NCBI GenBank assembly: GCA_965248445.1
Contig: CBDFJG010000002.1
Location: forward strand, 64,001-128,000
DNA: 64,000 nucleotides
Source: Planctomycetota bacterium
Lineage (GTDB): Bacteria > Planctomycetota > JAJSAM01 > JAJVHW01
Direction: 5' to 3'
The notes beneath the pieces are model-generated. The model was not told where the DNA came from. It did not search any database and saw only the letters and a program-made list of their open reading frames with translations. Every line of letters starts with the position of its first letter. The first letter of the stretch is position 1. Of the stretch, positions 1-64,000 are shown one piece after another. The position numbers and the translations under genes are program-made.

Positions 1-1199
1 TCGAACACGACGCTCCCGTCGATCACGACCATGAGCATCCGCGAAGTCGGCTTGAGCGGATGCCCGCTCCACAGCACGACGTCCGCATGGGCGCCGTCCG
101 CGATCCGTCCGCGGTCCTTCAGACCACACAGATCCGCGGGGATGCTGGTGAGCGCGGCGAGCGCTTCGTCCCGCGAGAGTCCGTACCGGACGGCGAACAT
201 TCCCTGCTCGCGCAGCCACCGGGCGCCGCTGTTGCCCGCGGTCAGCGCGACCTTCACGCCGGCCTCGTGCAGCATGGTCGCGTTCGTCAGCGCTGTGTCC
301 GTTCTGTCCGGGCCGGCACCGGTTCGGATGTCGGGGAACGGTCCGACGACCACGGGGATCCCGCGCTTGGCCAGTTCGTCGCGGCGCAGATACGCCTCCT
401 CCGCGTTGTCGAACGCGACCTGCATGTCGACCTCGTCCGCCAGCCGCAGCACGGCGTTGACATCTTGCATGCGATGCACGGACACGCGCAGAGGTCGGCG
501 CCCGGCGATGACATCCTGGTACGGCGTGAGATCCGCGGCGTTCGGTGGCTCCTGCACGCCCTTGGCGGCCAGGAACGTCTGGCGGAGCAGCCAGACGACT
601 CCCATGCGGGTGGTCGGACGGCGCGCGTAGATCGACGTGGTCGGCCCGAAGCGCGGCGGAAAGTTGCCGGTCGATGGGAACCGCGACAGCGCCGCGTGCA
701 GCGACGACGGCGCCGAACGGATCGGAACGGCCCGCCCGGTCTTCGACCACGAGTGGTGTGCCTGCGAGAGGCCACCCACGACGTTTCGCGAGCCCGGCAC
801 GAGGACGATCGTCGTGCAGCCCTCCCGCGCACCCTCGCGAAATGCCTGGTGCCGCGGGTTGGCGAGATCCCGCGCGCTGACGAGAGCCGTCATCTCGCGC
901 GTGATCTCCGCTTCCTGTGACGCGTACCCAAGCCGGCCCGACGACTCGATGAACCCAGGCGCGAGCACGGCGCCGGGAATGCTGATCGTCCTCGCCCCGT
1001 CGGGTGCGCTGCCTCCGATGCGGCCGTTCGCGACCACGACGGTCGCCGAGTCGGTTGCGCCGCCGACACCGTCGAGCACCGTCACGTCGCTGAACACGAG
1101 CGACGCACGTTCGCTGTCCTGTGCGTGGACGTTCGCACCGGCGAACGTGAGTCCGCCGATGGCGAGGACGGCCAGCGCCAGCGTGCGACCGGCGCTCAT
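1..1199 (-). CDS. Secreted amidohydrolase-family protein, probably catalytically degenerate (3' end runs off window)
   Basis: Not in the ORF track; translated by hand from ATG 1199, which overlaps the upstream gene's TGA: MSAGRTLALAVLAIGGLTFAGANVHAQ (signal peptide)...LAPGFIESSGRLG...RVSVHRMQD...ALTSIPADLCGLKDRGRIADGAHADVVLWSGHPL, an amidohydrolase N/C-terminal signature. Confidence 0.85.
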   Translation of the reverse strand, partial: MSAGRTLALAVLAIGGLTFAGANVHAQDSERASLVFSDVTVLDGVGGATDSATVVVANGRIGGSAPDGARTISIPGAVLAPGFIESSGRLGYASQEAEITREMTALVSARDLANPRHQAFREGAREGCTTIVLVPGSRNVVGGLSQAHHSWSKTGRAVPIRSAPSSLHAALSRFPSTGNFPPRFGPTTSIYARRPTTRMGVVWLLRQTFLAAKGVQEPPNAADLTPYQDVIAGRRPLRVSVHRMQDVNAVLRLADEVDMQVAFDNAEEAYLRRDELAKRGIPVVVGPFPDIRTGAGPDRTDTALTNATMLHEAGVKVALTAGNSGARWLREQGMFAVRYGLSRDEALAALTSIPADLCGLKDRGRIADGAHADVVLWSGHPLKPTSRMLMVVIDGSVVF

Positions 1200-2392
1200 C
1201 GCGCGTCCTCCCGGGCGGCATCCTGAACGATGCGTCCACCGGACAGGTGCAGCAGAACGCGCGAGCGTGGCTCCCACGGCTCGCCGTCCATGACGAGCAA
1301 GTCGGCGCGCAGGCCCTCGGCAACGCGGCCGACACGGTGCGCGACGCCCAGCGAGCGCGCGGCGACGTTCGTCACGGACGGCACGGCGGAATCTTCCGGA
1401 AGGCCGGCCGCTACCGCCAGCGCGAGGGCATTGCGGAGCGAGTCGGCCGGACGGGCGGGTGCGCCCGACGTGATGGCGACTGCGACGCCGGCTCGCGCCA
1501 GGCGGCCGGGCAACGCGAGCACGTACAACGCGTCCTCGGCGTCGAGCCCGCTCACGATGCACGGCGCCCCGATCCCGGCCACGCCCGCGGGATCGTCGGC
1601 GGCGCGCGTCAGGCCCACGAACGTCGGACGAAGGCCGCGAGGCGCGAGAGTCTCGGCCGCGATCTGCGCCGACTCCGGTGTGTCGACGTACACGAGCACC
1701 TGCTCTCGCCAAAGCGCGGACATCACGCGCAGCGCCCCCTCGCGCACCGGCGGGTCGATCTCGGTAGGAGTCCGCCACGGCCGGCCGGCGAAGGCCGCCG
1801 TGAGTACCGCGCGGGCACCCGCGAGCGTCGCGGGGACACGGCTCGCGGAGAGCGCGGGGGAGCGGAAGGAGAACACCTGGGGTCCGCGCCGGGTCAGCAG
1901 CGTGGCCGTGCCGTCCGCGTCGATCGACGCAGCGGCGGCGCGACCGGCGACGAGGTTGGCCGGTGCCGGCAGGAGCCCGACGGTCGTCGTGCCGCCGCGC
2001 AGCGCAGCGCGCAGCGAGCGGTGTTCGCCGTCGAACGCGTCCGCGGCGCGCACGCCGGGAGTCAGCGCATCCGCGGACTCGGCGGCGGCGCCGTCCAGCC
2101 CGAGGGCCGTCACCGCGTCCACGAGACCGGGCAGCGCCACTCCGTTCGCGATCGTGCGGACGCGGACGCCCTTCGGCGGCGCATCGGTGCCGGCCGTGAC
2201 GAAGCGATCACCCTCGACGAGGATGTACGCGTTCTCGATCACCTGGCCATCGCCGACGTGCAGCTTCGCGACGCGATAGGCACGCCGCATGTCGATCGCG
2301 CCGTTCTCCGCGCGGGCTGTGGCTCCGTGCACGACGAGCAGGCAGATGCACGTGAGCGCCCCGAGCCCGAGCAGACGGCTACTCGATCGCAC
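1196..2392 (-). CDS. Secreted amidohydrolase-family protein, degenerate metal site
   Basis: GTG 2392 with GAGGT upstream; signal peptide; PGLVDAVTALG; C-terminal GRVAEGLRADLLVMDGEPW. Confidence 0.85.
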   Translation of the reverse strand: MRSSSRLLGLGALTCICLLVVHGATARAENGAIDMRRAYRVAKLHVGDGQVIENAYILVEGDRFVTAGTDAPPKGVRVRTIANGVALPGLVDAVTALGLDGAAAESADALTPGVRAADAFDGEHRSLRAALRGGTTTVGLLPAPANLVAGRAAAASIDADGTATLLTRRGPQVFSFRSPALSASRVPATLAGARAVLTAAFAGRPWRTPTEIDPPVREGALRVMSALWREQVLVYVDTPESAQIAAETLAPRGLRPTFVGLTRAADDPAGVAGIGAPCIVSGLDAEDALYVLALPGRLARAGVAVAITSGAPARPADSLRNALALAVAAGLPEDSAVPSVTNVAARSLGVAHRVGRVAEGLRADLLVMDGEPWEPRSRVLLHLSGGRIVQDAAREDAR

Positions 2393-3803
2393 GGTGTACC
2401 TCACGTCCGGCGACGAACACGCGCAGTGCGCGCGTGCCGATCGCGAGCGGATCGCCGTTCCAGACGACGATGTCCGCGCGCTTGCCCTCGTCGATCGATC
2501 CCAGCTCCTTGTCCACGCCGGCGGACTCCGCCGCCCAGAGTGTGATCCCGCGCAGCGCATCTGCGGGGTCCATGCCGGTCCCGACCTCGTGCGCCGCGTA
2601 GAGCCGCAGGAAACGGGTTGCTCCCGACCCTCCGGTCGCGAGCGCCGGCCGCAGGCCCGCGGCGACGAGCGACGCCCCCGCGCCCGCTGGACGGCGTGCA
2701 ATCGGACGGCGCTCGTCGGTCTCTTGCACGCTCAGATTCGTCAGGATGACCCTGGCTCCGGCCTTCTTGACCGCGTCCGCCCGCGTGACGAGGCCTTCGC
2801 CGCCGGCCAGAATCAGGTCGAGGCCGAACTCCTGGCCCATCGCCAGCGCCGCGTCGGTGTTCGGTGAGAGCTCTGCGCGGAACAGCGTGGCACGCGTGGC
2901 GGGCTGCGCGTCCTTGCCGTCACCGTGGGACATAGCCGTCAGCAGGATGTCCGTCGAGTCGTCGTCGCGAACCGTGCTGGGCGGCTTGGGCGACTTCTTC
3001 GGCTTCTCGTACTCCTTCGCGCGCCCCATTGCCTTGTACGCGGCTTCGCGCCACGCGGCGCGCTGCTCCGGAGTCCACGAGCTCATCCGCGCGGCGAGTT
3101 CTGCCGGGATGAGCAGACGCTCTGCATCCGTGTCATCGTCAGCGAGGCGTTTCTCCTCGTACTCCGCGATCTCGCGCCCGTAGCGCTCGAGCGCCTCGCG
3201 CCGTTCGACCGCGCGACGCAGCGTGGTGCGCAGACTCGCAGCCCGCGACGCGCCGGGCGCGCCGCCGGCCACCGTGCGCGTCGAGATCGAGAGTACGAGC
3301 GAGCCCTCCACGGACGCCGGTGCCTCCCCGGATGCGCCATCCCCAAGGGGCACGGTTGAGACCACGGCGGCCAGTCCGGCGACGAGTTGGTCGCGCGCGC
3401 CGCCCAGTTGCAGCGAGGTGACCCCGTTCGCGAGCGCCGTGCCGACGCGGGCGTCCCACGGATCGAAGGCCGCGGCGGCCCCCACGTACGCGCCGGGGAT
3501 CCGTGCGGTCGAGTCGGCGCCGTCGAGACCGAGTGTGCTGTCCGCATCGATCAGCCCGGGCGTCACGACCAGCCCCGAGCAATCGACACGCACGGCGCCC
3601 TCGGGCACGTCGACGGTGGCGCCGACGGCGCGGATGCGATCCCCCTCGATCACGACGGTGCCCGCGGGAATCACGTCCCCGGACGCCGTGTGGATCTCGC
3701 CACCCACCAGCGCGATCACCCCATCTTCGGCATGCGCCGCCGGCACCCTCAGCACGCACGGGAGCGCGAGGCACACGAGGGCGAGAAGAGGCAGTCGGCG
3801 CAT
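2379..3803 (-). CDS. Secreted amidohydrolase-family protein, degenerate metal site
   Basis: MRRLPLLALVCLAL signal peptide; VTPGLIDADSTLG; C-terminal GSIDEGKRADIVVWNGDPL. Confidence 0.87.
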   Translation of the reverse strand: MRRLPLLALVCLALPCVLRVPAAHAEDGVIALVGGEIHTASGDVIPAGTVVIEGDRIRAVGATVDVPEGAVRVDCSGLVVTPGLIDADSTLGLDGADSTARIPGAYVGAAAAFDPWDARVGTALANGVTSLQLGGARDQLVAGLAAVVSTVPLGDGASGEAPASVEGSLVLSISTRTVAGGAPGASRAASLRTTLRRAVERREALERYGREIAEYEEKRLADDDTDAERLLIPAELAARMSSWTPEQRAAWREAAYKAMGRAKEYEKPKKSPKPPSTVRDDDSTDILLTAMSHGDGKDAQPATRATLFRAELSPNTDAALAMGQEFGLDLILAGGEGLVTRADAVKKAGARVILTNLSVQETDERRPIARRPAGAGASLVAAGLRPALATGGSGATRFLRLYAAHEVGTGMDPADALRGITLWAAESAGVDKELGSIDEGKRADIVVWNGDPLAIGTRALRVFVAGREVHRAIE

Positions 3804-3954
3804 GGGTTGGTCGAGGGGTGAGCGCGGAGTCGCTCGAAGCGGAAGAGAGTAGCGGCCTGAGCGCTCCCCCGCACGCACCAGACCTTGTTCGGAGGCAGGA
3901 CGTCCGCGGTTCGGGGCAGGGCCTTCTTGGGACCAGGGCAGGTTCGGCGCGCAG

Positions 3955-6774
3955 TCAGTCGGCTGGACGCAAGACGACCACCAGAAGCCCGTCATCACTG
4001 GCCGCGAACGGATCGTAGCGCGTGACCAGGACGATGACATCGCGAGGGGCGGCAACCACGTGGAGCGTCTCCGCGATACCTTCGACCTCGGGCGCCAGGA
4101 TCGGGACTTCCCCGAGCGGAGTGTCGCGTTCGTGGACACCGGAATCGCGCAACCGCACGCTCCGGACGTGAAGTTGAAGGGAGTGCCGGCCTCGCACGGT
4201 GCGGCCGAACGCGCGCATCGCGACTGCAAGTCCGGTCTCGACGACCAGCGACTCCGCGCGACCCCACGCCTCTGGGTCCCCGGGTCGGGAGTCGAGCTCG
4301 CTGCGATACGGATACCGCACGACGTGCCCGACGTGGTCCCGGCCGGTGGGCGGCGCGGCCAGCCGGTTCTGGACCAGCGGAATCCGCCGACCACGCGACG
4401 CCAGCAGCCGGTCGATCGCTCCCTGTCGCGACCGATCGGAGACGACCGTGTGCGCGACCACACCCGTCCCGCTCCTTCCCAGCGTGGGAACGAGGCGCAC
4501 GAGCTGCGCCGCGTCGGTCGCGTTGAGCGAGTGCACGGCGACTCCGAGCGTCTGCAACCCGCGCGTTGCCGCGATGCGCTTCAGGAAGGTCTCCACGAGG
4601 GAGTGCGCTTCGTCCGGCCCGACCACGCGCACACGATCGCCTCGCAATTCGACGGACGCGGCATTCACGGCCACTTCACGCAGCAGTGCCAGAAGCGCCG
4701 TCTCGCGCGCCGGGAACGGATCGCCCGCCGCCAGCAGCAGCGGCTCGCCCAGCTCGTCGAGGGATGCGACCGCGTGCGGAATGCGGTGCTCGGCGAATCG
4801 CATCCCGGCCGGCGCCTCGGGAGGAGTCTCTCCCCCCAGTTCAGGCGTCGGCAGCGGCGCCAGCCCCTCCGCGCGTCCGACGCGCACGAGGGCCGTGAAC
4901 GACTCACTGGCATCGGCGGGATCCAGTAGGCCCGTGACGAGCAGCGCTCCGCCGCGGGCAAGCGTTGCGCCGGCCGACACGGACGCGCGCAGCGGAGACG
5001 TGGTGGACAGCGCGCGGGGATTCCATTCGGTCGTGAGCGCGACCGCGGCGCCGGGCGGGTCCGATGCGACGGCCAGGACGTCGAGTGCCAGCACACGGCT
5101 GCCTTCGCGTGTCGTGAGCCGGAACGGTCGGAGGTGCGTCGCGCGGAACGTCGCACGTCCAAGAGTCTCTCCCGGCAGGTCGCCGTCCTCGCCCAGCAGG
5201 TCGGCCACGTCCGTCGCGGGAATGACGGCGCCTTCGCCCCCACCGGCGATCGCGAACGTCTCGATCCCGTCGGCACGAAGACGATCGAGCAGCTCCGACG
5301 GCGGTTCCCGCAGGACCGCGATCTCGACCTCCGCGGACCGCAGACCGGCGACGGCGGCGCGGGTCAGACGGCTCCCGAGCCGCGTGTGCGTCGCAGCAGG
5401 AGCAACGACCACGAGTGTCCGACCAACCAGGTCGGCAGCGGCTTCCTCGGAGGACAGCGCGGCGCGCTCGTCTCCGATCAGCCATTCCGCCACGAGCGGT
5501 GCCGGCTTCATGCCGCTTGCGCGCACGGTCCACCCGCGCGTCGGCGCCGAAAGCGGAACCGGCGGCAGTGCCGGCCGCGCGGACGGCATCGCAGGCGCGA
5601 GGTCGTGGAATCGGAGACCGAGCCCGCCGGCGACCTCCGTTCCGGCCTCCTCGAGGATCGCGAGCAGCGCCTGGCTCCAGCGCGCAGTGAGCGCGGAGGG
5701 TGGAGGTGGTGCTTGCGGTGCACGGGGCACACCCGCGGCGCCCGTGCGTCGCAGTCCGCGCAGGATCTCGTCTCGCAGACTCGCCGGTGCGCGCCGCGAC
5801 GCCTCCTCGGTGTCCACGAGGGCGAGCGCGCGCTCGAGAAGCGGCGCGGCGGTGGTCGGGTCCGAGTCATCGAGCGCCCGGCGAGCGCGCGAGACCAGCG
5901 TTTCGGCCTCGGCCGTCACGCGGGCGGCGCGCACCTCTTGCGCCAGCGCGAGGATCTCGCGGACGCGCAGATACAACTGCTCACGGTCGCCGAAAGGCGC
6001 CGCGACGCGACCGAGCAGGAGCTTCGCCTCTGCGTTCTCGGGATCGGCCTCGAGCGCGCGGTAGAGCGCGGAGCGCGCTTCGGCGAAGCGCCCCTCCCGG
6101 TGGAGCAGGCGGGCGAGGTTCGAGTTGATGAGCGAGTCGCGCTGTTCCTTGCGGCGCTGCTCGGCGACTTCTCTGCGCCGCAGCGCGAGGTACTCCTCCG
6201 GGCGCAAGTCGCCGGGCGGAAGCTCCGACTTCAACCGCTTGATCTCCTCGTCCTTCCCGCGCAACTCGATCGCGAGGTCGTCGAGGTCTTCGCGCGCGCC
6301 CTTCTCCGCCTTGATCGCCTGCTCGAGTCGAAGCCTCAGTTGTTCGGCCTCGTGTTCGAGTTCCCTCAGCGTCTCGGGATCCGCCGTTGGGACCGGGGAC
6401 TGCGCTCCCTCCGTCTCCACGGGCGGATGCGCGACGTCGAGATCCCGCACGACCGCCTTTGCCAGAAGTACGACCTCGTCCGGCACCGCGTCCGCGTCGG
6501 CCGGCGTCAACCAAGGCCGCGCGAGCAAGAGCGCCTTGCCGGTGTCGCCGGACCGTGCCAGGCAGCCCGCCGCTCGGATCTCCGCCCGCGCGCGGTCTGC
6601 TACACCCCCCGCCGCTGCGGCCGCCTGCTGGTAGAGCTCCGCGGCCGCGACGAGGTCGCCGAGCGAGCGCTCCGCGATCTCGGCCCGTCGCAACAGAACG
6701 CCGTGGTCGTCGGCCGCGACGGCACCCGGGGAGGCGCAGAACAGCACAGCCAGCAGAACGAGGGTTCGGCGCAT
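3955..6774 (-). CDS. Secreted TPR/coiled-coil protein with two tandem N3+secretin-like modules
   Basis: Signal peptide MRRTLVLLAVLFCAS; TPR helices (ARSALYRALEADPENAEAKLLL); N3-like GRTLVVVAPAATHTRL and GDRVRVVGPDEAHSLVETFL; secretin-like strand runs ending GGALLVTGLL...FTALVRV and ETGLAV...LLVVVLRP. Confidence 0.6.
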   Translation of the reverse strand: MRRTLVLLAVLFCASPGAVAADDHGVLLRRAEIAERSLGDLVAAAELYQQAAAAAGGVADRARAEIRAAGCLARSGDTGKALLLARPWLTPADADAVPDEVVLLAKAVVRDLDVAHPPVETEGAQSPVPTADPETLRELEHEAEQLRLRLEQAIKAEKGAREDLDDLAIELRGKDEEIKRLKSELPPGDLRPEEYLALRRREVAEQRRKEQRDSLINSNLARLLHREGRFAEARSALYRALEADPENAEAKLLLGRVAAPFGDREQLYLRVREILALAQEVRAARVTAEAETLVSRARRALDDSDPTTAAPLLERALALVDTEEASRRAPASLRDEILRGLRRTGAAGVPRAPQAPPPPSALTARWSQALLAILEEAGTEVAGGLGLRFHDLAPAMPSARPALPPVPLSAPTRGWTVRASGMKPAPLVAEWLIGDERAALSSEEAAADLVGRTLVVVAPAATHTRLGSRLTRAAVAGLRSAEVEIAVLREPPSELLDRLRADGIETFAIAGGGEGAVIPATDVADLLGEDGDLPGETLGRATFRATHLRPFRLTTREGSRVLALDVLAVASDPPGAAVALTTEWNPRALSTTSPLRASVSAGATLARGGALLVTGLLDPADASESFTALVRVGRAEGLAPLPTPELGGETPPEAPAGMRFAEHRIPHAVASLDELGEPLLLAAGDPFPARETALLALLREVAVNAASVELRGDRVRVVGPDEAHSLVETFLKRIAATRGLQTLGVAVHSLNATDAAQLVRLVPTLGRSGTGVVAHTVVSDRSRQGAIDRLLASRGRRIPLVQNRLAAPPTGRDHVGHVVRYPYRSELDSRPGDPEAWGRAESLVVETGLAVAMRAFGRTVRGRHSLQLHVRSVRLRDSGVHERDTPLGEVPILAPEVEGIAETLHVVAAPRDVIVLVTRYDPFAASDDGLLVVVLRPAD

Positions 6775-6808
6775 GCCGAGAGGTTGCCACACCGAGCGGC
6801 AGCGGTCA

Positions 6809-6832
6809 CCCGGGGTTTCGCCCCGGGTTTCA
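6809..6832. repeat. Tandem 12-bp direct repeat upstream of the secretin-like gene
   Basis: CCCGGGGTTTCG CCCCGGGTTTCA. Confidence 0.55.
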
Positions 6833-6891
6833 CGCCTCGGGCCCCGGCCCGCCGTGTTTCTCGCCCCCGGGCCCCCGCCCGCCCTCAGGGG

Positions 6892-6922
6892 AAGGACGCG
6901 GCGAGGCGCCAACCGGTTACAT
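6892..6922 (-). promoter_or_regulatory. ECF-type promoter TGTAAC-N17-CGTC
   Basis: Minus strand ATGTAACC-GGTTGGCGCCTCGC-CGCGTCCTT; boxes and spacing identical to the copy at 26241-26271. Confidence 0.7.
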
Positions 6923-6927
6923 CCGCC

Positions 6928-7515
6928 TCACCGATCCAGGAGCGCGAGAATCCGCTGGCGCACGGCCGGCCACTCGCGGTCGATGACCGAGTAGTACGCG
7001 CTGTCGCGCACGTGGCCGTCCCAGACGAGCATGTGCCGGCGCAGAACCCCCTCACGCACAGCGCCGATGCGCTCCATGGCCCGCTGCGACCGGACGTTGC
7101 GGCCGTCCGTCTTGAGCTGCACGCGCACGGCACCCAGGACGTCGAATGCGTGGCGCAGGAGCAGATACTTGCACTCGGTGTTCAGCGCGGTGCGCTGGTG
7201 CCGCGGGGTGATCCAGGTCCAGCCGATCTCGAGCGAGCAGTTGGCGGGCTGGATGTCGATATAGCGGGTGGAACCCACCGCGGCGCCGGTGGCCCTGCTC
7301 ACGATCGCGAACGGCAGCGCGTACCCGCGATCCTGATCGGCCAGCGCGGAGCGAATCCACGCCTCCGCGTCAGCCGGCTCCTGCGGGCGCGGCGCCGGCA
7401 TGTAGTCCCAGATCGAGTCGTGCGACGCGGCCGCGAACAGCTGTTCCGCGTGCGCGAGCGTGAGCGGCTCCAGCCGCGCGTGCTCGCCCTCGAGCACGAC
7501 AGGAGCGGCGGTCAG
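6928..7515 (-). CDS. GNAT N-acetyltransferase, RimJ/RimL family
   Basis: VLEGEHARLEPL...GSTRY...EIGWTW...NTECKYLLLRHAF...RVQLKTDGRNVRSQRAMERIGAVREGVLR; start uncertain (CTG 7515 or GTG 7497). Confidence 0.92.
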   Translation of the reverse strand: MTAAPVVLEGEHARLEPLTLAHAEQLFAAASHDSIWDYMPAPRPQEPADAEAWIRSALADQDRGYALPFAIVSRATGAAVGSTRYIDIQPANCSLEIGWTWITPRHQRTALNTECKYLLLRHAFDVLGAVRVQLKTDGRNVRSQRAMERIGAVREGVLRRHMLVWDGHVRDSAYYSVIDREWPAVRQRILALLDR

Positions 7516-8018
7516 CTCTCCTCTTCTCGCTTCCAATCCACACCCATCCAGCAGTTCGCGGTGTTGATCTCGTCGTTCCCCGCGGCCTTGCAGTAGAGGA
7601 ACAGTTGCATGCGATATGCACACATCCAGAGCAGCGAGAGGTCCAACAGAGCCTGGCCCAGCGTGACCGTGTTGCCCCACGGCAGCGTCGCCTCCTTGTT
7701 CGCGAAATCGTCATCGCTGATCTCTGCGAATGCCGCCTTCAGCTCGCTCTGCTGCCGCTCCATGGCCGCGGGAAACTCGTCCGGCCCCATCTCCGACGCA
7801 CGCGCCTCGAGCGCCTTGTACTCGTCCCACGTGCCCGTGACCATCGTGCGCGTCGCGGCGACGCCGCAGAATGATAGGTAGCGAAGCAACTCCAGCGTGT
7901 TGCGCTGACCTGGGGTCGGCCGGTACTCCAGCCCCCCCTCGGGGATCTTCGTGAACAGGTGAGCGCACACCTTGCACTCCCTCAGGATCGAGTCGAGCAG
8001 GTCGTTCTTGTCGAGCAT
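7512..8018 (-). CDS. DinB-like family protein
   Basis: LEYRPTPGQRNTLELLRYL...YRMQLFLYCKAAG pattern; 168 aa, helical. Confidence 0.8.
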   Translation of the reverse strand: MLDKNDLLDSILRECKVCAHLFTKIPEGGLEYRPTPGQRNTLELLRYLSFCGVAATRTMVTGTWDEYKALEARASEMGPDEFPAAMERQQSELKAAFAEISDDDFANKEATLPWGNTVTLGQALLDLSLLWMCAYRMQLFLYCKAAGNDEINTANCWMGVDWKREEES

Positions 8019-8042
8019 GGGGTCCCCTCTGCCGTTCGGTTC

Positions 8043-8204
8043 TCAGTGGTTGTTCAGCATCATCGCGCACGGATACCCGATCATGACGCCGAGCAGTAGG
8101 CCGACGCCGCCGATGATCGCGAAGAACACGAGCGGCCGGCGGTTCTTGCCACGCTCGCTTCTGCTGCTGGGCGATTCCGGGCTGCTGGGCGGTTCCGACG
8201 TCAT
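8043..8204 (-). CDS. Small single-TM membrane protein (53 aa)
   Basis: MTSEPPSS...KNRRPLVFFAIIGGVGLLLGVMIGYPCAMML; fills the gap in a minus-strand run. Confidence 0.55.
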   Translation of the reverse strand: MTSEPPSSPESPSSRSERGKNRRPLVFFAIIGGVGLLLGVMIGYPCAMMLNNH

Positions 8205-8235
8205 CTCACGCGCACGGTAAGCGCGCGATGACGGA

Positions 8236-8577
8236 CTACGCGAGGCTCTTCCAGACCCTGCGGAAGACGACGATGCAGCCAAGGCCGAGGAGCCCGCCGG
8301 CGACGTACGGCAGCCACGGGCTGTCGAGGGGGCCGCCACGCTGCGGCAGATCAGCGAGCTTCGTGGTGCCGGGCTTGCTGGGATGCGTGATGTACGCGTC
8401 GCGGATCGCGCCCTGCACACCGCCGTGCACCTGACCGCTCGCGCGGTTCATGCCCTCCATCTGGCGAGCGCGTACGGCTTCGGCCTCCTGCACCATGCGC
8501 ACAGCAGGATCCGTGTCCTGCGCGAACGCGGGGCTCGCGAGGGCCAGACTCAGGCAAAGGAGAAGCGTGCGTCGCAC
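8236..8577 (-). CDS. Small exported protein with C-terminal membrane anchor
   Basis: Signal peptide ending AFA; C-terminal hydrophobic helix followed by RRVWK. Confidence 0.7.
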   Translation of the reverse strand: MRRTLLLCLSLALASPAFAQDTDPAVRMVQEAEAVRARQMEGMNRASGQVHGGVQGAIRDAYITHPSKPGTTKLADLPQRGGPLDSPWLPYVAGGLLGLGCIVVFRRVWKSLA

Positions 8578-8643
8578 GCTACCGGGATCGGGATTCCCGC
8601 CGGACTACCTGAGTGCGCGCCGCAGGCGCTCCCTGGACCGGAC

Positions 8644-11600
8644 TCAGCGCGGCTCACCGGCCAGCAGCCTCGCCAAGAAGCGTGCGTGGCGGATTCGCGC
8701 GACGCTGACGGCGCTGCGAACGACGTTCGTCTCGTCGAGCATCACCCACGCCACGTCGGTCGGCCCGGCGCCCGGCCGCTTCGCGTGCTCCGCAAGCACA
8801 GCGGACAGTCCTGCATGGCCGTGATGCATCTCGACCGAATCCGGCACGAACTCGCCGGTCCTCAGCTCGGCCTCGAGGGTCTCCGACGCCAGGTCGCTGG
8901 CCGGTACGGCCAGTCGAGTCACGTGGCTGGTCGCCAGTCCCGTGAACTGGGCGCTGAACCATCGAAGCGTGTACATCAACGACGCCGCGTCCCACGAGTC
9001 CTCCCCCGCATCCGCCGGGAGCCACAGCAGCAGCGTCCCGCCAGGGTGCGCAGGGAGCCCTTCGACCCGCCGTCCGATGATCGTGCGCCACGGGAACGTG
9101 TTCGGCTGCGCAAGACGCAGCGGCGCGTCCAGTGACCAGCCCATCGCTTCGCGGTCTGGCCCTATCGTGCGCTCGCGGCGCACTCGCGGCTGTTCGAATC
9201 GCACGACGCCCCGAGACAGCGCGAAGCCGACGTAGCCTTCGATCGGCGCGCCGGACCGCCGCCGGTGGGACACGCGCTCCTCTCCGTCGAGGAGCACGAC
9301 CACGTACGGCCCCGCGACGCGGATCTCGATGTCGAGGAACGCGCGGGGCTGCTCGAAGGTCACGAAGCGCACCATCGGCGACACGTAGCGGTCCAGGGGA
9401 CGGTGATCTGTCACATGGATGCCTGCGGACTGGAGAGGCGGGACAGCGTCCTTCTTGCCGGTCGAGTAGTCCCAGTCGCCCGCTCGGAAGCGCACCGAGA
9501 ACCCACGGTCTCTGGAAGTCTTGCCGAAGACGATTCTGCCATCGGCGAACGACGACAGGAAGCGGATGCGCGTGCGCAGCGTGTACGCGTCGTCGAGCCA
9601 CTCGGACGACCGCACGAACATGCGGCGCATCCCCGCATCGCGAATGAGACCGCCCGTGGTGTCGTCGGTCTTCGCCTGCCCGAGGACGATGTTCCCGGCG
9701 CCGTCGATGTGCCAGGGGATGCCTGGCTTCGAGTCGATCGGCGCCCAGCGCTCCTCGACCATCTCGCCTGCTACCACGCTCCGCTCCGCGGGACGCCACG
9801 GGGCGGCGGGGGGGCCGGCGGCCTCGGGCACCGGCACCGGCTTGTCCTTCGCCCCTGCGGCGGGCAGTCCGCGATGGGCAGCGATGCCGCAGATCGCGGC
9901 GATGCGATCGTGATCTGCACGCAGCGCTGAAGCGAGCCGGAGGCGCTTCTTGTCGTGCGCGGCGTCGCTCCACTTCGCCAGATGCGTCAGGTACGCGGCC
10001 ACGGCCCGATGCGCCGCGGCCAGCGTGCCCCCGGCTCCGCCCTCCGGCGCCGGATGCTCGTGAGGAGCGAGCCGGTGGAGCAACGCGCGGTACACCCATG
10101 CAGACGGGCCCTTGTGCGTGTCGTGCAGGTCCACCGCCTCTTGCAGTTCGGACGGATCGACATCATCCACGGCAACCGCCCAGTCGATGGCGGCCAGCGC
10201 TGCTCTCGGCCGGCCCGCCGCCGCGAGAACCCGCGCGGCCCGTCGGGCATGATCGAGTCCTCGCGCCGGCGGGTCGTGGCGATCGCGATCTCCCGGTCTC
10301 GGCGCGGTGTCCGTCGTCCACAGATCGCGTGGCGCCAGTTGCGTCCGCGAGGCGCGATCCTCGACGCGCAACTCCGCCACGCGGCGCTGCCACGCCTGCT
10401 TCCACGCGGCCCCCGGCTCGGCGCCCGAACCGCCCTCGCGGATGAACTGGCGGAACAGTTCGCGGAACCCCTCGAGCGTGTTCGGCCTCCCGGTCTTGCC
10501 ATCCACGAAGTGCTTCTCGAACCACGCGCGGGAGTCGGGCGCACTGCGTTTCGCGAAGCCGTCGAGATACGCAGAAACGCGATCCGCGAAGACGAACGCT
10601 CCTTCCTGGTTGCCATCGAACCCACGGAACCGAGTCAGGAACAACCAGAGCGAATAGCCGGAGTGGTAGTTGTCGCGGTAGTCCTTCGGCTTGCCGCCGA
10701 GCAGCGCGAGGAGGTTGTCCTCGTCGTGGTATCTCGCGTCGTGGGTCTCCCAGAGCTTCATCCAGTCTGCCGCCTCGACGACGACGCGACCGAGTCCGCG
10801 ACCCCAGCCGCCGGTCTCCACGAACACCGCACGTCCTTCGGCGAGCCACGCGGGCAGTCCGCCGAACGCGGCGTGGTCGAAGCGGTGCGTCAACTCGTGG
10901 ATCAGCGTGCCGTCGAGTGCGTCCCCGGAGCGGAACCGCGCCAGGACCGTCGTGCGATCACCGCTCTGGAACCCGCCGGCCCACCAGAACGGCGCGCCCT
11001 CGCCCTCGAGCTCCGCGTGGTCGAGGACGACACGGATCAGGCCCGGCCTTCCGTCGAACGGATCGGATCCGAACCACCCCGCGATGCGCGCGTGGAGGTC
11101 CTCGACGACCGACGTCACGTGCCGCAGCGTGTTCCAGCCGGCAGTGGTCTCGATCCGATACAGGCCGCCCGGAGAGACGGCGATGCCGGGGTGCTCCCAG
11201 GAGCGGTGCGCCGCGTTCCATCCTGCGACCTGGTCACCGGCGATCGCCTCCAGTTCCTCGAGCGTGTGCACGCGCGGCTCCGTGCCCGTCGCGGGCTCCT
11301 CACCCTCCGCCGGGGGATCCCTTTCCCGGGGCGGGGCGGCGGCGAGATGCTCCCGCGCGCGCTCGATCGTGTCGGCCGCTGCCCTCGCACTCTTGGACGG
11401 CGGAGCCGCCGCGGCCTCCTCTTCGTGACCCTGGCGGTCGATCCCGCGCAACAAGAGCCCCGCACGCAGCGCGAGCGGCCAGTCTCCATCCGCGGCAGCG
11501 CGTCTCATCACGCCCTCGAGCGCCGTGAGGACTGTCTTCTCGTCGGGACCGGCGTGCGCGCCGTCCACCGCAGCGTCGTGCCCCGCGACCAGGGTCGGAC

Positions 11601-12078
11601 AGTCGCTCCCGAGCACGCGCGACCACGACGTGAGCAGGCGTCGCGTCGGCACGTCTTGGGACTTCTTGAGGCGCGGGAACGTCTTGCGCACCACCTGCAC
11701 GGCCTTGGCGCGCAGGCGGACCGCCTGCGCCGCGGCCTCCGTCTCCGGCCCGTCGAGGGGAAGCCCGCGGGCGGGCTTCCAGCGGCCGTTCTCGTCCACC
11801 GCCGCACGCGCGAGCGCGAGCGTCCAGACCGCGCGCGCATCGGCGTCTTCGGCGTCCAGAGTCAGCAACTCGCCGAGCGCCTCGGCGGATGCGGGCGCGA
11901 GGGCCAACGCCTCCTCGAACAGGCGGCGCGCGCCATCCGTGTCGCCCGCGGTCAGCGCGCTGCGGCCCGAGGCGAGCACGCGGTCGGACTCGGCGTCGAG
12001 CCCGCCGGCGCGGGTCGCGGTCGCGCCACTGAGCAGGAGAGAGGCGGTGGCGACGACGAGGAAGAGCCGGCGCCCCAT
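8644..12078 (-). CDS. Large secreted TPR + gluzincin (HEXXH) metallopeptidase-like multidomain protein
   Basis: Signal peptide; TPRs; LIHELTHRFD...LPAWLAEGRA (HEXXH plus downstream E); beta-sandwich-like C-terminal region; alternative GTG start at 12153. Confidence 0.75.
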   Translation of the reverse strand: MGRRLFLVVATASLLLSGATATRAGGLDAESDRVLASGRSALTAGDTDGARRLFEEALALAPASAEALGELLTLDAEDADARAVWTLALARAAVDENGRWKPARGLPLDGPETEAAAQAVRLRAKAVQVVRKTFPRLKKSQDVPTRRLLTSWSRVLGSDCPTLVAGHDAAVDGAHAGPDEKTVLTALEGVMRRAAADGDWPLALRAGLLLRGIDRQGHEEEAAAAPPSKSARAAADTIERAREHLAAAPPRERDPPAEGEEPATGTEPRVHTLEELEAIAGDQVAGWNAAHRSWEHPGIAVSPGGLYRIETTAGWNTLRHVTSVVEDLHARIAGWFGSDPFDGRPGLIRVVLDHAELEGEGAPFWWAGGFQSGDRTTVLARFRSGDALDGTLIHELTHRFDHAAFGGLPAWLAEGRAVFVETGGWGRGLGRVVVEAADWMKLWETHDARYHDEDNLLALLGGKPKDYRDNYHSGYSLWLFLTRFRGFDGNQEGAFVFADRVSAYLDGFAKRSAPDSRAWFEKHFVDGKTGRPNTLEGFRELFRQFIREGGSGAEPGAAWKQAWQRRVAELRVEDRASRTQLAPRDLWTTDTAPRPGDRDRHDPPARGLDHARRAARVLAAAGRPRAALAAIDWAVAVDDVDPSELQEAVDLHDTHKGPSAWVYRALLHRLAPHEHPAPEGGAGGTLAAAHRAVAAYLTHLAKWSDAAHDKKRLRLASALRADHDRIAAICGIAAHRGLPAAGAKDKPVPVPEAAGPPAAPWRPAERSVVAGEMVEERWAPIDSKPGIPWHIDGAGNIVLGQAKTDDTTGGLIRDAGMRRMFVRSSEWLDDAYTLRTRIRFLSSFADGRIVFGKTSRDRGFSVRFRAGDWDYSTGKKDAVPPLQSAGIHVTDHRPLDRYVSPMVRFVTFEQPRAFLDIEIRVAGPYVVVLLDGEERVSHRRRSGAPIEGYVGFALSRGVVRFEQPRVRRERTIGPDREAMGWSLDAPLRLAQPNTFPWRTIIGRRVEGLPAHPGGTLLLWLPADAGEDSWDAASLMYTLRWFSAQFTGLATSHVTRLAVPASDLASETLEAELRTGEFVPDSVEMHHGHAGLSAVLAEHAKRPGAGPTDVAWVMLDETNVVRSAVSVARIRHARFLARLLAGEPR

Positions 12079-12221
12079 CGACGCCGGTTGCGCGCGTCCA
12101 CGTCGGCTGCCAACGTGGCGCGCCGCGTGATCCTCGTGCTCGCGCGACCTCACCGCGAGGCAGTGTACTTGTCCGGCGGGTCGTACCGGCGTAGGCCCGG
12201 TGCGGAACGAGTCGTGCGCCG

Positions 12222-12644
12222 TCAGGGCCCCTTGATCTCGCCTGCGGTGAGCACGAACAGACCGTCATGGCCCGGAGGGGTGCCGTCTTCGTGCGGCGTG
12301 CGGAACGTCGCCCAGATCGGAGTCCACTCGCGGCTCTTCTGCTCGCTCGCGAGCCCGTTCAGGAAGCGGGTGCGCTCGTCCGCGGTCCGGAGGCCCTCGA
12401 CATACAGGCTCGTATAGCTCTTGTGCGCCTGCGCCGCGACGTGGACGTCTGGAAGGACGAGCGCCGAGGCCGCCTTCTCTATCTCGTAGGCCGTGTCCTG
12501 ATCGCGCTGCGAGACCGTCATGCTCTTGCAGCCCCACCAGATCATCGCGACGAGCAGCGCGATGACGAGGGCAGCACCGATGACGATCCCGCCGCAGCCG
12601 AACAGGAGTCCCTTCGCGACCTCCCTGCCGGTCCTCCTCGACAC
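12222..12644 (-). CDS. Hypothetical membrane-anchored protein
   Basis: N-terminal TM helix GCGGIVIGAALVIALLVAMIWWG; 140 aa. Confidence 0.65.
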   Translation of the reverse strand: MSRRTGREVAKGLLFGCGGIVIGAALVIALLVAMIWWGCKSMTVSQRDQDTAYEIEKAASALVLPDVHVAAQAHKSYTSLYVEGLRTADERTRFLNGLASEQKSREWTPIWATFRTPHEDGTPPGHDGLFVLTAGEIKGP

Positions 12645-12690
12645 CTAGTCTGCTCCTACCTGCACTGGAGACTGCTCGTGCCGCCTCGCA

Positions 12691-13389
12691 TCACTCTTCC
12701 ACGTCGAACAGGTAGCCGATGCCGCGGACGGTGCGGATGTACTTCGGCTTGTCGACGTCGTCGACCTTCTCGCGCAGCTTCTGGATGAAGTTGTCGATGG
12801 TGCGCGGCGTGCCGTAGTAGTCGTAGCCCCACACGCGGTTGAGAATCTGGTCGCGCGCCAGGACGCGGCCGCGGTTGCGGACCAGGAGGCGCAGGAGCTC
12901 GAACTCCTTCTTGCTCGTCTCGATCAGCTTGCCGTCGACGCGCACGGTGCGACCCGCGAAGTCCACCTCGGTCGGGCCGAACTTGAACGACTCGTCCTCG
13001 CCTTCGAGCGCGCGCTTCTTGCGGAGGAGGGCGCGCACACGCGCGAGCACCTCCTTCACGCTGAAGGGCTTCGTCACGTAGTCGTCCGCGCCGACGTCGA
13101 GTCCGAGCACCTTGTCCGTCTCGAGCCCCTTCGCACTGAGGATCAAGATCGCGACCGCCGGGTCGTGCTTGCGCACAGAGCGGCAGATCTCGAAACCGTT
13201 GACGCCGGGCAGCATCAGATCGAGCACGATCAGGTCGGGCCGCTCCTCGAACGCCATCTCGAGTCCGCGGTCGCCGTCGTCGGTCGCAACGACGGTGTAG
13301 CCCTCGTAGGAGAGGTTTTTCTCGAGACCCATCCGGATGCTCGCGTCGTCCTCGACGATCAGGATCTTCGCGTTCGTGTCGTCGCTCAT
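12691..13389 (-). CDS. OmpR/PhoB-family response regulator
   Basis: ILIVEDD...LIVLDLMLPG...GADDYVTKPF...RTIDNFIQKLREK...IRTVRGIGY. Confidence 0.97.
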   Translation of the reverse strand: MSDDTNAKILIVEDDASIRMGLEKNLSYEGYTVVATDDGDRGLEMAFEERPDLIVLDLMLPGVNGFEICRSVRKHDPAVAILILSAKGLETDKVLGLDVGADDYVTKPFSVKEVLARVRALLRKKRALEGEDESFKFGPTEVDFAGRTVRVDGKLIETSKKEFELLRLLVRNRGRVLARDQILNRVWGYDYYGTPRTIDNFIQKLREKVDDVDKPKYIRTVRGIGYLFDVEE

Positions 13390-15542
13390 CCCCTGGCCTC
13401 TGCGCGCGCGGCCACGGCGAGCCGGCGACCCTCCGCCGCCTCGGGGAGGGTGACCCTGAACAGGGCGCCGCCCAGCTTCGGTCCCCGCCCGACCGCGATC
13501 TTGCCGCCGTGGGCCAGCACGATGCGCCGACAGAGCGCAAGGCCGATGCCCGCACCCTGCTTGCGCGACGTCAGCGACTCGTCGCCGCGGTAGAACTCCT
13601 CGAACACCAGCTCCCTCTCCCGCTCGGGCACACCTGTCCCGTCGTCCTCGACCTCGAAGCACACCCGCTGCCCGGCGGCCCGTACCGCCACACGGATGCG
13701 TGCCCCGTTGTCGCCGCCGTACTTCACGGCATTGTCAAGGAGGTTGAGAAGAACCTGAATCAGGGCGTCCTTGTCCATCAGAGCCTCGGGAAGCTCCGCA
13801 GAACCGCCCTCAGGGCCCTCGACCTGGACCACGGCGCCCGCCGCGTCGGCGTGGGACTGGAAGAGCTCCGCCGCCCGGCGGACGATCTCGACGGGGTCCG
13901 TCGAGCGCAGTTCGATGGGCGCCCGGCCGCGGCTGAAGGCCGCGAACTGCAGGATCCGGTCGACGAGAGTCGAGAGCCGGTCGGCCTCCCGCGCAATCAC
14001 GTCCACGTACTCCTGGGCCTCCGCGGCGTCGCGATAGCGCCGGTCCTGGAGCGTTTCGACGAACATGCGCATGCTCGTCAACGGTGTGCGCAGTTCGTGA
14101 GAGAGGTTCGAGACGAAGTCACCCTTCATGCGGGCGAGGCGCACCTCACGCATGACTGCGCGGACCGCGAGGAGGCTCGCTGCGAGCACCGCGAGTCCGG
14201 CTCCGACGAGGATCCACAGCCAGAGCGTGCGCGCACGGTTCGTCTCCCGCGCGAGCACCGACGGATCCGTCAGCACCGCCCCCGCCGACACACCGGGGAC
14301 CGCGGGGCTGAGTGCGCGGAACGGAACGAGTTCCGCACCCTCCATCGTGCCGACGACGGCCCCGCCTCCCGGGTCGCGGACCGCGATGGTGACGCCGGCC
14401 GGCGCGTCGATGCCGTCCGTGAGCGGAGCGAGGAATGCGTCGAGAACGCGGCGCCGCGGCGCCGCGAACAAGACGGCAGCCGCTTCGTCGCGGTCGCCCG
14501 CGGGGAGCGCGATGAGCGTGGCGGAGATCGCTTCCTCTCCGTCGCCGGAGGCGAGCCAGCCGCCGCCGCGCTCGAGCGCGCCTCGCAGATCGCTGTCCTT
14601 GATCGCCGCGACACGCGCTGACGCGCGATCTCGCTCGTCGCACCGCTTGATCGCATCGTCGAGATCCCGCAGGTCCGCCACGGGCAGGTGCAGTTGCGCG
14701 ACCTTGCGCAGCTCGCCGCACGCGTCGCGCTCGACCTGGTACGCGCTCTCACTCAGCAGATGCCGCATCCGCTGTGCGCGAGTGCGCCGTTCGATCACGG
14801 CATCCACGAATGCCGACGTATCCGTGTCCGCGGAGACGATCAGCGCGTCCTCCCAGATGTCGGTGATGACGGCCGAGGCAGACGCACCGAGGGGCGCGTG
14901 ATCCGCGCGCTCGCCGCGATCGTCGAGAACGGTCCCGAACTCGGCGACCACGCGCTCGGCCAGGGCAAGGGCGCGCGCCTCGTCGTGTTGCGCGCGGGCG
15001 GCGCGCCACGCGAACCGGAGCGCGAGCGCCTGCGCGACATTGTCCTCGCTGCGCCCGGCGAGTTCCTCTCCGCGTGCGAGTGCGGCCGCAGGGTCGGAGA
15101 TCACGAGCGTCTCGAGCTCGCGCAGCGCCGTGCGTGCCGCAGGGTCGACGGCCGTGCGCGGCGCCGCCTCGAGACGCGGTGAGCGGAACTCGTGCAGCCG
15201 CGGCCCGAGCGGATCGCCAGTCCGGACGATGAACGCGTGCGTGAACGCCGGCGCTTCGACCAACGCAGCAGCAATGCGGTCGCGCAGCGGACGATCCCCC
15301 CGCTTGAGCTCGTGTTCGGCTGCGCTACGCAGATCGGCAATCCGCGTGCGTCCCGCCCGGACGACCCCGCGATCGACGATGCGCTCGGCGCGCCCGCGCA
15401 GCGCCGTCTCCAACTCCTCCCGCCGCTCGTTCGTGCTCTTGAGCCCGAAGAACGCAAGCAGCCCCACCTGCAGGAGCGCAACGCCCAGCACCACGGCGGC
15501 GACCTTGGACTCACGGGGCACGCGGGAGAGGAAGCGCTTCAT
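13386..15542 (-). CDS. Membrane sensor histidine kinase (HisKA + HATPase_c)
   Basis: Two TM helices around a large extracytoplasmic helical domain; SHELRTPL, NLLDNAVKY, DDGTG, GAGIGLA; ATGA overlap with the regulator. Confidence 0.96.
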   Translation of the reverse strand: MKRFLSRVPRESKVAAVVLGVALLQVGLLAFFGLKSTNERREELETALRGRAERIVDRGVVRAGRTRIADLRSAAEHELKRGDRPLRDRIAAALVEAPAFTHAFIVRTGDPLGPRLHEFRSPRLEAAPRTAVDPAARTALRELETLVISDPAAALARGEELAGRSEDNVAQALALRFAWRAARAQHDEARALALAERVVAEFGTVLDDRGERADHAPLGASASAVITDIWEDALIVSADTDTSAFVDAVIERRTRAQRMRHLLSESAYQVERDACGELRKVAQLHLPVADLRDLDDAIKRCDERDRASARVAAIKDSDLRGALERGGGWLASGDGEEAISATLIALPAGDRDEAAAVLFAAPRRRVLDAFLAPLTDGIDAPAGVTIAVRDPGGGAVVGTMEGAELVPFRALSPAVPGVSAGAVLTDPSVLARETNRARTLWLWILVGAGLAVLAASLLAVRAVMREVRLARMKGDFVSNLSHELRTPLTSMRMFVETLQDRRYRDAAEAQEYVDVIAREADRLSTLVDRILQFAAFSRGRAPIELRSTDPVEIVRRAAELFQSHADAAGAVVQVEGPEGGSAELPEALMDKDALIQVLLNLLDNAVKYGGDNGARIRVAVRAAGQRVCFEVEDDGTGVPERERELVFEEFYRGDESLTSRKQGAGIGLALCRRIVLAHGGKIAVGRGPKLGGALFRVTLPEAAEGRRLAVAARAEARG

Positions 15543-16342
15543 GCGACCGGGCGGACCTCGCGCGCGTGCTCGGCCTTGACATGTCGCACCGTGCCGTCCA
15601 CGAGGCGGAGCAGCAAGCCGCTGCGCGCACTGACGTCCTCGACGCGGCCGCGCACCGGTTCATCGCCGTCGAGCAAGTGAACGTCGACCCCGCGGAGGCA
15701 GGAGAGCGCTCGGTAGTTCTCTTCGAGGTCGGCGCACGCCCCGGAGAGCGCCTGATCGAGACGCGGCTCGAGCGCTGTGAGCACCGCTGCGAGCACCCCG
15801 CCGCGGTCGAGCCGGCGACCGGCCACCATCGCAAGGCTGGCGGCGTTCTCACGCAGCGCGGGCGGGAGATCGGCCGGGCGGTGATTGACGTTGATGCCGA
15901 ACCCCGCGACGAGCGCCGGCCGCCGTGGATCGAACCCGCGGGACTCGACCAGCACGCCGGCGACCTTGCGGCCGTTGTGCCAGAGATCGTTCGGCCACTT
16001 GATGTCGAGGTCGAGTCCCGTGGCGGCGCGCACGCCCTCCGCGATGCCCAGACCGACGGCCGCAACCACCGTGGTCGGACTCTCGATCTCCGACGCGCCG
16101 CGCAGCACGACCGAGACGTAGAGGCCCACACCCGGCGGTGACCACCAGTCAGCCCCCAGTCGCCCGCGGCCCCGAGTCTGACGATCCGCGACGACGAGCG
16201 AGCCGTGGCCGGCGCCCTCGGCCAGCAACCGCAGCGCCTCGTCGTTGGTGCTCGGTGTCGTGTCGAGCACCTGCGCAGTGGATCCGATCCACGCGCAGGA
16301 GGTCCGGACCGCCTCGACAGCCGCGCTGAGATCCGAGGTCAT
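15539..16342 (-). CDS. birA: Biotin--[acetyl-CoA-carboxylase] ligase (no N-terminal HTH)
   Basis: STND, QTRGRGRLG..W, IKWPNDL, KVAGVLVE, GFGINVN. Confidence 0.95.
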   Translation of the reverse strand: MTSDLSAAVEAVRTSCAWIGSTAQVLDTTPSTNDEALRLLAEGAGHGSLVVADRQTRGRGRLGADWWSPPGVGLYVSVVLRGASEIESPTTVVAAVGLGIAEGVRAATGLDLDIKWPNDLWHNGRKVAGVLVESRGFDPRRPALVAGFGINVNHRPADLPPALRENAASLAMVAGRRLDRGGVLAAVLTALEPRLDQALSGACADLEENYRALSCLRGVDVHLLDGDEPVRGRVEDVSARSGLLLRLVDGTVRHVKAEHAREVRPVA

Positions 16343-17256
16343 CGCTGCGCGTCCCCGTCCCCGTTGCTGTCGGGCACGATCTTCATGTTGATATCGAGTG
16401 AGCGGGCGGAGTGCGTCAGCGCGCCGACCGAGATGCGGTCCACGCCGGACTCGGCGAACGCGCGCACCGTCTCGAGCGTGATGCCGCCGGACGCTTCGAG
16501 CGCGGGCCGCGAACCGTCGTCCGCACCATCGCGAATGCGCACGGCCTCGGCGCAACGCGCGGGCGTGAAGTTGTCGAGAAGGACGACGTCGATCCCAGGG
16601 GCGAGCGCGGCGCGCAGTTCGTCGTGGTCGGTGACCTCGACACCGACCGGCACGCCGGGCGCGTCCTCGCCGGTCAGACGGCGCACCAGGTCGGCCATCG
16701 ACGTCGCGTCCCCCGCTCGCTGCATCGCACGCAGGTGGTTCTCCTTCACCAGCACCCGATCGGCAAGCGAGAGGCGGTGCATGTCGCCGCCGCCGGCACG
16801 GACCGCGAGCACATCCAGATCGCGTAGCCCGGGGTTCGTCTTGCGCGTGGCGAGGATCACCGCACGAGTTTCCCGCACGGCGTCGACGTACTGCGCCGTC
16901 AGGGTCGCGATCCCGCTCATCCGCTGGACGACGTTCAGGGCGGTGCGCTCGCCCGCGAGGAGCGAGCGGCAACGACCCGTGACGAACGCCACGACGTCGC
17001 CGACGTCGAGATGCACGCCGTCCTCGGCCCGAGCTTCGAAGCCGATCTCCGGATCGATCGCCATGAGCACCTGCCGGGCGATGCCAAGCCCGGCCAGGAC
17101 CCCGGCCTCTTTCGCGCGGATCGCGGCCGTGCCGGTGACCTGCGGATCGACGAGCGCCGCGGCCGTGCAGTCTTCGTCCGCACGATCCTCGGCCAGCCAC
17201 GCGGCAATGCGCGTGGGCAGGTCCAGCGGATCCAACTCTCTCGGGGCCCCGTCCAT
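16339..17256 (-). CDS. nadC: Nicotinate-nucleotide diphosphorylase (quinolinate phosphoribosyltransferase)
   Basis: ERTALN, SGIAT, TRKT, HR..L.D..LVKENH, LLDNF, EASGGI, ISVGALTHS. Confidence 0.96.
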   Translation of the reverse strand: MDGAPRELDPLDLPTRIAAWLAEDRADEDCTAAALVDPQVTGTAAIRAKEAGVLAGLGIARQVLMAIDPEIGFEARAEDGVHLDVGDVVAFVTGRCRSLLAGERTALNVVQRMSGIATLTAQYVDAVRETRAVILATRKTNPGLRDLDVLAVRAGGGDMHRLSLADRVLVKENHLRAMQRAGDATSMADLVRRLTGEDAPGVPVGVEVTDHDELRAALAPGIDVVLLDNFTPARCAEAVRIRDGADDGSRPALEASGGITLETVRAFAESGVDRISVGALTHSARSLDINMKIVPDSNGDGDAQR

Positions 17257-17302
17257 GGTGCCGATGATGGCCGCTCCCGGTCGCGGTTCGGCAGCGTTTC
17301 CG

Positions 17303-17692
17303 TCACCGCGGGGTCTCCTCGGCAGCCTCGCTCTCGCTGTCGGCCACGGGTATGCGGACGTGCGGACGCGCACGAACCATGAGCTTGGGACCGATGCCGT
17401 GGACGCGCAGGAGGTCCTCTGCCGAGAGAAACGGCGCCCGCCCGCGCTCCGCGGCGATGCGGCCCGCGAGCACCCGACCCACGCCGGGGAGTGTCTGGAG
17501 ATCCGCGTCCGTGGCGGTGTTCGGGTCGAGCACCAGCGGCTCGAAGCGCGGGATGAAGACGCCCTTCTCCTCGCAGGCGGCCGGCAGGTTGGTGACGAGG
17601 ACCACCATCACGATCAGGAGCGCCGCGACGACGTCCCCGATCCGCTCCGAGGGCGGTGACGCGGCGTCACGGGGCAGCGAGGAGGACGGCAT
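17303..17692 (-). CDS. comEA: ComEA-like helix-hairpin-helix DNA-binding protein with membrane anchor
   Basis: TM helix then LDPNTA...LQTLPGVGRVLAGRI...F.SAEDLLRVHGIGPK; alternative GTG start at 17698. Confidence 0.85.
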   Translation of the reverse strand: MPSSSLPRDAASPPSERIGDVVAALLIVMVVLVTNLPAACEEKGVFIPRFEPLVLDPNTATDADLQTLPGVGRVLAGRIAAERGRAPFLSAEDLLRVHGIGPKLMVRARPHVRIPVADSESEAAEETPR

Positions 17693-17702
17693 CGGCACCG
17701 TT

Positions 17703-17733
17703 GAGGACGGTCGGGACCCCCGGGGGGTCGCAC
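17703..17733 (-). promoter_or_regulatory. Degenerate ECF-type promoter for comEA (TGCGAC-N17-CGTCCTC)
   Basis: Same spacing and -10 box as the TGTAAC-N17-CGTCCT copies. Confidence 0.45.
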
Positions 17734-17760
17734 CGTGGGTCGCAAGTTGGGTCGCAACGT
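17713..17760. repeat. 12-bp-period tandem repeat (3 good copies plus 1 degenerate) in the comEA divergent region
   Basis: (GGGACCCCCGGG) GGGTCGCACCGT GGGTCGCAAGTT GGGTCGCAACGT. Confidence 0.8.
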
Positions 17761-17777
17761 GTAGTTCGACGCCCACC

Positions 17778-17808
17778 GTGTGACCGAACCGTCCGTTCGT
17801 GCGTGCTC
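17778..17808 (+). promoter_or_regulatory. Degenerate ECF-type promoter (TGTGAC-N17-CGTGCTC)
   Basis: GTGTGACC-N14-TGCGTGCTC upstream of the CDS at 17902. Confidence 0.4.
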
Positions 17809-17901
17809 CTCTCGTGCGCGCGTCCCCCAGTTGGGGTGGGCGGGCGTATGGCGGGTGGGAGTGGCGACCGGTTGCCGGGGCGGCGAGGATGTCCGTCCGT
17901 G

Positions 17902-18735
17902 ATGCGTCTCACCCTTCCGATCGCGCTCCTGCTGCTCGCAGGCGGCGGTGCGCTCGGGCAGCAGTCGGATGCGCTCCGCGACACGCCCCGTCCGCCGCCC
18001 GGTGCGGCCAGCCTCCTGGGCGGTCTCTCGTCCCTCGCGGTGCACGCCGCGTGGCTCCGGGCCGATGCGGCGATCGCACGCAACGACGCGGCGGGCGCGC
18101 TCGTGCAGCTCGACATGATCAGACGGCTCGAGCCGCAACTCGTCGGCGGCGCGGACCTCATCGCGGACCGCATCGGCGGCACGCTGGCTGGAGACGAGCC
18201 GGATCCCGCGCGACGGTACGGGCTCGCCCGCGCTGGTCTCGACGTCCACGACAGCGCGGTCGAGCACAACCCCGGCCTCGCGACGCCGCTCGCGAACCGC
18301 GGTTGGTACTACCTGCTGCGCATCGCCGGCGACGCCGACCGCGCACGCCGCTTCGTGGAGGAAGAGAAGCGGACCCCGCACGCCGCCGCGCTCGAGGACT
18401 TCCGCGCGGCGATCTCGATGTCCCCCGACGACCTCGATGCGCTGGACGGAGCGGCCATCGCCGCGTTCTACGACGCGATCGGCGCCCTACGGGACGGCGA
18501 CGTCGGGACCGCGAGCGCGCTGATCCTCGAGTCCGCGCAGCTGCACGACCGGGGCCTCACGCTCTACCGCCGAGAGGGCGTCGCCCCCGAGAGCAAGGTG
18601 TTCAACTCCCGGGCCGCCCGCGGGCTCGCCTCGGTGCTCTCAGCGCCTCCGGCGGAGCACGGCCGGCGGTATCGCGACTACTACGAGGAGTTCGGCGGTT
18701 CCGACGGCATCCCGGGTCTGCCGCCGCCTCGCTGA
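17902..18735 (+). CDS. Exported/membrane TPR-like helical protein
   Basis: N-terminal hydrophobic segment; SLLGGLSSLAVHAAWLRAD; helical repeats. Confidence 0.7.
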   Translation: MRLTLPIALLLLAGGGALGQQSDALRDTPRPPPGAASLLGGLSSLAVHAAWLRADAAIARNDAAGALVQLDMIRRLEPQLVGGADLIADRIGGTLAGDEPDPARRYGLARAGLDVHDSAVEHNPGLATPLANRGWYYLLRIAGDADRARRFVEEEKRTPHAAALEDFRAAISMSPDDLDALDGAAIAAFYDAIGALRDGDVGTASALILESAQLHDRGLTLYRREGVAPESKVFNSRAARGLASVLSAPPAEHGRRYRDYYEEFGGSDGIPGLPPPR

Positions 18736-18922
18736 CCCTGAGTCGGGCGTCCGCTGCCCCGGCAGCCCTCAAAAATGAGCCCGCCGCCCCCTCGGCGGCT
18801 ACCTTCCGCGGATTCGACGCCGATCCGCGGTCCCCGGGGCCACGGCACGGCTGTCCCGGACGTGGAAGGAGGGCGGAGTGGACTCGGTAGTCGATTCCTT
18901 CGCCCGGCTCCTGGAGGAAGAG

Positions 18923-21097
18923 ATGAACACGTGGCTCCTCGCCTCTCTCGGTGTGGGCGTGCTCGCGCTGGTCTTCAGCTTTATGCTGCAACTGCGCATC
19001 AAGGGCATGGACGCAGGCAACGAGCTCATGCGCAAGATCGCCGACGCGATCCAGAGCGGAGCGATGGCGTACCTGCGCACGCAGTACACCATCCTCGCGG
19101 GCTTCGCGGTCGTGATGGCAATCGTGCTGTTCACGTTCCTCGACGACGACAAGACACCCGGCCGCAACGAGGGACTCGTCACGGCCATGTGCTTCCTCGT
19201 GGGCTGCCTGTGCTCGGGCCTCGCCGGGTTCCTCGGCATGCGCACGGCGACCACCGCCAACGTACGGACGACCCAGGCGGCGGCCACGACCGGCCTCGGC
19301 GCCGCACTGCGCGCAGCGTTCAGCTCGGGCGCTGTGATGGGCTTCATGGTCGTCGGCTTCGGAATCATCGGCATCACGTCGCTCTACCTCTGGCAGGGCG
19401 GCGGAGACGGCACCGGACTCACGGCGATCGGTGACCCGAACCTCGTGTTCGGGTTCTCGCTCGGCGCCTCGTCGATCGCGCTGTTCGCGCGCGTCGGCGG
19501 CGGCATCTTCACGAAGGCGGCCGACGTCGGCGCCGACCTGGTCGGCAAGGTCGAAGCCGGCATCCCCGAGGACGACGCGCGCAACCCGGCGTCGATCGCG
19601 GACAGCGTCGGCGACAACGTCGGCGACGTCGCCGGAATGGGCGCAGACCTCTTCGAGTCGTACGTCGGCGCCGCGCTGGCCGCCATGGCACTCGGCTACA
19701 TGACGCTGCACAGCCTGAGCCCGGAGATGAAAGCGGTCTTCGAGGACCTGCCGCTCGGTTTCGGGACGATCATCGTCTACCCGATCGTGCTCTGCGCCGC
19801 CGGCACGCTCGCCTCGATGGCGGGCTTCTTCTTCGTCAAGACCGACAACGAGCGCCGGATCATTCCGGCGCTGTTCCGCGGCCTGACGGTCGGCTCAGTC
19901 CTGTTCGCGGCCGCGGCCGTCGGCCTCACGTTCTACTTCGACCTGTTCGGCAAGGACGTCACCGCGGCGCTCACCCACGCCAACCCCGAGGACTGGCGGT
20001 ACACCGGTCCGGGCGGCGTGCTGTGGGCGATCCTGGCGGGACTCGTGATGGGCGTCGCCGTCGGCCGCGTCACCGAGTACTACACATCGGAGCAGAAGCC
20101 CCACGCGCGGGAGATCGCTCGGCAGAGCGAAACCGGCGCGGCGACCAACATCATCCACGGCCTCGCGGTCGGCATGCAGTCGACGGCCTGGCCGACACTC
20201 ATGATCGTCGGCGCCATCGGCATCGCGTACTACTGCAGCGGGATCTACGGCATCGCCATTGCGGCGGTCGGCATGCTCTCGACGCTCGGCATCTCGCTGG
20301 CCGTCGACGCGTACGGCCCGGTGGCCGACAACGCGGGCGGCATCGCCGAGATGGCGCACCTGCCGCCGGAGGTGCGCAACCGCACCGACGCGCTCGACGC
20401 CGCGGGCAATACGACCGCCGCCATCGGCAAGGGCTTCGCGATCGGGTCGGCGGCGCTGACCGCTCTCGCGCTGTTCACCACGTTCAAGCAACAGGCCGGC
20501 CTGGCGTACGCGGCCGAGGGCCGAGTGTTCTCGCTCGACATCGGCAACGTGCAGGTCACGATGGGCATCCTCCTCGGCTCGATGCTGCCGTTCCTGTTCT
20601 CGTCGTTCGCGATGAAGGCGGTCGGCAACGCCGCCGGGAAGATGGTCGAAGAGGTGCGACGTCAGTTCCGCGAGATCAAGGGACTGATGGAGGGCGAGGC
20701 CGAGCCCGACTATGAGCGATGCGTCGCCATCGCCACCAAGGGCGCTCTGCAGCAGATGGTGCTGCCCGGCCTCCTGGCCGTCGCCGCACCGATCGCAACG
20801 GGCCTTCTCCTGGGTCCCGAGGGACTGGGCGGGCTGCTCGTCGGCGCGGTCGGCAGCGGCGTCATGATGGCGATTTTCCAGTCCAACGCGGGCGGCGCGT
20901 GGGACAACGCGAAGAAGTACATCGAGAGCGGTGTGCACGGCGGCAAGGGCAGCGACGCCCACAAGGCCGCGGTCACCGGCGACACCGTCGGCGACCCGTT
21001 CAAGGACACGGCCGGCCCGAGCATCAACATCCTCGTGAAGCTGATGAGCGTGGTCGCGGTGATCTTCCTGCCGCTCTTCCTGAAGTCCATCTCATGA
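18923..21097 (+). CDS. hppA: Membrane-bound pyrophosphatase, K+-dependent, probably Na+-translocating
   Basis: [40 protein letters not shown] (Glu position of Na+-PPases); GNTTAA (Ala = K+-dependent); [18 protein letters not shown]. Confidence 0.97.
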
Positions 21098-21534
21098 CCG
21101 ACCGCGCAGAACCGACGACCCAGCCCGAAACGGAGACGCAGTCCGACCGCATCAGCGGCCGGGAGCTCGCCGTCATGATCGCCCGGCTCGCGGACGAGAA
21201 GCAGGGCCGCAAAATCGTGGTGCTCGACGTCGAGGAGGCGCTGCAGGTCACCGACTACTTCGTGATCGTCGAGGGCCGCAACCGGCGGCATCTCGGTGCC
21301 ATCGCCGAGTCGGTCGCCGCCGAGCTCAAGAAGGACGGCATCTACCGCATGCACGGCACGAAGTTCAACGACGAGCACTGGGTCGTCCTCGACTTCGGTC
21401 CCGTCGTCCTGCACTCGATGAGCAGCGACGCCCGCGAGTTCTACGACCTCGAGAACCTCTGGGGCGACTGCGACGAGATCGAGTGGCAGGCCGCGCCCGA
21501 CGCGGCGCCCGTGGATCAGCCAGAGGCACCGTAG
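21094..21534 (+). CDS. rsfS: Ribosome silencing factor RsfS (Iojap)
   Basis: IVVLDV...TDYFVI...[12 protein letters not shown]...[14 protein letters not shown] overlap with hppA. Confidence 0.95.
21450..21486 (+). repeat. Direct repeat copy 1 (rsfS 3' coding region, attL-like)
   Basis: CGAGAACCTCTGGGGCGACTGCGACGAGATCGAGTGG; 36/37 identical to 25615-25651. Confidence 0.93.
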
Positions 21535-21552
21535 GGGCGGACGCAGCCGAAG

Positions 21553-24500
21553 TCAGTCCTGCGCCGGGACGACGATGCGCACGTCGCGGTCTCCGACCGC
21601 GGCATTGACCCGGTGCTCGCGCTGCTTGTGAGGCTCGCGCGGGTTCACCTGCGGCTCGATCTCCCATCCGGTCGCCGGGTCGAGTCCGGTCATCTCGAAG
21701 CGTCCCGCATCGTCGCTGGTGGTGTGCGGAACGGTGCGCCACGTGCTCTTCGTCGACCGCGGGTGGAAGTACATCCGCATCCCGGCGACCGGCGCACCGT
21801 GTGTGTCGACGACCACTCCTTGCAGGCGCCCTTCGACCGTCGTCCTGACCAGGATTCCGCTCGCACCGCCGTCTGCGGACACGGCCTCCCTGAGCCGGCG
21901 CCACCTCCCGCCCACAGCGCCGGCCGGCTTGATCTCGTAGGAGCCCTCCTCGAGGTCACGGAACGCGAACGTCCCGTCCTCACCGGATGCCACGGAGTAC
22001 GACGAGAGCTGGCCGAAGCCCCCGACCCGCCTGGCATTCAGACTCAGGCCGCCGAGGGGCGCGCCCACGTCATCGACGACACGCCCCGCGAGCGTCTCCC
22101 CGGGGGTCAGTACGAGTTCGTGCTCGGTCTCGCCCGGAGAGATACCTCGGAAGACGCGCGTGGTGCGCGGCTCCGAGTACGCCGTCACACGCACGGCATA
22201 CGAGGGGTCCGCCATGTCGGGGATCCGAATCCGCCCGTCGCCGCCGGTGAAGTTCTGGAATCCGCCGTGGAAACCGCCCTCGGGATGCCACCGCACGGCG
22301 CCCTGTGCGACCGGTGAGCCGTCCGGATAGACCACGTGCAGACGCAGGGACGCGCGCCGGGGATCGTCCAAACGCAGGTCGAGTCCCTCTGCGCCGGCGT
22401 CAAACGGACCGAACGACGTCCCCTTCGCGCTGATCGCCCCGAAGTAGTCGGCGACGTCGGCGGCGCGGAACACGGTCAGCTTGCACGCGCCCTCCGGAAT
22501 CCCGTGGACGGAGAAACGCCCGTCGCTGCCGGTGAGAGCCTCGCGCGGGCGGCCTGGCATCGCACCACCCGCGCTCGGCGTCGAGTAGACGACCAGGCCG
22601 CCCCCGTCCCGCGTCACACCAGGGACGGCGATCACCGTGGCGCCGATGAGGGGCGACCCATCGACGTCGCGGACATGTCCCGACAGCCGCAGCGCACGCC
22701 GCACTCGGACTTCGACCGGATCGAACGATGACGACACCTTCGCGACTCCCTCGATGGTTGCGGCGCTCTCCGCGGAGACCCAGAGGGGTCCCGGGCCGGT
22801 CAGCGTGCACCGGAACCGCCCGTCGTCATCGGTCACGGCGACGATGGGGTCGTTCTGCCACTGGTCCTTCCGGCGCACCCCGCGGATGACGATCGGCTGC
22901 GTGCGAAGGAGGTAGACGCTCGCGCCGACCACGGGCCGACCGGTGGCCTCGACGATGACCCGCCCGGTCAGTTCGTGGCTGTCTCCGATCTCGGCCGGTG
23001 GTTCGCGCTGCTCGACGCGCACGACAATCGGATCCTCGAGACCCGCGGGCGGGACGTCGAGCCGGACGGCCCCAGTCGCAGTCTCGTCCGCTGTCGTGGC
23101 GGAGATCACACGCTTCTTGCCGGGACGCACGTGATCCAGGATGAACGCGCCCCCCGCATCGGTTCGCACGCCGCCGCCGAGCGCGCCCGAGTACGTGTTC
23201 GTGACGACGACGACGGCATCCACGACCGGCACGCCCGCCTCGTCCACGACGCTGCCACGGACGGGTCCGCCAGGAACGACGGCGAGATCGCGTGCGATCT
23301 CGCCGGACTCGGGAATCTCGACGATGAACTCCCCCGGCACGTCGCCCTTCTTCAGCGCTCGACCGACGTTCTCATCGAGGCCCGGCTGATAGAAACCGGG
23401 GTGTCGGACCTCGAGTGCCACGGGACCCGGAAGGTCCGGCGGGAAGCGGAAGCTCCCGTCGTCGTCCGATGTCGTCGACGCCCAGTTCTGGCCGAGGCGC
23501 GACGTGGCCCGCCAGCGCCAGATCTGCACGCCCGCAAGCGTTCCGTCGGGCCCCGTCACCGTGCCTGTGATCACGCCGCCGCGGATCAGCACGGCGTCGA
23601 CCGTCGTGGTATCGCCGGGGAGGATCATCGCCATGCGGCGCGTCGACCCGCCGCGACCCGGCTCGACGAGCTCGGAGCGTTCGATTCGCGGCCACAACTG
23701 CACGCGCTCGTCTGAGAGCACTCGAAACCTGGTAATCCGGCCCTGCGGAACGTCGATGAACTCGTAGCGCCCCTGCTCATCCGTCGTCGCGGTGGTGACG
23801 GTGTTCAGCACGCCGCTGACCTCGATACTCACGACCTCGCTGGCGAGCCCCGCTCCATCCTCGTCGGCAACGCGGCCGACGAGGCGTCCGGTCGGGGGCA
23901 GCGTCAAGTCGATGCTCGTGATGTCGGGAATCCGCACGACGGCAAGCTTGGTCCCCGGACCGTCTCGGCGATCGACCCGGAGCCCGACGTCGCCGAACGG
24001 GAGTCCGTCCAGGCTGAAGTGGCCGTCCGCGTTCGTACGCGTGCGGCTGGGTGCCGCGATCGCGGCTCCGATCTCCGCGTTCACGAGCACGTCCGGGACG
24101 GGCGAGCCGAGCGCGTCGAGCACACGTCCGTCCAGCGTTGCGAGCGGAGTCACGACGACCGTCGCACGTGCCTCCGACGCGCCGGGATAGGTCGACACGA
24201 ACGCGGACCGGTGCGTGCCCATCTCCGCGTCCGCAACGACGATGCGCCAGGACCCGCTGCGCACGTCCTCGAGCACGGCGTCACCGTGCGCACTCGAGCG
24301 CGAGAGCCGCGTCTCGACGACATCCTCATCCCACGCCGACATGCCGCGCAGGTAGCTGTCGACGTGCGCGCGCTCACCGGGCGACCGCCACAGAAGCGCG
24401 GTGACAGGCGCGCCCTCGACCACGTCGCCGCGCATGTCCTCGACGTGGACGAGCAGTCGCGTGCCGCCTGCGATCCAGATCGTCCCGAGATCGTCAGATG

Positions 24501-25509
24501 CGGCGGGGAGCGCGATCGACTCGGACAGGAAGCCCTCTGCGACGACGGCGAGGTTGCCGAGCACCCCGGCGGGCGCGTCGAGCGCGAAGCTCCCGTCGCT
24601 GGCCGTGGTGGCGTGCACCTCTCGCCCGCCGCGGGGACGAACGGAGACATCGACGTGCGCGACCGGAGCACCGTCGTAGCGGCGGCGCACGCGGCCGACG
24701 AGGGTTCTCGGCTCCGTCGGAGTCTCAGGGGCCTCGATGTCCTTCTCGGCCACGCCGGCGGAAGCGTCCGCCGGCTCGGGTGCGGGATCGTCGGCACTCT
24801 CGTCACTCAGCGACGACACGACCCCGGCGGCTCCGGCGAAGAGGAGCAGCGCGGCGACTGCGACGACGGCGATCTTGGACTTGGCGGACATGACGAGGGC
24901 TCCTGTAGCGATGCCTGTGGCGGTGGCCGTGGTGGCTGGAGACGGATCGGGAAGCGGCGTCGCAGTCGGGCCCAGCAGGGGCAGCAACGCGGCGCGCCAG
25001 CGGTCGCGCTCCCCCCCGAACTCGTCATCGAGTTGCTCGCGCAGCAGCGCGTGTGCGCGTCGCAACCGTGTCTTCACGGTCTCGCGCGGCACGCCGGTCC
25101 GCTCGCCGATCTCGGTCGGTGTGAGTTCCTCGAAATGACGCAGCAACACGGTGGTGCGATACGGCTCCGCGAGTTCCATCACGGCGGCGGCGACGGCCCG
25201 TTGCGCGTCGGCGCGCGCCACGAGATCGACCGTCGACGGCAGCACACTGGATCGCATCCGGCGCTCTCGCGCTGAACGCGACGCGTCTGAACGCCGGCGG
25301 TCGATGGCCCGACTGCGCGTGACGCTGGCGAGCCAGCCGCGCAGAGAGCGCACCGTCGGCGGTCGCCGGGTGAGCGCCGTGGCCAGCGCATCCTGTGCCA
25401 CGTCCTCGGCCGTGTGCTCGTCCGCGACCAGGCGCCGCGCAAGCCCCCTGATCCACTCCCTGTGCGAAAGCAGTTCCTCGGGGTCGAGTGGCCGTCCTGC
25501 CTCTTCCAT
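21553..25509 (-). CDS. ECF sigma-70 factor fused to a TM helix and multiple carboxypeptidase-regulatory-like (prealbumin-fold) repeats
   Basis: Region 2 AEDVAQD...LRGWLASV; region 4 LAEPYRTTVLLRHFEELTPTEIG...ETVKTRLRRA; TM KIAVVAVAALLLFAG; repeated GRV.D..G.PV....V...T..DG.F units; RBS GGAG. Confidence 0.92.
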   Translation of the reverse strand: MEEAGRPLDPEELLSHREWIRGLARRLVADEHTAEDVAQDALATALTRRPPTVRSLRGWLASVTRSRAIDRRRSDASRSARERRMRSSVLPSTVDLVARADAQRAVAAAVMELAEPYRTTVLLRHFEELTPTEIGERTGVPRETVKTRLRRAHALLREQLDDEFGGERDRWRAALLPLLGPTATPLPDPSPATTATATGIATGALVMSAKSKIAVVAVAALLLFAGAAGVVSSLSDESADDPAPEPADASAGVAEKDIEAPETPTEPRTLVGRVRRRYDGAPVAHVDVSVRPRGGREVHATTASDGSFALDAPAGVLGNLAVVAEGFLSESIALPAASDDLGTIWIAGGTRLLVHVEDMRGDVVEGAPVTALLWRSPGERAHVDSYLRGMSAWDEDVVETRLSRSSAHGDAVLEDVRSGSWRIVVADAEMGTHRSAFVSTYPGASEARATVVVTPLATLDGRVLDALGSPVPDVLVNAEIGAAIAAPSRTRTNADGHFSLDGLPFGDVGLRVDRRDGPGTKLAVVRIPDITSIDLTLPPTGRLVGRVADEDGAGLASEVVSIEVSGVLNTVTTATTDEQGRYEFIDVPQGRITRFRVLSDERVQLWPRIERSELVEPGRGGSTRRMAMILPGDTTTVDAVLIRGGVITGTVTGPDGTLAGVQIWRWRATSRLGQNWASTTSDDDGSFRFPPDLPGPVALEVRHPGFYQPGLDENVGRALKKGDVPGEFIVEIPESGEIARDLAVVPGGPVRGSVVDEAGVPVVDAVVVVTNTYSGALGGGVRTDAGGAFILDHVRPGKKRVISATTADETATGAVRLDVPPAGLEDPIVVRVEQREPPAEIGDSHELTGRVIVEATGRPVVGASVYLLRTQPIVIRGVRRKDQWQNDPIVAVTDDDGRFRCTLTGPGPLWVSAESAATIEGVAKVSSSFDPVEVRVRRALRLSGHVRDVDGSPLIGATVIAVPGVTRDGGGLVVYSTPSAGGAMPGRPREALTGSDGRFSVHGIPEGACKLTVFRAADVADYFGAISAKGTSFGPFDAGAEGLDLRLDDPRRASLRLHVVYPDGSPVAQGAVRWHPEGGFHGGFQNFTGGDGRIRIPDMADPSYAVRVTAYSEPRTTRVFRGISPGETEHELVLTPGETLAGRVVDDVGAPLGGLSLNARRVGGFGQLSSYSVASGEDGTFAFRDLEEGSYEIKPAGAVGGRWRRLREAVSADGGASGILVRTTVEGRLQGVVVDTHGAPVAGMRMYFHPRSTKSTWRTVPHTTSDDAGRFEMTGLDPATGWEIEPQVNPREPHKQREHRVNAAVGDRDVRIVVPAQD

Positions 25510-25614
25510 GGTCTCCAACACACTAGACGGAGCCCCACGCCCCCGAGGGTTCACGGAGTTGCGCGTCCCCCGCATGGCAGGCAGCTCGAAGCGTCCAGCG
25601 TGCGTGACCTGCTA

Positions 25615-25657
25615 CGAGAACCTGTGGGGCGACTGCGACGAGATCGAGTGGGCTTGA
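25615..25657 (+). pseudogene. Duplicated rsfS 3' fragment (direct repeat copy 2, attR-like) ending in its own stop
   Basis: Encodes [13 protein letters not shown]; the single mismatch to rsfS is synonymous (CTG vs CTC). Confidence 0.88.
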
Positions 25658-25708
25658 AGCGCCCGGGGGAGAGTAAGAGACCCCGTAGTAGCGGGCTGTG
25701 CTCAAGCC
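25651..25708. terminator. Imperfect hairpin after the rsfS-fragment stop, facing Uma2
   Basis: GGCTTGA/TCAAGCC, GCCCG/CGGGC and GGGG/CCCC nested stems. Confidence 0.45.
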
Positions 25709-25714
25709 GCGCGA

Positions 25715-26227
25715 TCAGGCAATCAGGTCGCGACCGCGGAGCGTGAGGTCCGCAACGACCTGCGACGTCGCCGCCTCGTCGGCACTGTGCGTCGTTCGGG
25801 TCGGGCGCGTACAGACCTCGATCGTCCCCGTGATCGGGTCGATCAGCCATACCTCGCGCACGCCGCGGTCCAGGTAGAGGGCGGTCTTCTGTGTCCGATC
25901 GCGCCCTTCCGTCGCGCGCGAGAGGACCTCGATAACGAGCGCTGGGAGCGGCACGCGCTCGAGGTCCGGAGACAGAGCCTGCGTGAACACCGCAACGTCC
26001 GGTTGAACGACGTTGAACTCGTCGAGCACGACGTCGATCGGCGAACTCACCACGCTCTCGGCGCCGACAAGCTCGAGCAGCGTCTGCATCAACCGCGCGA
26101 CGACGCGCTGGTGTCGGTACACCGGCGCCGGCTCGCGGACGAACTCACCATCGATCAGCTCGCAAGGGAACCCCTCGGGGAGCCGGTCGTACTCCGCTCG
26201 CGTGAATTTCAGTTCCGTAGCCAGCAT
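25715..26227 (-). CDS. Uma2-family (PD-(D/E)XK) endonuclease
   Basis: ELIDG...P....HQ...VVQPDVAV...LVIEVLS......DR..K..LY...GVREVWLIDP. Confidence 0.93.
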   Translation of the reverse strand: MLATELKFTRAEYDRLPEGFPCELIDGEFVREPAPVYRHQRVVARLMQTLLELVGAESVVSSPIDVVLDEFNVVQPDVAVFTQALSPDLERVPLPALVIEVLSRATEGRDRTQKTALYLDRGVREVWLIDPITGTIEVCTRPTRTTHSADEAATSQVVADLTLRGRDLIA

Positions 26228-26240
26228 CTATGCATCTCCC

Positions 26241-26271
26241 AAGGACGCGCGAGACACACGTCAGGTTACAT
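26241..26271 (-). promoter_or_regulatory. ECF-type promoter TGTAAC-N17-CGTC
   Basis: Minus strand ATGTAACC-TGACGTGTGTCTCG-CGCGTCCTT directly upstream of Uma2. Confidence 0.7.
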
Positions 26272-26336
26272 GGCGGCTCATGCCGTTCTGTGGTCGTGGC
26301 AGAGCGCTCAAGTGCCCAGGCCGCGCATTCCGCCGG

Positions 26337-27527
26337 CTAGAGGAACTGCACGTGAACGCCCTGGCGGGCCGCGACGATCGCCAGGGCTCGTGCGACGTGC
26401 CATCCATGGGTGCCCTCGAGAATCAGAGGCGACCGCCCGTCTTCCGTGACGAGACCGATGCCGGGATCCGCGGCATCCGGGTCGATCCCCGCATCCCGGA
26501 CAGCGTCGTAGAACGCGTCGTCAGACATGTCGACGCCGGATGCAGAGAGCGAAATGGCCGCCTGTACGAGAAGCCGACCGGGGAGAACGATCCCGGCGTC
26601 TGTCGCATGACTCGCCTCACGGCCGTGGTACGCGCCGAGGACGACTGCCGCAATATCGCGCCACGGGACGAAGCGCCCTGCGAGCCCAACCATCCTCACG
26701 CCACCGTCCTCAATCCGCAGTCGGCGCACGGCGCTCGGCAGTCGCAGTGAGACGAGGAACCAGATCACGAGCAGCACGGGTATGACGGTCAGCTTGAGTA
26801 TGAGAGGCGGCGGACGGTGGGTCTCGACAAGCATCGCGAAGATCGTGAGAACGATCACGCCGCTCCACAGGCCCCACCGCAGTCGGATGGACGACGCCGT
26901 TCGTGTGGTGGGCCGGAACACGGCCGGGAGGTCGAGGGGAGGCAGTGTGGCGCCGACTGGCCGGGATTCGTGTCGAGAGGCACCGTGGCCGTCGGCAGGA
27001 TCTCGCAGGAGCTCCTCCGGTACACGATCGAACGGAAAGCCGATCTCGGTCACGACATACGCGTCGCTCGCCTCGTCGTCTTGGAAGACCAGGACAGTCG
27101 TCTCGTTCAGATACACCGGCGGTCCGGTGTGCGGGGGGATCAAACAGCGCACTGCACGACGTGACTGCTCGAGACCGATGCGGAACTGACGGCCGAGCGG
27201 ACCGGGAACGTCCTCCAACACGGTCGCGGTGCCGGCGCAGCCGGACGCGGCGAGTCGACGCACGCGGTCGATGCGCCGGTTCTTCGTCGCGAGCGAGCTC
27301 CCCGCGATGGCGAGTGTGATCGACGCTGCGACGAGCAGGAAGAACCCGAACAGGCGTGCATCGCCAGCCGCGAACGCGATCACGGCGACGGCGAACGCTC
27401 CGCAGGCCACGGCACACGTCACGACGACCTGACTGCCCCTCCGGTCCCGGAACAGCGATCGTGCGGGACGGAGCGGCGTCAGCTCGCCTGCGCGATCTTC
27501 GATTCGGAGACGCCCGGGAGAGGTCAT
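26337..27527 (-). CDS. Hypothetical membrane protein (two TM-hairpin plus soluble modules)
   Basis: Four hydrophobic helices in two pairs; TAGACT and GGGAG upstream. Confidence 0.65.
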   Translation of the reverse strand: MTSPGRLRIEDRAGELTPLRPARSLFRDRRGSQVVVTCAVACGAFAVAVIAFAAGDARLFGFFLLVAASITLAIAGSSLATKNRRIDRVRRLAASGCAGTATVLEDVPGPLGRQFRIGLEQSRRAVRCLIPPHTGPPVYLNETTVLVFQDDEASDAYVVTEIGFPFDRVPEELLRDPADGHGASRHESRPVGATLPPLDLPAVFRPTTRTASSIRLRWGLWSGVIVLTIFAMLVETHRPPPLILKLTVIPVLLVIWFLVSLRLPSAVRRLRIEDGGVRMVGLAGRFVPWRDIAAVVLGAYHGREASHATDAGIVLPGRLLVQAAISLSASGVDMSDDAFYDAVRDAGIDPDAADPGIGLVTEDGRSPLILEGTHGWHVARALAIVAARQGVHVQFL

Positions 27528-27580
27528 CGAACTCCCAACGCTCGGCAGTCTATCGGCTGCGTCTCTTCGACTCGCCTCGC

Positions 27581-28540
27581 CTACTCCGGTAGCGTCATCG
27601 GCGCGACGAGGGGGGCGTTCGTGCGAGAGGTTCCCGCGGGGCCGGGCAGGAAGCTGATGCGCTTCGCGCGCTGATCGAACGTGACGGCGAAGCGTTCGAG
27701 GATCTTCGTGCCGATGCGCGCCGGGCCGACGCCGACCAGCACCGGCGGGTTCGGGATCACATGCGAACCGATCCGCAGGTCGCCCTCGAGCAGGTGCATG
27801 CGCTCGTGCCAGGTGCCGTGCACCGTGTGGTAGACAACGTCCTTCCCGGAGACCGACAGCGCGAGATCGGCAGCGATCGTCTCCGGCACGGAGATGTGGC
27901 CGTCGAAGCCGCTGTCCACCGCAACGTGCACCTCCTTGTCTCCGAGGCGCACGCGGATCACCGGCACTCCGGCCTGGAACTGGAACGGTATGACCGTGGC
28001 GTGGTCGGGCGGCGGCAGCGAGCCCTCCGAGCAGCGCATCCGCCTGGCCGGGCCGTCGAGCGTCAGCAGCAGGTCGCCGAACACGGACAGGCCGAACAGC
28101 CCGGCGAACGCACCGGGCAGTGGGATGGCCCAGAAGTCCAGCTGCTCGAAGCGAATGTCACCGCGGTCCCCCACCACGACCATCTCGTCGATCGTGCCCT
28201 TGCGCACCATCGACCAGCGAGAGTCGCCGGCTCCGCGCACGTACCGCGGGGCGCTGCTCGTCTCGAGCGACAGGCGGCGCAACTGCGACGGAGCCAGCAC
28301 GCAGAGGCTCGATCCGGTGTCGAGCAGGAACGGCAGCTCGTCGCTGTCGTTGATCCGCACCGTCGCGACGAAGTCGCCACCGGACCATGTGAGCGGGACA
28401 TCGCCACCGCCGGACGGCATCGCGATGACCGCCGGTTCATGACGCGTCGTCGGGAGAGCGCAGCCGGTGAGAAGACCGGCGGCCAGCAGGACGGCGGCGG
28501 CCAGGAGGGCGACGGGACTGCGCGGCTGACTAGCCCGCAT
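27581..28540 (-). CDS. Lipoprotein, two-domain retropepsin-like aspartyl protease
   Basis: Lipobox LTGC; FLLDTGSS and VAVDSGFDG catalytic motifs; GLFG and ARIG hydrophobic-Gly motifs. Confidence 0.88.
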   Translation of the reverse strand: MRASQPRSPVALLAAAVLLAAGLLTGCALPTTRHEPAVIAMPSGGGDVPLTWSGGDFVATVRINDSDELPFLLDTGSSLCVLAPSQLRRLSLETSSAPRYVRGAGDSRWSMVRKGTIDEMVVVGDRGDIRFEQLDFWAIPLPGAFAGLFGLSVFGDLLLTLDGPARRMRCSEGSLPPPDHATVIPFQFQAGVPVIRVRLGDKEVHVAVDSGFDGHISVPETIAADLALSVSGKDVVYHTVHGTWHERMHLLEGDLRIGSHVIPNPPVLVGVGPARIGTKILERFAVTFDQRAKRISFLPGPAGTSRTNAPLVAPMTLPE

Positions 28541-28768
28541 CGTTCACCAGGCTCACGCGCCGGAGCGGCCCAGAACGCCGATCTCTGCGTTGCGCCGCCT
28601 CCACAACCCGTTCGGGGGTGCGTTCGGCGGCGCGCCTACAGCTCGACACTCTGTCCTCGCTCTGGACGACGTCGGTGGGTGCGCGAGAGATCGCCGCACG
28701 CAGGCAGACACTGGACATCGTTGGTATGTCGCCACGAACCGCGCAAGCCTGGTGAACGAAGCGGGCTA
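28531..28768. mobile_element. MITE-like non-autonomous element with 23-bp terminal inverted repeats and TA at both ends
   Basis: TAGCCCGCATCGTTCACCAGGCT (28531-28553) vs reverse complement of 28746-28768 TAGCCCGCTTCGTTCACCAGGCT, 22/23; no credible CDS inside. Confidence 0.7.
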
Positions 28769-29221
28769 AAGACCGGCAATGTCGGACTGGCTGACGACCG
28801 GGAACTTCACGTCGTCGAGCGCCGGATCGATCCCGAGCAAGCGCATGACGTTGCGCTGAAGGGAGTCGGTGGGCAGCCGCTCGAGGCGCGACTCCCGGCC
28901 CATCGCCTCCTGCTGGATGCCGCGCAGGACGTGATGCCGGTACGCAGTGCCGTTCTGGTCCACGAAGCCGACCTCCTCGAAGTCCGTGTCGTAGACGTAC
29001 TTCCAGGTGAAGGTCGGGCCGCCTTGCTCCGTGACGTCGAACACCTTGAGGAAGCCGACGTGGCCGGCGTGGGCCGCGTTGACCGCGTGATACGCACGCA
29101 GCTGACGCGACATCCGCGAGCCGCGGTCGACCTGCCGATGCTGGTCCTGCGTGATGGTGGTCCGGCAGGCAGGCGCCACGAGGGCGCCGAGCAGCAGGGC
29201 GAGAACGAGCGAGCGTGACAT
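28766..29221 (-). CDS. Hypothetical lipoprotein
   Basis: MSRSLVLALLLGALVAPAC; RBS GGAGGG and TACCAT upstream. Confidence 0.75.
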   Translation of the reverse strand: MSRSLVLALLLGALVAPACRTTITQDQHRQVDRGSRMSRQLRAYHAVNAAHAGHVGFLKVFDVTEQGGPTFTWKYVYDTDFEEVGFVDQNGTAYRHHVLRGIQQEAMGRESRLERLPTDSLQRNVMRLLGIDPALDDVKFPVVSQSDIAGL

Positions 29222-29332
29222 ACCGTCCCTCCGAGGAACGAGGGATGGTAGCCACGCCTGATCCACGGCGTCCAGCCGGAAGGGGCCGTCCCGGCGCCTC
29301 CCTCCCCCCCGGAGCGTAGGATCTGCCTCCCC

Positions 29333-31273
29333 ATGGACGTCGACACCGTTCTCGGCCCCGGCGGCCTCGTCGCCGCGCGTCTCCCCGCCTACGAGGAGCG
29401 CCCGGAGCAGATGCAGATGGCCGTGGCCGTGGATCGGACCATGCGAGAGGGCGGACGCCTGATGGCCGAGGCCGGAACCGGTGTCGGCAAGAGCTTCGCG
29501 TACCTCGTCCCGGCGGTGGCTGCGGCCGCCGAGCGGGGGGAGCGGGTGGTCATCGCCACGCACACCATCGCGCTGCAGGAGCAGCTGCTCGGCAAGGACG
29601 TCCCGTTCCTCTCCGGGATCCTCCCGGCGGAGTTCAGCGTCGTTCTCGCCAAGGGCCGCGGGAACTTCCTCTGCCTCCGTCGGATGGGCTTGGCCGACCG
29701 CGGCGGCAAGCAGCTCTTCGAGAGCGGTGGCGTCGACGAGCAGCTCCAGCGCATCATCGACTGGGCGAAGACGACGCACGGCGGCTCGCTACAGGAGCTC
29801 GACTTCGTTCCGGATCGCTCGCTCTGGAACCGCGTCAACGCGGAGGCGGGCAACTGTCTCGGGCGCGCCTGCGACTTCTACGACCAGTGCTTCTACCAGG
29901 CCGGCCACCGGCGACTGCGCAACGCGAACGTGATCGTCGCCAACCACGCGTTCCTGTTCGCGGACATGGCGCTGCGCCAGGTCGGATGGAACCTCTTGCC
30001 CGACTACGAGCACCTCGTGCTCGACGAAGCGCACGCGGTCGAGGATGTCGCAGCGGACTGGATCGGCATGCGGGTTTCTCGCGGACAGGTGAACTACCTG
30101 TTCCGGCAACTTGCGAGCACACGTGCGAAGGGACTGCTCTACACAACCGCGGAGTCCGGGCGAGCGGTCGGCGCCGTGGCCGCAGCACGCGAAGAAGCGA
30201 AGGCGTTCTTCGATGAAGCCGGCGCCTGGCACGACGCCGCGAAACCGGAGAACCACCGGATCAGTGAGCCGCACCTCTTCTCGTCGCGGTTGCGCGACGC
30301 GCTCGACGCCGTCGGCCACGAGGTCAAGCAACTCGCCGATCGAGAGCCGACGAAGGAGAAGCGGCTCGAGCTCTCGGCCCGGGCCGGGCGAGCGCACGCG
30401 CTCTCCGAGGAACTCGGCTCCCTGCTCGCCCTCGCGAGGCTCGGACACGTGTATTGGATCGAGCGGGAGGGCCGCGACAACGTCGCGCTCCGCAGCGCCC
30501 CCGTGGACGTGGGGACGGACCTCTCGGCGCAACTGTGGGATCGGCTCAAGAGCGTGACGCTCACGAGCGCGACGCTGTCGGCAGGCGGCGAAGCGGGCTT
30601 CGCGCATCTCGCCGGACGGCTTGGTCTCAGCGGCGCCACGACGCTCGAGTGCGGATCGCCGTTCGACTATCGGAGTCAGGCGCGACTGATCGTCGACACG
30701 CGGGTCCCCGAGCCGTCGGAGCGGACGGCGTACGAGACCGCGCTGCCATCGGCCGTCATGCGGCACATCGCGCGTTCGGAGGGCGGCGTGTTCGTGCTGT
30801 TCACGAGCTACCAATCCCTCAACCGGTGTCATGAAGCGTGCGCAGGAGAGTTGCGGGCGCTCGGGCACACGGTGTTCAAGCAGGGCGACGGAATGCCGCG
30901 CGGGACGATGCTCGAACGCTTCCGCGCGGCGGAGTCAGGCGTGCTCTTCGGTACGGACTCGTTCTGGCAGGGCGTGGACGTGCCGGGGGATGCGCTGACC
31001 ACCGTCATCATCACGCGACTGCCCTTCGCGGTGCCCACGCAGCCGCTGAACGAAGCGCGCACAGAAGCGATCGAGGCGCGCGGCGGCAGCGCGTTCAGCG
31101 AGTACTCGCTGCCGCAGGCGATCCTGAAGTTCAAGCAGGGCTTCGGACGCCTGATCCGCCGCCGCACCGACCACGGCTCGGTCGTCGTGCTGGACCAGCG
31201 CGTCGTCTCGAAGCGCTACGGCCGCGCGTTCATCGACGGACTGCCGCCGGTCGAGTTGGAGGTCGAGGCCTAG
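29333..31273 (+). CDS. dinG: ATP-dependent DNA helicase, DinG/YoaA family
   Basis: Q motif RPEQ; EAGTGVGKS; KGRGNFLC and C-x4-C-x5-C Fe-S cysteines; DEAH; TSATL; LFTSY; FWQGVD; QGFGRLIR. Confidence 0.96.
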   Translation: MDVDTVLGPGGLVAARLPAYEERPEQMQMAVAVDRTMREGGRLMAEAGTGVGKSFAYLVPAVAAAAERGERVVIATHTIALQEQLLGKDVPFLSGILPAEFSVVLAKGRGNFLCLRRMGLADRGGKQLFESGGVDEQLQRIIDWAKTTHGGSLQELDFVPDRSLWNRVNAEAGNCLGRACDFYDQCFYQAGHRRLRNANVIVANHAFLFADMALRQVGWNLLPDYEHLVLDEAHAVEDVAADWIGMRVSRGQVNYLFRQLASTRAKGLLYTTAESGRAVGAVAAAREEAKAFFDEAGAWHDAAKPENHRISEPHLFSSRLRDALDAVGHEVKQLADREPTKEKRLELSARAGRAHALSEELGSLLALARLGHVYWIEREGRDNVALRSAPVDVGTDLSAQLWDRLKSVTLTSATLSAGGEAGFAHLAGRLGLSGATTLECGSPFDYRSQARLIVDTRVPEPSERTAYETALPSAVMRHIARSEGGVFVLFTSYQSLNRCHEACAGELRALGHTVFKQGDGMPRGTMLERFRAAESGVLFGTDSFWQGVDVPGDALTTVIITRLPFAVPTQPLNEARTEAIEARGGSAFSEYSLPQAILKFKQGFGRLIRRRTDHGSVVVLDQRVVSKRYGRAFIDGLPPVELEVEA

Positions 31274-31300
31274 GAGGTGGAGAGCTGGCGGCGCATCTCG

Positions 31301-31331
31301 ATGTAACCGACGGCCACGCAAGGGCGTCCTC
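31301..31331 (+). promoter_or_regulatory. ECF-type promoter TGTAAC-N17-CGTC with no same-strand gene directly downstream
   Basis: ATGTAACC-GACGGCCACGCAAG-GGCGTCCTC. Confidence 0.6.
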
Positions 31332-31388
31332 CCCCTTGGCGGGCGGGTCGGCGCGCGCGGGTCGCCCGGGGGCGGCAGAACGGCTGGT

Positions 31389-32312
31389 CTAGACCCGCGA
31401 GACGCGGAGTGCTGCCTGGATCTCGCGGCGCGGAACGAGGGGGGCGTCGGGCCGAGAGCCGGCGGACCGCTTGGCGGGACGCGCTGCGCCGGACTCGGCG
31501 GACCGGCCGACAGCGAGGCGCATGCCGAGAGCCACGACGGCAACAGCGCCCAGCAGCAAGCCGATCAGGCCGAGCCGCGACTCGACAAGCGGCAGGAACG
31601 AGCACTCGAACGCGCGCCACGCGTCCACCGGCCGGGCGATGGCCGGCACGGCGATCACGCGACGTGAGAACGACCCGTCCGCGGCGACGGAGACGAGTTC
31701 CACGGTCGGGATCTCTTCATCGGTCGACCTGCTGGCGAACGTCGCGGCGACGGAACCCGCTACGGGCTCTGCGCCCGTGCACGAGAATGCGAAAATGGGG
31801 CCGCCGCCGGTCGCGACGCCCATGTCATCTCCGAAGTCGGAGGACTCGCTTCCTGCGCGGAACGTGCACCCGTATGCCGGGAACGCGAACGCCTCGGGAG
31901 TCGCGAGTGTCGTGTAGAGCAACGGGTCCAGTTCGTCGGCCGGATGCGACGGACAGGCCAGGTGCGCCACGCCCTGATCGTGTTCGGCGATGACGCGCGC
32001 CAGGCGCCACCTTCCGAGTGCGTCGTCCGGCACCGCGTGGCCGAGAACGACGACGGGAGACGCTCCTGCGGCCGCCGCGACGTCGAGCGCGCGTGCCAGC
32101 TTGACGTGGGAGCGGCGCGCGCCTCGCACGACAGCGAACGTGAACGGGCCGTCAGAGACGTCTTGGTCGCCCATCTCGTAGCCGAGCGAGATCTCGCCCG
32201 TCTTCTCGATGCGCTCGTCGTGCGTCGACCGCCACTGATGCGCGCGCACCGCCGCCAGGGCGGTGGCGAGGGCCAGCAGCAGGCACAGCGATCCCGCGAT
32301 CCGTTTCAACAT
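31389..32312 (-). CDS. Membrane protein with a degenerate metallophosphoesterase-like domain
   Basis: N- and C-terminal TM helices; FTFAVVRG and VVVLGHAV resemble calcineurin-like motifs lacking the Asp residues. Confidence 0.55.
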   Translation of the reverse strand: MLKRIAGSLCLLLALATALAAVRAHQWRSTHDERIEKTGEISLGYEMGDQDVSDGPFTFAVVRGARRSHVKLARALDVAAAAGASPVVVLGHAVPDDALGRWRLARVIAEHDQGVAHLACPSHPADELDPLLYTTLATPEAFAFPAYGCTFRAGSESSDFGDDMGVATGGGPIFAFSCTGAEPVAGSVAATFASRSTDEEIPTVELVSVAADGSFSRRVIAVPAIARPVDAWRAFECSFLPLVESRLGLIGLLLGAVAVVALGMRLAVGRSAESGAARPAKRSAGSRPDAPLVPRREIQAALRVSRV

Positions 32313-32344
32313 GGTGTCAATCCTCGTGAGCTCCGTGCAGAGGT

Positions 32345-32374
32345 GCGGACCCGGAGCAGGTGCTCCGGGTCCGC
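32345..32374. terminator. Perfect 13-14 bp hairpin downstream of the 32412-33389 gene
   Basis: GCGGACCCGGAGCA-GG-TGCTCCGGGTCCGC. Confidence 0.65.
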
Positions 32375-32411
32375 GTGCGATCCCCGTAGAAGGAACGCGA
32401 CATGGAGTCGG

Positions 32412-33389
32412 TTACCGCACCGGCTTCCGATCCAGCGACGGCAGTGCGTCGGTCTCGGGCTGGGCGGGCTTGGTGTCGACCGGCGTCGGGTCGATGGGCT
32501 CGGGATCGGGCTCCAGCGGCTCCGGGAGGTCCCGGCGGCATGAGAAGCCAACCAGGCCGTCGAACCACCAGCCGACCCTCGCCAGCTTGCAGAAGTTGTA
32601 TCGGTTCGCCTCGTCCACGGCGTCGATCACGGTGCGGCCCTCGAAGGTGCCCGCGATGATCGAAGCGTTCAGGCGGCGCAGCCGGCGCACGACCAGGTTG
32701 TCAGCACCGAAGGCGCGAATGAGCTTCTTGACGCCGCGACGGTCGACGTGGCCCTGGTAGTAGCCCTCGTCGTGGAACGGAGCGTTGCAACGCGAGAAAT
32801 CCAGCGGGTCGGTTGCGAGATCCGGGTCACCGAAGTTGGGGCGCAGGCCCTGCGTGCCGATGAGGCCGAAGTCGAGCATGCCGAATGTGAACGTGCCGTC
32901 GGGGCCGGCACTGAACGTCGCGTTCAGATCCATGCGGGCTACGAACCCGCCGATCGGAGTGACGCCGTTCGGTCCCCTGTTGCGGATCCAGCGCGTCGTC
33001 CGCACGAGCGCGGAGAACCGCACGTCGCGGCCGCCGAACGCCTGTGCGAGCACTTCGTCACAGTCGTTCAGCTTGACGTCGCGATCGAAGTGCACCGAGC
33101 GCACCACGTGATAGCGCTCACGCGTCCCGTCCGCTTCGAACGGCGGGCAACGATAGCGGAAGCAGCCGAGCACCTTGGCGTCGCCTGCCACGTTGAACGA
33201 GTTGACACGGAGGCCGAACAACGGCCCGCGCCGGTCGACGACCGGGCGATCCACGTTGCCGACCTCGGCGAACCGGTCGCGCGCCGACAGCGCCTCGGCG
33301 TCGCTCGTACCGATGAGCGGTGCGGCGGCCACGGCCCCGACGAGCGCCGCGGCGATCGTGGTGTGAGTGAGCGTCGTCTTCCAACGCAT
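32412..33389 (-). CDS. Secreted hypothetical protein with several Cys and a Pro/acidic tail
   Basis: RBS AGGAGGA; signal peptide; tail PEPLEPDPEPIDPTP. Confidence 0.75.
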   Translation of the reverse strand: MRWKTTLTHTTIAAALVGAVAAAPLIGTSDAEALSARDRFAEVGNVDRPVVDRRGPLFGLRVNSFNVAGDAKVLGCFRYRCPPFEADGTRERYHVVRSVHFDRDVKLNDCDEVLAQAFGGRDVRFSALVRTTRWIRNRGPNGVTPIGGFVARMDLNATFSAGPDGTFTFGMLDFGLIGTQGLRPNFGDPDLATDPLDFSRCNAPFHDEGYYQGHVDRRGVKKLIRAFGADNLVVRRLRRLNASIIAGTFEGRTVIDAVDEANRYNFCKLARVGWWFDGLVGFSCRRDLPEPLEPDPEPIDPTPVDTKPAQPETDALPSLDRKPVR

Positions 33390-33586
33390 GAACATTCCTC
33401 CTGACGGCTCCTGCCACCGTGGGGCTGCGATCCCCGGGGCGCGGGCTGCCGCGTTCTTCTCGATGGACTCTCCGGATCGGTGGGTCCGGCGTTACCGGAC
33501 AGGCTCCGGGAGGCTCATTCGAGGTCTGGCCGCGATGCGGGCGGTCCCGTACCTTCTGTGGACCGTCCGGAAACAGGAGAAGCACG

Positions 33587-34864
33587 ATGAAGAACCGTGG
33601 AATCCGGCGCCTGGGCTGGGCGCTCGCCCTGATCGCTGGCTTGGTGCTCGCCGCCACGCCGGCCGGTGTCGATGCCGGCGACGAGCCGCAGAAGAAGCGC
33701 CGGGCCGCCACCGAAGAGCGGCTCGACGACGCCGAGCGCAAGGTCAAGATGGCCAGAGCGAAGTACCAGAGAGCGCGAGAGGCGCTCGACGCGGCCCGAG
33801 GCGCGCACGCGGGCTTCGAGAAGCGTCTCGACGAACTCGAGGAGGAGCTCGTGTCGCTCCGCCGCCGCGGCGGCAGCGAGGACGACAAGCACCGCATCGA
33901 GATCGCGATCGAAAAGACGCGAGCGGACATCGAGGAGCGCCGGGCGAAGGGCGGTGAGGGGGCCACACGAAAGCGCATCGAGAAGATGGAAGCGGCGGCG
34001 GGCAAGCAGGCCCAGCTCCTGCGGCGCGCGGAGGAGCACTTCGTGAAGGTGCGCGATCGACTCAAGGAGCAGGACTACAAGTTCCCCGAGGTCCCGGCGG
34101 ACCACGCCGAGGACCGCAAGCGCCGCGTGAACCAGCTCGAAGCCGAGGTCCGCGACCTGCGCAAGCAACTGGCGGCAACAGAGTCGGCGGCCGACGGGAT
34201 GAACCCGCGCCTCCGCGAGCGGATCGAGCTGCGCGCCGAGCAGGCGCGAGAGGAGGCCGAGGAGCTCCGCGCGGCGTTGCGTGCGGCCGAAGAGGATGGC
34301 CTGGGAGAGAAGCACGTCAAGGTCGTCCGTCTTCGCAGGGACATCGACCGCGCCCACTCGCGAATCCGCGCGATGGAGGAACAGCTGGCGGACGGCGGGG
34401 TCCCCGAGGCCGCGGCGGCTAGGCGCAGCGAGCTCGCCCGCGCCATCGAAGTGCGCATGAAGGCCATCCGGACTGTGATGGCGTTGAAGGACGGCGAGCG
34501 CAAGAAGGGCAACAAGAAGGGCGGCAAGAGGAACAACGGAGACCTCGACATGATGGCCACGCAGATCGAGCGGCTGGGCAAGGCCGTCGAGAGGCTGCAC
34601 GACATCGTGGAGCGCCACCACGGGCAGGCCCCGGCGACCGACCGCAAGCGCCCGCGCGCACCGCGTGACGGGTCGCGGGACGAGGTCGTGACCAGGATGA
34701 AGCAGATGCAGGACCACATCGCGAAGCTCGAAGCCGAGAACGCGCGCCTGAGCGCGATGGCAGCAGAGGCGGATGCGACGCGCCGGAAGCTGCTCGAGGT
34801 GCAGGAGCAGTTCGACCACCTGCGCGAGCACGGCCACTTCCACGGGCCGGGTGAGAACGACTAG
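33587..34864 (+). CDS. Secreted long coiled-coil protein
   Basis: TACCTT and AGGAGA upstream; signal peptide; E/K/R-rich heptads throughout; His-rich end HLREHGHFHG. Confidence 0.8.
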   Translation: MKNRGIRRLGWALALIAGLVLAATPAGVDAGDEPQKKRRAATEERLDDAERKVKMARAKYQRAREALDAARGAHAGFEKRLDELEEELVSLRRRGGSEDDKHRIEIAIEKTRADIEERRAKGGEGATRKRIEKMEAAAGKQAQLLRRAEEHFVKVRDRLKEQDYKFPEVPADHAEDRKRRVNQLEAEVRDLRKQLAATESAADGMNPRLRERIELRAEQAREEAEELRAALRAAEEDGLGEKHVKVVRLRRDIDRAHSRIRAMEEQLADGGVPEAAAARRSELARAIEVRMKAIRTVMALKDGERKKGNKKGGKRNNGDLDMMATQIERLGKAVERLHDIVERHHGQAPATDRKRPRAPRDGSRDEVVTRMKQMQDHIAKLEAENARLSAMAAEADATRRKLLEVQEQFDHLREHGHFHGPGEND

Positions 34865-35039
34865 CGGCGGGCGGTCGCGAGAATCACGGTTCGCGGGCGG
34901 GCGCGCAGCGCCCCCCCCCCGATGCGGGGCGCACTCGTCACGCGAATAGCGGAGGGCGGGCCGTTTGCGGAGCAGGCGGCATGACCGCAGCCCTTCCGCA
35001 GCGTCCGGAGGACGCGAAGGAAGGGAAACAACGGCGGCG

Positions 35040-35082
35040 CCCCTTGGCACGTTGAGCGCTGCGCGCTCAACGTGCCAAGGGG
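35040..35082. terminator. Perfect 20-bp hairpin just downstream of the dehydrogenase gene (convergent region)
   Basis: CCCCTTGGCACGTTGAGCGC-TGC-GCGCTCAACGTGCCAAGGGG. Confidence 0.75.
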
Positions 35083-35092
35083 GCAGCGACGG

Positions 35093-36163
35093 CTAAGCCG
35101 GCGCTGCAGCCGACGCGCGCTTCGCGTCGTCGAGGAGCTTCTTGGCGAGCACCAGCGCTGCGTGGCTGGTCGGGATCTCCTGCTCACGCGACGTCCGGAC
35201 GATGTCCTCGATCGCGCGGCGGATGTTCTTCACGCGCTTCAAGGAGGCGGCCTCGTCATATCCGCCCTCGGCGAACTCGACGCTGACGTTGATGATGCCG
35301 CCCGCGTTGATGACGAAGTCCGGCGCGTACAGGATGCCGCGGCGCAGGAGTTCCTCGCCGTGGCGATCCTCGGCGAGCTGGTTGTTCGCACCGCCCGCGA
35401 TCGCCTTGCACTTGAGCTGCGGAATGGTGCGGTCGTTCAGGATGGCCCCGAGAGCACACGGCGCGAAGATGTCCGCGTCCGCGGCATAGATCTCGCGCGG
35501 TGAGCAGACCTCGGCGCCGAGTTCGGCCGCGACGGACGAGAGCTTGGACTCGTTGACGTCGGTCAGGATGAGCTTCGCACCGGCATCGCGCAGCAGCTTG
35601 GCCAGGCCGAAGCCGACGTTGCCGACGCCCTGCACCGAGACGGTCTTGCCCTTGAGATCATCGTTGCCGAAGACCGCCTCCGCCGTGGCGAGCAGGCCTT
35701 CGTAGATGCCGAGGGAGGTGTACGGCGACGGATCGCCGGAGCCACCGGACGAGCGGGGCAGACCGCTGACGTACGGTGTCACTTCGCGCAGACACATCAT
35801 GTCCGCTTCGCTCGTGCCCACGTCCTCGGCAGTCGTGTACCGGCCGGCGAGGGTGTGCACGAAGCGCCCCATTGCTCGGAAGAGATCGGGGGACTTGTCC
35901 GTCTTCGGGTCGCCGACGATGACGGCCTTGCCGCCGCCCAGCCCCGTGCGCGCGACGGCGCTCTTGTAGGACATCCCCTCGGACAGCCGCAGCACGTCCG
36001 TCACGGCGTCTTCCTCGCGCGTGTAGCGCCACATACGGCATCCACCCAGCGCGGGTCCAAGCGTCGTGTCGTGGACGGCAATGAAGGCGTTCAGGCCCGC
36101 TCGCGGGTCGGTGGCCCTGTAGACCTCCTCGTACCCGTCGACGGGCAGCCTCCTGATCTCCAT
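35093..36163 (-). CDS. Glu/Leu/Phe/Val dehydrogenase (leucine dehydrogenase-like)
   Basis: IAVHDTTLGPALGGCRM; GGGKAVI; TAEDVGT; SGDPSPYT; QGVGNVG; GGANNQL; YAPDFVINAGG. Confidence 0.96.
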   Translation of the reverse strand: MEIRRLPVDGYEEVYRATDPRAGLNAFIAVHDTTLGPALGGCRMWRYTREEDAVTDVLRLSEGMSYKSAVARTGLGGGKAVIVGDPKTDKSPDLFRAMGRFVHTLAGRYTTAEDVGTSEADMMCLREVTPYVSGLPRSSGGSGDPSPYTSLGIYEGLLATAEAVFGNDDLKGKTVSVQGVGNVGFGLAKLLRDAGAKLILTDVNESKLSSVAAELGAEVCSPREIYAADADIFAPCALGAILNDRTIPQLKCKAIAGGANNQLAEDRHGEELLRRGILYAPDFVINAGGIINVSVEFAEGGYDEAASLKRVKNIRRAIEDIVRTSREQEIPTSHAALVLAKKLLDDAKRASAAAPA

Positions 36164-36282
36164 CTCGGCATCTCCTTCCGCTGGGCGCGGACTCTCTGCG
36201 CACCCTCTGACCAAGGCGGCCGAGGGTACTCGGCGGGGTAGGGCGCTCTCCACTTTCCCCCCGGCTCGCCCGGGCTCCCGGC

Positions 36283-37902
36283 TCAGCGCCCGGACCAGTC
36301 GATCGGGATCACGATCTGGATCTCGTGGGCGTCCCCGCTCAGGGCCCGATACGGGCTCTCCACGCCGCCGCGGCCAGGCACCTCGGCGCGGACGTCTGGA
36401 GGGCCGTGAAGACTGCACGTCACTCCGCGAGTCACCGGGTCGGGGCGCAGGACGCCGCCCTCCGGACAGCGCGGCGAGAACCCGAACAGCACGAGGGCAC
36501 GCTCGGGCAGGTCCCCATCAGCGCCGTCCACGAGCGCCAGCGCCGCCAAGTCCCCACGGCTGGCGGCGCACGCATCCGCGTAACGGTGGCGTGAGTCGGG
36601 CTCCGTGCCGTGCGTGATGGCGTCGATGAGCGCCGACGACGACCCGTCCAGAGTCGCCGTGACGTGCGCGCCCGCGCGATCGGTGCGGATCGCCAGTCGG
36701 CGCACGGGAAACGGCGCTCTGCCGAACCGCGGCTGGACCGACGCCTCCTCCGCCCCGAGCGCGCGCAGCAGATGGACGACACCGCGAGTCGCGCGTGCGG
36801 CGAGTGCCGCGTCGACATCGAAGATCCCCCCAGGCGGAAACACGGCGGCGACCGCGAAGTCCCCCGGTCCTGCGCCGGGGTCCGCCAGAAACACGGCAGC
36901 ATCGGAATCGTCGGCCCAGGTATCGGGCACACCGCCCGACAGCCAGTCGAGCAACGCAGCGTCCGTCGCGACGATTTCGACGTCGCCGATGATGCGGCGC
37001 ACGCTGCGGCGCACACGCTCCATGGGGAACGGATCGCGCTCCGGACGCCACTGGTGATCGGGCTTCGACTCGATCGCCACACCGGCCTTCGTGTGCATCG
37101 CGTGACGATCCGGGTCCTCGATACGTAGGAGGACCGCAGCAGCCAGAGGACCGCGCGAGTATGGAGGTGCGACCACGAGGGCCATTTCCGAGACGCCCTT
37201 GGAGACGCCGGGGTTCGTACGCCAGATCGTCGGCAGGAGCAGGTGGAAGAGCGTCAGCCGCAGAGTCGCGGCGTCGCGGGCATCGCCGTGTCCCGCCAGC
37301 ACGTGCCCGATGAACTCGTCGAACGTCCCGGCGAGCCGGAAACCGGCCTCCACACTGCGGAATCGCGCGAACGCGAACTGCCGCGGCGCCCAGGCGGAGA
37401 GCGGCGCCCCGGGCGGCGGGGGCGCGCCTCCCGGAACGAGCCCATCCCCCGGAAGAAGGTCGCTGGGGTCGATCGTGATGCCGGGGACGGGTTCGATCAC
37501 GGCTGGCGGAGCGCGCAAGCCGGCCGCTAGCGCGGGAGCCAGCGTGCCCGCCAGCCCGTCCAGCGCTGCGGCGACCGCACGGCGGACCTCGTCGCCGCGC
37601 GGCTCTGGGGATGGCTCCCGTCGCAGCGGGACGAACTGCAGGACGCCCTCGGCATCGAAGGTGGCGACCTCCGCCGCGTCCGGCTCTCCGTCGAGGCGTC
37701 CGAGCAGCGGCCCGTCCGCCTCGTGCGGCGCGAGGATGCGAACCCCCGCGGCCGGGTACCAGCGGCCGGTGACCGACTCGGCCGAGACGAACCAGCCTTC
37801 GTCATCCACGTGAACGAGCGGTCCCGGCGGCTCGCCGGGCGCGCACGCGGCGACAGCGGCGACAGCGGCGAGGCACGCCGCCGCGACACAGCGCAGATGC
37901 AC
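36283..37902 (-). CDS. Hypothetical lipoprotein with C-terminal C...CPxGG...CxxHG motif
   Basis: Lipobox VAAC; DACAAS...CPEGG...CSLHG. Confidence 0.7.
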   Translation of the reverse strand: MHLRCVAAACLAAVAAVAACAPGEPPGPLVHVDDEGWFVSAESVTGRWYPAAGVRILAPHEADGPLLGRLDGEPDAAEVATFDAEGVLQFVPLRREPSPEPRGDEVRRAVAAALDGLAGTLAPALAAGLRAPPAVIEPVPGITIDPSDLLPGDGLVPGGAPPPPGAPLSAWAPRQFAFARFRSVEAGFRLAGTFDEFIGHVLAGHGDARDAATLRLTLFHLLLPTIWRTNPGVSKGVSEMALVVAPPYSRGPLAAAVLLRIEDPDRHAMHTKAGVAIESKPDHQWRPERDPFPMERVRRSVRRIIGDVEIVATDAALLDWLSGGVPDTWADDSDAAVFLADPGAGPGDFAVAAVFPPGGIFDVDAALAARATRGVVHLLRALGAEEASVQPRFGRAPFPVRRLAIRTDRAGAHVTATLDGSSSALIDAITHGTEPDSRHRYADACAASRGDLAALALVDGADGDLPERALVLFGFSPRCPEGGVLRPDPVTRGVTCSLHGPPDVRAEVPGRGGVESPYRALSGDAHEIQIVIPIDWSGR

Positions 37903-37904
37903 GG

Positions 37905-39275
37905 TTACTTCTCGCCGGGCGGCGGCAACGGCGGCAGGGCGCGGGGCGGAGGCAGCGGCACGCCGCCGGACGTGTCGACGCGGTCCTTCTCACCCATCGT
38001 GTCGTAGAGCAGCCGCAGCGCGAGGAACGTGGCGGGTCCGTGGAACGCGGGGCCGCGCAACTCACCGGCGGTGTCGCGCGCTTCCCACGGCAGTGCAGCA
38101 CCGTCCGCGAGCGTCGCCTCCGCGGCCTTCAGCGGCGCGTCGAAGAGTGCGCGGTCGAGCGCGCCGATCGGCAGTGGGAACTCGCCGCGGACCATCGCGC
38201 GCAGCCAGCCGAGCGGCGCAGCCGCACCTACCAACTGCGGAGCCCCCCCGTCGAGCAGCGGCGGCGCAGCGTCGCCCGGAGTGTGCAGCCAGAAGTCCGG
38301 TCCTTGGTTCGTCGGCCGCTTGTCCGCGCTCGCCGGACAGGGCACGTCATTGGCGCCGGCCACGCCCCACGTGCCGCGCACTCCCACGATGACGCTGACG
38401 GGACCGGTCGACGTGGTCTCGGCCACCCACTCGGGCGGCGGAGACGGCAGGAAGGGCATGTCTCCGGGGGACGGCACGGCAACGGCGACGGCCGGCGGGA
38501 AGTCGATGGGGATCGGCGCGGTGATCGCCGCACTGCGCAGCGGCCCCGACAGTGACTCGCGATGCCCGAACATCCAACCCGTCCACGCGTGGTCCCCCAC
38601 ACCGCGGCGCGCGGTCATCAGCTTGGTGCCGGTGTCGCCCCCGTCCTTCGCCCGCGCCAATCCGCGGAAGAGCAAGCCGAGTGGCAACGGATGGTCCGCC
38701 GCGACTACCAGGCCGTCCTGCGCCGCCAGGTAGAGCGTGCGATTTCTCGAGATCAACGTCAGGACCGTCCGACCGGCCACTTGCTCCGACTTCCGCTCGG
38801 GTTCGTAGTGCGATCCGAGGCCGCCTTCCACGAGATCCTCGAGCGCCCGCTTCAGCACCGCTTCGCCGGCAGACGTCCGAAGCGCGAGGAGCGTCCCGCG
38901 GTCCCCGGCCCCCGGGACGGGCGGTGCACGCATGGAGAGGAACAGCAGTTCTCCGTCGGCCACCTTCAGCAGTTGCTCCGCTCCGCGGGCGAACCGCCTA
39001 GCGTTGTCGTCGCGTCCCCATCGCGAGAACTGCTCCTTCAGAGCCTTGCGCCAGGCGTCGGCGGGTCCGAGCCCCGCCTGTCGGGCCTGCTCCAGAAACG
39101 CGGGGAGACTCGGGATGTGGATCAGGCGATCCGCCCGTTCACCAGCGGCGGAGAGGAGCATCTCGCCCGTCGGAGCGGCTACAGGAGCCTGGACCGGGGC
39201 CTCCTGCGCGGCCACGAGCGGAGGCAGGACGAGGAGAGCGCCGAGGAGGGTCAGGAGGCGGAGCGGAGCACGCAC
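37905..39275 (-). CDS. Secreted hypothetical protein
   Basis: Signal peptide ending VAAQ; 2-nt gap to the next gene; Pro-rich C-terminus. Confidence 0.7.
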   Translation of the reverse strand: MRAPLRLLTLLGALLVLPPLVAAQEAPVQAPVAAPTGEMLLSAAGERADRLIHIPSLPAFLEQARQAGLGPADAWRKALKEQFSRWGRDDNARRFARGAEQLLKVADGELLFLSMRAPPVPGAGDRGTLLALRTSAGEAVLKRALEDLVEGGLGSHYEPERKSEQVAGRTVLTLISRNRTLYLAAQDGLVVAADHPLPLGLLFRGLARAKDGGDTGTKLMTARRGVGDHAWTGWMFGHRESLSGPLRSAAITAPIPIDFPPAVAVAVPSPGDMPFLPSPPPEWVAETTSTGPVSVIVGVRGTWGVAGANDVPCPASADKRPTNQGPDFWLHTPGDAAPPLLDGGAPQLVGAAAPLGWLRAMVRGEFPLPIGALDRALFDAPLKAAEATLADGAALPWEARDTAGELRGPAFHGPATFLALRLLYDTMGEKDRVDTSGGVPLPPPRALPPLPPPGEK

Positions 39276-39495
39276 GGGCTTCAGAGGTTACCCTTCACCC
39301 GGTCGGGGCGATGAATAGGGGGCGGGGGCGCGGACAGCCGCGCGCGCGCCTCTGCTGTTAGATTGGGGGGCTCGGATCGCGTATCCGGGAGACCCCTGAA
39401 CCCCTCCGCCGGGAGCGCCGCAGCGCTTGTCGGCTCATCCGCTGAGGCGGCTGAGACGACAACTCCCGTGCGTATCTGCCACTACGGAGATTCGA

Positions 39496-42483
39496 ATGCC
39501 GCGAGGCGTCGCCATCCCACACATGTTCCGGAGCATCCGTGACGCGGCGCTGCCGACGCTGCTCGCGCTTGCCGTCGCCGCGCCGGCCCTGGCCGACCAG
39601 TTGCCGGTGCTGACCGGCGACAAGAGCAAGATCTCCGCTCGAATCACGCCGATCGGCGACACCGACAGGTTCGGCCTGGAGCTGTTCGACGGCGACCGCG
39701 TGAAGATCAAGGTCAAGGAGACCGGGCCGCAGTTCGGACTGCTGACCACGCTCACCCTGTTCGATCCGGCCGGGAATCCCATCAGCGTGCCGATCACGAA
39801 CAACGGAGGCCGCGGGCCGTCGTTCGAGTTCACCGCGACGCAGGACGGCGTTCACAGCGTCCTGGTCGCCGGCGAACCGGGCTTCGACGGCTCCGAGGGC
39901 GACTATCAATTCATCTCCAAGATCAAGCGCGTGAAGCCGGCTCGAGCGACGTTCAACGACGGCGCAGGCGGCTCGATCTCGTACAGCGTCAACTGCGCCA
40001 ACGGATCGCTGCTGACACTGAAGGCGAAGACCAGGAAGGGCGGTCTCGATCTCGACGCGCTGAACAAGCCGAGCGGTAGGCCCGAAGGCGAGTTCGCCGC
40101 GTCGCTGAAGGCGAAGGCGAATCGCCGCTCGGCCACGCTCAAGAAGTTCCGCCTCACAGGTGGCCAGGGTTCCTACGAACTGGCCGGTGCATACGACCCC
40201 GGATCGAGCGTGAAGGTGTCTGCGAAGGTCGTTCCGAGCAACAAGAAGGTGAAGTCCACACTGCGCGACGCGGAACCGGAGTTCGACTTGAACTTCCACC
40301 GCTTCGCGAAGGCCGGGATCACCGGCAGCACCTTCGTGGCGTTCGGGTTCGACCTGGGCGAGCCCGACGGCGAGGGCGGCGAGGCGCCTCCGACGTTCTG
40401 GGTCGGCGACGAGCAGGTGGCCGCAGGCGACCTCGAGCGCTTGAGCGACAACGTCTACCGCTTCCCTATCCCCATCGGACTGGAGCCCGGTGCGTTCTAC
40501 GATGTCGTCGTGCGCAATCCCGACGGCCAGGGTGCGTTTGCGCCGAACGCGTTCGAGTTCGTCGCCCAGCCGGTCATCACCGGGATGGCTCCGACGGAGG
40601 CAGGGCCCGCCGGGGGCCAGCTGGTCCGGCTGACGGGCACGGACTTCCGCGGCGGCACGGTCGCGATGTTCGACACGCAGATCGTGCAGCCGCAGTTCGT
40701 TTTCACCGACAGCATCACCGTGCGCTCCCCGGCGCACGCGCCCGGTCAGGTTGTCTTGACGATCCGTGACGAGCACGGTCAGGTCGCCGCGGCGCCGGTC
40801 GATCTGACCGTCCTCGACATCGGCTCGAACGCGATCTCCTCGATCGCGCCGACAACGATCCAGGCTATCGGCGGTGAGACCATCACGGTCACCGGTGTCG
40901 ACTTCGTGGCCGACTCCGCTCTCACACTCGACGGCAAGGACCTCGACGAGACGCTGGTCTCCCCGACGGAGATGACATTCGTCGCTCCCGCGATGCAAGC
41001 CGGAACGTACGAACTGCAGGTCGAAGATCAGTACATGCAGACGAGCATCCTGGACGTCGAGATCACGGGGCTGGACGACGAGAGCGACTCCAGCGTCCCG
41101 GCTCCCGTGACGACCGCGGGGATGCTGGATGCGTGGCGCGCAACACGCATTCTGTGTGGCGACGTGGACGGCGACATGAACGACGACCTCGTGCTGTTGC
41201 GTCCCGCCGTCGCGTTCGGCGACAGCGAAGACCGGCCCCGCATCCGCATCCTCCTCGGCGACGGCGACGGCGGTCTCACCGACGGCACGTCCGGGATCCC
41301 GGCCGTGACCGCACTCGACGACTGGCGAGCGCGTGACGGGGTGCTGATCGACGTGGACGACGACGGCGACCTCGACATCGCGATCATCACGCCCGACGAA
41401 CTGGACGACGGTAACCGGTCGAGCCTCCGCATCCTCCTGAACGACGGCGACGGGAACTTCACGGACGACACGGACAACGCGACGCCGGGTGCATCGTCGT
41501 GGGGCGACACGAACCAGGGTGTTGCGATCTTCGCGGTCGATCTGGACGGTGACAACGTCGACGACCTCGTGATCACGCACACCGAGTCGTTCGAGGAGAC
41601 GATCATCACCCAGCCGCCTCCGATGGAACCGCCTCCGGATCCGCCGCAAGACCCGACGATCGAGACGTTCTACTACGCTGGGACGCGCGTGCTCCTGAAC
41701 GACGGTGACGGCGAGTTCTCCCGCGATCTGGACGCACTCCCCGACGTGGACGAGGACGATCCGCTCCGCTTCATCGGCAACACGCTCGTCGGAGTGGACG
41801 TCGACAACGACACTGACACCGACCTCTTCATCACGCGCGACGCACCGTTCGAGGACCCTGACACGCCCGGCACGTATCTGCGCGTCGGCTTCCTGCTACG
41901 CAACGACACCGCGACCGACGTGACGTTCGTCGATGCGTCGGCCACGCTGCTGCCGGCGGCGGGCGATCCGGAGTATCTCCAGGGCGATCGCGCGTACTTC
42001 CACGACACCGACGGCGACGGCGACGACGATCTCGTTGTCGCGGGCAACACCAAGATCGTGAGTCCGCTCACCATGTCGGTCGTCCTCACTCCGTCGCTGC
42101 GGATCTTCGAATGGGACGCCGGCGCGTTCGCCGCCGCCGCGGGGGGCGTGCTCCCGGCTGCGGACGGCGACGACCAGTTGCAGTGCGAAGATGTCGGCTT
42201 CGGCGACCTGGACGGCGACGGAGACGACGAGATGGTCATTGTCTCAGCCGGCGCGCCCAACGCAGGCGATCGCGGCGGCCGCATCCTCCGGCAGGAGGCG
42301 GACGACACGTTCATCCGGTCGTCGACCCCGTTCCTGTCGCCTCTGATCGCGGACGACGCACGGGGCGTCGTGATCAAGCTCGTAGATCTGGACGGCGACG
42401 GCGACCTGGACGTGCTGATCGCGCGAGACACCGCCGCCGAGTCCGAACGGAACCTGCTCGTGTTCATCAACCAGCGACTCTGA
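39496..42483 (+). CDS. Secreted PPC-like + IPT/TIG + FG-GAP/VCBS-repeat protein
   Basis: RBS GGAGA; signal peptide; PVITGMAPTEAGPAGGQLVRLTGTDF (IPT); multiple DxDGDGDxD Ca-binding repeats. Confidence 0.88.
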   Translation: MPRGVAIPHMFRSIRDAALPTLLALAVAAPALADQLPVLTGDKSKISARITPIGDTDRFGLELFDGDRVKIKVKETGPQFGLLTTLTLFDPAGNPISVPITNNGGRGPSFEFTATQDGVHSVLVAGEPGFDGSEGDYQFISKIKRVKPARATFNDGAGGSISYSVNCANGSLLTLKAKTRKGGLDLDALNKPSGRPEGEFAASLKAKANRRSATLKKFRLTGGQGSYELAGAYDPGSSVKVSAKVVPSNKKVKSTLRDAEPEFDLNFHRFAKAGITGSTFVAFGFDLGEPDGEGGEAPPTFWVGDEQVAAGDLERLSDNVYRFPIPIGLEPGAFYDVVVRNPDGQGAFAPNAFEFVAQPVITGMAPTEAGPAGGQLVRLTGTDFRGGTVAMFDTQIVQPQFVFTDSITVRSPAHAPGQVVLTIRDEHGQVAAAPVDLTVLDIGSNAISSIAPTTIQAIGGETITVTGVDFVADSALTLDGKDLDETLVSPTEMTFVAPAMQAGTYELQVEDQYMQTSILDVEITGLDDESDSSVPAPVTTAGMLDAWRATRILCGDVDGDMNDDLVLLRPAVAFGDSEDRPRIRILLGDGDGGLTDGTSGIPAVTALDDWRARDGVLIDVDDDGDLDIAIITPDELDDGNRSSLRILLNDGDGNFTDDTDNATPGASSWGDTNQGVAIFAVDLDGDNVDDLVITHTESFEETIITQPPPMEPPPDPPQDPTIETFYYAGTRVLLNDGDGEFSRDLDALPDVDEDDPLRFIGNTLVGVDVDNDTDTDLFITRDAPFEDPDTPGTYLRVGFLLRNDTATDVTFVDASATLLPAAGDPEYLQGDRAYFHDTDGDGDDDLVVAGNTKIVSPLTMSVVLTPSLRIFEWDAGAFAAAAGGVLPAADGDDQLQCEDVGFGDLDGDGDDEMVIVSAGAPNAGDRGGRILRQEADDTFIRSSTPFLSPLIADDARGVVIKLVDLDGDGDLDVLIARDTAAESERNLLVFINQRL

Positions 42484-42505
42484 CGGACAGAGCGGGAGGA
42501 TCCGG

Positions 42506-45460
42506 ATGGAGGGGACGTCGCGGACGATCAGCCGCGCCCACACGGCGCGTGTGACGCGCATCGCCCGCCCACTCCTCCTCCTCAGTCTGCTCGTGCTGGC
42601 ACTCCCTGCGGCGGCAGACGGCCTCGGCACCCCGCTGGGTAAGCGGCGAGTCCGATCGGTGATCCACGCTGCCGACGACGTCGACCTCTACATGGTCGAG
42701 GCGCGCGCCGGCAGCACGGTGCGCGTGTTGCTGAAGGTGCCGGGCAAGTCGGCACTCGTTGCCGTCGCGGACTTCGTGGACGCGGACGGTGCTCCGACCG
42801 GCGAGTTCGTCCCGAAGGGCAACCGTCTCCTCGGGACGCTCGACGTCGAGGAGGATGCACGCGTCGTCGTCCGAATCGCCTCAGCCGACGGCGGCACGGG
42901 CGAGTACAGCATCTCGGCGCGCGCGAAGGGGGCCGGGCGGACGTCCCGGCGTGACATCGAGATCGAAGCAGGCGAGGAGTACGAGGTGACGTTCGCAGCG
43001 GGCGGCGGTGCCCGCGTCGATTTCTCGATTCGCGGACGCAAGGGCGCGCCGAACCTAGCGCGCCTACTGGGACCGCGAGGAGAGCTGATCGCGCTGCCCG
43101 AGGGCGCGGTGCGCCGCCGCGCCACGAAGCTCACAGGCAAGAAGATCCTCTTACCCGCGGAAGCGCCGTTCGGGACCTGGACACTGGTCGCCGTCGCGTC
43201 GTCCGGCGCGCTGAGCGGGCTGCGCGCGACGGTGAAGGTGAAGGGCGGCGGACTCGCTCCCTGGCGCGGGAAGCTGCTCGCCCCGGAGCCCGCGCTGACG
43301 CACGTCTCACCGACAGAGGCCGGCCCCGGAACGCTGGTCACTGTGCACGGCACGGGGCTGGCGCTCCCGGTACGGCTGTTCGCAGACGGCGTCGAGATGC
43401 TCGACGTCGACCAGGACCGGCTGCAGGGCACGTTCCCGACGGGACTGGAGGGTCCGGTCGAGATTGCGGCGCTAGCGTCCAACGGCCACGTTGCGATTCT
43501 CCGGGACGCCGTGCTCGCGGTGCAGCCTCCCCAGATCTCCGGAATCGACCCCGCGCGCGGACCGGCCGACGGCGGGACGCTGATCGACGTCGTCGGCGCG
43601 AGGTTCCGGCCGGGCGCCGTGGTGACGCTCGCGGGCGTCGGCTTCCCGGGCGAGACGGAGTTCGTGAGCGACGCGCTCCTGCGCTTCACGACGCCCGCGT
43701 TCGCGGCCGGTTCGCAGACGTTCGGAGTACGCGACCCCACAAGCCTCGAGACCACGGTAGGCGGCGGGTTCGAGTTCGTGTCCGCACCAGCCATCCTCGA
43801 CGTCCGTCCGCGACTCGTGCCGCAACTCGCGGGCGAGACGCTGCGCATCGACGGCGGGGCGCTGGCGCCGGATCGCGCCGTCCTGACCGGTGACCTCCCA
43901 CCGCTCACGATAGCCAGCGCCACACCGACGCGGATCGACCTCACGCTCGACACTCTCCCGCTCGGTCCCCACGACGTGGTCGTAACCGATGATCTGGGGC
44001 AGAGCGCCACCGCGGAGAGTGCGTTCGCCGTTTTCACGTTCGAGTCGTTGGCGCCGATCGCCTCGACGGGTGGCCCGCCGCCGGACGCGATGACCGCGGC
44101 CGACTACGACGGCGACGACGACCTCGATCTGTTCGTTGTGTCGCGGGGAGGCGGGACGCTCGGTGCGGCGAGTGCACTCCGCGTCTTCCGCAACAACGGC
44201 GACGGCACATACACCGACGTGAGTGACGACGTGCTCCCGGCAATCACGATCGACGACTGGCGCGCCGGAACTATCGCCGTGGGCGACGTCGCCGCGGACG
44301 TCGGAGAGGTCCCCTCGGACGGCTGGGCGGACATCGTGCTCGGGTCCATGGACGACACGGTCCTCCCGGCGGACCGCAGCCGGGTACGCGTGCTCGCGAA
44401 CCGTGCCGGAGCCGGTGGTGAGCGCGTGTTCGTGGACCGCACGAGCATCCTCTTCGCCTCGCCGTCGGCATACGACGACTGGTGCGCCGAAGATCTCTGG
44501 ATCGGTGATCTCGACGGCGACGGAGGGGTACCGGACATCGTCGCAACGCACGATGCGACCCCGACCGGCGTGTCACCGCTGACGCCCTTCTATACGTACT
44601 ATCTGTCGGGTACGCGCGTGTTCTCGTTTGCCGCCAACGAGTCGGGCTACGGGCAGTTCGCCCATCAGTCCGAACGGTTCCCGCACGTCATCGGCACACA
44701 GGCTCCGACGCAGGGGTTCCAGCAGTGCATCAGCGGCGCGTGTGCGGATGACTACACGCCGTTCCGCGGCACCTCGCTCGCCGTCGTCGATCTGAACGGC
44801 GACGGACGCCGGGACGTGGCGGTCACGTCGCCCAGCGGTCTCGTCAGAAACGGCGTCGCGATCGCTTCCACCCAGGTGGCGCAGAACATCGATGACATTC
44901 TGGGCGTGCGCATGGAGGACCGCTCCACGGGGGTGAGCGCATCGATCGACACCCTGCGCGGCGACATCGTCCTGCCGGGTGACGTGACCGGCAGCACGGA
45001 CCCGGACCTCGTGGTCGTCTCGCACACGGCCTCCGGGAGCGGCATCGCCGTGCAGATCGCCGAGTTCCGCGGCTTCACGAACACCTGGGCGGTTCGCGGT
45101 GCGGCGCTGTTGCCCGGCGCCGACGGCGGCGAGCGGCTACAGGCGGACGATGCGGATCTGCTCGATGTCGACGGCGACGGCGACCTCGATCTCGTCCTAC
45201 TGACGTCCACGGTTCCGACCGGTGGGTCCACGACTACGGGCCGGGGCCTGCGCATCCTGCGGAACCTGGGCGCGAGCGGTTTCGGCCGCGAACTCGAGAT
45301 GCTGCTGCCGTCCGTCGCCGCCGCCGGCGATCTGGCCGGGCGGGCGCTCGTCGTCGCCGATCTCGACGACGACGACGGCCTGGTCATCGTCGTCGGATCG
45401 GACGACGGCACCGGATCGGGCGGTGCGCTGGACGCTGTTCGCCGTACGCTGAGCGACTGA
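42506..45460 (+). CDS. Paralogous secreted PPC-like + IPT/TIG + FG-GAP/VCBS-repeat protein
   Basis: Same domain order as the previous gene; shared DDWRA, GTRV and LQ.DD/ED segments; DVDGDGDLD repeats. Confidence 0.87.
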   Translation: MEGTSRTISRAHTARVTRIARPLLLLSLLVLALPAAADGLGTPLGKRRVRSVIHAADDVDLYMVEARAGSTVRVLLKVPGKSALVAVADFVDADGAPTGEFVPKGNRLLGTLDVEEDARVVVRIASADGGTGEYSISARAKGAGRTSRRDIEIEAGEEYEVTFAAGGGARVDFSIRGRKGAPNLARLLGPRGELIALPEGAVRRRATKLTGKKILLPAEAPFGTWTLVAVASSGALSGLRATVKVKGGGLAPWRGKLLAPEPALTHVSPTEAGPGTLVTVHGTGLALPVRLFADGVEMLDVDQDRLQGTFPTGLEGPVEIAALASNGHVAILRDAVLAVQPPQISGIDPARGPADGGTLIDVVGARFRPGAVVTLAGVGFPGETEFVSDALLRFTTPAFAAGSQTFGVRDPTSLETTVGGGFEFVSAPAILDVRPRLVPQLAGETLRIDGGALAPDRAVLTGDLPPLTIASATPTRIDLTLDTLPLGPHDVVVTDDLGQSATAESAFAVFTFESLAPIASTGGPPPDAMTAADYDGDDDLDLFVVSRGGGTLGAASALRVFRNNGDGTYTDVSDDVLPAITIDDWRAGTIAVGDVAADVGEVPSDGWADIVLGSMDDTVLPADRSRVRVLANRAGAGGERVFVDRTSILFASPSAYDDWCAEDLWIGDLDGDGGVPDIVATHDATPTGVSPLTPFYTYYLSGTRVFSFAANESGYGQFAHQSERFPHVIGTQAPTQGFQQCISGACADDYTPFRGTSLAVVDLNGDGRRDVAVTSPSGLVRNGVAIASTQVAQNIDDILGVRMEDRSTGVSASIDTLRGDIVLPGDVTGSTDPDLVVVSHTASGSGIAVQIAEFRGFTNTWAVRGAALLPGADGGERLQADDADLLDVDGDGDLDLVLLTSTVPTGGSTTTGRGLRILRNLGASGFGRELEMLLPSVAAAGDLAGRALVVADLDDDDGLVIVVGSDDGTGSGGALDAVRRTLSD

Positions 45461-45471
45461 CTCGGCTCCCC

Positions 45472-47856
45472 ATGACGAGACGCCCACGCAGTCGACCGCC
45501 CCTTGCCGTGATCGCGCTCTCCGTGCTGATCGCAGCGTGCAGCCACGACCCGCTCTCGGAACTGCGCGAGGATGCACCGGCCGTGGCGGAGGCGATCGAA
45601 CGGTCGCGCGAGACGAACCCCGACGCGTGGAAGCGCAAGGTCATCCTGCTCGCGTTCGACGCGTGCGATCCCGATCTGGTGGACCACTACATCCGGGCCG
45701 GGAAGCTGCCCAACTTCGCCCGGCTGCGCCGCGAGGGTACGCATGGCGTACTGGGATCGCTCGAGCCGGTGCTGTCCCCCGTGGTGTGGACGACCGTCTC
45801 GACCGGCATGGCACCTGAGCGGCACGGCATCCTCGACTTCGTGACGCAGACCCCTCGCGGCGTCGTGCCGGTGTCTTCCCGGCTGCGCCAGGCCGACACG
45901 ATGTGGGAGCTGATGGGCAGCGCCGGCGAGAACGTCGGCGTCGTGGCATGGCTCGTGTCGTGGCCGGCCGACCCGGTGAACGGTTACCTGGTGTCGGACC
46001 GTGAGGGGCTGTTGGCGTTCGAGGGGGACCGCTTCGAGCAGGGCTCGTCTCGCGAGCTGTCCTCGCACCCGCCCGAGCTGATCGACGGACTCGCACAAGA
46101 CCGCGTGACGATCGACGACCTGCCGCTCGACCGGATGCGTGCGTTCGTGGACGTAACCGAGACGGAGTGGGCGGACGCGTACACCACCACGTTCAAGGAC
46201 CCGCGCAACCTGCTCGGCGCGCTGCGGCTGATCATGTCGGACGCCGAGACGTTTCGTCGCGCCGGGACCCGGCTGCGTCGCGAGGAGGAGACGCGGTTCT
46301 TCGCCGCCTACTCGAACGCGATGGACTCGCTGTCGCACTACTTCATGCGGTACGCACCGCCGAAGATGCCGGAGATCTCCACCGAGGACTATCTGAAGTA
46401 CAAGGACGTGCTCGAGGCCAACTACCGCTGGCACGACCGGCTGCTCGGCGAGTACCTCGCGCTGGGCGACGAGTACACGACCGTCGTGGTCGTGTCGGAT
46501 CACGGCTTCAAGCACGGCGAGTACCGCCTGCCGCAGCCATCACACTTCCTGGCGAAGACGGGCGCGCAGTGGCACCGGTTCTACGGTGTCTTCTACGCGT
46601 GGGGTTACGGCGTGAAGCCGCAGCACCGCGTCACGGGCGCAACCGTGTTCGACATCGCGCCGACCGTGCTCGCATCGATGGGCTACCCGGTGCCCGACGA
46701 CATGCCGGGCAAGGTGCTCGAGGATGTCTTCGAAGGTGGTCTCCCCCACGAGACCGTCCCGACCTGGTTCGGCGAGCGGCGGCGGAAGGCGCTGGCAGCC
46801 GACTCGGCTCGTGACACGAACGAGGAAGGCCTCGGCGTCACTGCGATCGAGCGCGAGGAGATGGCCCGGCTGGCGGCGCTCGGCTACATCCAGGGCGATC
46901 ACAGCGACCCCGCGTCGACGACACTCAACCTCGCCAACCGCCTGCTGAGTCTCGGCCGCGTTCCGCGCGCAATCGAAGAGCTCGAGAAGCTCCTCACGAC
47001 GAGCGAGGGAGCGGGCCGTCCGCGCGTGCTGATGTCACTCGCCAGCGCACATCTCATGCTCGCCGGCGGGCTCAAGGAGCGAGCGCAGGACGACGACCTC
47101 GAGAAGTCCGCGGAGCACCACGAGAAGGCGAAGATCCTGATCGCGGAACTCGAGCAGATCGTGCAGGACCCCCTCGACGTGCTCCCCTTGCACGGCAAGC
47201 TCGCGCAGTACGAGGGGCGCCTCGAGGACGCGGAGCGCCTGGCGCGTGAACTCGTGACGCACCGCGGGTGGGCCTACAACGTCCACAACGTGCTCGCACT
47301 CGTGCTGCGCGCCCGCATGAACGCTGCGAAGGAGGCTGGCGATCTCGAGGCGGCCCTGCGATACCGCATCCAGGCGATCGAAGCGACACGCGCGGCGCTG
47401 CGACTCGAGCCGCGGCAGTGGTACGCGCTGAACCAGATCGCGGAGCTGCTGCTCGGATTGCCGGGAGACAACGAGACGCTGAAGGAGAACGCGGACGAGG
47501 CGCTCGAGCACCTGTCCGTCGCGATCGAGTTGCTCCCCGGCAGCCCGAAGGCGTGGAACAACCGCTCGATCGCCGAGATGCGCATCGGGATATGGTTGCG
47601 TCGCAAGCGGGACGACGAGGCTGCCGAGGCGAGCCTCGAGAGCGCGTTCGCGTCGAGCGAGCGGGCGCTCGAGGAACGGCCCGACTACGCACTCGGCTGG
47701 GCCAACCAGGCGTACATCCTGTGGCAGCTGGGACGGCTGCCCGAAGCGCGCGACGCCGCCCTCGAAGCGCGGCGAATCAAGCCGGATTACAGTTTCAACG
47801 TCCGCTTCGAAACGGCGCTGGGCGTGGCCGGCACGCCGCTGCCTCCGGCCGAGTGA
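45472..47856 (+). CDS. Lipoprotein: alkaline-phosphatase-superfamily (phosphodiesterase/NPP) domain + TPR repeats
   Basis: Lipobox IAAC; LAFDA; LSPVVWTTVSTG; VSDHGF; DIAPTVL; RLAALGYI; C-terminal TPRs. Confidence 0.9.
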   Translation: MTRRPRSRPPLAVIALSVLIAACSHDPLSELREDAPAVAEAIERSRETNPDAWKRKVILLAFDACDPDLVDHYIRAGKLPNFARLRREGTHGVLGSLEPVLSPVVWTTVSTGMAPERHGILDFVTQTPRGVVPVSSRLRQADTMWELMGSAGENVGVVAWLVSWPADPVNGYLVSDREGLLAFEGDRFEQGSSRELSSHPPELIDGLAQDRVTIDDLPLDRMRAFVDVTETEWADAYTTTFKDPRNLLGALRLIMSDAETFRRAGTRLRREEETRFFAAYSNAMDSLSHYFMRYAPPKMPEISTEDYLKYKDVLEANYRWHDRLLGEYLALGDEYTTVVVVSDHGFKHGEYRLPQPSHFLAKTGAQWHRFYGVFYAWGYGVKPQHRVTGATVFDIAPTVLASMGYPVPDDMPGKVLEDVFEGGLPHETVPTWFGERRRKALAADSARDTNEEGLGVTAIEREEMARLAALGYIQGDHSDPASTTLNLANRLLSLGRVPRAIEELEKLLTTSEGAGRPRVLMSLASAHLMLAGGLKERAQDDDLEKSAEHHEKAKILIAELEQIVQDPLDVLPLHGKLAQYEGRLEDAERLARELVTHRGWAYNVHNVLALVLRARMNAAKEAGDLEAALRYRIQAIEATRAALRLEPRQWYALNQIAELLLGLPGDNETLKENADEALEHLSVAIELLPGSPKAWNNRSIAEMRIGIWLRRKRDDEAAEASLESAFASSERALEERPDYALGWANQAYILWQLGRLPEARDAALEARRIKPDYSFNVRFETALGVAGTPLPPAE

Positions 47857-47859
47857 CCG

Positions 47860-49551
47860 TCACGCCTCGGCGGCCGGCGGCGACTTGCCGCGGACCAGCG
47901 TCAGCACGCCCTCCACGATGATCGCGAGCGCGAGCGCGAGCAGGACGACTGCGGGAATGAGTACGGCCTTCACGCTGACGTCCTTGAGCAGCTCACCGCG
48001 AATCAGGTGCACGAGCCCCGACACGGTGATCACCGCCAGGAAGATGGCGGGCAGCCCGGTGAACCAGAGCGGCTTGCCGCGCTTCTTCAGCCAGACCGTC
48101 ACGACGAGCAGAGTCAGCGCTCCGAGCATCTGGTTGGACGCGCCGAACACCGGCCAGATGTGCTTCCAGAGTTCGCGCCCGTCACCGGCCTGCACGACCA
48201 GGAACAGCGGGGTGAAAGCCGCGATCGCGCTCGCGATGTAGCGGTTCGACAGCGCCGGGGCCTTCCACGCACGGCCGAGTTCCCCAAGGCAGTACCTCTG
48301 GATGCGGCACGCGCTGTCGAGCGTCGTCGCGGCGAACGAGATGACGATCACCGCGACGATCGCGTTTGCGATGTCGTCGGACATGTCGCCGAACCCGCCT
48401 TGCAGGAGGTTCGACGTGCCGCTCACGAATGCGGCGAGCGGGTTGACCCGCGCATCCCCGCCGTAGTGCATGTGCCAGTCAGCCGAGCTGAAGCCCGCAG
48501 CGACCGCCATCGTCGCCGCGACAGCCAGACATCCCTCGCCGAGCATGCTGCCGTAGCCGATGGAGCGCGCGTGGCGCAACGACGAGATCTGCTTGGACGT
48601 CGTGCCACTCGCCACGAGCGAGTGGAAACCGCTGATGGCGCCGCAGGCGATCGTCACGAACAAGAACGGGAACATCGGTCCGACGAACTTCGGGTCGTCG
48701 TTGATGGCGGGTGCGGTGATCTCGGGATTGCCGATGAGGATCGCGGCGTAGATCGCGCCGAGCCCCACGAACAACTGGTGGCTGTTGATGAAGTCGCGAG
48801 GCTGCAACAGCACCCACACGGGGAGCAGGCACGTGACGAACGAGTAGGCCAGGAGCAGGAACGTCCAGATTTGGACGCTGCTGAACCCGGCCATCGCCGG
48901 GATCTCCAGTTGCAGCGACGGGTCGGTCGCTGTGAAGAAGACCGATCCCCACATCACGCCGAGCGCCGCGATGCTCGGGTAGATGATCCCGCCCTTCCGC
49001 TTGTAGACCCACCACCCGACCGCGATCGCGATGGGTATCTCGAGGTTCACAGGGATGACGCTCGCGGGGAACTTCACGAACAGCCCGGCGATGATGGACG
49101 CGAACGCTGCGAGCACGAGCCACGTCAGCACGACGATGAGACACAGGAACAGCGCCCGCGGCCGCTCCCCGATCAGTTCGCCGGCGATGTCCCCGACGCT
49201 CTTGCCGGAGTGCCGCACGGACATGACCAGCGCGCTGAAGTCGTGCATCGCGCCGATGAACACGACACCGAACACGATCCAGAGCATCGCCGGCACCCAG
49301 CCGTAGCTGCACGCCACGGCCGGCCCCACGATCGGCGCCGCCCCGGCGATGCTGGTGAAGTGGTGGCCCAGGACGACGTGCTTGCCGGTCGGCACGTAGT
49401 CGACGCCGTCCTCCATCGTCGTCGCCGGCGTCGGCGTGTCGTCCTCGGCGCACTCGAGGATGTGGACGGCGAAGAACCGGGAGTAGAAGCGATGCGCGAG
49501 GCCGAAGACGACGAGCGCCACACAAACCCAGAACGCCGCGTGCGTGAGCAT
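47860..49551 (-). CDS. cstA: Carbon starvation protein A (peptide/pyruvate transporter)
   Basis: DGVDYVPT; GHHFTSIAGAAPIVGP; LLQPRDFIN; TIACGAISGFH; IWPVFGASNQ. Confidence 0.96.
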   Translation of the reverse strand: MLTHAAFWVCVALVVFGLAHRFYSRFFAVHILECAEDDTPTPATTMEDGVDYVPTGKHVVLGHHFTSIAGAAPIVGPAVACSYGWVPAMLWIVFGVVFIGAMHDFSALVMSVRHSGKSVGDIAGELIGERPRALFLCLIVVLTWLVLAAFASIIAGLFVKFPASVIPVNLEIPIAIAVGWWVYKRKGGIIYPSIAALGVMWGSVFFTATDPSLQLEIPAMAGFSSVQIWTFLLLAYSFVTCLLPVWVLLQPRDFINSHQLFVGLGAIYAAILIGNPEITAPAINDDPKFVGPMFPFLFVTIACGAISGFHSLVASGTTSKQISSLRHARSIGYGSMLGEGCLAVAATMAVAAGFSSADWHMHYGGDARVNPLAAFVSGTSNLLQGGFGDMSDDIANAIVAVIVISFAATTLDSACRIQRYCLGELGRAWKAPALSNRYIASAIAAFTPLFLVVQAGDGRELWKHIWPVFGASNQMLGALTLLVVTVWLKKRGKPLWFTGLPAIFLAVITVSGLVHLIRGELLKDVSVKAVLIPAVVLLALALAIIVEGVLTLVRGKSPPAAEA

Positions 49552-49606
49552 GGATTAGGAGTATCGTTCGGCCAGACGGCTGCATCAAGCAGACGAGGGA
49601 CGAGGT

Positions 49607-49831
49607 ATGCGCAAGGCGAAGTTGATAGCGGCAGTCGTGATGCTCCTGCTCGCGGCGATCGTGGTGCTCCAGAACACGGACACGGTGCAGACGGACATCC
49701 TCTGGATCCACGTCGAGATGCCGCGTGTGGTCCTGCTCGCTGTCACGCTCATATTCGGCGTGATCGGCGGGTACCTGCTCGCAGCGTGGCGGCATCGCCG
49801 CTCGACCGCGAAGTCGGCGCGTGCGGAGTAG
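49607..49831 (+). CDS. LapA/DUF1049-family small membrane protein
   Basis: Two TM helices with LQNT..V....LW....MP pattern. Confidence 0.8.
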   Translation: MRKAKLIAAVVMLLLAAIVVLQNTDTVQTDILWIHVEMPRVVLLAVTLIFGVIGGYLLAAWRHRRSTAKSARAE

Positions 49832-49837
49832 AGAGCG

Positions 49838-50578
49838 CTACAGCAGCTCCATCTCGCGCAGCTTCTCCAGGACGCCGTTCCACCGTTTCTTGCCGATCCG
49901 GTACCGGAGTTCGTCGGCCTGGTCCTCGAGGATCGAGACGCCCTTGCCCTTGGGCGGGTGCAGGCAGCTGAACTCCTGGATGTCGTCCGCCTCGTCCGGC
50001 TCGGCCTCGCGCATCAGCGGGCTGCCGTAGCCGGTCACGAGAACCTCGTCATCGTTCTCGAGCAGGTAGAGCGGGAACAGGCAGCACGTCTCCGGCTTGT
50101 AGTCGCGGAACTCCTTTCCGTTGTTCACGGCCCACTCGTGGATCGTGCACCACGGGCGGTCGCCCTTGGGGGCGGACAGGAACACGCAGGCGCCGGACGG
50201 TCGGTCCTCGAGGAACAACTCGTCGTCCTCGATGTACCACCAGCCGTCCGCCTCCTCGATCGCGGCGTCCACGTCACGGATCTTTCGGACCTCGTCGACG
50301 CACTTCGACACGCGCTCGACGTCGTCCTTCTCGAGGGGGACGTTGAACGTGGTGCAGCACGTCTTGCCGGTGAGTTTGCTCATACGGTTCGTGGTCATGC
50401 AGATGCCGTCGGAGCACGCCGTCATGCGCTGGACCGCGCCGGGGATGTCCACGAAGACGTCACCGATCCGCACGACGGTCTTCATCTTGCGAAGCCGCTT
50501 GAACATCTTCTCGATGCGGATGTCGTCCTCATCCCGCTCGTCTTCGTCTTCGTGCTTCTTCTTGTGGGCCTTGACCAC
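49838..50578 (-). CDS. Cys-cluster protein (DUF3109/YkgJ-like)
   Basis: C-x4-C...CC...GACVFL...CTIH...KPETCCLFPL; RBS GGAGG before GTG. Confidence 0.8.
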   Translation of the reverse strand: MVKAHKKKHEDEDERDEDDIRIEKMFKRLRKMKTVVRIGDVFVDIPGAVQRMTACSDGICMTTNRMSKLTGKTCCTTFNVPLEKDDVERVSKCVDEVRKIRDVDAAIEEADGWWYIEDDELFLEDRPSGACVFLSAPKGDRPWCTIHEWAVNNGKEFRDYKPETCCLFPLYLLENDDEVLVTGYGSPLMREAEPDEADDIQEFSCLHPPKGKGVSILEDQADELRYRIGKKRWNGVLEKLREMELL

Positions 50579-50631
50579 CTGCGTTCCTCCGAGGGAGCGG
50601 AGATGGTAGACCGGACTGCGGACGAAACGCA

Positions 50632-51216
50632 GTGACACCCAGCGACCTTCCGCCGATCGATCCCGACGCCGCTCGCCTCGCGGCGAGCGCGCTGCGCCCC
50701 GGCGAGGAGATCGTGTGGGCCGGACGCCCTGACGAGAGGCGCACCGCACGGCGGGATCCGCGTCTCGTGGGTCTCGGCATCTTCTGGTCAGTCCTGGCCG
50801 GGGCGGCGTTCTACGGGTTCGCCGTCACGCTGCTGTCCGACGAGTACGGAGGCTTGCCGATCGCCGTCCGCATCGTTGCGCTCACCGTCTGCGCTGCGCC
50901 GTTCCTGCTCGCCGCCGTCTACATGCTCGGCGGCCACGTCTCCTTGCGCCGCCGGACCCGCAGCCGCACGGGCTACGTCGTCACCGCCGACCGCGTGCTG
51001 GTGACGTCGCCGGCGCTCGGCGCATTCGGCAGGCCGCGGGTCCGTGAGCTGGATCGCGATAGCATCGGCCGCGTGGATGTCGAGGAGCCGGCCTGCGGGG
51101 GCGTGGCCGACATCACGGTGACCGACGCGACCGGCCGGCACCCGGCGGTGACACTCCAGCTCGTGCGTGGAGCTGAGGTCGTCGCCGAACTCCTGCGCGC
51201 GCAGGCGGCGGGCTGA
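50632..51216 (+). CDS. Membrane protein with bacterial PH-like domain
   Basis: LRPGEEIVWAGRP; two TM helices; T.YVVTADRVL. Confidence 0.75.
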   Translation: MTPSDLPPIDPDAARLAASALRPGEEIVWAGRPDERRTARRDPRLVGLGIFWSVLAGAAFYGFAVTLLSDEYGGLPIAVRIVALTVCAAPFLLAAVYMLGGHVSLRRRTRSRTGYVVTADRVLVTSPALGAFGRPRVRELDRDSIGRVDVEEPACGGVADITVTDATGRHPAVTLQLVRGAEVVAELLRAQAAG

Positions 51217-51284
51217 TCCCTCGATCCGGTGCGGCGCGGCTACCATGGATCACTTACGCCTCGATCCGGAGATCCCCGCTCGCC

Positions 51285-53534
51285 ATGCGACCTCACTTCC
51301 TAGCCCTCGCCACCCTCCTCGCCGCCGGTCTCCTGGCCAGTCCGGCCGAGGGGTTCATCGAGACCCACCTGAACGAGATCAACGACCCGGTGGCGGGGGC
51401 GGTAGCAGACCGGGTGACCGTACTCGACAACCAAGGTGACCTCTCGAAGGAGCAGAAGAAGGAGCGGTCACGCCTCGCGAAGCTCGCCAAGAAGCTCGCC
51501 AAGAAGCCGGCTCGCGTGCTCAAAGACGACTTCAAGAACCTGAAGAAGGCCGGCAGCACGGCCAAGAAGCTCGGCGTCGCGGTGATCAGCATCGAAAACG
51601 GTCTCGACGAGACCTTCGGGTTGGCGGAACTCGCGCTCGGCGAGCGACGCGCATTGGTCGAGGACCACGTCGTTCTGATCACCGACCTGAAACAGCTCGG
51701 CAAGGTGACCAAGACCCTCGAGAAGTACGGCGCCGCGCGCTCGGCGGCGACCACGGCGGAGGGCGCCTCGGACCACGCAACGCGCGCGAAGCAACTCGGC
51801 AAGGCAGAGGTCGCGGTCACCAAGGCGCTCAAGAAGGCCGAGAAGTTCGCGCAGCAGGCGGTGAATGAGGACCGGACCGGCGAGCTCAGCATGCCGCCGG
51901 TGCGTCTGCGCTCGGGCGACGAGGTCGGTTCTGGTGGCGCGCGCATCGCGATCCCGGACGAAGCCGACTCCCCCGTCGCCCGCGCGTCCGTGCTGGTCCC
52001 GCCGGGAGCGCTCTCCTCGCCGACACAGATCACGATCGAAGCGGCGGACGACATCGTCGGCGACCGCGACGTGCCCGTCGGACCCGGAGTCCGCTTTCTC
52101 CCTGCGGGAACACAGTTCAGCCAGCTCGTGACGGTCTCGGTCCCCTACCTGCTGCCCGACGGCGCCAATCCGAACGACCTTGCCGTCTTCCACTTCGACG
52201 GCGCGACCACGGACGCGACGCTCGCCGTCGTGCGCGGGCCGAACGCCACCGTCTCCGCGCAGTTCGACTCGTTCTCCGAGTTCCAGGCCGGTCTGCTGGC
52301 GCCTCCCGAGGGAGCGCCGTCGGGGACGTACCAGTCCGAGATGTTCGTCGTGTTGCACCGGCTGGACGACCAGGACCAGGACGAGACCGACCGCCGGGTC
52401 GAGATCTTCGAGCAGGGCATCACGTTCCGGGCCGACGACACGGGCTCGGCGCCAGTCGGCACCGCCCCCCTGATCGCGCGCGGCTTCCTCTCCGCCGCAC
52501 CGCACCACGACACGACCGCGTTCGCTTCGATCCTCGGAGGCTTCGAATTCGAGTGGACGCAGGTTGACGACGGGATCTTCACGTTCGTGTTCCCGGCCGC
52601 CGGAGAGCAGGTCACCGCGGACGGGGTCGTCTCAACCGACGGCAGCGTCATCGCGTACACCGGTCGCACCGACGAGTTCGACTTCTTCGCCGTCGGCGTG
52701 CGCAAGGGCACGGGCGTCACGACCGCCGATATCGACGGACGCTGGTTCGGCGTCGAACTGGGGGCACGCTTCGGAAACGCCGGAACGGAGCCGTTCTCGA
52801 CGCGTTGGCACGCCTCGTACACCGCGTTCGACGCCGACGGCACCACGGGCGATCTCACGTTCGATTCATCCGGCGAGATCTTCCAGCGGGACGTGCAGTA
52901 CAACACCGATCTGGCAACACCGGGCCACGTCGTGACCACGCAGATCATCGCGGACAGTGGTGTGCAGAACGTGTTCGTCCTCCCCGACGGCGCGGTGTTC
53001 AGTGCGGACACTGCGGTCCGCGGGCAGTTCAACGTCGATGCGGGCGTGATGGCTGTCGCCACGATCGACCTGCTCAATCACAACGTGGCCCTGATGATCG
53101 CGGCAAAGCAGCCGGCGACGGTGCCGGCGAACACGTTCGAGGGCGACTACCACTTCGCGCGCTTCGATCTCGAGCCGCGGCAGGACAGCCTCGAGTCCAC
53201 GACGTCGCACCTCGACATCGACACGGCGACCGGCCTGCTCTCGGTGGACGGCGCCGGGACGGCGACGCTCTCGCTCGACCCGCTGACGCGAGCCACGTAC
53301 TCCATCAGCGGGCTTCCCCCGCTCAACAACATGACCTGGACGAGCACGGGCTCCACCGAGGTCATCGACGTGCTCGACGCGAACTTTGACCTCTCGCTCG
53401 ACGCCGCGGGCAATCACCGGGGCGATCCCGCCGCCCGCTACTACGGCGTGTCGGGCGACGGCAACATCGTGCTCTCGATCGCGCCCGGCGAACTGGGCCG
53501 CGTGCTGCGGGGGATCGGGATCGGTCTCAAGTAG
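51285..53534 (+). CDS. Secreted multidomain protein: basic helical N-domain, ZU5-like domain, beta-rich repeats
   Basis: Signal peptide; VLVPPGAL...ITI...GPGVRFLPAGTQFSQLVTVSVPY...FS.F (ZU5-like). Confidence 0.78.
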   Translation: MRPHFLALATLLAAGLLASPAEGFIETHLNEINDPVAGAVADRVTVLDNQGDLSKEQKKERSRLAKLAKKLAKKPARVLKDDFKNLKKAGSTAKKLGVAVISIENGLDETFGLAELALGERRALVEDHVVLITDLKQLGKVTKTLEKYGAARSAATTAEGASDHATRAKQLGKAEVAVTKALKKAEKFAQQAVNEDRTGELSMPPVRLRSGDEVGSGGARIAIPDEADSPVARASVLVPPGALSSPTQITIEAADDIVGDRDVPVGPGVRFLPAGTQFSQLVTVSVPYLLPDGANPNDLAVFHFDGATTDATLAVVRGPNATVSAQFDSFSEFQAGLLAPPEGAPSGTYQSEMFVVLHRLDDQDQDETDRRVEIFEQGITFRADDTGSAPVGTAPLIARGFLSAAPHHDTTAFASILGGFEFEWTQVDDGIFTFVFPAAGEQVTADGVVSTDGSVIAYTGRTDEFDFFAVGVRKGTGVTTADIDGRWFGVELGARFGNAGTEPFSTRWHASYTAFDADGTTGDLTFDSSGEIFQRDVQYNTDLATPGHVVTTQIIADSGVQNVFVLPDGAVFSADTAVRGQFNVDAGVMAVATIDLLNHNVALMIAAKQPATVPANTFEGDYHFARFDLEPRQDSLESTTSHLDIDTATGLLSVDGAGTATLSLDPLTRATYSISGLPPLNNMTWTSTGSTEVIDVLDANFDLSLDAAGNHRGDPAARYYGVSGDGNIVLSIAPGELGRVLRGIGIGLK

Positions 53535-53559
53535 CTCGCCATGTGCGTAGCATGGCGGC

Positions 53560-54045
53560 GTGTACCAAGTCGCGGTGCTGCCACCGCCTGAAGCGCTCGG
53601 CGACGTGGAGGAGTTTCGGCGCCTCCACGATCCTGCATTCCACCGGCTGCCGGCACACGTGCCGCTCCTGCCGCCGTTCGAACCGATCCGGCGGGACTTC
53701 CTGGCGCGCTTCGATGCGTTCCGCTCGCCGCCGATCACCGTCTCGTTCGGAGAGGCAGTGGCCGGCGATTGCACACTCGGGCTGACCGTCGTGCGGGGAC
53801 ACGACGAGCTGCTCGCCATGCGCGACGCGCTCGGTCACGCTCTGCTCGACGAGGCCGCTCCCCGGGCCGAGGGCCCGCCGTGCCTACGCGTGGGCCTGTT
53901 CGGTGCCGACGCCGAGTTGGAACTCGCCCGTCGTGCGCTCGGGACGGCTCCGGCGCTTCCGCCACTCACGATCCGCATGCTGACGCTGTTGCTCGAGGAC
54001 GTGCGGGGCATCTGGCACCCGGTCCGGGAGCGCGTGCTCAGGTAG
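53560..54045 (+). CDS. 2H-phosphoesterase / 2'-5' RNA ligase-like protein, degenerate
   Basis: FRRLHDP....PAHVPLLPPF; second motif PCLRVG lacks His; TAGCAT 6 nt before GTG. Confidence 0.7.
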   Translation: MYQVAVLPPPEALGDVEEFRRLHDPAFHRLPAHVPLLPPFEPIRRDFLARFDAFRSPPITVSFGEAVAGDCTLGLTVVRGHDELLAMRDALGHALLDEAAPRAEGPPCLRVGLFGADAELELARRALGTAPALPPLTIRMLTLLLEDVRGIWHPVRERVLR

Positions 54046-55366
54046 CGGTGTCGGACTCGTCCCGCGGGAGCAGGATCGCGCCCGCACCCATCAGTGCGAG
54101 CGTGCCCCACCCGAGCGTGCAGAACGCGCTGCACCACGCCGCGCCCGGGCGGCCGAGCAGCGACGACGAATCCGTATTCTGCAACACGGCGAACAGGAGC
54201 GCGAGCGCAAGCGATGCCTTGAGCCACGAGGGGTGCTGCACCGTGTGCCGGCGGCACGCGCGGACGAGAGCCGTCGTCACCGCGATCCCGAGCATCATCG
54301 CGTACAGGAAGTGCGGCGCGCGCGCCTCGGGCGAGAGCAGCAACAACGCCGCGAGGAAGAGACCGCCCTCGAGCGCCGCGCCGGGCATCCGCCAGGCCCG
54401 CAGCCGGACCCGACAACGCCAGAGAACGAGTGCAACCACGCCGAAGGAGAGGACGAGCACCAAGGGTTGGAGCACTCCCGGCGGCAGCTCGAACAGCGCC
54501 ACGTCCAGGTCGAAGTGCTTGTTGCCGCGCCCCGTCTGATAGTGGACGTCGCCGAACACGCGATAGAAGAACGACTTGATCGAGTGTCCCGGCAGATCGG
54601 TCGACGCCGCAGAGGCATAGTGGTGCGTGCGAATCTCGAAGTACTGGACGGTCAGCGACGTCGCACGTGACGGTCCGAGCACCAGAGCCGGCAGGCCCCA
54701 TCCGATCGCGGCGATCCCGGCCACCGTCGCTCCCAACGCCTTCCAGCGGCGCTTCCACGCGAACCAGATGATCAGGAAGACGGGCATGAACTTCACGACG
54801 GCGCCGAACGCCGCCAAGAGTCCGGCGCTCTTGTCCCAGCCGCGCGAGAGCAGGAGGACTGCCAGCGTCGCAGACGCGATCGCTGTCGGATTCAGCTGGC
54901 CGAGCTGCAGGTTGTCGTTGGCGACGCGCAGCAGCACGAGCAGCGGAATCAGCGCCCACGTCCACTTCAGACCTCCGGCCGCTGCCCGCCAACACGCCAC
55001 GAACATCGTGGCGATCAGCAAACCGTTCCAGAACGTCCACAGAACGCTTCCTGAACGTGGGTGCAGGGCTCCGAACGGAGCGATCAGAACCGCCGTCGCA
55101 GGCAGATACTTGAAGTTCTTCTCGTGCAGATCGTCGGCGTCTTCGCCTTCTGTCCGCAGTTCCTCCGCGCGCTCTTCCGCATACACGTGCTGGCCGCGCA
55201 AGTACTGCTTGTCGTAGAGCTTGTCCGCCTTGCCCGTCGCCACGAGGCGGCCCGCGCGGTGGTAGCGCAAGAAGTCGCCGGGCACGTCCCGCGAGAACGT
55301 CGAGCGAAACGCCGCCACCGACGCAAACACGAGAACGATGATCAGCGCGATGCGGCGGCGGCTCAT
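54038..55366 (-). CDS. GT87/DUF2029 (GT-C) integral membrane glycosyltransferase
   Basis: DFLRY...LY...FKYLP; LGQLN; AVVKFMP; SP.AR.PH; about 10 TM helices. Confidence 0.88.
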   Translation of the reverse strand: MSRRRIALIIVLVFASVAAFRSTFSRDVPGDFLRYHRAGRLVATGKADKLYDKQYLRGQHVYAEERAEELRTEGEDADDLHEKNFKYLPATAVLIAPFGALHPRSGSVLWTFWNGLLIATMFVACWRAAAGGLKWTWALIPLLVLLRVANDNLQLGQLNPTAIASATLAVLLLSRGWDKSAGLLAAFGAVVKFMPVFLIIWFAWKRRWKALGATVAGIAAIGWGLPALVLGPSRATSLTVQYFEIRTHHYASAASTDLPGHSIKSFFYRVFGDVHYQTGRGNKHFDLDVALFELPPGVLQPLVLVLSFGVVALVLWRCRVRLRAWRMPGAALEGGLFLAALLLLSPEARAPHFLYAMMLGIAVTTALVRACRRHTVQHPSWLKASLALALLFAVLQNTDSSSLLGRPGAAWCSAFCTLGWGTLALMGAGAILLPRDESDTAT

Positions 55367-55671
55367 CACTCGGCGGCCTCGCTCGCCACACGACGTGCGC
55401 GGTAGATCAGGTGCAGATTGCGCGCGTACACGAACACACCGAACAGCTGGCCGAGGAAGATCGGCGGCGACTTGATGAGAAGCGCGTAGATCAGCGTCAG
55501 CAAGCCACCGGTGATCGAGATCCACCAGAACGCGACGGGGATGACGCTCTCTTTCTTCCGCTCGGACGCAATCCACTGAACGAGGAACCTGCTGGCCCAG
55601 ATTCCCTGTGCCACGAAGCCGAGGATGTGAATCGGCTCCTTGAACTGCTCTAGGAAATCGAGGACGGTCAC
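55366..55671 (-). CDS. Lipid-A-disaccharide synthase N-terminal-domain (LAB_N) small membrane protein
   Basis: GFVAQ....RFLVQWIASERKKESVIPVAFWWIS..GG...L.Y...GQ......YARNL. Confidence 0.93.
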   Translation of the reverse strand: MTVLDFLEQFKEPIHILGFVAQGIWASRFLVQWIASERKKESVIPVAFWWISITGGLLTLIYALLIKSPPIFLGQLFGVFVYARNLHLIYRARRVASEAAE

Positions 55672-56399
55672 TCGGAGTCACCCACTCCGGCCACGCGATC
55701 GCAGTTGTACGTCATGCCGCGTTTCATCATCCAGCGCACGGTTCGCAGATCCGACAACCCGCGCCACAGCCGGTTCCACACGCCGTACTTCGAAGCGCCG
55801 TGCTGCCGCGGGCGGTGGCCTACGGGGATTTCGACAACACGGAAGCCACTCATCTCGGCCAGCGTCGGAAGGAACCGGTGCATCCCGTCGAACGGGTGGA
55901 ACACGCGTACGACCTCACGACGGAACGCCTTCAGCGGGCAGGTCACGTCGTGGATGTTCGTGCCCGTCCGCCAGTTGCGCCAGCCGTTCGCGATCTTGGA
56001 CGACATGCGCTTCACCCACGGGTCGTGGCGGTCGCGCCGCCAGCCGCAGGCCATGTCCGCCGTCCCCTCGCGCACGGCCTCGATGAGGCGCGGAAGATCC
56101 GCCGGGTCGTTCTGCAGATCGCTGTCGAGTGACGCGACGATCTCGCCACGGGCCCTGGTGAAGCCCGCGTGAAGCGCTGAGGAAAGCCCGTGGTTGCGAT
56201 CCAGCGCGAAGACGACGACCCGCGGATCGTTCTGCGCCAGGCCGAGGAGGATCTCGCGGCTGGCGTCCGTGGAGCCGTCATCGACGAACACGAACTCGTA
56301 GTCGTCGGTCACGCTCTGGACGACCGGCTGCAACTCTGCGAGCAACTTGTCGAGCGAGTCCGCCTCGTTGTAGACGGGCAGCACCACACTCAGCTCCAC
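55668..56399 (-). CDS. GT2 polyprenyl-phosphate glycosyltransferase (DPM1/ArnC-like)
   Basis: LSVVLPVYNE; VDDGSTD; DSDLQNDP; GMHRFLP; HRPRQHGASKY. Confidence 0.95.
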   Translation of the reverse strand: MELSVVLPVYNEADSLDKLLAELQPVVQSVTDDYEFVFVDDGSTDASREILLGLAQNDPRVVVFALDRNHGLSSALHAGFTRARGEIVASLDSDLQNDPADLPRLIEAVREGTADMACGWRRDRHDPWVKRMSSKIANGWRNWRTGTNIHDVTCPLKAFRREVVRVFHPFDGMHRFLPTLAEMSGFRVVEIPVGHRPRQHGASKYGVWNRLWRGLSDLRTVRWMMKRGMTYNCDRVAGVGDSE

Positions 56400-56424
56400 G
56401 CCCGTGTCCTTCGCGGCGCGCCGC

Positions 56425-57768
56425 TCATCCGGACGCCACAGTCAGTCCGTCGATCCGGATGGTCGGAGCGGCCGTGCTGCCGTTCCAGTCGAGATCCGAG
56501 CCGCACTCCGTCACGCCCTTCAAGATGTCGCGCAAGTCCCCGGCGATGGTGAATTCGGACACTGCGTGAGTCAGCTCGCCGTTCCGGATCCAGCGTCCGG
56601 TGCCGCCGCGGCTGAACGAACCGGCGGCGAGATTGACCCCGAAGCCGAACAGCTGTGTCACGTAGAGGCCCTCGTCCACGTCTCCGATGATCTCGGCGGG
56701 TTCGCGCTCGCCCGGAGCCAGCACGAGGTTCGACGGCCCCACCGACGGTCCGCGGCTGCTCCCGCGGCGCCCGTTGCCGGTCGTCCTGCACTCGGCCCTG
56801 CGCGCCGAGTAAGAGTCGGCCATCCACGACGACAGCCGTCCGGCGTCGATCAGCACCGTGCGCCGGGAACGGACGCCCTCCCCGTCGAACGGACGGCTCG
56901 CCGGACGGCGGTGCAGCGTCGCGTCGTCCATCAGGGTGACCGCCGGCGACGCGACGACCTCGCCGAGCCGGCCTGCCAGGAATGTCTGCCGCCGGTACAC
57001 CGCCTCGGCGTTCACCGCGGCGGCGAGCGTGCCCGCGAAGTCGCGAGAGACGCGGGGATCGAAGACCACGGGCACGCGCCCCGCGGGCGGCTTCGTGCTG
57101 TTGCACGCCAGCTCCGCACGTTGCGCCGACAGCCGTCCGATCTGCTCGGGCGAGGGAAGATCCTCGAGGTGGACCCCGCTGCGGTATTCGTCACCACGCT
57201 GCCGGTCGCCGCTCTCCTCGGTCGCGAACAGTCCGATCCCGAGCGCGCAGGACGTGCGCACGCGGGCGCCACTGAACCCGTTGCTGTTCGCAATCGCGAT
57301 CGTGCTCACGCCCCCGCCGGCGCGCGCGGCCTCGACGTGCGTCACGCTGTCGTTCTCTCGCGCCGCGCGCTCGGCGCTGGCGGCCAGTGCCGCCCACGAG
57401 TCAGGCGTCCACTCGGTGTGACCCGCGTCCACGAGATCGAACTCGCCCTCGCAGGCACCGGCGTCGCCTGGGTCGGGCAACCCTGCGGCCTCGTCTTCGG
57501 CGGCGATCTCAGCGAGCGCTGCGGCGCGTGCCGCCGCGCCCGCGGCGCCTTCACGCGTGGCGTCGTTGGTGTACGCGATGCCGATCCGCGTTCCGCGGAA
57601 GGCGCGCACGCTGACCACACGCGAGTTCGAGTGCTCGACGTGCTCGATCTCACCCTCGCGCAGTGCGACGTACGTCGAATCGCCGCCGGCCACCATCACG
57701 TCCGCCGCGGTCGCTCCCGCAGTCATCGCCGCGCGGACGCCCTCTTCTGCGAGTTCGACGTCGGTCAC
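56425..57768 (-). CDS. pmbA: TldE/PmbA protein
   Basis: SRPFDGEG; TTGNG; GVNL..G.FSRG..G.WI.NG; no HEXXXH; follows tldD. Confidence 0.92.
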   Translation of the reverse strand: MTDVELAEEGVRAAMTAGATAADVMVAGGDSTYVALREGEIEHVEHSNSRVVSVRAFRGTRIGIAYTNDATREGAAGAAARAAALAEIAAEDEAAGLPDPGDAGACEGEFDLVDAGHTEWTPDSWAALAASAERAARENDSVTHVEAARAGGGVSTIAIANSNGFSGARVRTSCALGIGLFATEESGDRQRGDEYRSGVHLEDLPSPEQIGRLSAQRAELACNSTKPPAGRVPVVFDPRVSRDFAGTLAAAVNAEAVYRRQTFLAGRLGEVVASPAVTLMDDATLHRRPASRPFDGEGVRSRRTVLIDAGRLSSWMADSYSARRAECRTTGNGRRGSSRGPSVGPSNLVLAPGEREPAEIIGDVDEGLYVTQLFGFGVNLAAGSFSRGGTGRWIRNGELTHAVSEFTIAGDLRDILKGVTECGSDLDWNGSTAAPTIRIDGLTVASG

Positions 57769-59177
57769 GCGGTTCCCCCGACGATCAGATCATCGATCCT
57801 CACCGTCGGCATCCCGACACCGACAGGGACCATCTGCGAGTCCTTGCCACACATCCACATGCCCTCGGACGTGCGGTAGTCGGTTCCGACCATGCTGACG
57901 CGCGACATGACCTCGGGCCCGTTCCCGATCAAGGTGACGTCACGCAACGGAGCGGTGATCTTGCCGTCCTCGATCAGGTACGCTTCGGTGGCCGCGAACA
58001 CGAAGTCCCCCTTTCCGATCTCGACCTGTCCCCCGCCGAACGACACGGCGTACACGCCGTTCTTCACCGACTCGATGATCTCGTCCGCGGCGTGCGTGCC
58101 GGCGGGCATCAACGTGTTCGTCATGCGGGGCATCGGCGCGTGGGCGTAGCTCTGTCGGCGCCCGTTGCCCGTGACGTCCACGTCCATCAGTTGCGCCGAC
58201 AAGCGGTCCTGCAGATACCCCTTCAGGATGCCGTTCTCGATCAGAACCGTGCGACCCGACGGAACGCCCTCGTCGTCCACGTTGATGCTGCCACGCTCCG
58301 ACTGCATGGTCCCGTCGTCCACGACGGTCACGAGCGGCGAAGCGACGCGCTCGCCGATCTGCCCCGAGTAGCGCGACAAGCCCTTGCGATTGAAGTCCGC
58401 CTCGAGCCCGTGACCGACGGCCTCGTGCAGGAGGATCCCGCTGTACGCGGGCCCGAGCACCACGGGCTGCGCACCGCCGGGCGCCGGCCGCGCACTCAAG
58501 TTGCGCACGGCCTGTTCGGCACACTTGCGTCCAACCTGCTCCGGCACGTCGCCGTCGAGCAGTTCGAGACCCTGGCGCGCGCCCTCGCCGGCTGCTCCGT
58601 TCGTGCGCACGTCACCGTCCTCGGCGACACACCCGACGCGGAACGACAGCATCGGCTGCACGTCGCAGATCACGACGCCCGTGGAGGAGACGATCGCGAT
58701 CTCGCGGATCTCCTCGTTCAGCATCACCGTGACCCGGACCACGCGTGGGTCCACGGCGCGGGCGGCCGCGTCGGCCCGTTCGAGCAACGAGACGCGGCTG
58801 GCGGGCGCGCCGGTCACGAGGGGCTGTGTAGCTCGATAGAGATCGCGCCTGCTGCCGTCCGAGAGCCGGACCGGGGGGACGTCGCGCGCGCCCGACGCGA
58901 TCGCTGCGGCCGTCCTGGCGGCAGACCGCACCGAATCCGGCGTGCGCTGCTCCGTGTAGGCATAGCCCGTGCGCTCCCCCGACAGCACACGGACGCCGAT
59001 CCCGCAGACCGAGCCCATCGATGCCGTCCGCAGCACACCGTCCTCCTGCGTGAGCGTGCACTCGCGCCGCTCCTCGAAGAAGAGGTCGGCATGGTCACCA
59101 CCGCGACCGAGGGCCTCGGACAGCAGGGATTCGAGCGTGGCGTCGTCGAATCCGTCGAGTACGTCGATCCTGCGCAT
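57765..59177 (-). CDS. tldD: TldD metalloprotease
   Basis: LLHEAVGHGLEADFNRKG; GNGRRQSY...PMPRMTNT; CGKDSQMVPVGVG.PT. Confidence 0.96.
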   Translation of the reverse strand: MRRIDVLDGFDDATLESLLSEALGRGGDHADLFFEERRECTLTQEDGVLRTASMGSVCGIGVRVLSGERTGYAYTEQRTPDSVRSAARTAAAIASGARDVPPVRLSDGSRRDLYRATQPLVTGAPASRVSLLERADAAARAVDPRVVRVTVMLNEEIREIAIVSSTGVVICDVQPMLSFRVGCVAEDGDVRTNGAAGEGARQGLELLDGDVPEQVGRKCAEQAVRNLSARPAPGGAQPVVLGPAYSGILLHEAVGHGLEADFNRKGLSRYSGQIGERVASPLVTVVDDGTMQSERGSINVDDEGVPSGRTVLIENGILKGYLQDRLSAQLMDVDVTGNGRRQSYAHAPMPRMTNTLMPAGTHAADEIIESVKNGVYAVSFGGGQVEIGKGDFVFAATEAYLIEDGKITAPLRDVTLIGNGPEVMSRVSMVGTDYRTSEGMWMCGKDSQMVPVGVGMPTVRIDDLIVGGTA

Positions 59178-59398
59178 GGCGCGGCTCCGTGTGTTTCCGG
59201 GACGCTCCGCAGGCACGTGCGCCCCGGACCGGATCCTCTCCACCCTGGACGGGAGTCTCCGGCATCCGAGGAGCCGCACCCAGGGATCCCGGGGGCCGGA
59301 GGGCCGCCGTGAGGCTTCGCCGTCTACCCGGGGTGCTACCGTCTCGGCAGTTCGCCCGCGGTCGCCTGAGACCCCGCTGGGCGCCGGAAGGATGGCTC

Positions 59399-59908
59399 AT
59401 GAGCGCCAGGACGACATTCCGTCTCCTCTCAGGCGGAGTCTCTCTTGAGATTGGTGGCACACCTGAGTTCGTGCGTGACAACTTGCGTCCGTTCCTCCCA
59501 TTCGTGCAGAGAGTGGCGGGAGAGAGTGCAATCGAATCGCCAGAAGAGGGCGCGGAGAAGCCGCAGCGCGACCTTCCGGCCTGGTACGAGCAGCACGTCG
59601 CGCCGGGGATGCGCCTCACGATGCAGGACAGCATCCTGGTCTTCGCGCTGTGGATGCGGAGCTTCAAGAAGTTCGTGTTCACCGCCAATGACATCCGCCA
59701 CGCATTCGCCGAGGTCGGCCAGCAGGCGCCCAAGAGCCTGCTCCAGTTGCTCGGGACGCTGAAGCGAGACCACAAGCTGATCCTCGGGACGGATCGTCGC
59801 GGCGAGTACATGCTCAACACGACGGGGATCGAGCGGGCGCGCCGCACCGTCGGCCTGCCACCCAAGCGCGGGTCGGAAAGCGCCGGAGGAGGAGGCGGCC
59901 GTGGCTGA
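59399..59908 (+). CDS. Hypothetical protein with C-terminal winged-helix-like domain (paralog A)
   Basis: SLEIGGTPEFV...QDSILVFA...FTANDI...PKSL...GEYMLNTTG. Confidence 0.72.
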   Translation: MSARTTFRLLSGGVSLEIGGTPEFVRDNLRPFLPFVQRVAGESAIESPEEGAEKPQRDLPAWYEQHVAPGMRLTMQDSILVFALWMRSFKKFVFTANDIRHAFAEVGQQAPKSLLQLLGTLKRDHKLILGTDRRGEYMLNTTGIERARRTVGLPPKRGSESAGGGGGRG

Positions 59909-60368
59909 GCGCGCGTCCCCGGACGCGGTGTTCCGCTTCAACTGCGGCGAACTGGAGTTGGAGTTCGCCGGCCCCGAGGCGTGGGTCGCGGGACAGATCT
60001 CGCACTTCCTCGGCCGCATCAAAAAAGAGCTCGGGCTGGAGGACGCCGCACCGGCCGGGACTTCGCAGCCGCCGCTTGCCGAGTTCCTCCGAAGCGCACG
60101 GACGCGCACCGGGCGTGGTGCGCTGCAGGACACGATCCTCGTGTTCGCGCACTACCTGCGGGAGACGCACGGCGTCGACGAGATCGGCATCGACGACATC
60201 GGCGCGTGCTTCGGGATCGTCGGCCAGAAGCAGCCGCGCAACCTGGCGAACACGATCGGCGTGATGAAGCGGTCGCAACGCTTCTTCGAACCCGGCTCGC
60301 GACGCGGGCGTTACACGCTCACCGACCGGGGTCTGGCCCGCGCCAAGAGTCTCATCGGCCGCCGCTGA
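59901..60368 (+). CDS. Hypothetical protein with C-terminal winged-helix-like domain (paralog B)
   Basis: ELEFAGPEAWV...QDTILVFA...IGIDDI...PRNL...GRYTLTDRG; RBS GGAGG; overlaps paralog A. Confidence 0.78.
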   Translation: MAERASPDAVFRFNCGELELEFAGPEAWVAGQISHFLGRIKKELGLEDAAPAGTSQPPLAEFLRSARTRTGRGALQDTILVFAHYLRETHGVDEIGIDDIGACFGIVGQKQPRNLANTIGVMKRSQRFFEPGSRRGRYTLTDRGLARAKSLIGRR

Positions 60369-60371
60369 CGC

Positions 60372-60743
60372 TCAGGGACGCAGCTTGCGCGCCGCCACCG
60401 TGACGGCGTAGCGGTCGCCGTGGCGTTCGATCCAACCGCGCGTGACGCCCTCCTCCAGGAGCTCTTCCACGCTGCGTTTCTCATCGACGGGCACACCTGC
60501 GGTGTCGGCGTCGTCACGCGTGAACGTGTCGTCCAGGGCGAGCTTCCTGACCAGGTCCTCGAGCACCGGATCGGGGCGCTGCCGGGTCCTCCCCGCGCCA
60601 CTGAAGAGCGCCGCCACAGCCACACCGGCCGCCGTCAGGGCGAGAGCGGGCAGCAGGATCGCCAGAGCCAGGCAGCCTCCGGCGCCACTCTGCTTCGTCG
60701 CACCGCCGAAGGCGCCCCGCAGTTGTCGGTCACGGTGTCTCAT
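60372..60743 (-). CDS. Small TM-anchored protein with winged-helix-like C-terminus
   Basis: TM GCLALAILLPALALTAAGVAVAALF; FTRDD...VEELLEEGVTRGWIERHGDRYAVT. Confidence 0.6.
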   Translation of the reverse strand: MRHRDRQLRGAFGGATKQSGAGGCLALAILLPALALTAAGVAVAALFSGAGRTRQRPDPVLEDLVRKLALDDTFTRDDADTAGVPVDEKRSVEELLEEGVTRGWIERHGDRYAVTVAARKLRP

Positions 60744-60770
60744 CGCGGATTTGGAGGATACTCTCCCTTC

Positions 60771-61394
60771 GTGCTCCCCCCCGACCTTGCAGACTTCGCG
60801 TTCCAGGCCGACGGAGGCGCGATCGCAGCCCTTGCCGACCGCGCCGCCGACGGTCGCGGGCCCGGAAGCGTGCTGGTACTCGGTGCTTCGCAGCCTGCGC
60901 TCCTCGAAGCGCTCCGGTCCCGAGGAGCGCCGCTCGTCGTCGTGGACTCCTCACGCACCGCGCTCGGGAGGGTCCGCGACATGGCAGGCGCGGACGTCGA
61001 ACTGCTGGCCGACGATCCTCGCGAGTTCGACGCCCCGGCCGGGATCGCCGTGGCGCTCGCGACGGCCACGGCATGGCGCTCGCTGATCCACGACGCCGAC
61101 CGCAAGCGCGTCCTCCGGTCGCTCTGCGCAGCGGTCGGCGCGACCGGCACCGTCGTCGTCGAACTCGAGCGCGTACCCGAGGAGTCCGAGGGCCGCTCGG
61201 ACGCACTGCGTTGGACGCGGCAAGGCGACCTCGTGGACGTTCGCGCCGCACACTCTGACGTCCCGCTGCTGCTGACTGCCGCCCCGGTAGCCGACCTCGC
61301 CGCCGAGGTCGCCGCCGCGTCCGGTGGTGCCGTGCGCACGCTCCCGTCTCCGGACGCGGCGCGCGTGCACGTGGTAGCGGGCAGCGACGCGTGA
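60771..61394 (+). CDS. Divergent class I SAM-methyltransferase-like protein
   Basis: SVLVLGAS...LVVVDSS...LLADD.REF...RKRVL.SL...V...GTVVVE. Confidence 0.55.
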   Translation: MLPPDLADFAFQADGGAIAALADRAADGRGPGSVLVLGASQPALLEALRSRGAPLVVVDSSRTALGRVRDMAGADVELLADDPREFDAPAGIAVALATATAWRSLIHDADRKRVLRSLCAAVGATGTVVVELERVPEESEGRSDALRWTRQGDLVDVRAAHSDVPLLLTAAPVADLAAEVAAASGGAVRTLPSPDAARVHVVAGSDA

Positions 61395-62602
61395 CCCGCC
61401 CGCTGGCCGCGGTGGTCTCGACGCGGGGGCGCACGACTCCCGTGCTCGCGCAGGTTCCGGCACTCCTGGCCGCGGTACGGGCCGCAGGCCGCGAGGTCAC
61501 GGCAGTGGTGCTCGCCCCGTCTCGCGGCCTGATCGGCGGGCGCGGCGCGAGTCACGCCCGGGTGCGCAACGCGCTACGCGCGGCGACGGGAGTCGAGACC
61601 ATCGACCTGACTGGGAACGACGCCGCGCGCGAGGGACGCCGGCTGTCCGGCGCGCTCAGCAAGCGCGGATTCGGCAACGCTGTGCTGCTGTGCCGAGGCG
61701 AGGACGCGGCTCTGCTCGGGATCGCCGCGCGCCGGGGGACCGACGCGCTGCGAGTCGTGCTCGACCTGCGCGGAGACTCTGCCGCGGAACACCTAGCGCG
61801 GTGCCGACGACCCGAGGACGAGCTGAGCCGCTCCGAGGCCGCTGAACTCGAGAACCTCCGCACGCGCCAGCGGGATGCGGCGGCCGGCGCCGACGCGGTG
61901 ATCTGCGCGAGCACGGAGCTCGCGCGCGTCGTGTCCGCGCGACACGATCTCCCGCGCGCGAAGTTCACTCATCTTCCGGCTCTCGCCGCTCCGGTCGCGA
62001 ATGCAGAGGAACTCCGCACGCGCGCGCGAAAACGACTCCGGGTGCGAGACGACCAGCTTCTGCTCGCGACGTCCTCCTCTCTCGAGCCATGGCACCTCGC
62101 GGACGAGACTGTTCTGCTCGTCCGCGCTCTTGCCGGAATCCGGCCGGGGGCGCGGCTGCTGTTCGTGACACCTGCGCCAGGTCGCGCCAAGTCGGCGCTC
62201 CGACGAGTCGGCTACGACCGGGCGATCGTGCGGAGCACCGCGCCCGGCGAGGTCGACGCCGTGCTGGCGGCCGCCGACGACGGACTCGTGCTGCGACGCA
62301 GCGACGACGTCTCGCGCGTCGCGTGCCCTCTCGCGTTCGGTGAGTACCTCGCACTGGGCGTCCGGCCGGTTCTCACACCGGGGATCGGAGATCAAAGTCA
62401 GGCGTGCAACCAGAACACGCTCGGCATCCTGGTGAGCCAAAGCGACGTCGAGCGCGCCGCGAATTCGATCCTCCTCGACACGGAGAGCCCGACGGGACTC
62501 GGCCCCGAGGGACGAGCCCGCCGCCGGCGCTGGGCGTCGGAGCACATCGCCCCGTCCAAGATCGCCGGCCGACTTCTCGCCGTAGTCGACGACGTCGACT
62601 AG
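61391..62602 (+). CDS. GT4/GT-B glycosyltransferase
   Basis: VLDLRG; ADAVICAS..L; LAAADDGLVLR; CPLAFGEYLALG.PV.T.GIGD. Confidence 0.8.
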   Translation: MTRPLAAVVSTRGRTTPVLAQVPALLAAVRAAGREVTAVVLAPSRGLIGGRGASHARVRNALRAATGVETIDLTGNDAAREGRRLSGALSKRGFGNAVLLCRGEDAALLGIAARRGTDALRVVLDLRGDSAAEHLARCRRPEDELSRSEAAELENLRTRQRDAAAGADAVICASTELARVVSARHDLPRAKFTHLPALAAPVANAEELRTRARKRLRVRDDQLLLATSSSLEPWHLADETVLLVRALAGIRPGARLLFVTPAPGRAKSALRRVGYDRAIVRSTAPGEVDAVLAAADDGLVLRRSDDVSRVACPLAFGEYLALGVRPVLTPGIGDQSQACNQNTLGILVSQSDVERAANSILLDTESPTGLGPEGRARRRRWASEHIAPSKIAGRLLAVVDDVD

Positions 62603-64000
62603 CGGGCCAGGTGCGCGCGCACGCGGTCGGCAACTGCGGACGGCGTGAACCCGAAGTGTGCGAACACGTCCTTCGCGGGCGCCGACTCGCCGTAGGTCTC
62701 GATCCCGATGACGAGTCCGTCGCGGCCGACGAACCGGTACCAGCCGTCTGGGCGCCCGGCCTCGATCGCGACCGCCGGAACGTCTCGCGGCAGCGCCGCG
62801 TTCTTCCAGGCGTCGTCCTGACGGTCGAACAGCTCGACGGACGGCATCGAGACGACGCGTGCCGCAACGCCGCTCTCTGCGAGCAGATCGCAGGCGCCGA
62901 GTGCGACTCCGACCTCCGAGCCGGTAGCGATCAGGACGACGTCGGGCGTGCCGGCCGTGTCCCGCGCCACGTAGCCGCCGCGCAGCAGATCGGATGACGT
63001 GAAGGCGGCCGGGCGTTCGAACTCGGGCACCTTCTGGCGCGTCAGCACGATCACCGACGGTCCGTCGCGGCGCGTGACGGCGTCGGCCCACGCCGCAGCC
63101 GTCTCGGGGCCGTCCGCGGGACGGTGGACCGTGACGCCGGGGATCATGCGCGCGGTCCAGAGGTGCTCGATGGGCTGGTGTGTCGGCCCGTCCTCGCCCA
63201 GTCCGATCGAGTCGTGTGAGAACACGAACGTCGAGCCGTGGTGGGACAGCGCTGCCAGGCGCACGGGCGGCCGCATGTAGTCGAGGAACGCCAGGAACGT
63301 CGCGCAGTACGGCGTCCACGCCCCCTGCGTCGCCAGGCCGTTGACGACCGCGCCCATCGCGTGCTCGCGCACACCAAAGTGCAGGTTCTGCCCCGCGAAG
63401 CTCTCGCCCTCGCCGTTGCCCACAGGCGGCGAACCGTCGATCCACGAGCAGTTCGAGCCCGTGAGATCCGCGGAGCCGCCGACCATGTTCGGGACGAACT
63501 TGTTCAGCCGCTGCAGGACGGCGTGGGAGTGCTTCCGCGTTGCGTTGACGCCGGGCTCCCACCCGTCGAGCAGGCGAGTGAGCACGTCCTCGGACGTTCC
63601 CAGATCGGGCTCGAACTGACGCTCCCAGGCCGCGGCGACGTCGCTGCGTTCGTCGGTCCAACGACGGATCATCTCGACCCACGCTGAGCGCCGCCGCGCG
63701 CCGGCGTCCGCCAGCGCGCCGAAGCGCTCGTACACCTCGGCCGGCACCACGAAGGTCGGCTCGACGGGCCAGCCGTACGCCTCCTTCGTGAGTACCGTCT
63801 CGTCTGCACCGAGCGCCGCGCCGTGAGACGCCGCGCTGTTCTGCTTGTTGGGCGAGCCCTTACCAATGACCGTGCGGCAGACGATCAGCGACGGACGGGA
63901 ACCGTCAGCGAGCGCCCCCTCGATTGCAGCGGCGATGGCCTCTCGATCGTGGCCGTCGCACTCGAGCACCTGCCAGCCGTACGCCTGGAAGCGCCCGCTG
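62599..64000 (-). CDS. tkt: Transketolase (5' part outside window)
   Basis: DGHD; SHGAALG; GGSADL; FGVREHAM; HDSIGLGEDGPTHQPIE; ATGSEV. Confidence 0.97.
   Translation of the reverse strand, partial: SGRFQAYGWQVLECDGHDREAIAAAIEGALADGSRPSLIVCRTVIGKGSPNKQNSAASHGAALGADETVLTKEAYGWPVEPTFVVPAEVYERFGALADAGARRRSAWVEMIRRWTDERSDVAAAWERQFEPDLGTSEDVLTRLLDGWEPGVNATRKHSHAVLQRLNKFVPNMVGGSADLTGSNCSWIDGSPPVGNGEGESFAGQNLHFGVREHAMGAVVNGLATQGAWTPYCATFLAFLDYMRPPVRLAALSHHGSTFVFSHDSIGLGEDGPTHQPIEHLWTARMIPGVTVHRPADGPETAAAWADAVTRRDGPSVIVLTRQKVPEFERPAAFTSSDLLRGGYVARDTAGTPDVVLIATGSEVGVALGACDLLAESGVAARVVSMPSVELFDRQDDAWKNAALPRDVPAVAIEAGRPDGWYRFVGRDGLVIGIETYGESAPAKDVFAHFGFTPSAVADRVRAHLAR

Follow-up and report, generated by a model that had tools for sequence, protein, structure and literature searches.

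An ECF sigma-fusion gene bracketed by rsfS and a displaced rsfS end in a Planctomycetota genome

How does a 1318-aa sigma-factor fusion come to stand between two copies of the end of a housekeeping gene? The question is raised by a window of 64,000 nucleotides from a Planctomycetota genome, in which an ECF sigma-fusion gene (21553..25509, minus strand) lies directly behind rsfS and is followed by a second copy of the last conserved block of that gene. A sequence-only reading took this arrangement for a minimal cassette integrated at rsfS, in a slot where sensor-sigma modules could be swapped. Its starting point is borne out: the rsfS 3' end did receive an insert, which holds no recombinase, and the gene is intact. 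The scar is likely to be the trace of a known kind of event rather than of a dedicated swappable cassette.

The repeat and the displaced rsfS end

The two copies (21450-21486 and 25615-25651, both on the plus strand) are identical at 36 of 37 positions and lie 4165 bp apart. The first is the last conserved block of rsfS and ends 48 bp ahead of the gene end; the second is the core of a displaced rsfS end. The repeat proved real and unique, as had been claimed: with up to eight mismatches allowed, the 5.4-Mb genome contains these two copies only, and their local alignment score of 69 compares with at most 31 among 20 resampled controls. Their sole mismatch is indeed silent (CTC/CTG, Leu), in a block where 15 of 108 possible single changes are synonymous. 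An assembly artefact or a chance repeat is extremely improbable in view of this score, of the difference between the copies and of the diverged tail borne by the second, and also because separately assembled Logan contigs from three of four runs cross both copies, with 20986-28605 in one piece and no differences. In favour of an artefact, the only runs with the stretch come from a single sample, which may itself have yielded the genome.

The rsfS gene (21094..21534, plus strand; PF02410, TIGR00090) is intact and single-copy, encodes 146 aa and closes with a 15-aa low-complexity tail (21487..21534, plus strand). The second copy had been thought to end in frame at GCT TGA, which it does not. That stop (25655-25657) arises from 25652 onward, where 7 nt replace 18 nt, and a decayed rsfS tail makes up the remainder of the displaced end (25652..25694, plus strand). 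In the old frame this tail reads APGGE*ETP*, with a TAG in register at 25686-25688. Positions 25659-25688 match the final 30 nt of rsfS at 22 of 30 (26 of 36 with flank), the similarity continuing 6 nt beyond the aligned stop; the match has a p of 0.0006-0.0007 ungapped, 0.003 gapped and 0.02 anchored. By this alignment, the second copy is to be read as the whole displaced rsfS end, core plus decayed tail, and IEWA* as a derived truncation with the old tail still recognisable behind the stop. Very short RsfS tails exist naturally, as in G040, where the protein ends in ...DWE*. Divergence is uneven between core and tail (1/37 versus 8/30, p 0.008). The remnant does not extend significantly leftward into 25554..25614 (p 0.40-0.86), and the rest of the slot yielded no second remnant (score 30; controls reached 32).

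An imperfect hairpin reported behind the second copy is present (25650..25709, just past the Uma2 stop and partly made of the decayed tail), but it is weak (z -1.5 on the plus strand, -2.5 on the minus strand) and not terminator-like, a sigma-70 promoter and terminator scan having found neither a promoter nor a canonical terminator. The post-remnant sequence was rejected as a REP or MITE, being single-copy in the genome. Two ORFs known from translation alone, one of 27 aa (MAGSS...IEWA*, 25574-25657) and an antisense one of 168 aa, were treated as chance.

The cargo and the slot behind rsfS

The cargo protein combines sigma regions 2 and 4 with nine CarboxypepD_reg stretches (Ig-type repeats) and a single membrane helix, predicted at about residues 213-231 by a crude hydropathy scan; the translation of its sigma domain contains no Cys. 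The gene stops 18 bp from the rsfS stop. Just upstream of its start lies an ECF-type promoter-like motif, TGAACC-N18-CGTCT (25524..25553, minus strand), which also precedes full-length orthologs in two of the relatives, all Planctomycetota MAGs (58% in G006, 41% in G005); these orthologs stand at unrelated loci, without remnants. The ECF gene is presumably autoregulated through this motif. The roughly 60 bp between promoter and remnant (25554..25614) are probably the end of the incoming fragment.

Upstream of rsfS, hppA (18878..21097, plus strand; PF03030) encodes a membrane H+-pyrophosphatase, and a homolog adjoins rsfS in all seven family relatives. Downstream, the slot holds three further accessory genes, namely a Uma2-family gene (25715..26227, minus strand), an unknown gene (26337-27527) and an aspartyl protease gene (27581-28540). 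Next come the gene of a small conserved protein, lipoprotein-like by sequence inspection (28766..29221, minus strand), and a DinG/YoaA-like helicase gene (29333-31273, plus strand). The small conserved gene comes directly after rsfS in G006, G007 and G015 and appears from this to be its ancestral downstream neighbour. The order hppA-rsfS-small conserved gene-dinG is direct in two of the seven family genomes, contains other cargo in three and is lost with synteny in two. Judged by gene order, this is the ancestral arrangement, with a slot behind rsfS that varies across the family.

The earlier reading had also postulated a special replacement tail for rsfS. Tails of relatives measure 15-32 aa, and a long one resembling the upstream copy is found in all seven family relatives; the tail is thus family-typical, and presumably came in together with the insert. 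The ENLW(G/S)DC codons are nearly invariant across the family, and the core DNA is conserved between genera. Directly behind rsfS, the seven family relatives have neither an ECF gene nor a remnant, and no Uma2-family gene was found there in the relatives' loci examined. Among 33 rsfS loci of relatives, covered for 1.4-10 kb downstream, none has an rsfS remnant; they scored 21-34, the two that exceed the maximum of ten shuffles by 1-2 points being treated as none. Pattern scans gave eight matches in GTDB (seven family rsfS genes and one unrelated), nine in metagenomes (six rsfS, three unrelated) and none in viral contigs for the core. Every matched GTDB or metagenome locus has a single match and lacks the DEIEW allele. 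These two scans returned no conspecific genome, close relative or empty allele; the genomes compared are of other genera, in which the rsfS end occurs once and no ECF gene stands at that place. Comparison of the hppA-rsfS locus yielded other cargo in three of seven relatives and no IEWA* empty site.

No recombinase, integrase or transposase was matched in the insert or in the window. Tyrosine-recombinase matches number 22 genome-wide, the nearest integrase match being about 73 kb from rsfS. The relatives' rsfS loci, up to 10 kb downstream, contain one recombinase match, which is Xer-like, and a related integrase element at rsfS was found neither in the 33 loci nor in viral contigs, a small and distant sample. 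The rsfS flanks have no 8-mers in common and hence no arm-type repeats that this test would see, short or degenerate arms escaping it; in a control array of four remnants (C4:535-549 kb), it detected arm-like flank repeats. Beside the cargo, 18 bp are free at one end and about 60 bp at the other. The predicted circular junction did not appear, and neither it nor an empty-site joint is listed for the contigs of four runs of one sample, in which rare variants are dropped. No RNA data set is listed as containing the stretch. The genome has recA, comEC-type, dprA, ku and ligD genes.

Similar remnants and the route of entry

The survey of this genome considered single-locus gene/intergenic repeats scoring at least 44, of which 21 of 66 were kept once those with distant copies had been removed; the gene caller used places some starts wrongly and conceals long remnants that themselves score as genes. 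A 3' fragment lies downstream of ten genes and upstream of none, next to three 5' fragments downstream, one upstream and three mid-gene cases. Low-scoring repeats show near symmetry between the classes. The downstream fragments are 34-164 bp long and come from ten unrelated, mostly non-housekeeping targets without a common core, and a TPR gene was struck at two positions (about -210 and -55). Several remnants begin 2-56 bp past the cargo stop, which leaves little room for integrase arms, and the junction flank at rsfS does not resemble the junction flanks of nine other remnants here. The idea of an att site at rsfS gains no support from these lengths, from the twice-struck TPR gene or from the 8-mer comparison of the flanks.

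Differences between the copies are distributed as 5/7/28 over the three codon positions in eight ungapped pairs (n=40), with many C/G swaps, and the third-position share departs from the 46% expected under duplication in place (p 0.002). This pooled count left out gapped remnants, the four remnants of the arm-repeat array and a remnant in G006, whose 5' half (6/5/4) looks neutrally decayed; with the latter included, the share is 32/55. The bias and the C/G swaps point to copies from separately selected alleles, so that the two tails probably did once code for protein in different lineages, as had been suggested. The remnant at the nitroreductase locus differs at synonymous sites only in its aligned core, whereas the paralogs that flank it share 42% identity. 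At two of eight places, both converging genes have left reciprocal remnants. The relatives yielded two clear remnant cases in 1.70 Mb, neither with an integrase match; weaker matches, at mutS (36 bp) and in an ABC-transporter duplication that includes a long pseudogene, do not enter this number.

ECF fusions are the cargo in two of nine cases in this genome and in one of 29 in the sampled relatives. The suggested test for other ECF fusions with flanking gene ends gave one further case in this genome. The three ECF inserts lie at three unrelated genes with no common core. Enrichment of ECF fusions in the cargo (P 0.001-0.008 for 2/9) includes the rsfS insert itself; the remaining 1/8, with about 0.04-0.11 calculated by hand, is no more than suggestive. 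Repeats around two further ECF fusions (C2:401927/412765 and C4:1652418/1657121) are intergenic on both sides and were not counted.

We consider it fairly probable that the ECF gene arrived on a chromosome piece of a close relative, which recombined through the common rsfS end with no integrase. The donor would have had a long-tailed rsfS followed by the ECF gene with its own promoter, and the recipient a truncated IEWA* allele, its former tail being untranslated DNA facing Uma2. The entering fragment would have begun close to the rsfS end and stopped a little beyond the ECF promoter. It may have been circularised, possibly by Ku/LigD, and taken in by a single crossover in the last conserved rsfS block, or it may equally well have had its anchor in rsfS and an illegitimate joint at the other end. 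The upstream rsfS would have gained the donor tail, and the recipient end would have come to lie 4165 bp further downstream. If RecA later deleted the stretch between the cores, the ECF gene would be lost and rsfS would end in IEWA*; this would be an infrequent mishap and not a programmed switch. Direction and donor we can only infer, since neither a conspecific genome nor an empty allele turned up. The minimum homology for RecA is about 25-30 bp. Several observations count against an integrase-free reading: 37 bp is short for RecA and within the range of tyrosine-integrase repeats, rsfS, a conserved gene, is the sort of target that integrases prefer, and the genome has its 22 tyrosine-recombinase matches and an arm-repeat array.

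These observations would suit a decayed site-specific element (CIME), that is, a tyrosine-integrase element that brought the ECF gene with a replacement rsfS end and then lost its integrase and arms. The conservation of the core DNA between genera agrees with it, as does a repeat of 37 bp at the end of a housekeeping gene, given the 8-60 bp of IME repeats (PMC5704250). Such an origin is nevertheless unlikely, if worth keeping in mind: the rsfS flanks, unlike those of the control array, have no common 8-mers, the cargo leaves hardly any free DNA for arms, none of 33 relatives' loci has a remnant and their one recombinase match is Xer-like, the core is absent from viral contigs, there is no second remnant down the slot, and the nearest integrase match is far off. 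Duplication in place would mean that the genome's own rsfS end was copied in the course of repair or template switching, with a captured ECF fragment ending up between the copies, after which the tail decayed and gene conversion re-homogenised the core. The frameshift, stops and non-synonymous changes of the displaced tail speak for it, together with the reciprocal remnants and the neutrally decayed look of some remnants. We hold it to be quite improbable, since it needs an extra step to explain the uneven divergence, and since the pooled third-position bias, the C/G swaps and the nitroreductase locus favour separately selected alleles.

The active swappable cassette, with a dedicated rsfS slot whose sensor-sigma modules are exchanged by a recombinase in trans, draws on the minimal gene-plus-promoter make-up of the insert, on the recurrence of ECF cargo and on the differing slot content in the family. 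It is very unlikely, for no family relative has an ECF gene or remnant directly behind rsfS, the same scar occurs at ten unrelated genes, the three ECF inserts have no common core, the rsfS junction flank is unlike the nine others, and no circle or empty-site joint was seen in contigs that drop rare variants. Returning to integrase-free entry, a broader version is doubtful, namely that the much expanded, membrane-anchored ECF sensors of this family have tail-displacing insertion as a main route of spread, being portable autoregulated units that can settle behind any gene end held in common, loop out as circles via the flanking repeat and re-enter the corresponding gene of neighbours. The pattern (ten genes, strictly downstream fragments, allele-like differences, two relatives) offers a testable route for planctomycete ECF fusions, whose lack of conserved context is known; if the broader version is true, sensors could turn over in cassette-like fashion without a dedicated recombinase.

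Comparison with known systems

The locus is a clean example of a known, mechanistically unsettled kind of gene gain. A literature search found no report of rsfS as an integration target and no description of a 1318-aa sensor-sigma fusion as cargo. In insertion with long target duplication (Furuta, Abe & Kobayashi 2010, PMC2853133), inserts are below 20 kb and without a mobility gene; the direct repeat is unique, longer than 30 bp and slightly different between copies (44/46 in H. influenzae), varies in length by locus and often spans the gene stop, with the gene intact. Such insertions are common in competent species. The rsfS insert resembles them in its unique 37-bp repeat, its 4165 bp with one gene and no integrase or transposase, its intact target and the decayed copy that crosses the stop. 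It differs in its ECF cargo and in its well-kept core next to a decayed tail; the published cases carry restriction-modification genes (a search criterion, not a mechanism) and have an empty site in another strain.

Recircularisation with a single crossover gave partial locus duplication in 56 of 60 E. coli clones (Amarir-Bouhram et al. 2011, PMC3240628). This RecA-dependent, integrase-free route leaves foreign DNA flanked by a partial gene-end duplication of variable length, as here, and the rsfS-type remnants, variable in length and position and without a fixed core, match the expectation for single crossover or homology-facilitated illegitimate recombination (HFIR). The published duplications are of 109-950 bp, from a conjugated plasmid in E. 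coli, whereas the rsfS core is of 37 bp, or about 75 bp with the tail. HFIR and displacement arrays (PMC3240628; Kirchberger et al. 2017, PMC5361080) also have a conserved upstream anchor, a foreign gene placed behind it and the old sequence displaced downstream. HFIR, with junction microhomology of 3-10 bp, usually deletes recipient DNA, whereas the rsfS locus shows duplication.

IMEs and CIMEs (PMC5704250) have a short direct repeat with a housekeeping gene end, restore the gene and occur as integrase-less tandem remnants. The 37-bp core lies in the end region of rsfS, stopping 48 bp short of the gene end, and is within their repeat range, but the insert has no integrase, the 8-mer comparison of its flanks showed no arm-like repeats, no cognate element was found in a small and distant sample of 33 loci, and the ten targets in this genome have no common core; rsfS is not among the targets in the part of that paper's table consulted. 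The locus is a caution that such a short repeat, even where a housekeeping gene ends, does not on its own amount to an att site. HGT hotspots (Oliveira et al. 2017, PMC5635113) are similar in their variable content between conserved genes, without integrase and through flank recombination. Their double-crossover model yields no duplicated gene end, whereas the rsfS locus has one.

Planctomycete ECFs with C-terminal extensions, such as ECF57, are described as a lineage-specific expansion without conserved context, and their activation has been proposed to occur via release from the membrane (PMC7826278, PMC7671368). In the present protein, sigma2/sigma4 are likewise joined to a predicted membrane helix and to a large, variable extension. 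Having no Cys in its sigma domain, it is without the conserved sigma2/sigma4 cysteine pair of ECF57; the ECF57 extension has about two helices, against one here by the crude scan, together with nine CarboxypepD_reg repeats. The promoter-like motif is conserved here, where ECF57 is said to lack one.

The displaced end of rsfS

The 37-bp repeat reported at rsfS in the sequence-only reading is borne out, positions 21450–21486 and 25615–25651 of the window, which is C2:64001–128000 in the genome's numbering, being identical at 36 of 37 sites with a spacing of 4165 bp; no third copy was found in the genome with up to eight mismatches allowed. The first copy lies within the intact rsfS gene (21094–21534), and the interval between the copies consists of a 15-codon rsfS tail, 18 bp, the ECF sigma-fusion gene (1318 aa, minus strand) and 105 bp. 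The second copy extends further than initially described. Past the 37-bp core, 7 nt replace 18 nt, giving the TGA, and positions 25659–25688 then match the final 30 nt of rsfS at 22 of 30 sites, with TAG in register. This ungapped match has a p value of 0.0006 against 8778 post-stop sequences and 0.0007 against 4389 gene tails (gapped, about 0.003; anchored, 0.02), while leftward homology of the flank to rsfS is not significant (p 0.40–0.86). Since a decayed tail is aligned with its TAG in register, the second copy is, at the sequence level, the entire displaced rsfS end, and its IEWA* C-terminus a derived truncation. The in-frame ending at TGA, followed by a hairpin, was thus only partly confirmed: the TGA is present, but the decayed rsfS tail runs on past it and the hairpin across that tail folds with only modest z-scores of −1.5 (plus strand) and −2.5 (minus strand). 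As a canonical terminator, the hairpin was rejected by a terminator scan of the site.

Divergence between the copies is uneven, with 1 difference in 37 in the core and 8 in 30 in the tail (p 0.008). On the simplest reading, the recipient allele had already lost its tail when the insertion took place, and selection maintained the core in both lineages. Within the phylum, some RsfS tails are very short. Elsewhere in the window, a MITE-like element of about 240 bp with 29-bp terminal inverted repeats (28531–28768) overlaps the start of an aspartyl protease gene and the stop of a conserved small gene, and has whole or partial relatives at several other sites in the genome.

The rsfS locus and its cargo among relatives

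The family relatives are Planctomycetota MAGs. Their rsfS tails are 15–32 aa long in all seven family genomes, so that the upstream tail can be taken as family-typical, and not as the special replacement proposed earlier. The gene order hppA–rsfS–small conserved gene–dinG is direct in two of the seven, encloses other genes in three and is broken in two. Gene content behind rsfS does therefore differ across the family, as the idea of a slot had anticipated; an ECF gene directly behind rsfS is absent from all seven. Inspection of 1.4–10 kb downstream of each of 33 phylum rsfS loci gave no remnant of this kind and a single nearby recombinase, which is Xer-like. Pattern scans for the rsfS end returned seven family rsfS genes from GTDB and six from metagenomes, each single-copy, and no match in viral contigs.

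Full-length orthologs of the ECF protein occur in three relatives (58% in G006, 41% in G005 and 34% in G001), at unrelated loci without remnants. A promoter-like motif at 25524–25553 is common to the G006 and G005 ortholog upstreams, and the insert is thus essentially a single gene plus this motif. Going by ECF biology in general, its product would be a membrane-tethered sigma factor that is freed in response to a signal from the envelope and acts on its own predicted promoter. In the family such ECF fusions have multiplied strongly, to as many as 35 matches in one of the genomes scored, which agrees with what has been reported for planctomycete ECF factors (PMC7671368).

Gene-end remnants across the genome

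Predicted genes were compared with intergenic DNA within 30 kb, and 66 matches scored at least 44, of which 21 had no distant copy. Counted by gene, a 3′ fragment lies downstream in ten cases (14 remnants) and upstream in none (p 0.002); 5′ fragments lie downstream in three cases and upstream in one, and three fragments are from mid-gene. The remnants are 34–164 bp long, and five start 2–56 bp past the stop of the enclosed cargo. Among the genes struck are those for a nitroreductase, an aldehyde dehydrogenase, a Rieske/glutamate-synthase-like protein and a MerR-TPR protein. Relatives' sequence, 1.70 Mb in all, yielded two clear 3′ remnants, of 145 bp at 96.6% in G005 (C60:14110–16453) and of 161 bp at 84% in G006 (C59, about 503600–507750), with no integrase match near either. 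The latter brackets a roughly 1000-aa ECF fusion and starts a few bases past its stop. Flanking of other ECF fusions by duplicated gene ends is thus seen in this case, 1 of 29 ECF fusions sampled in relatives, and at the TPR gene, struck at two positions, one of which brackets a second ECF fusion.

Several loci of the genome show further details. The MerR-TPR locus (C1:352389–358773), beside ligD and ku, has two 3′ remnants, which differ in position; one of the inserts carries an ECF fusion of 621 aa together with a partner gene, and the next gene's stop lies inside the outer remnant. At the nitroreductase locus (C4:1160554–1163451), the two paralogs that follow (42% identical) have between them a copy of the nitroreductase tail at 93% identity, and the differences in its aligned core are all synonymous. 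A single one-sided event does not account for the reciprocal remnants at C3:1337958–1338945 and C1:453242–455925, where the 3′ ends of both converging genes are duplicated around the same small cargo. Gene 5′ fragments recurring downstream (C4:518466/525191 and C2:642262/644766) fall outside the tail-displacement model. Intergenic direct repeats of 27 bp with one mismatch bracket ECF-fusion clusters at C2:401927/412765 and C4:1652418/1657121, related sequence also lying upstream of the ECF start at C2:407048, and at C3:436200–457700 intergenic repeats of several blocks, spaced by about 18 kb, lie on either side of a region with an ECF fusion and with paralogous beta-helix-like genes.

Origin of the insert and comparison with known scars

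The arrangement is probably best accounted for by the insertion of a piece of a relative's chromosome, anchored by homology. A recircularised donor piece could enter by a single crossover, or homology could anchor one end, the far end being closed by an illegitimate joint. The genome carries recA, comEC-type, dprA, ku and ligD genes, evidence that the capacity exists but not that it was used. Duplication in place followed by conversion is a rather unlikely source: differences at codon positions 1/2/3 amount to 5/7/28 over eight ungapped pairs (p 0.002 against the 46% third-position share expected for it), a pool that omits the G006 pair (6/5/4), gapped pairs and the arm-repeat array, and in which the third-position share becomes 32 of 55 with G006 added. 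A decayed integrase element at rsfS is a less probable candidate, as a 37-bp repeat at the end of a housekeeping gene suits IMEs (PMC5704250) and the genome has 22 tyrosine-recombinase matches on several contigs. Some of these are identical pairs at two loci, and many adjoin tRNAs or IS elements. At a 108-aa gene (C4:535536–548893) there does occur what looks like an integrase-type tandem array: the gene has four tail remnants, the differences are mostly synonymous and repeats are shared between the flanks. No such shared repeats were found flanking the rsfS copies.

The swappable slot put forward in the sequence-only reading fits less well than homology-anchored insertion, and in its active form appears quite improbable. 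No copy-to-copy joint, as expected of an excised circle or empty site, is listed in the contigs of four runs from one sample, contigs in which rare variants are dropped. An artefact is hardly credible, since contigs of three of these four runs span the region with zero differences. This contig support says little on excision, because the genome may itself derive from this sample and rare variants are lost from contigs.

Among known systems, the ECF protein is set apart from ECF57 by the ECF57 cysteine test, which it fails. No paper naming rsfS as an insertion target was found in a search that covered mainly open-access papers. The kind of scar is already known: single crossover of recircularised DNA in E. 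coli duplicates part of the homologous gene end (PMC3240628), and the same scar has been described under the name of insertion with long target duplication (PMC2853133). What is new here is rsfS as a target, an ECF fusion as cargo, a decayed tail persisting past the stop codon and, for this lineage, a 3′ asymmetry seen across the genome.
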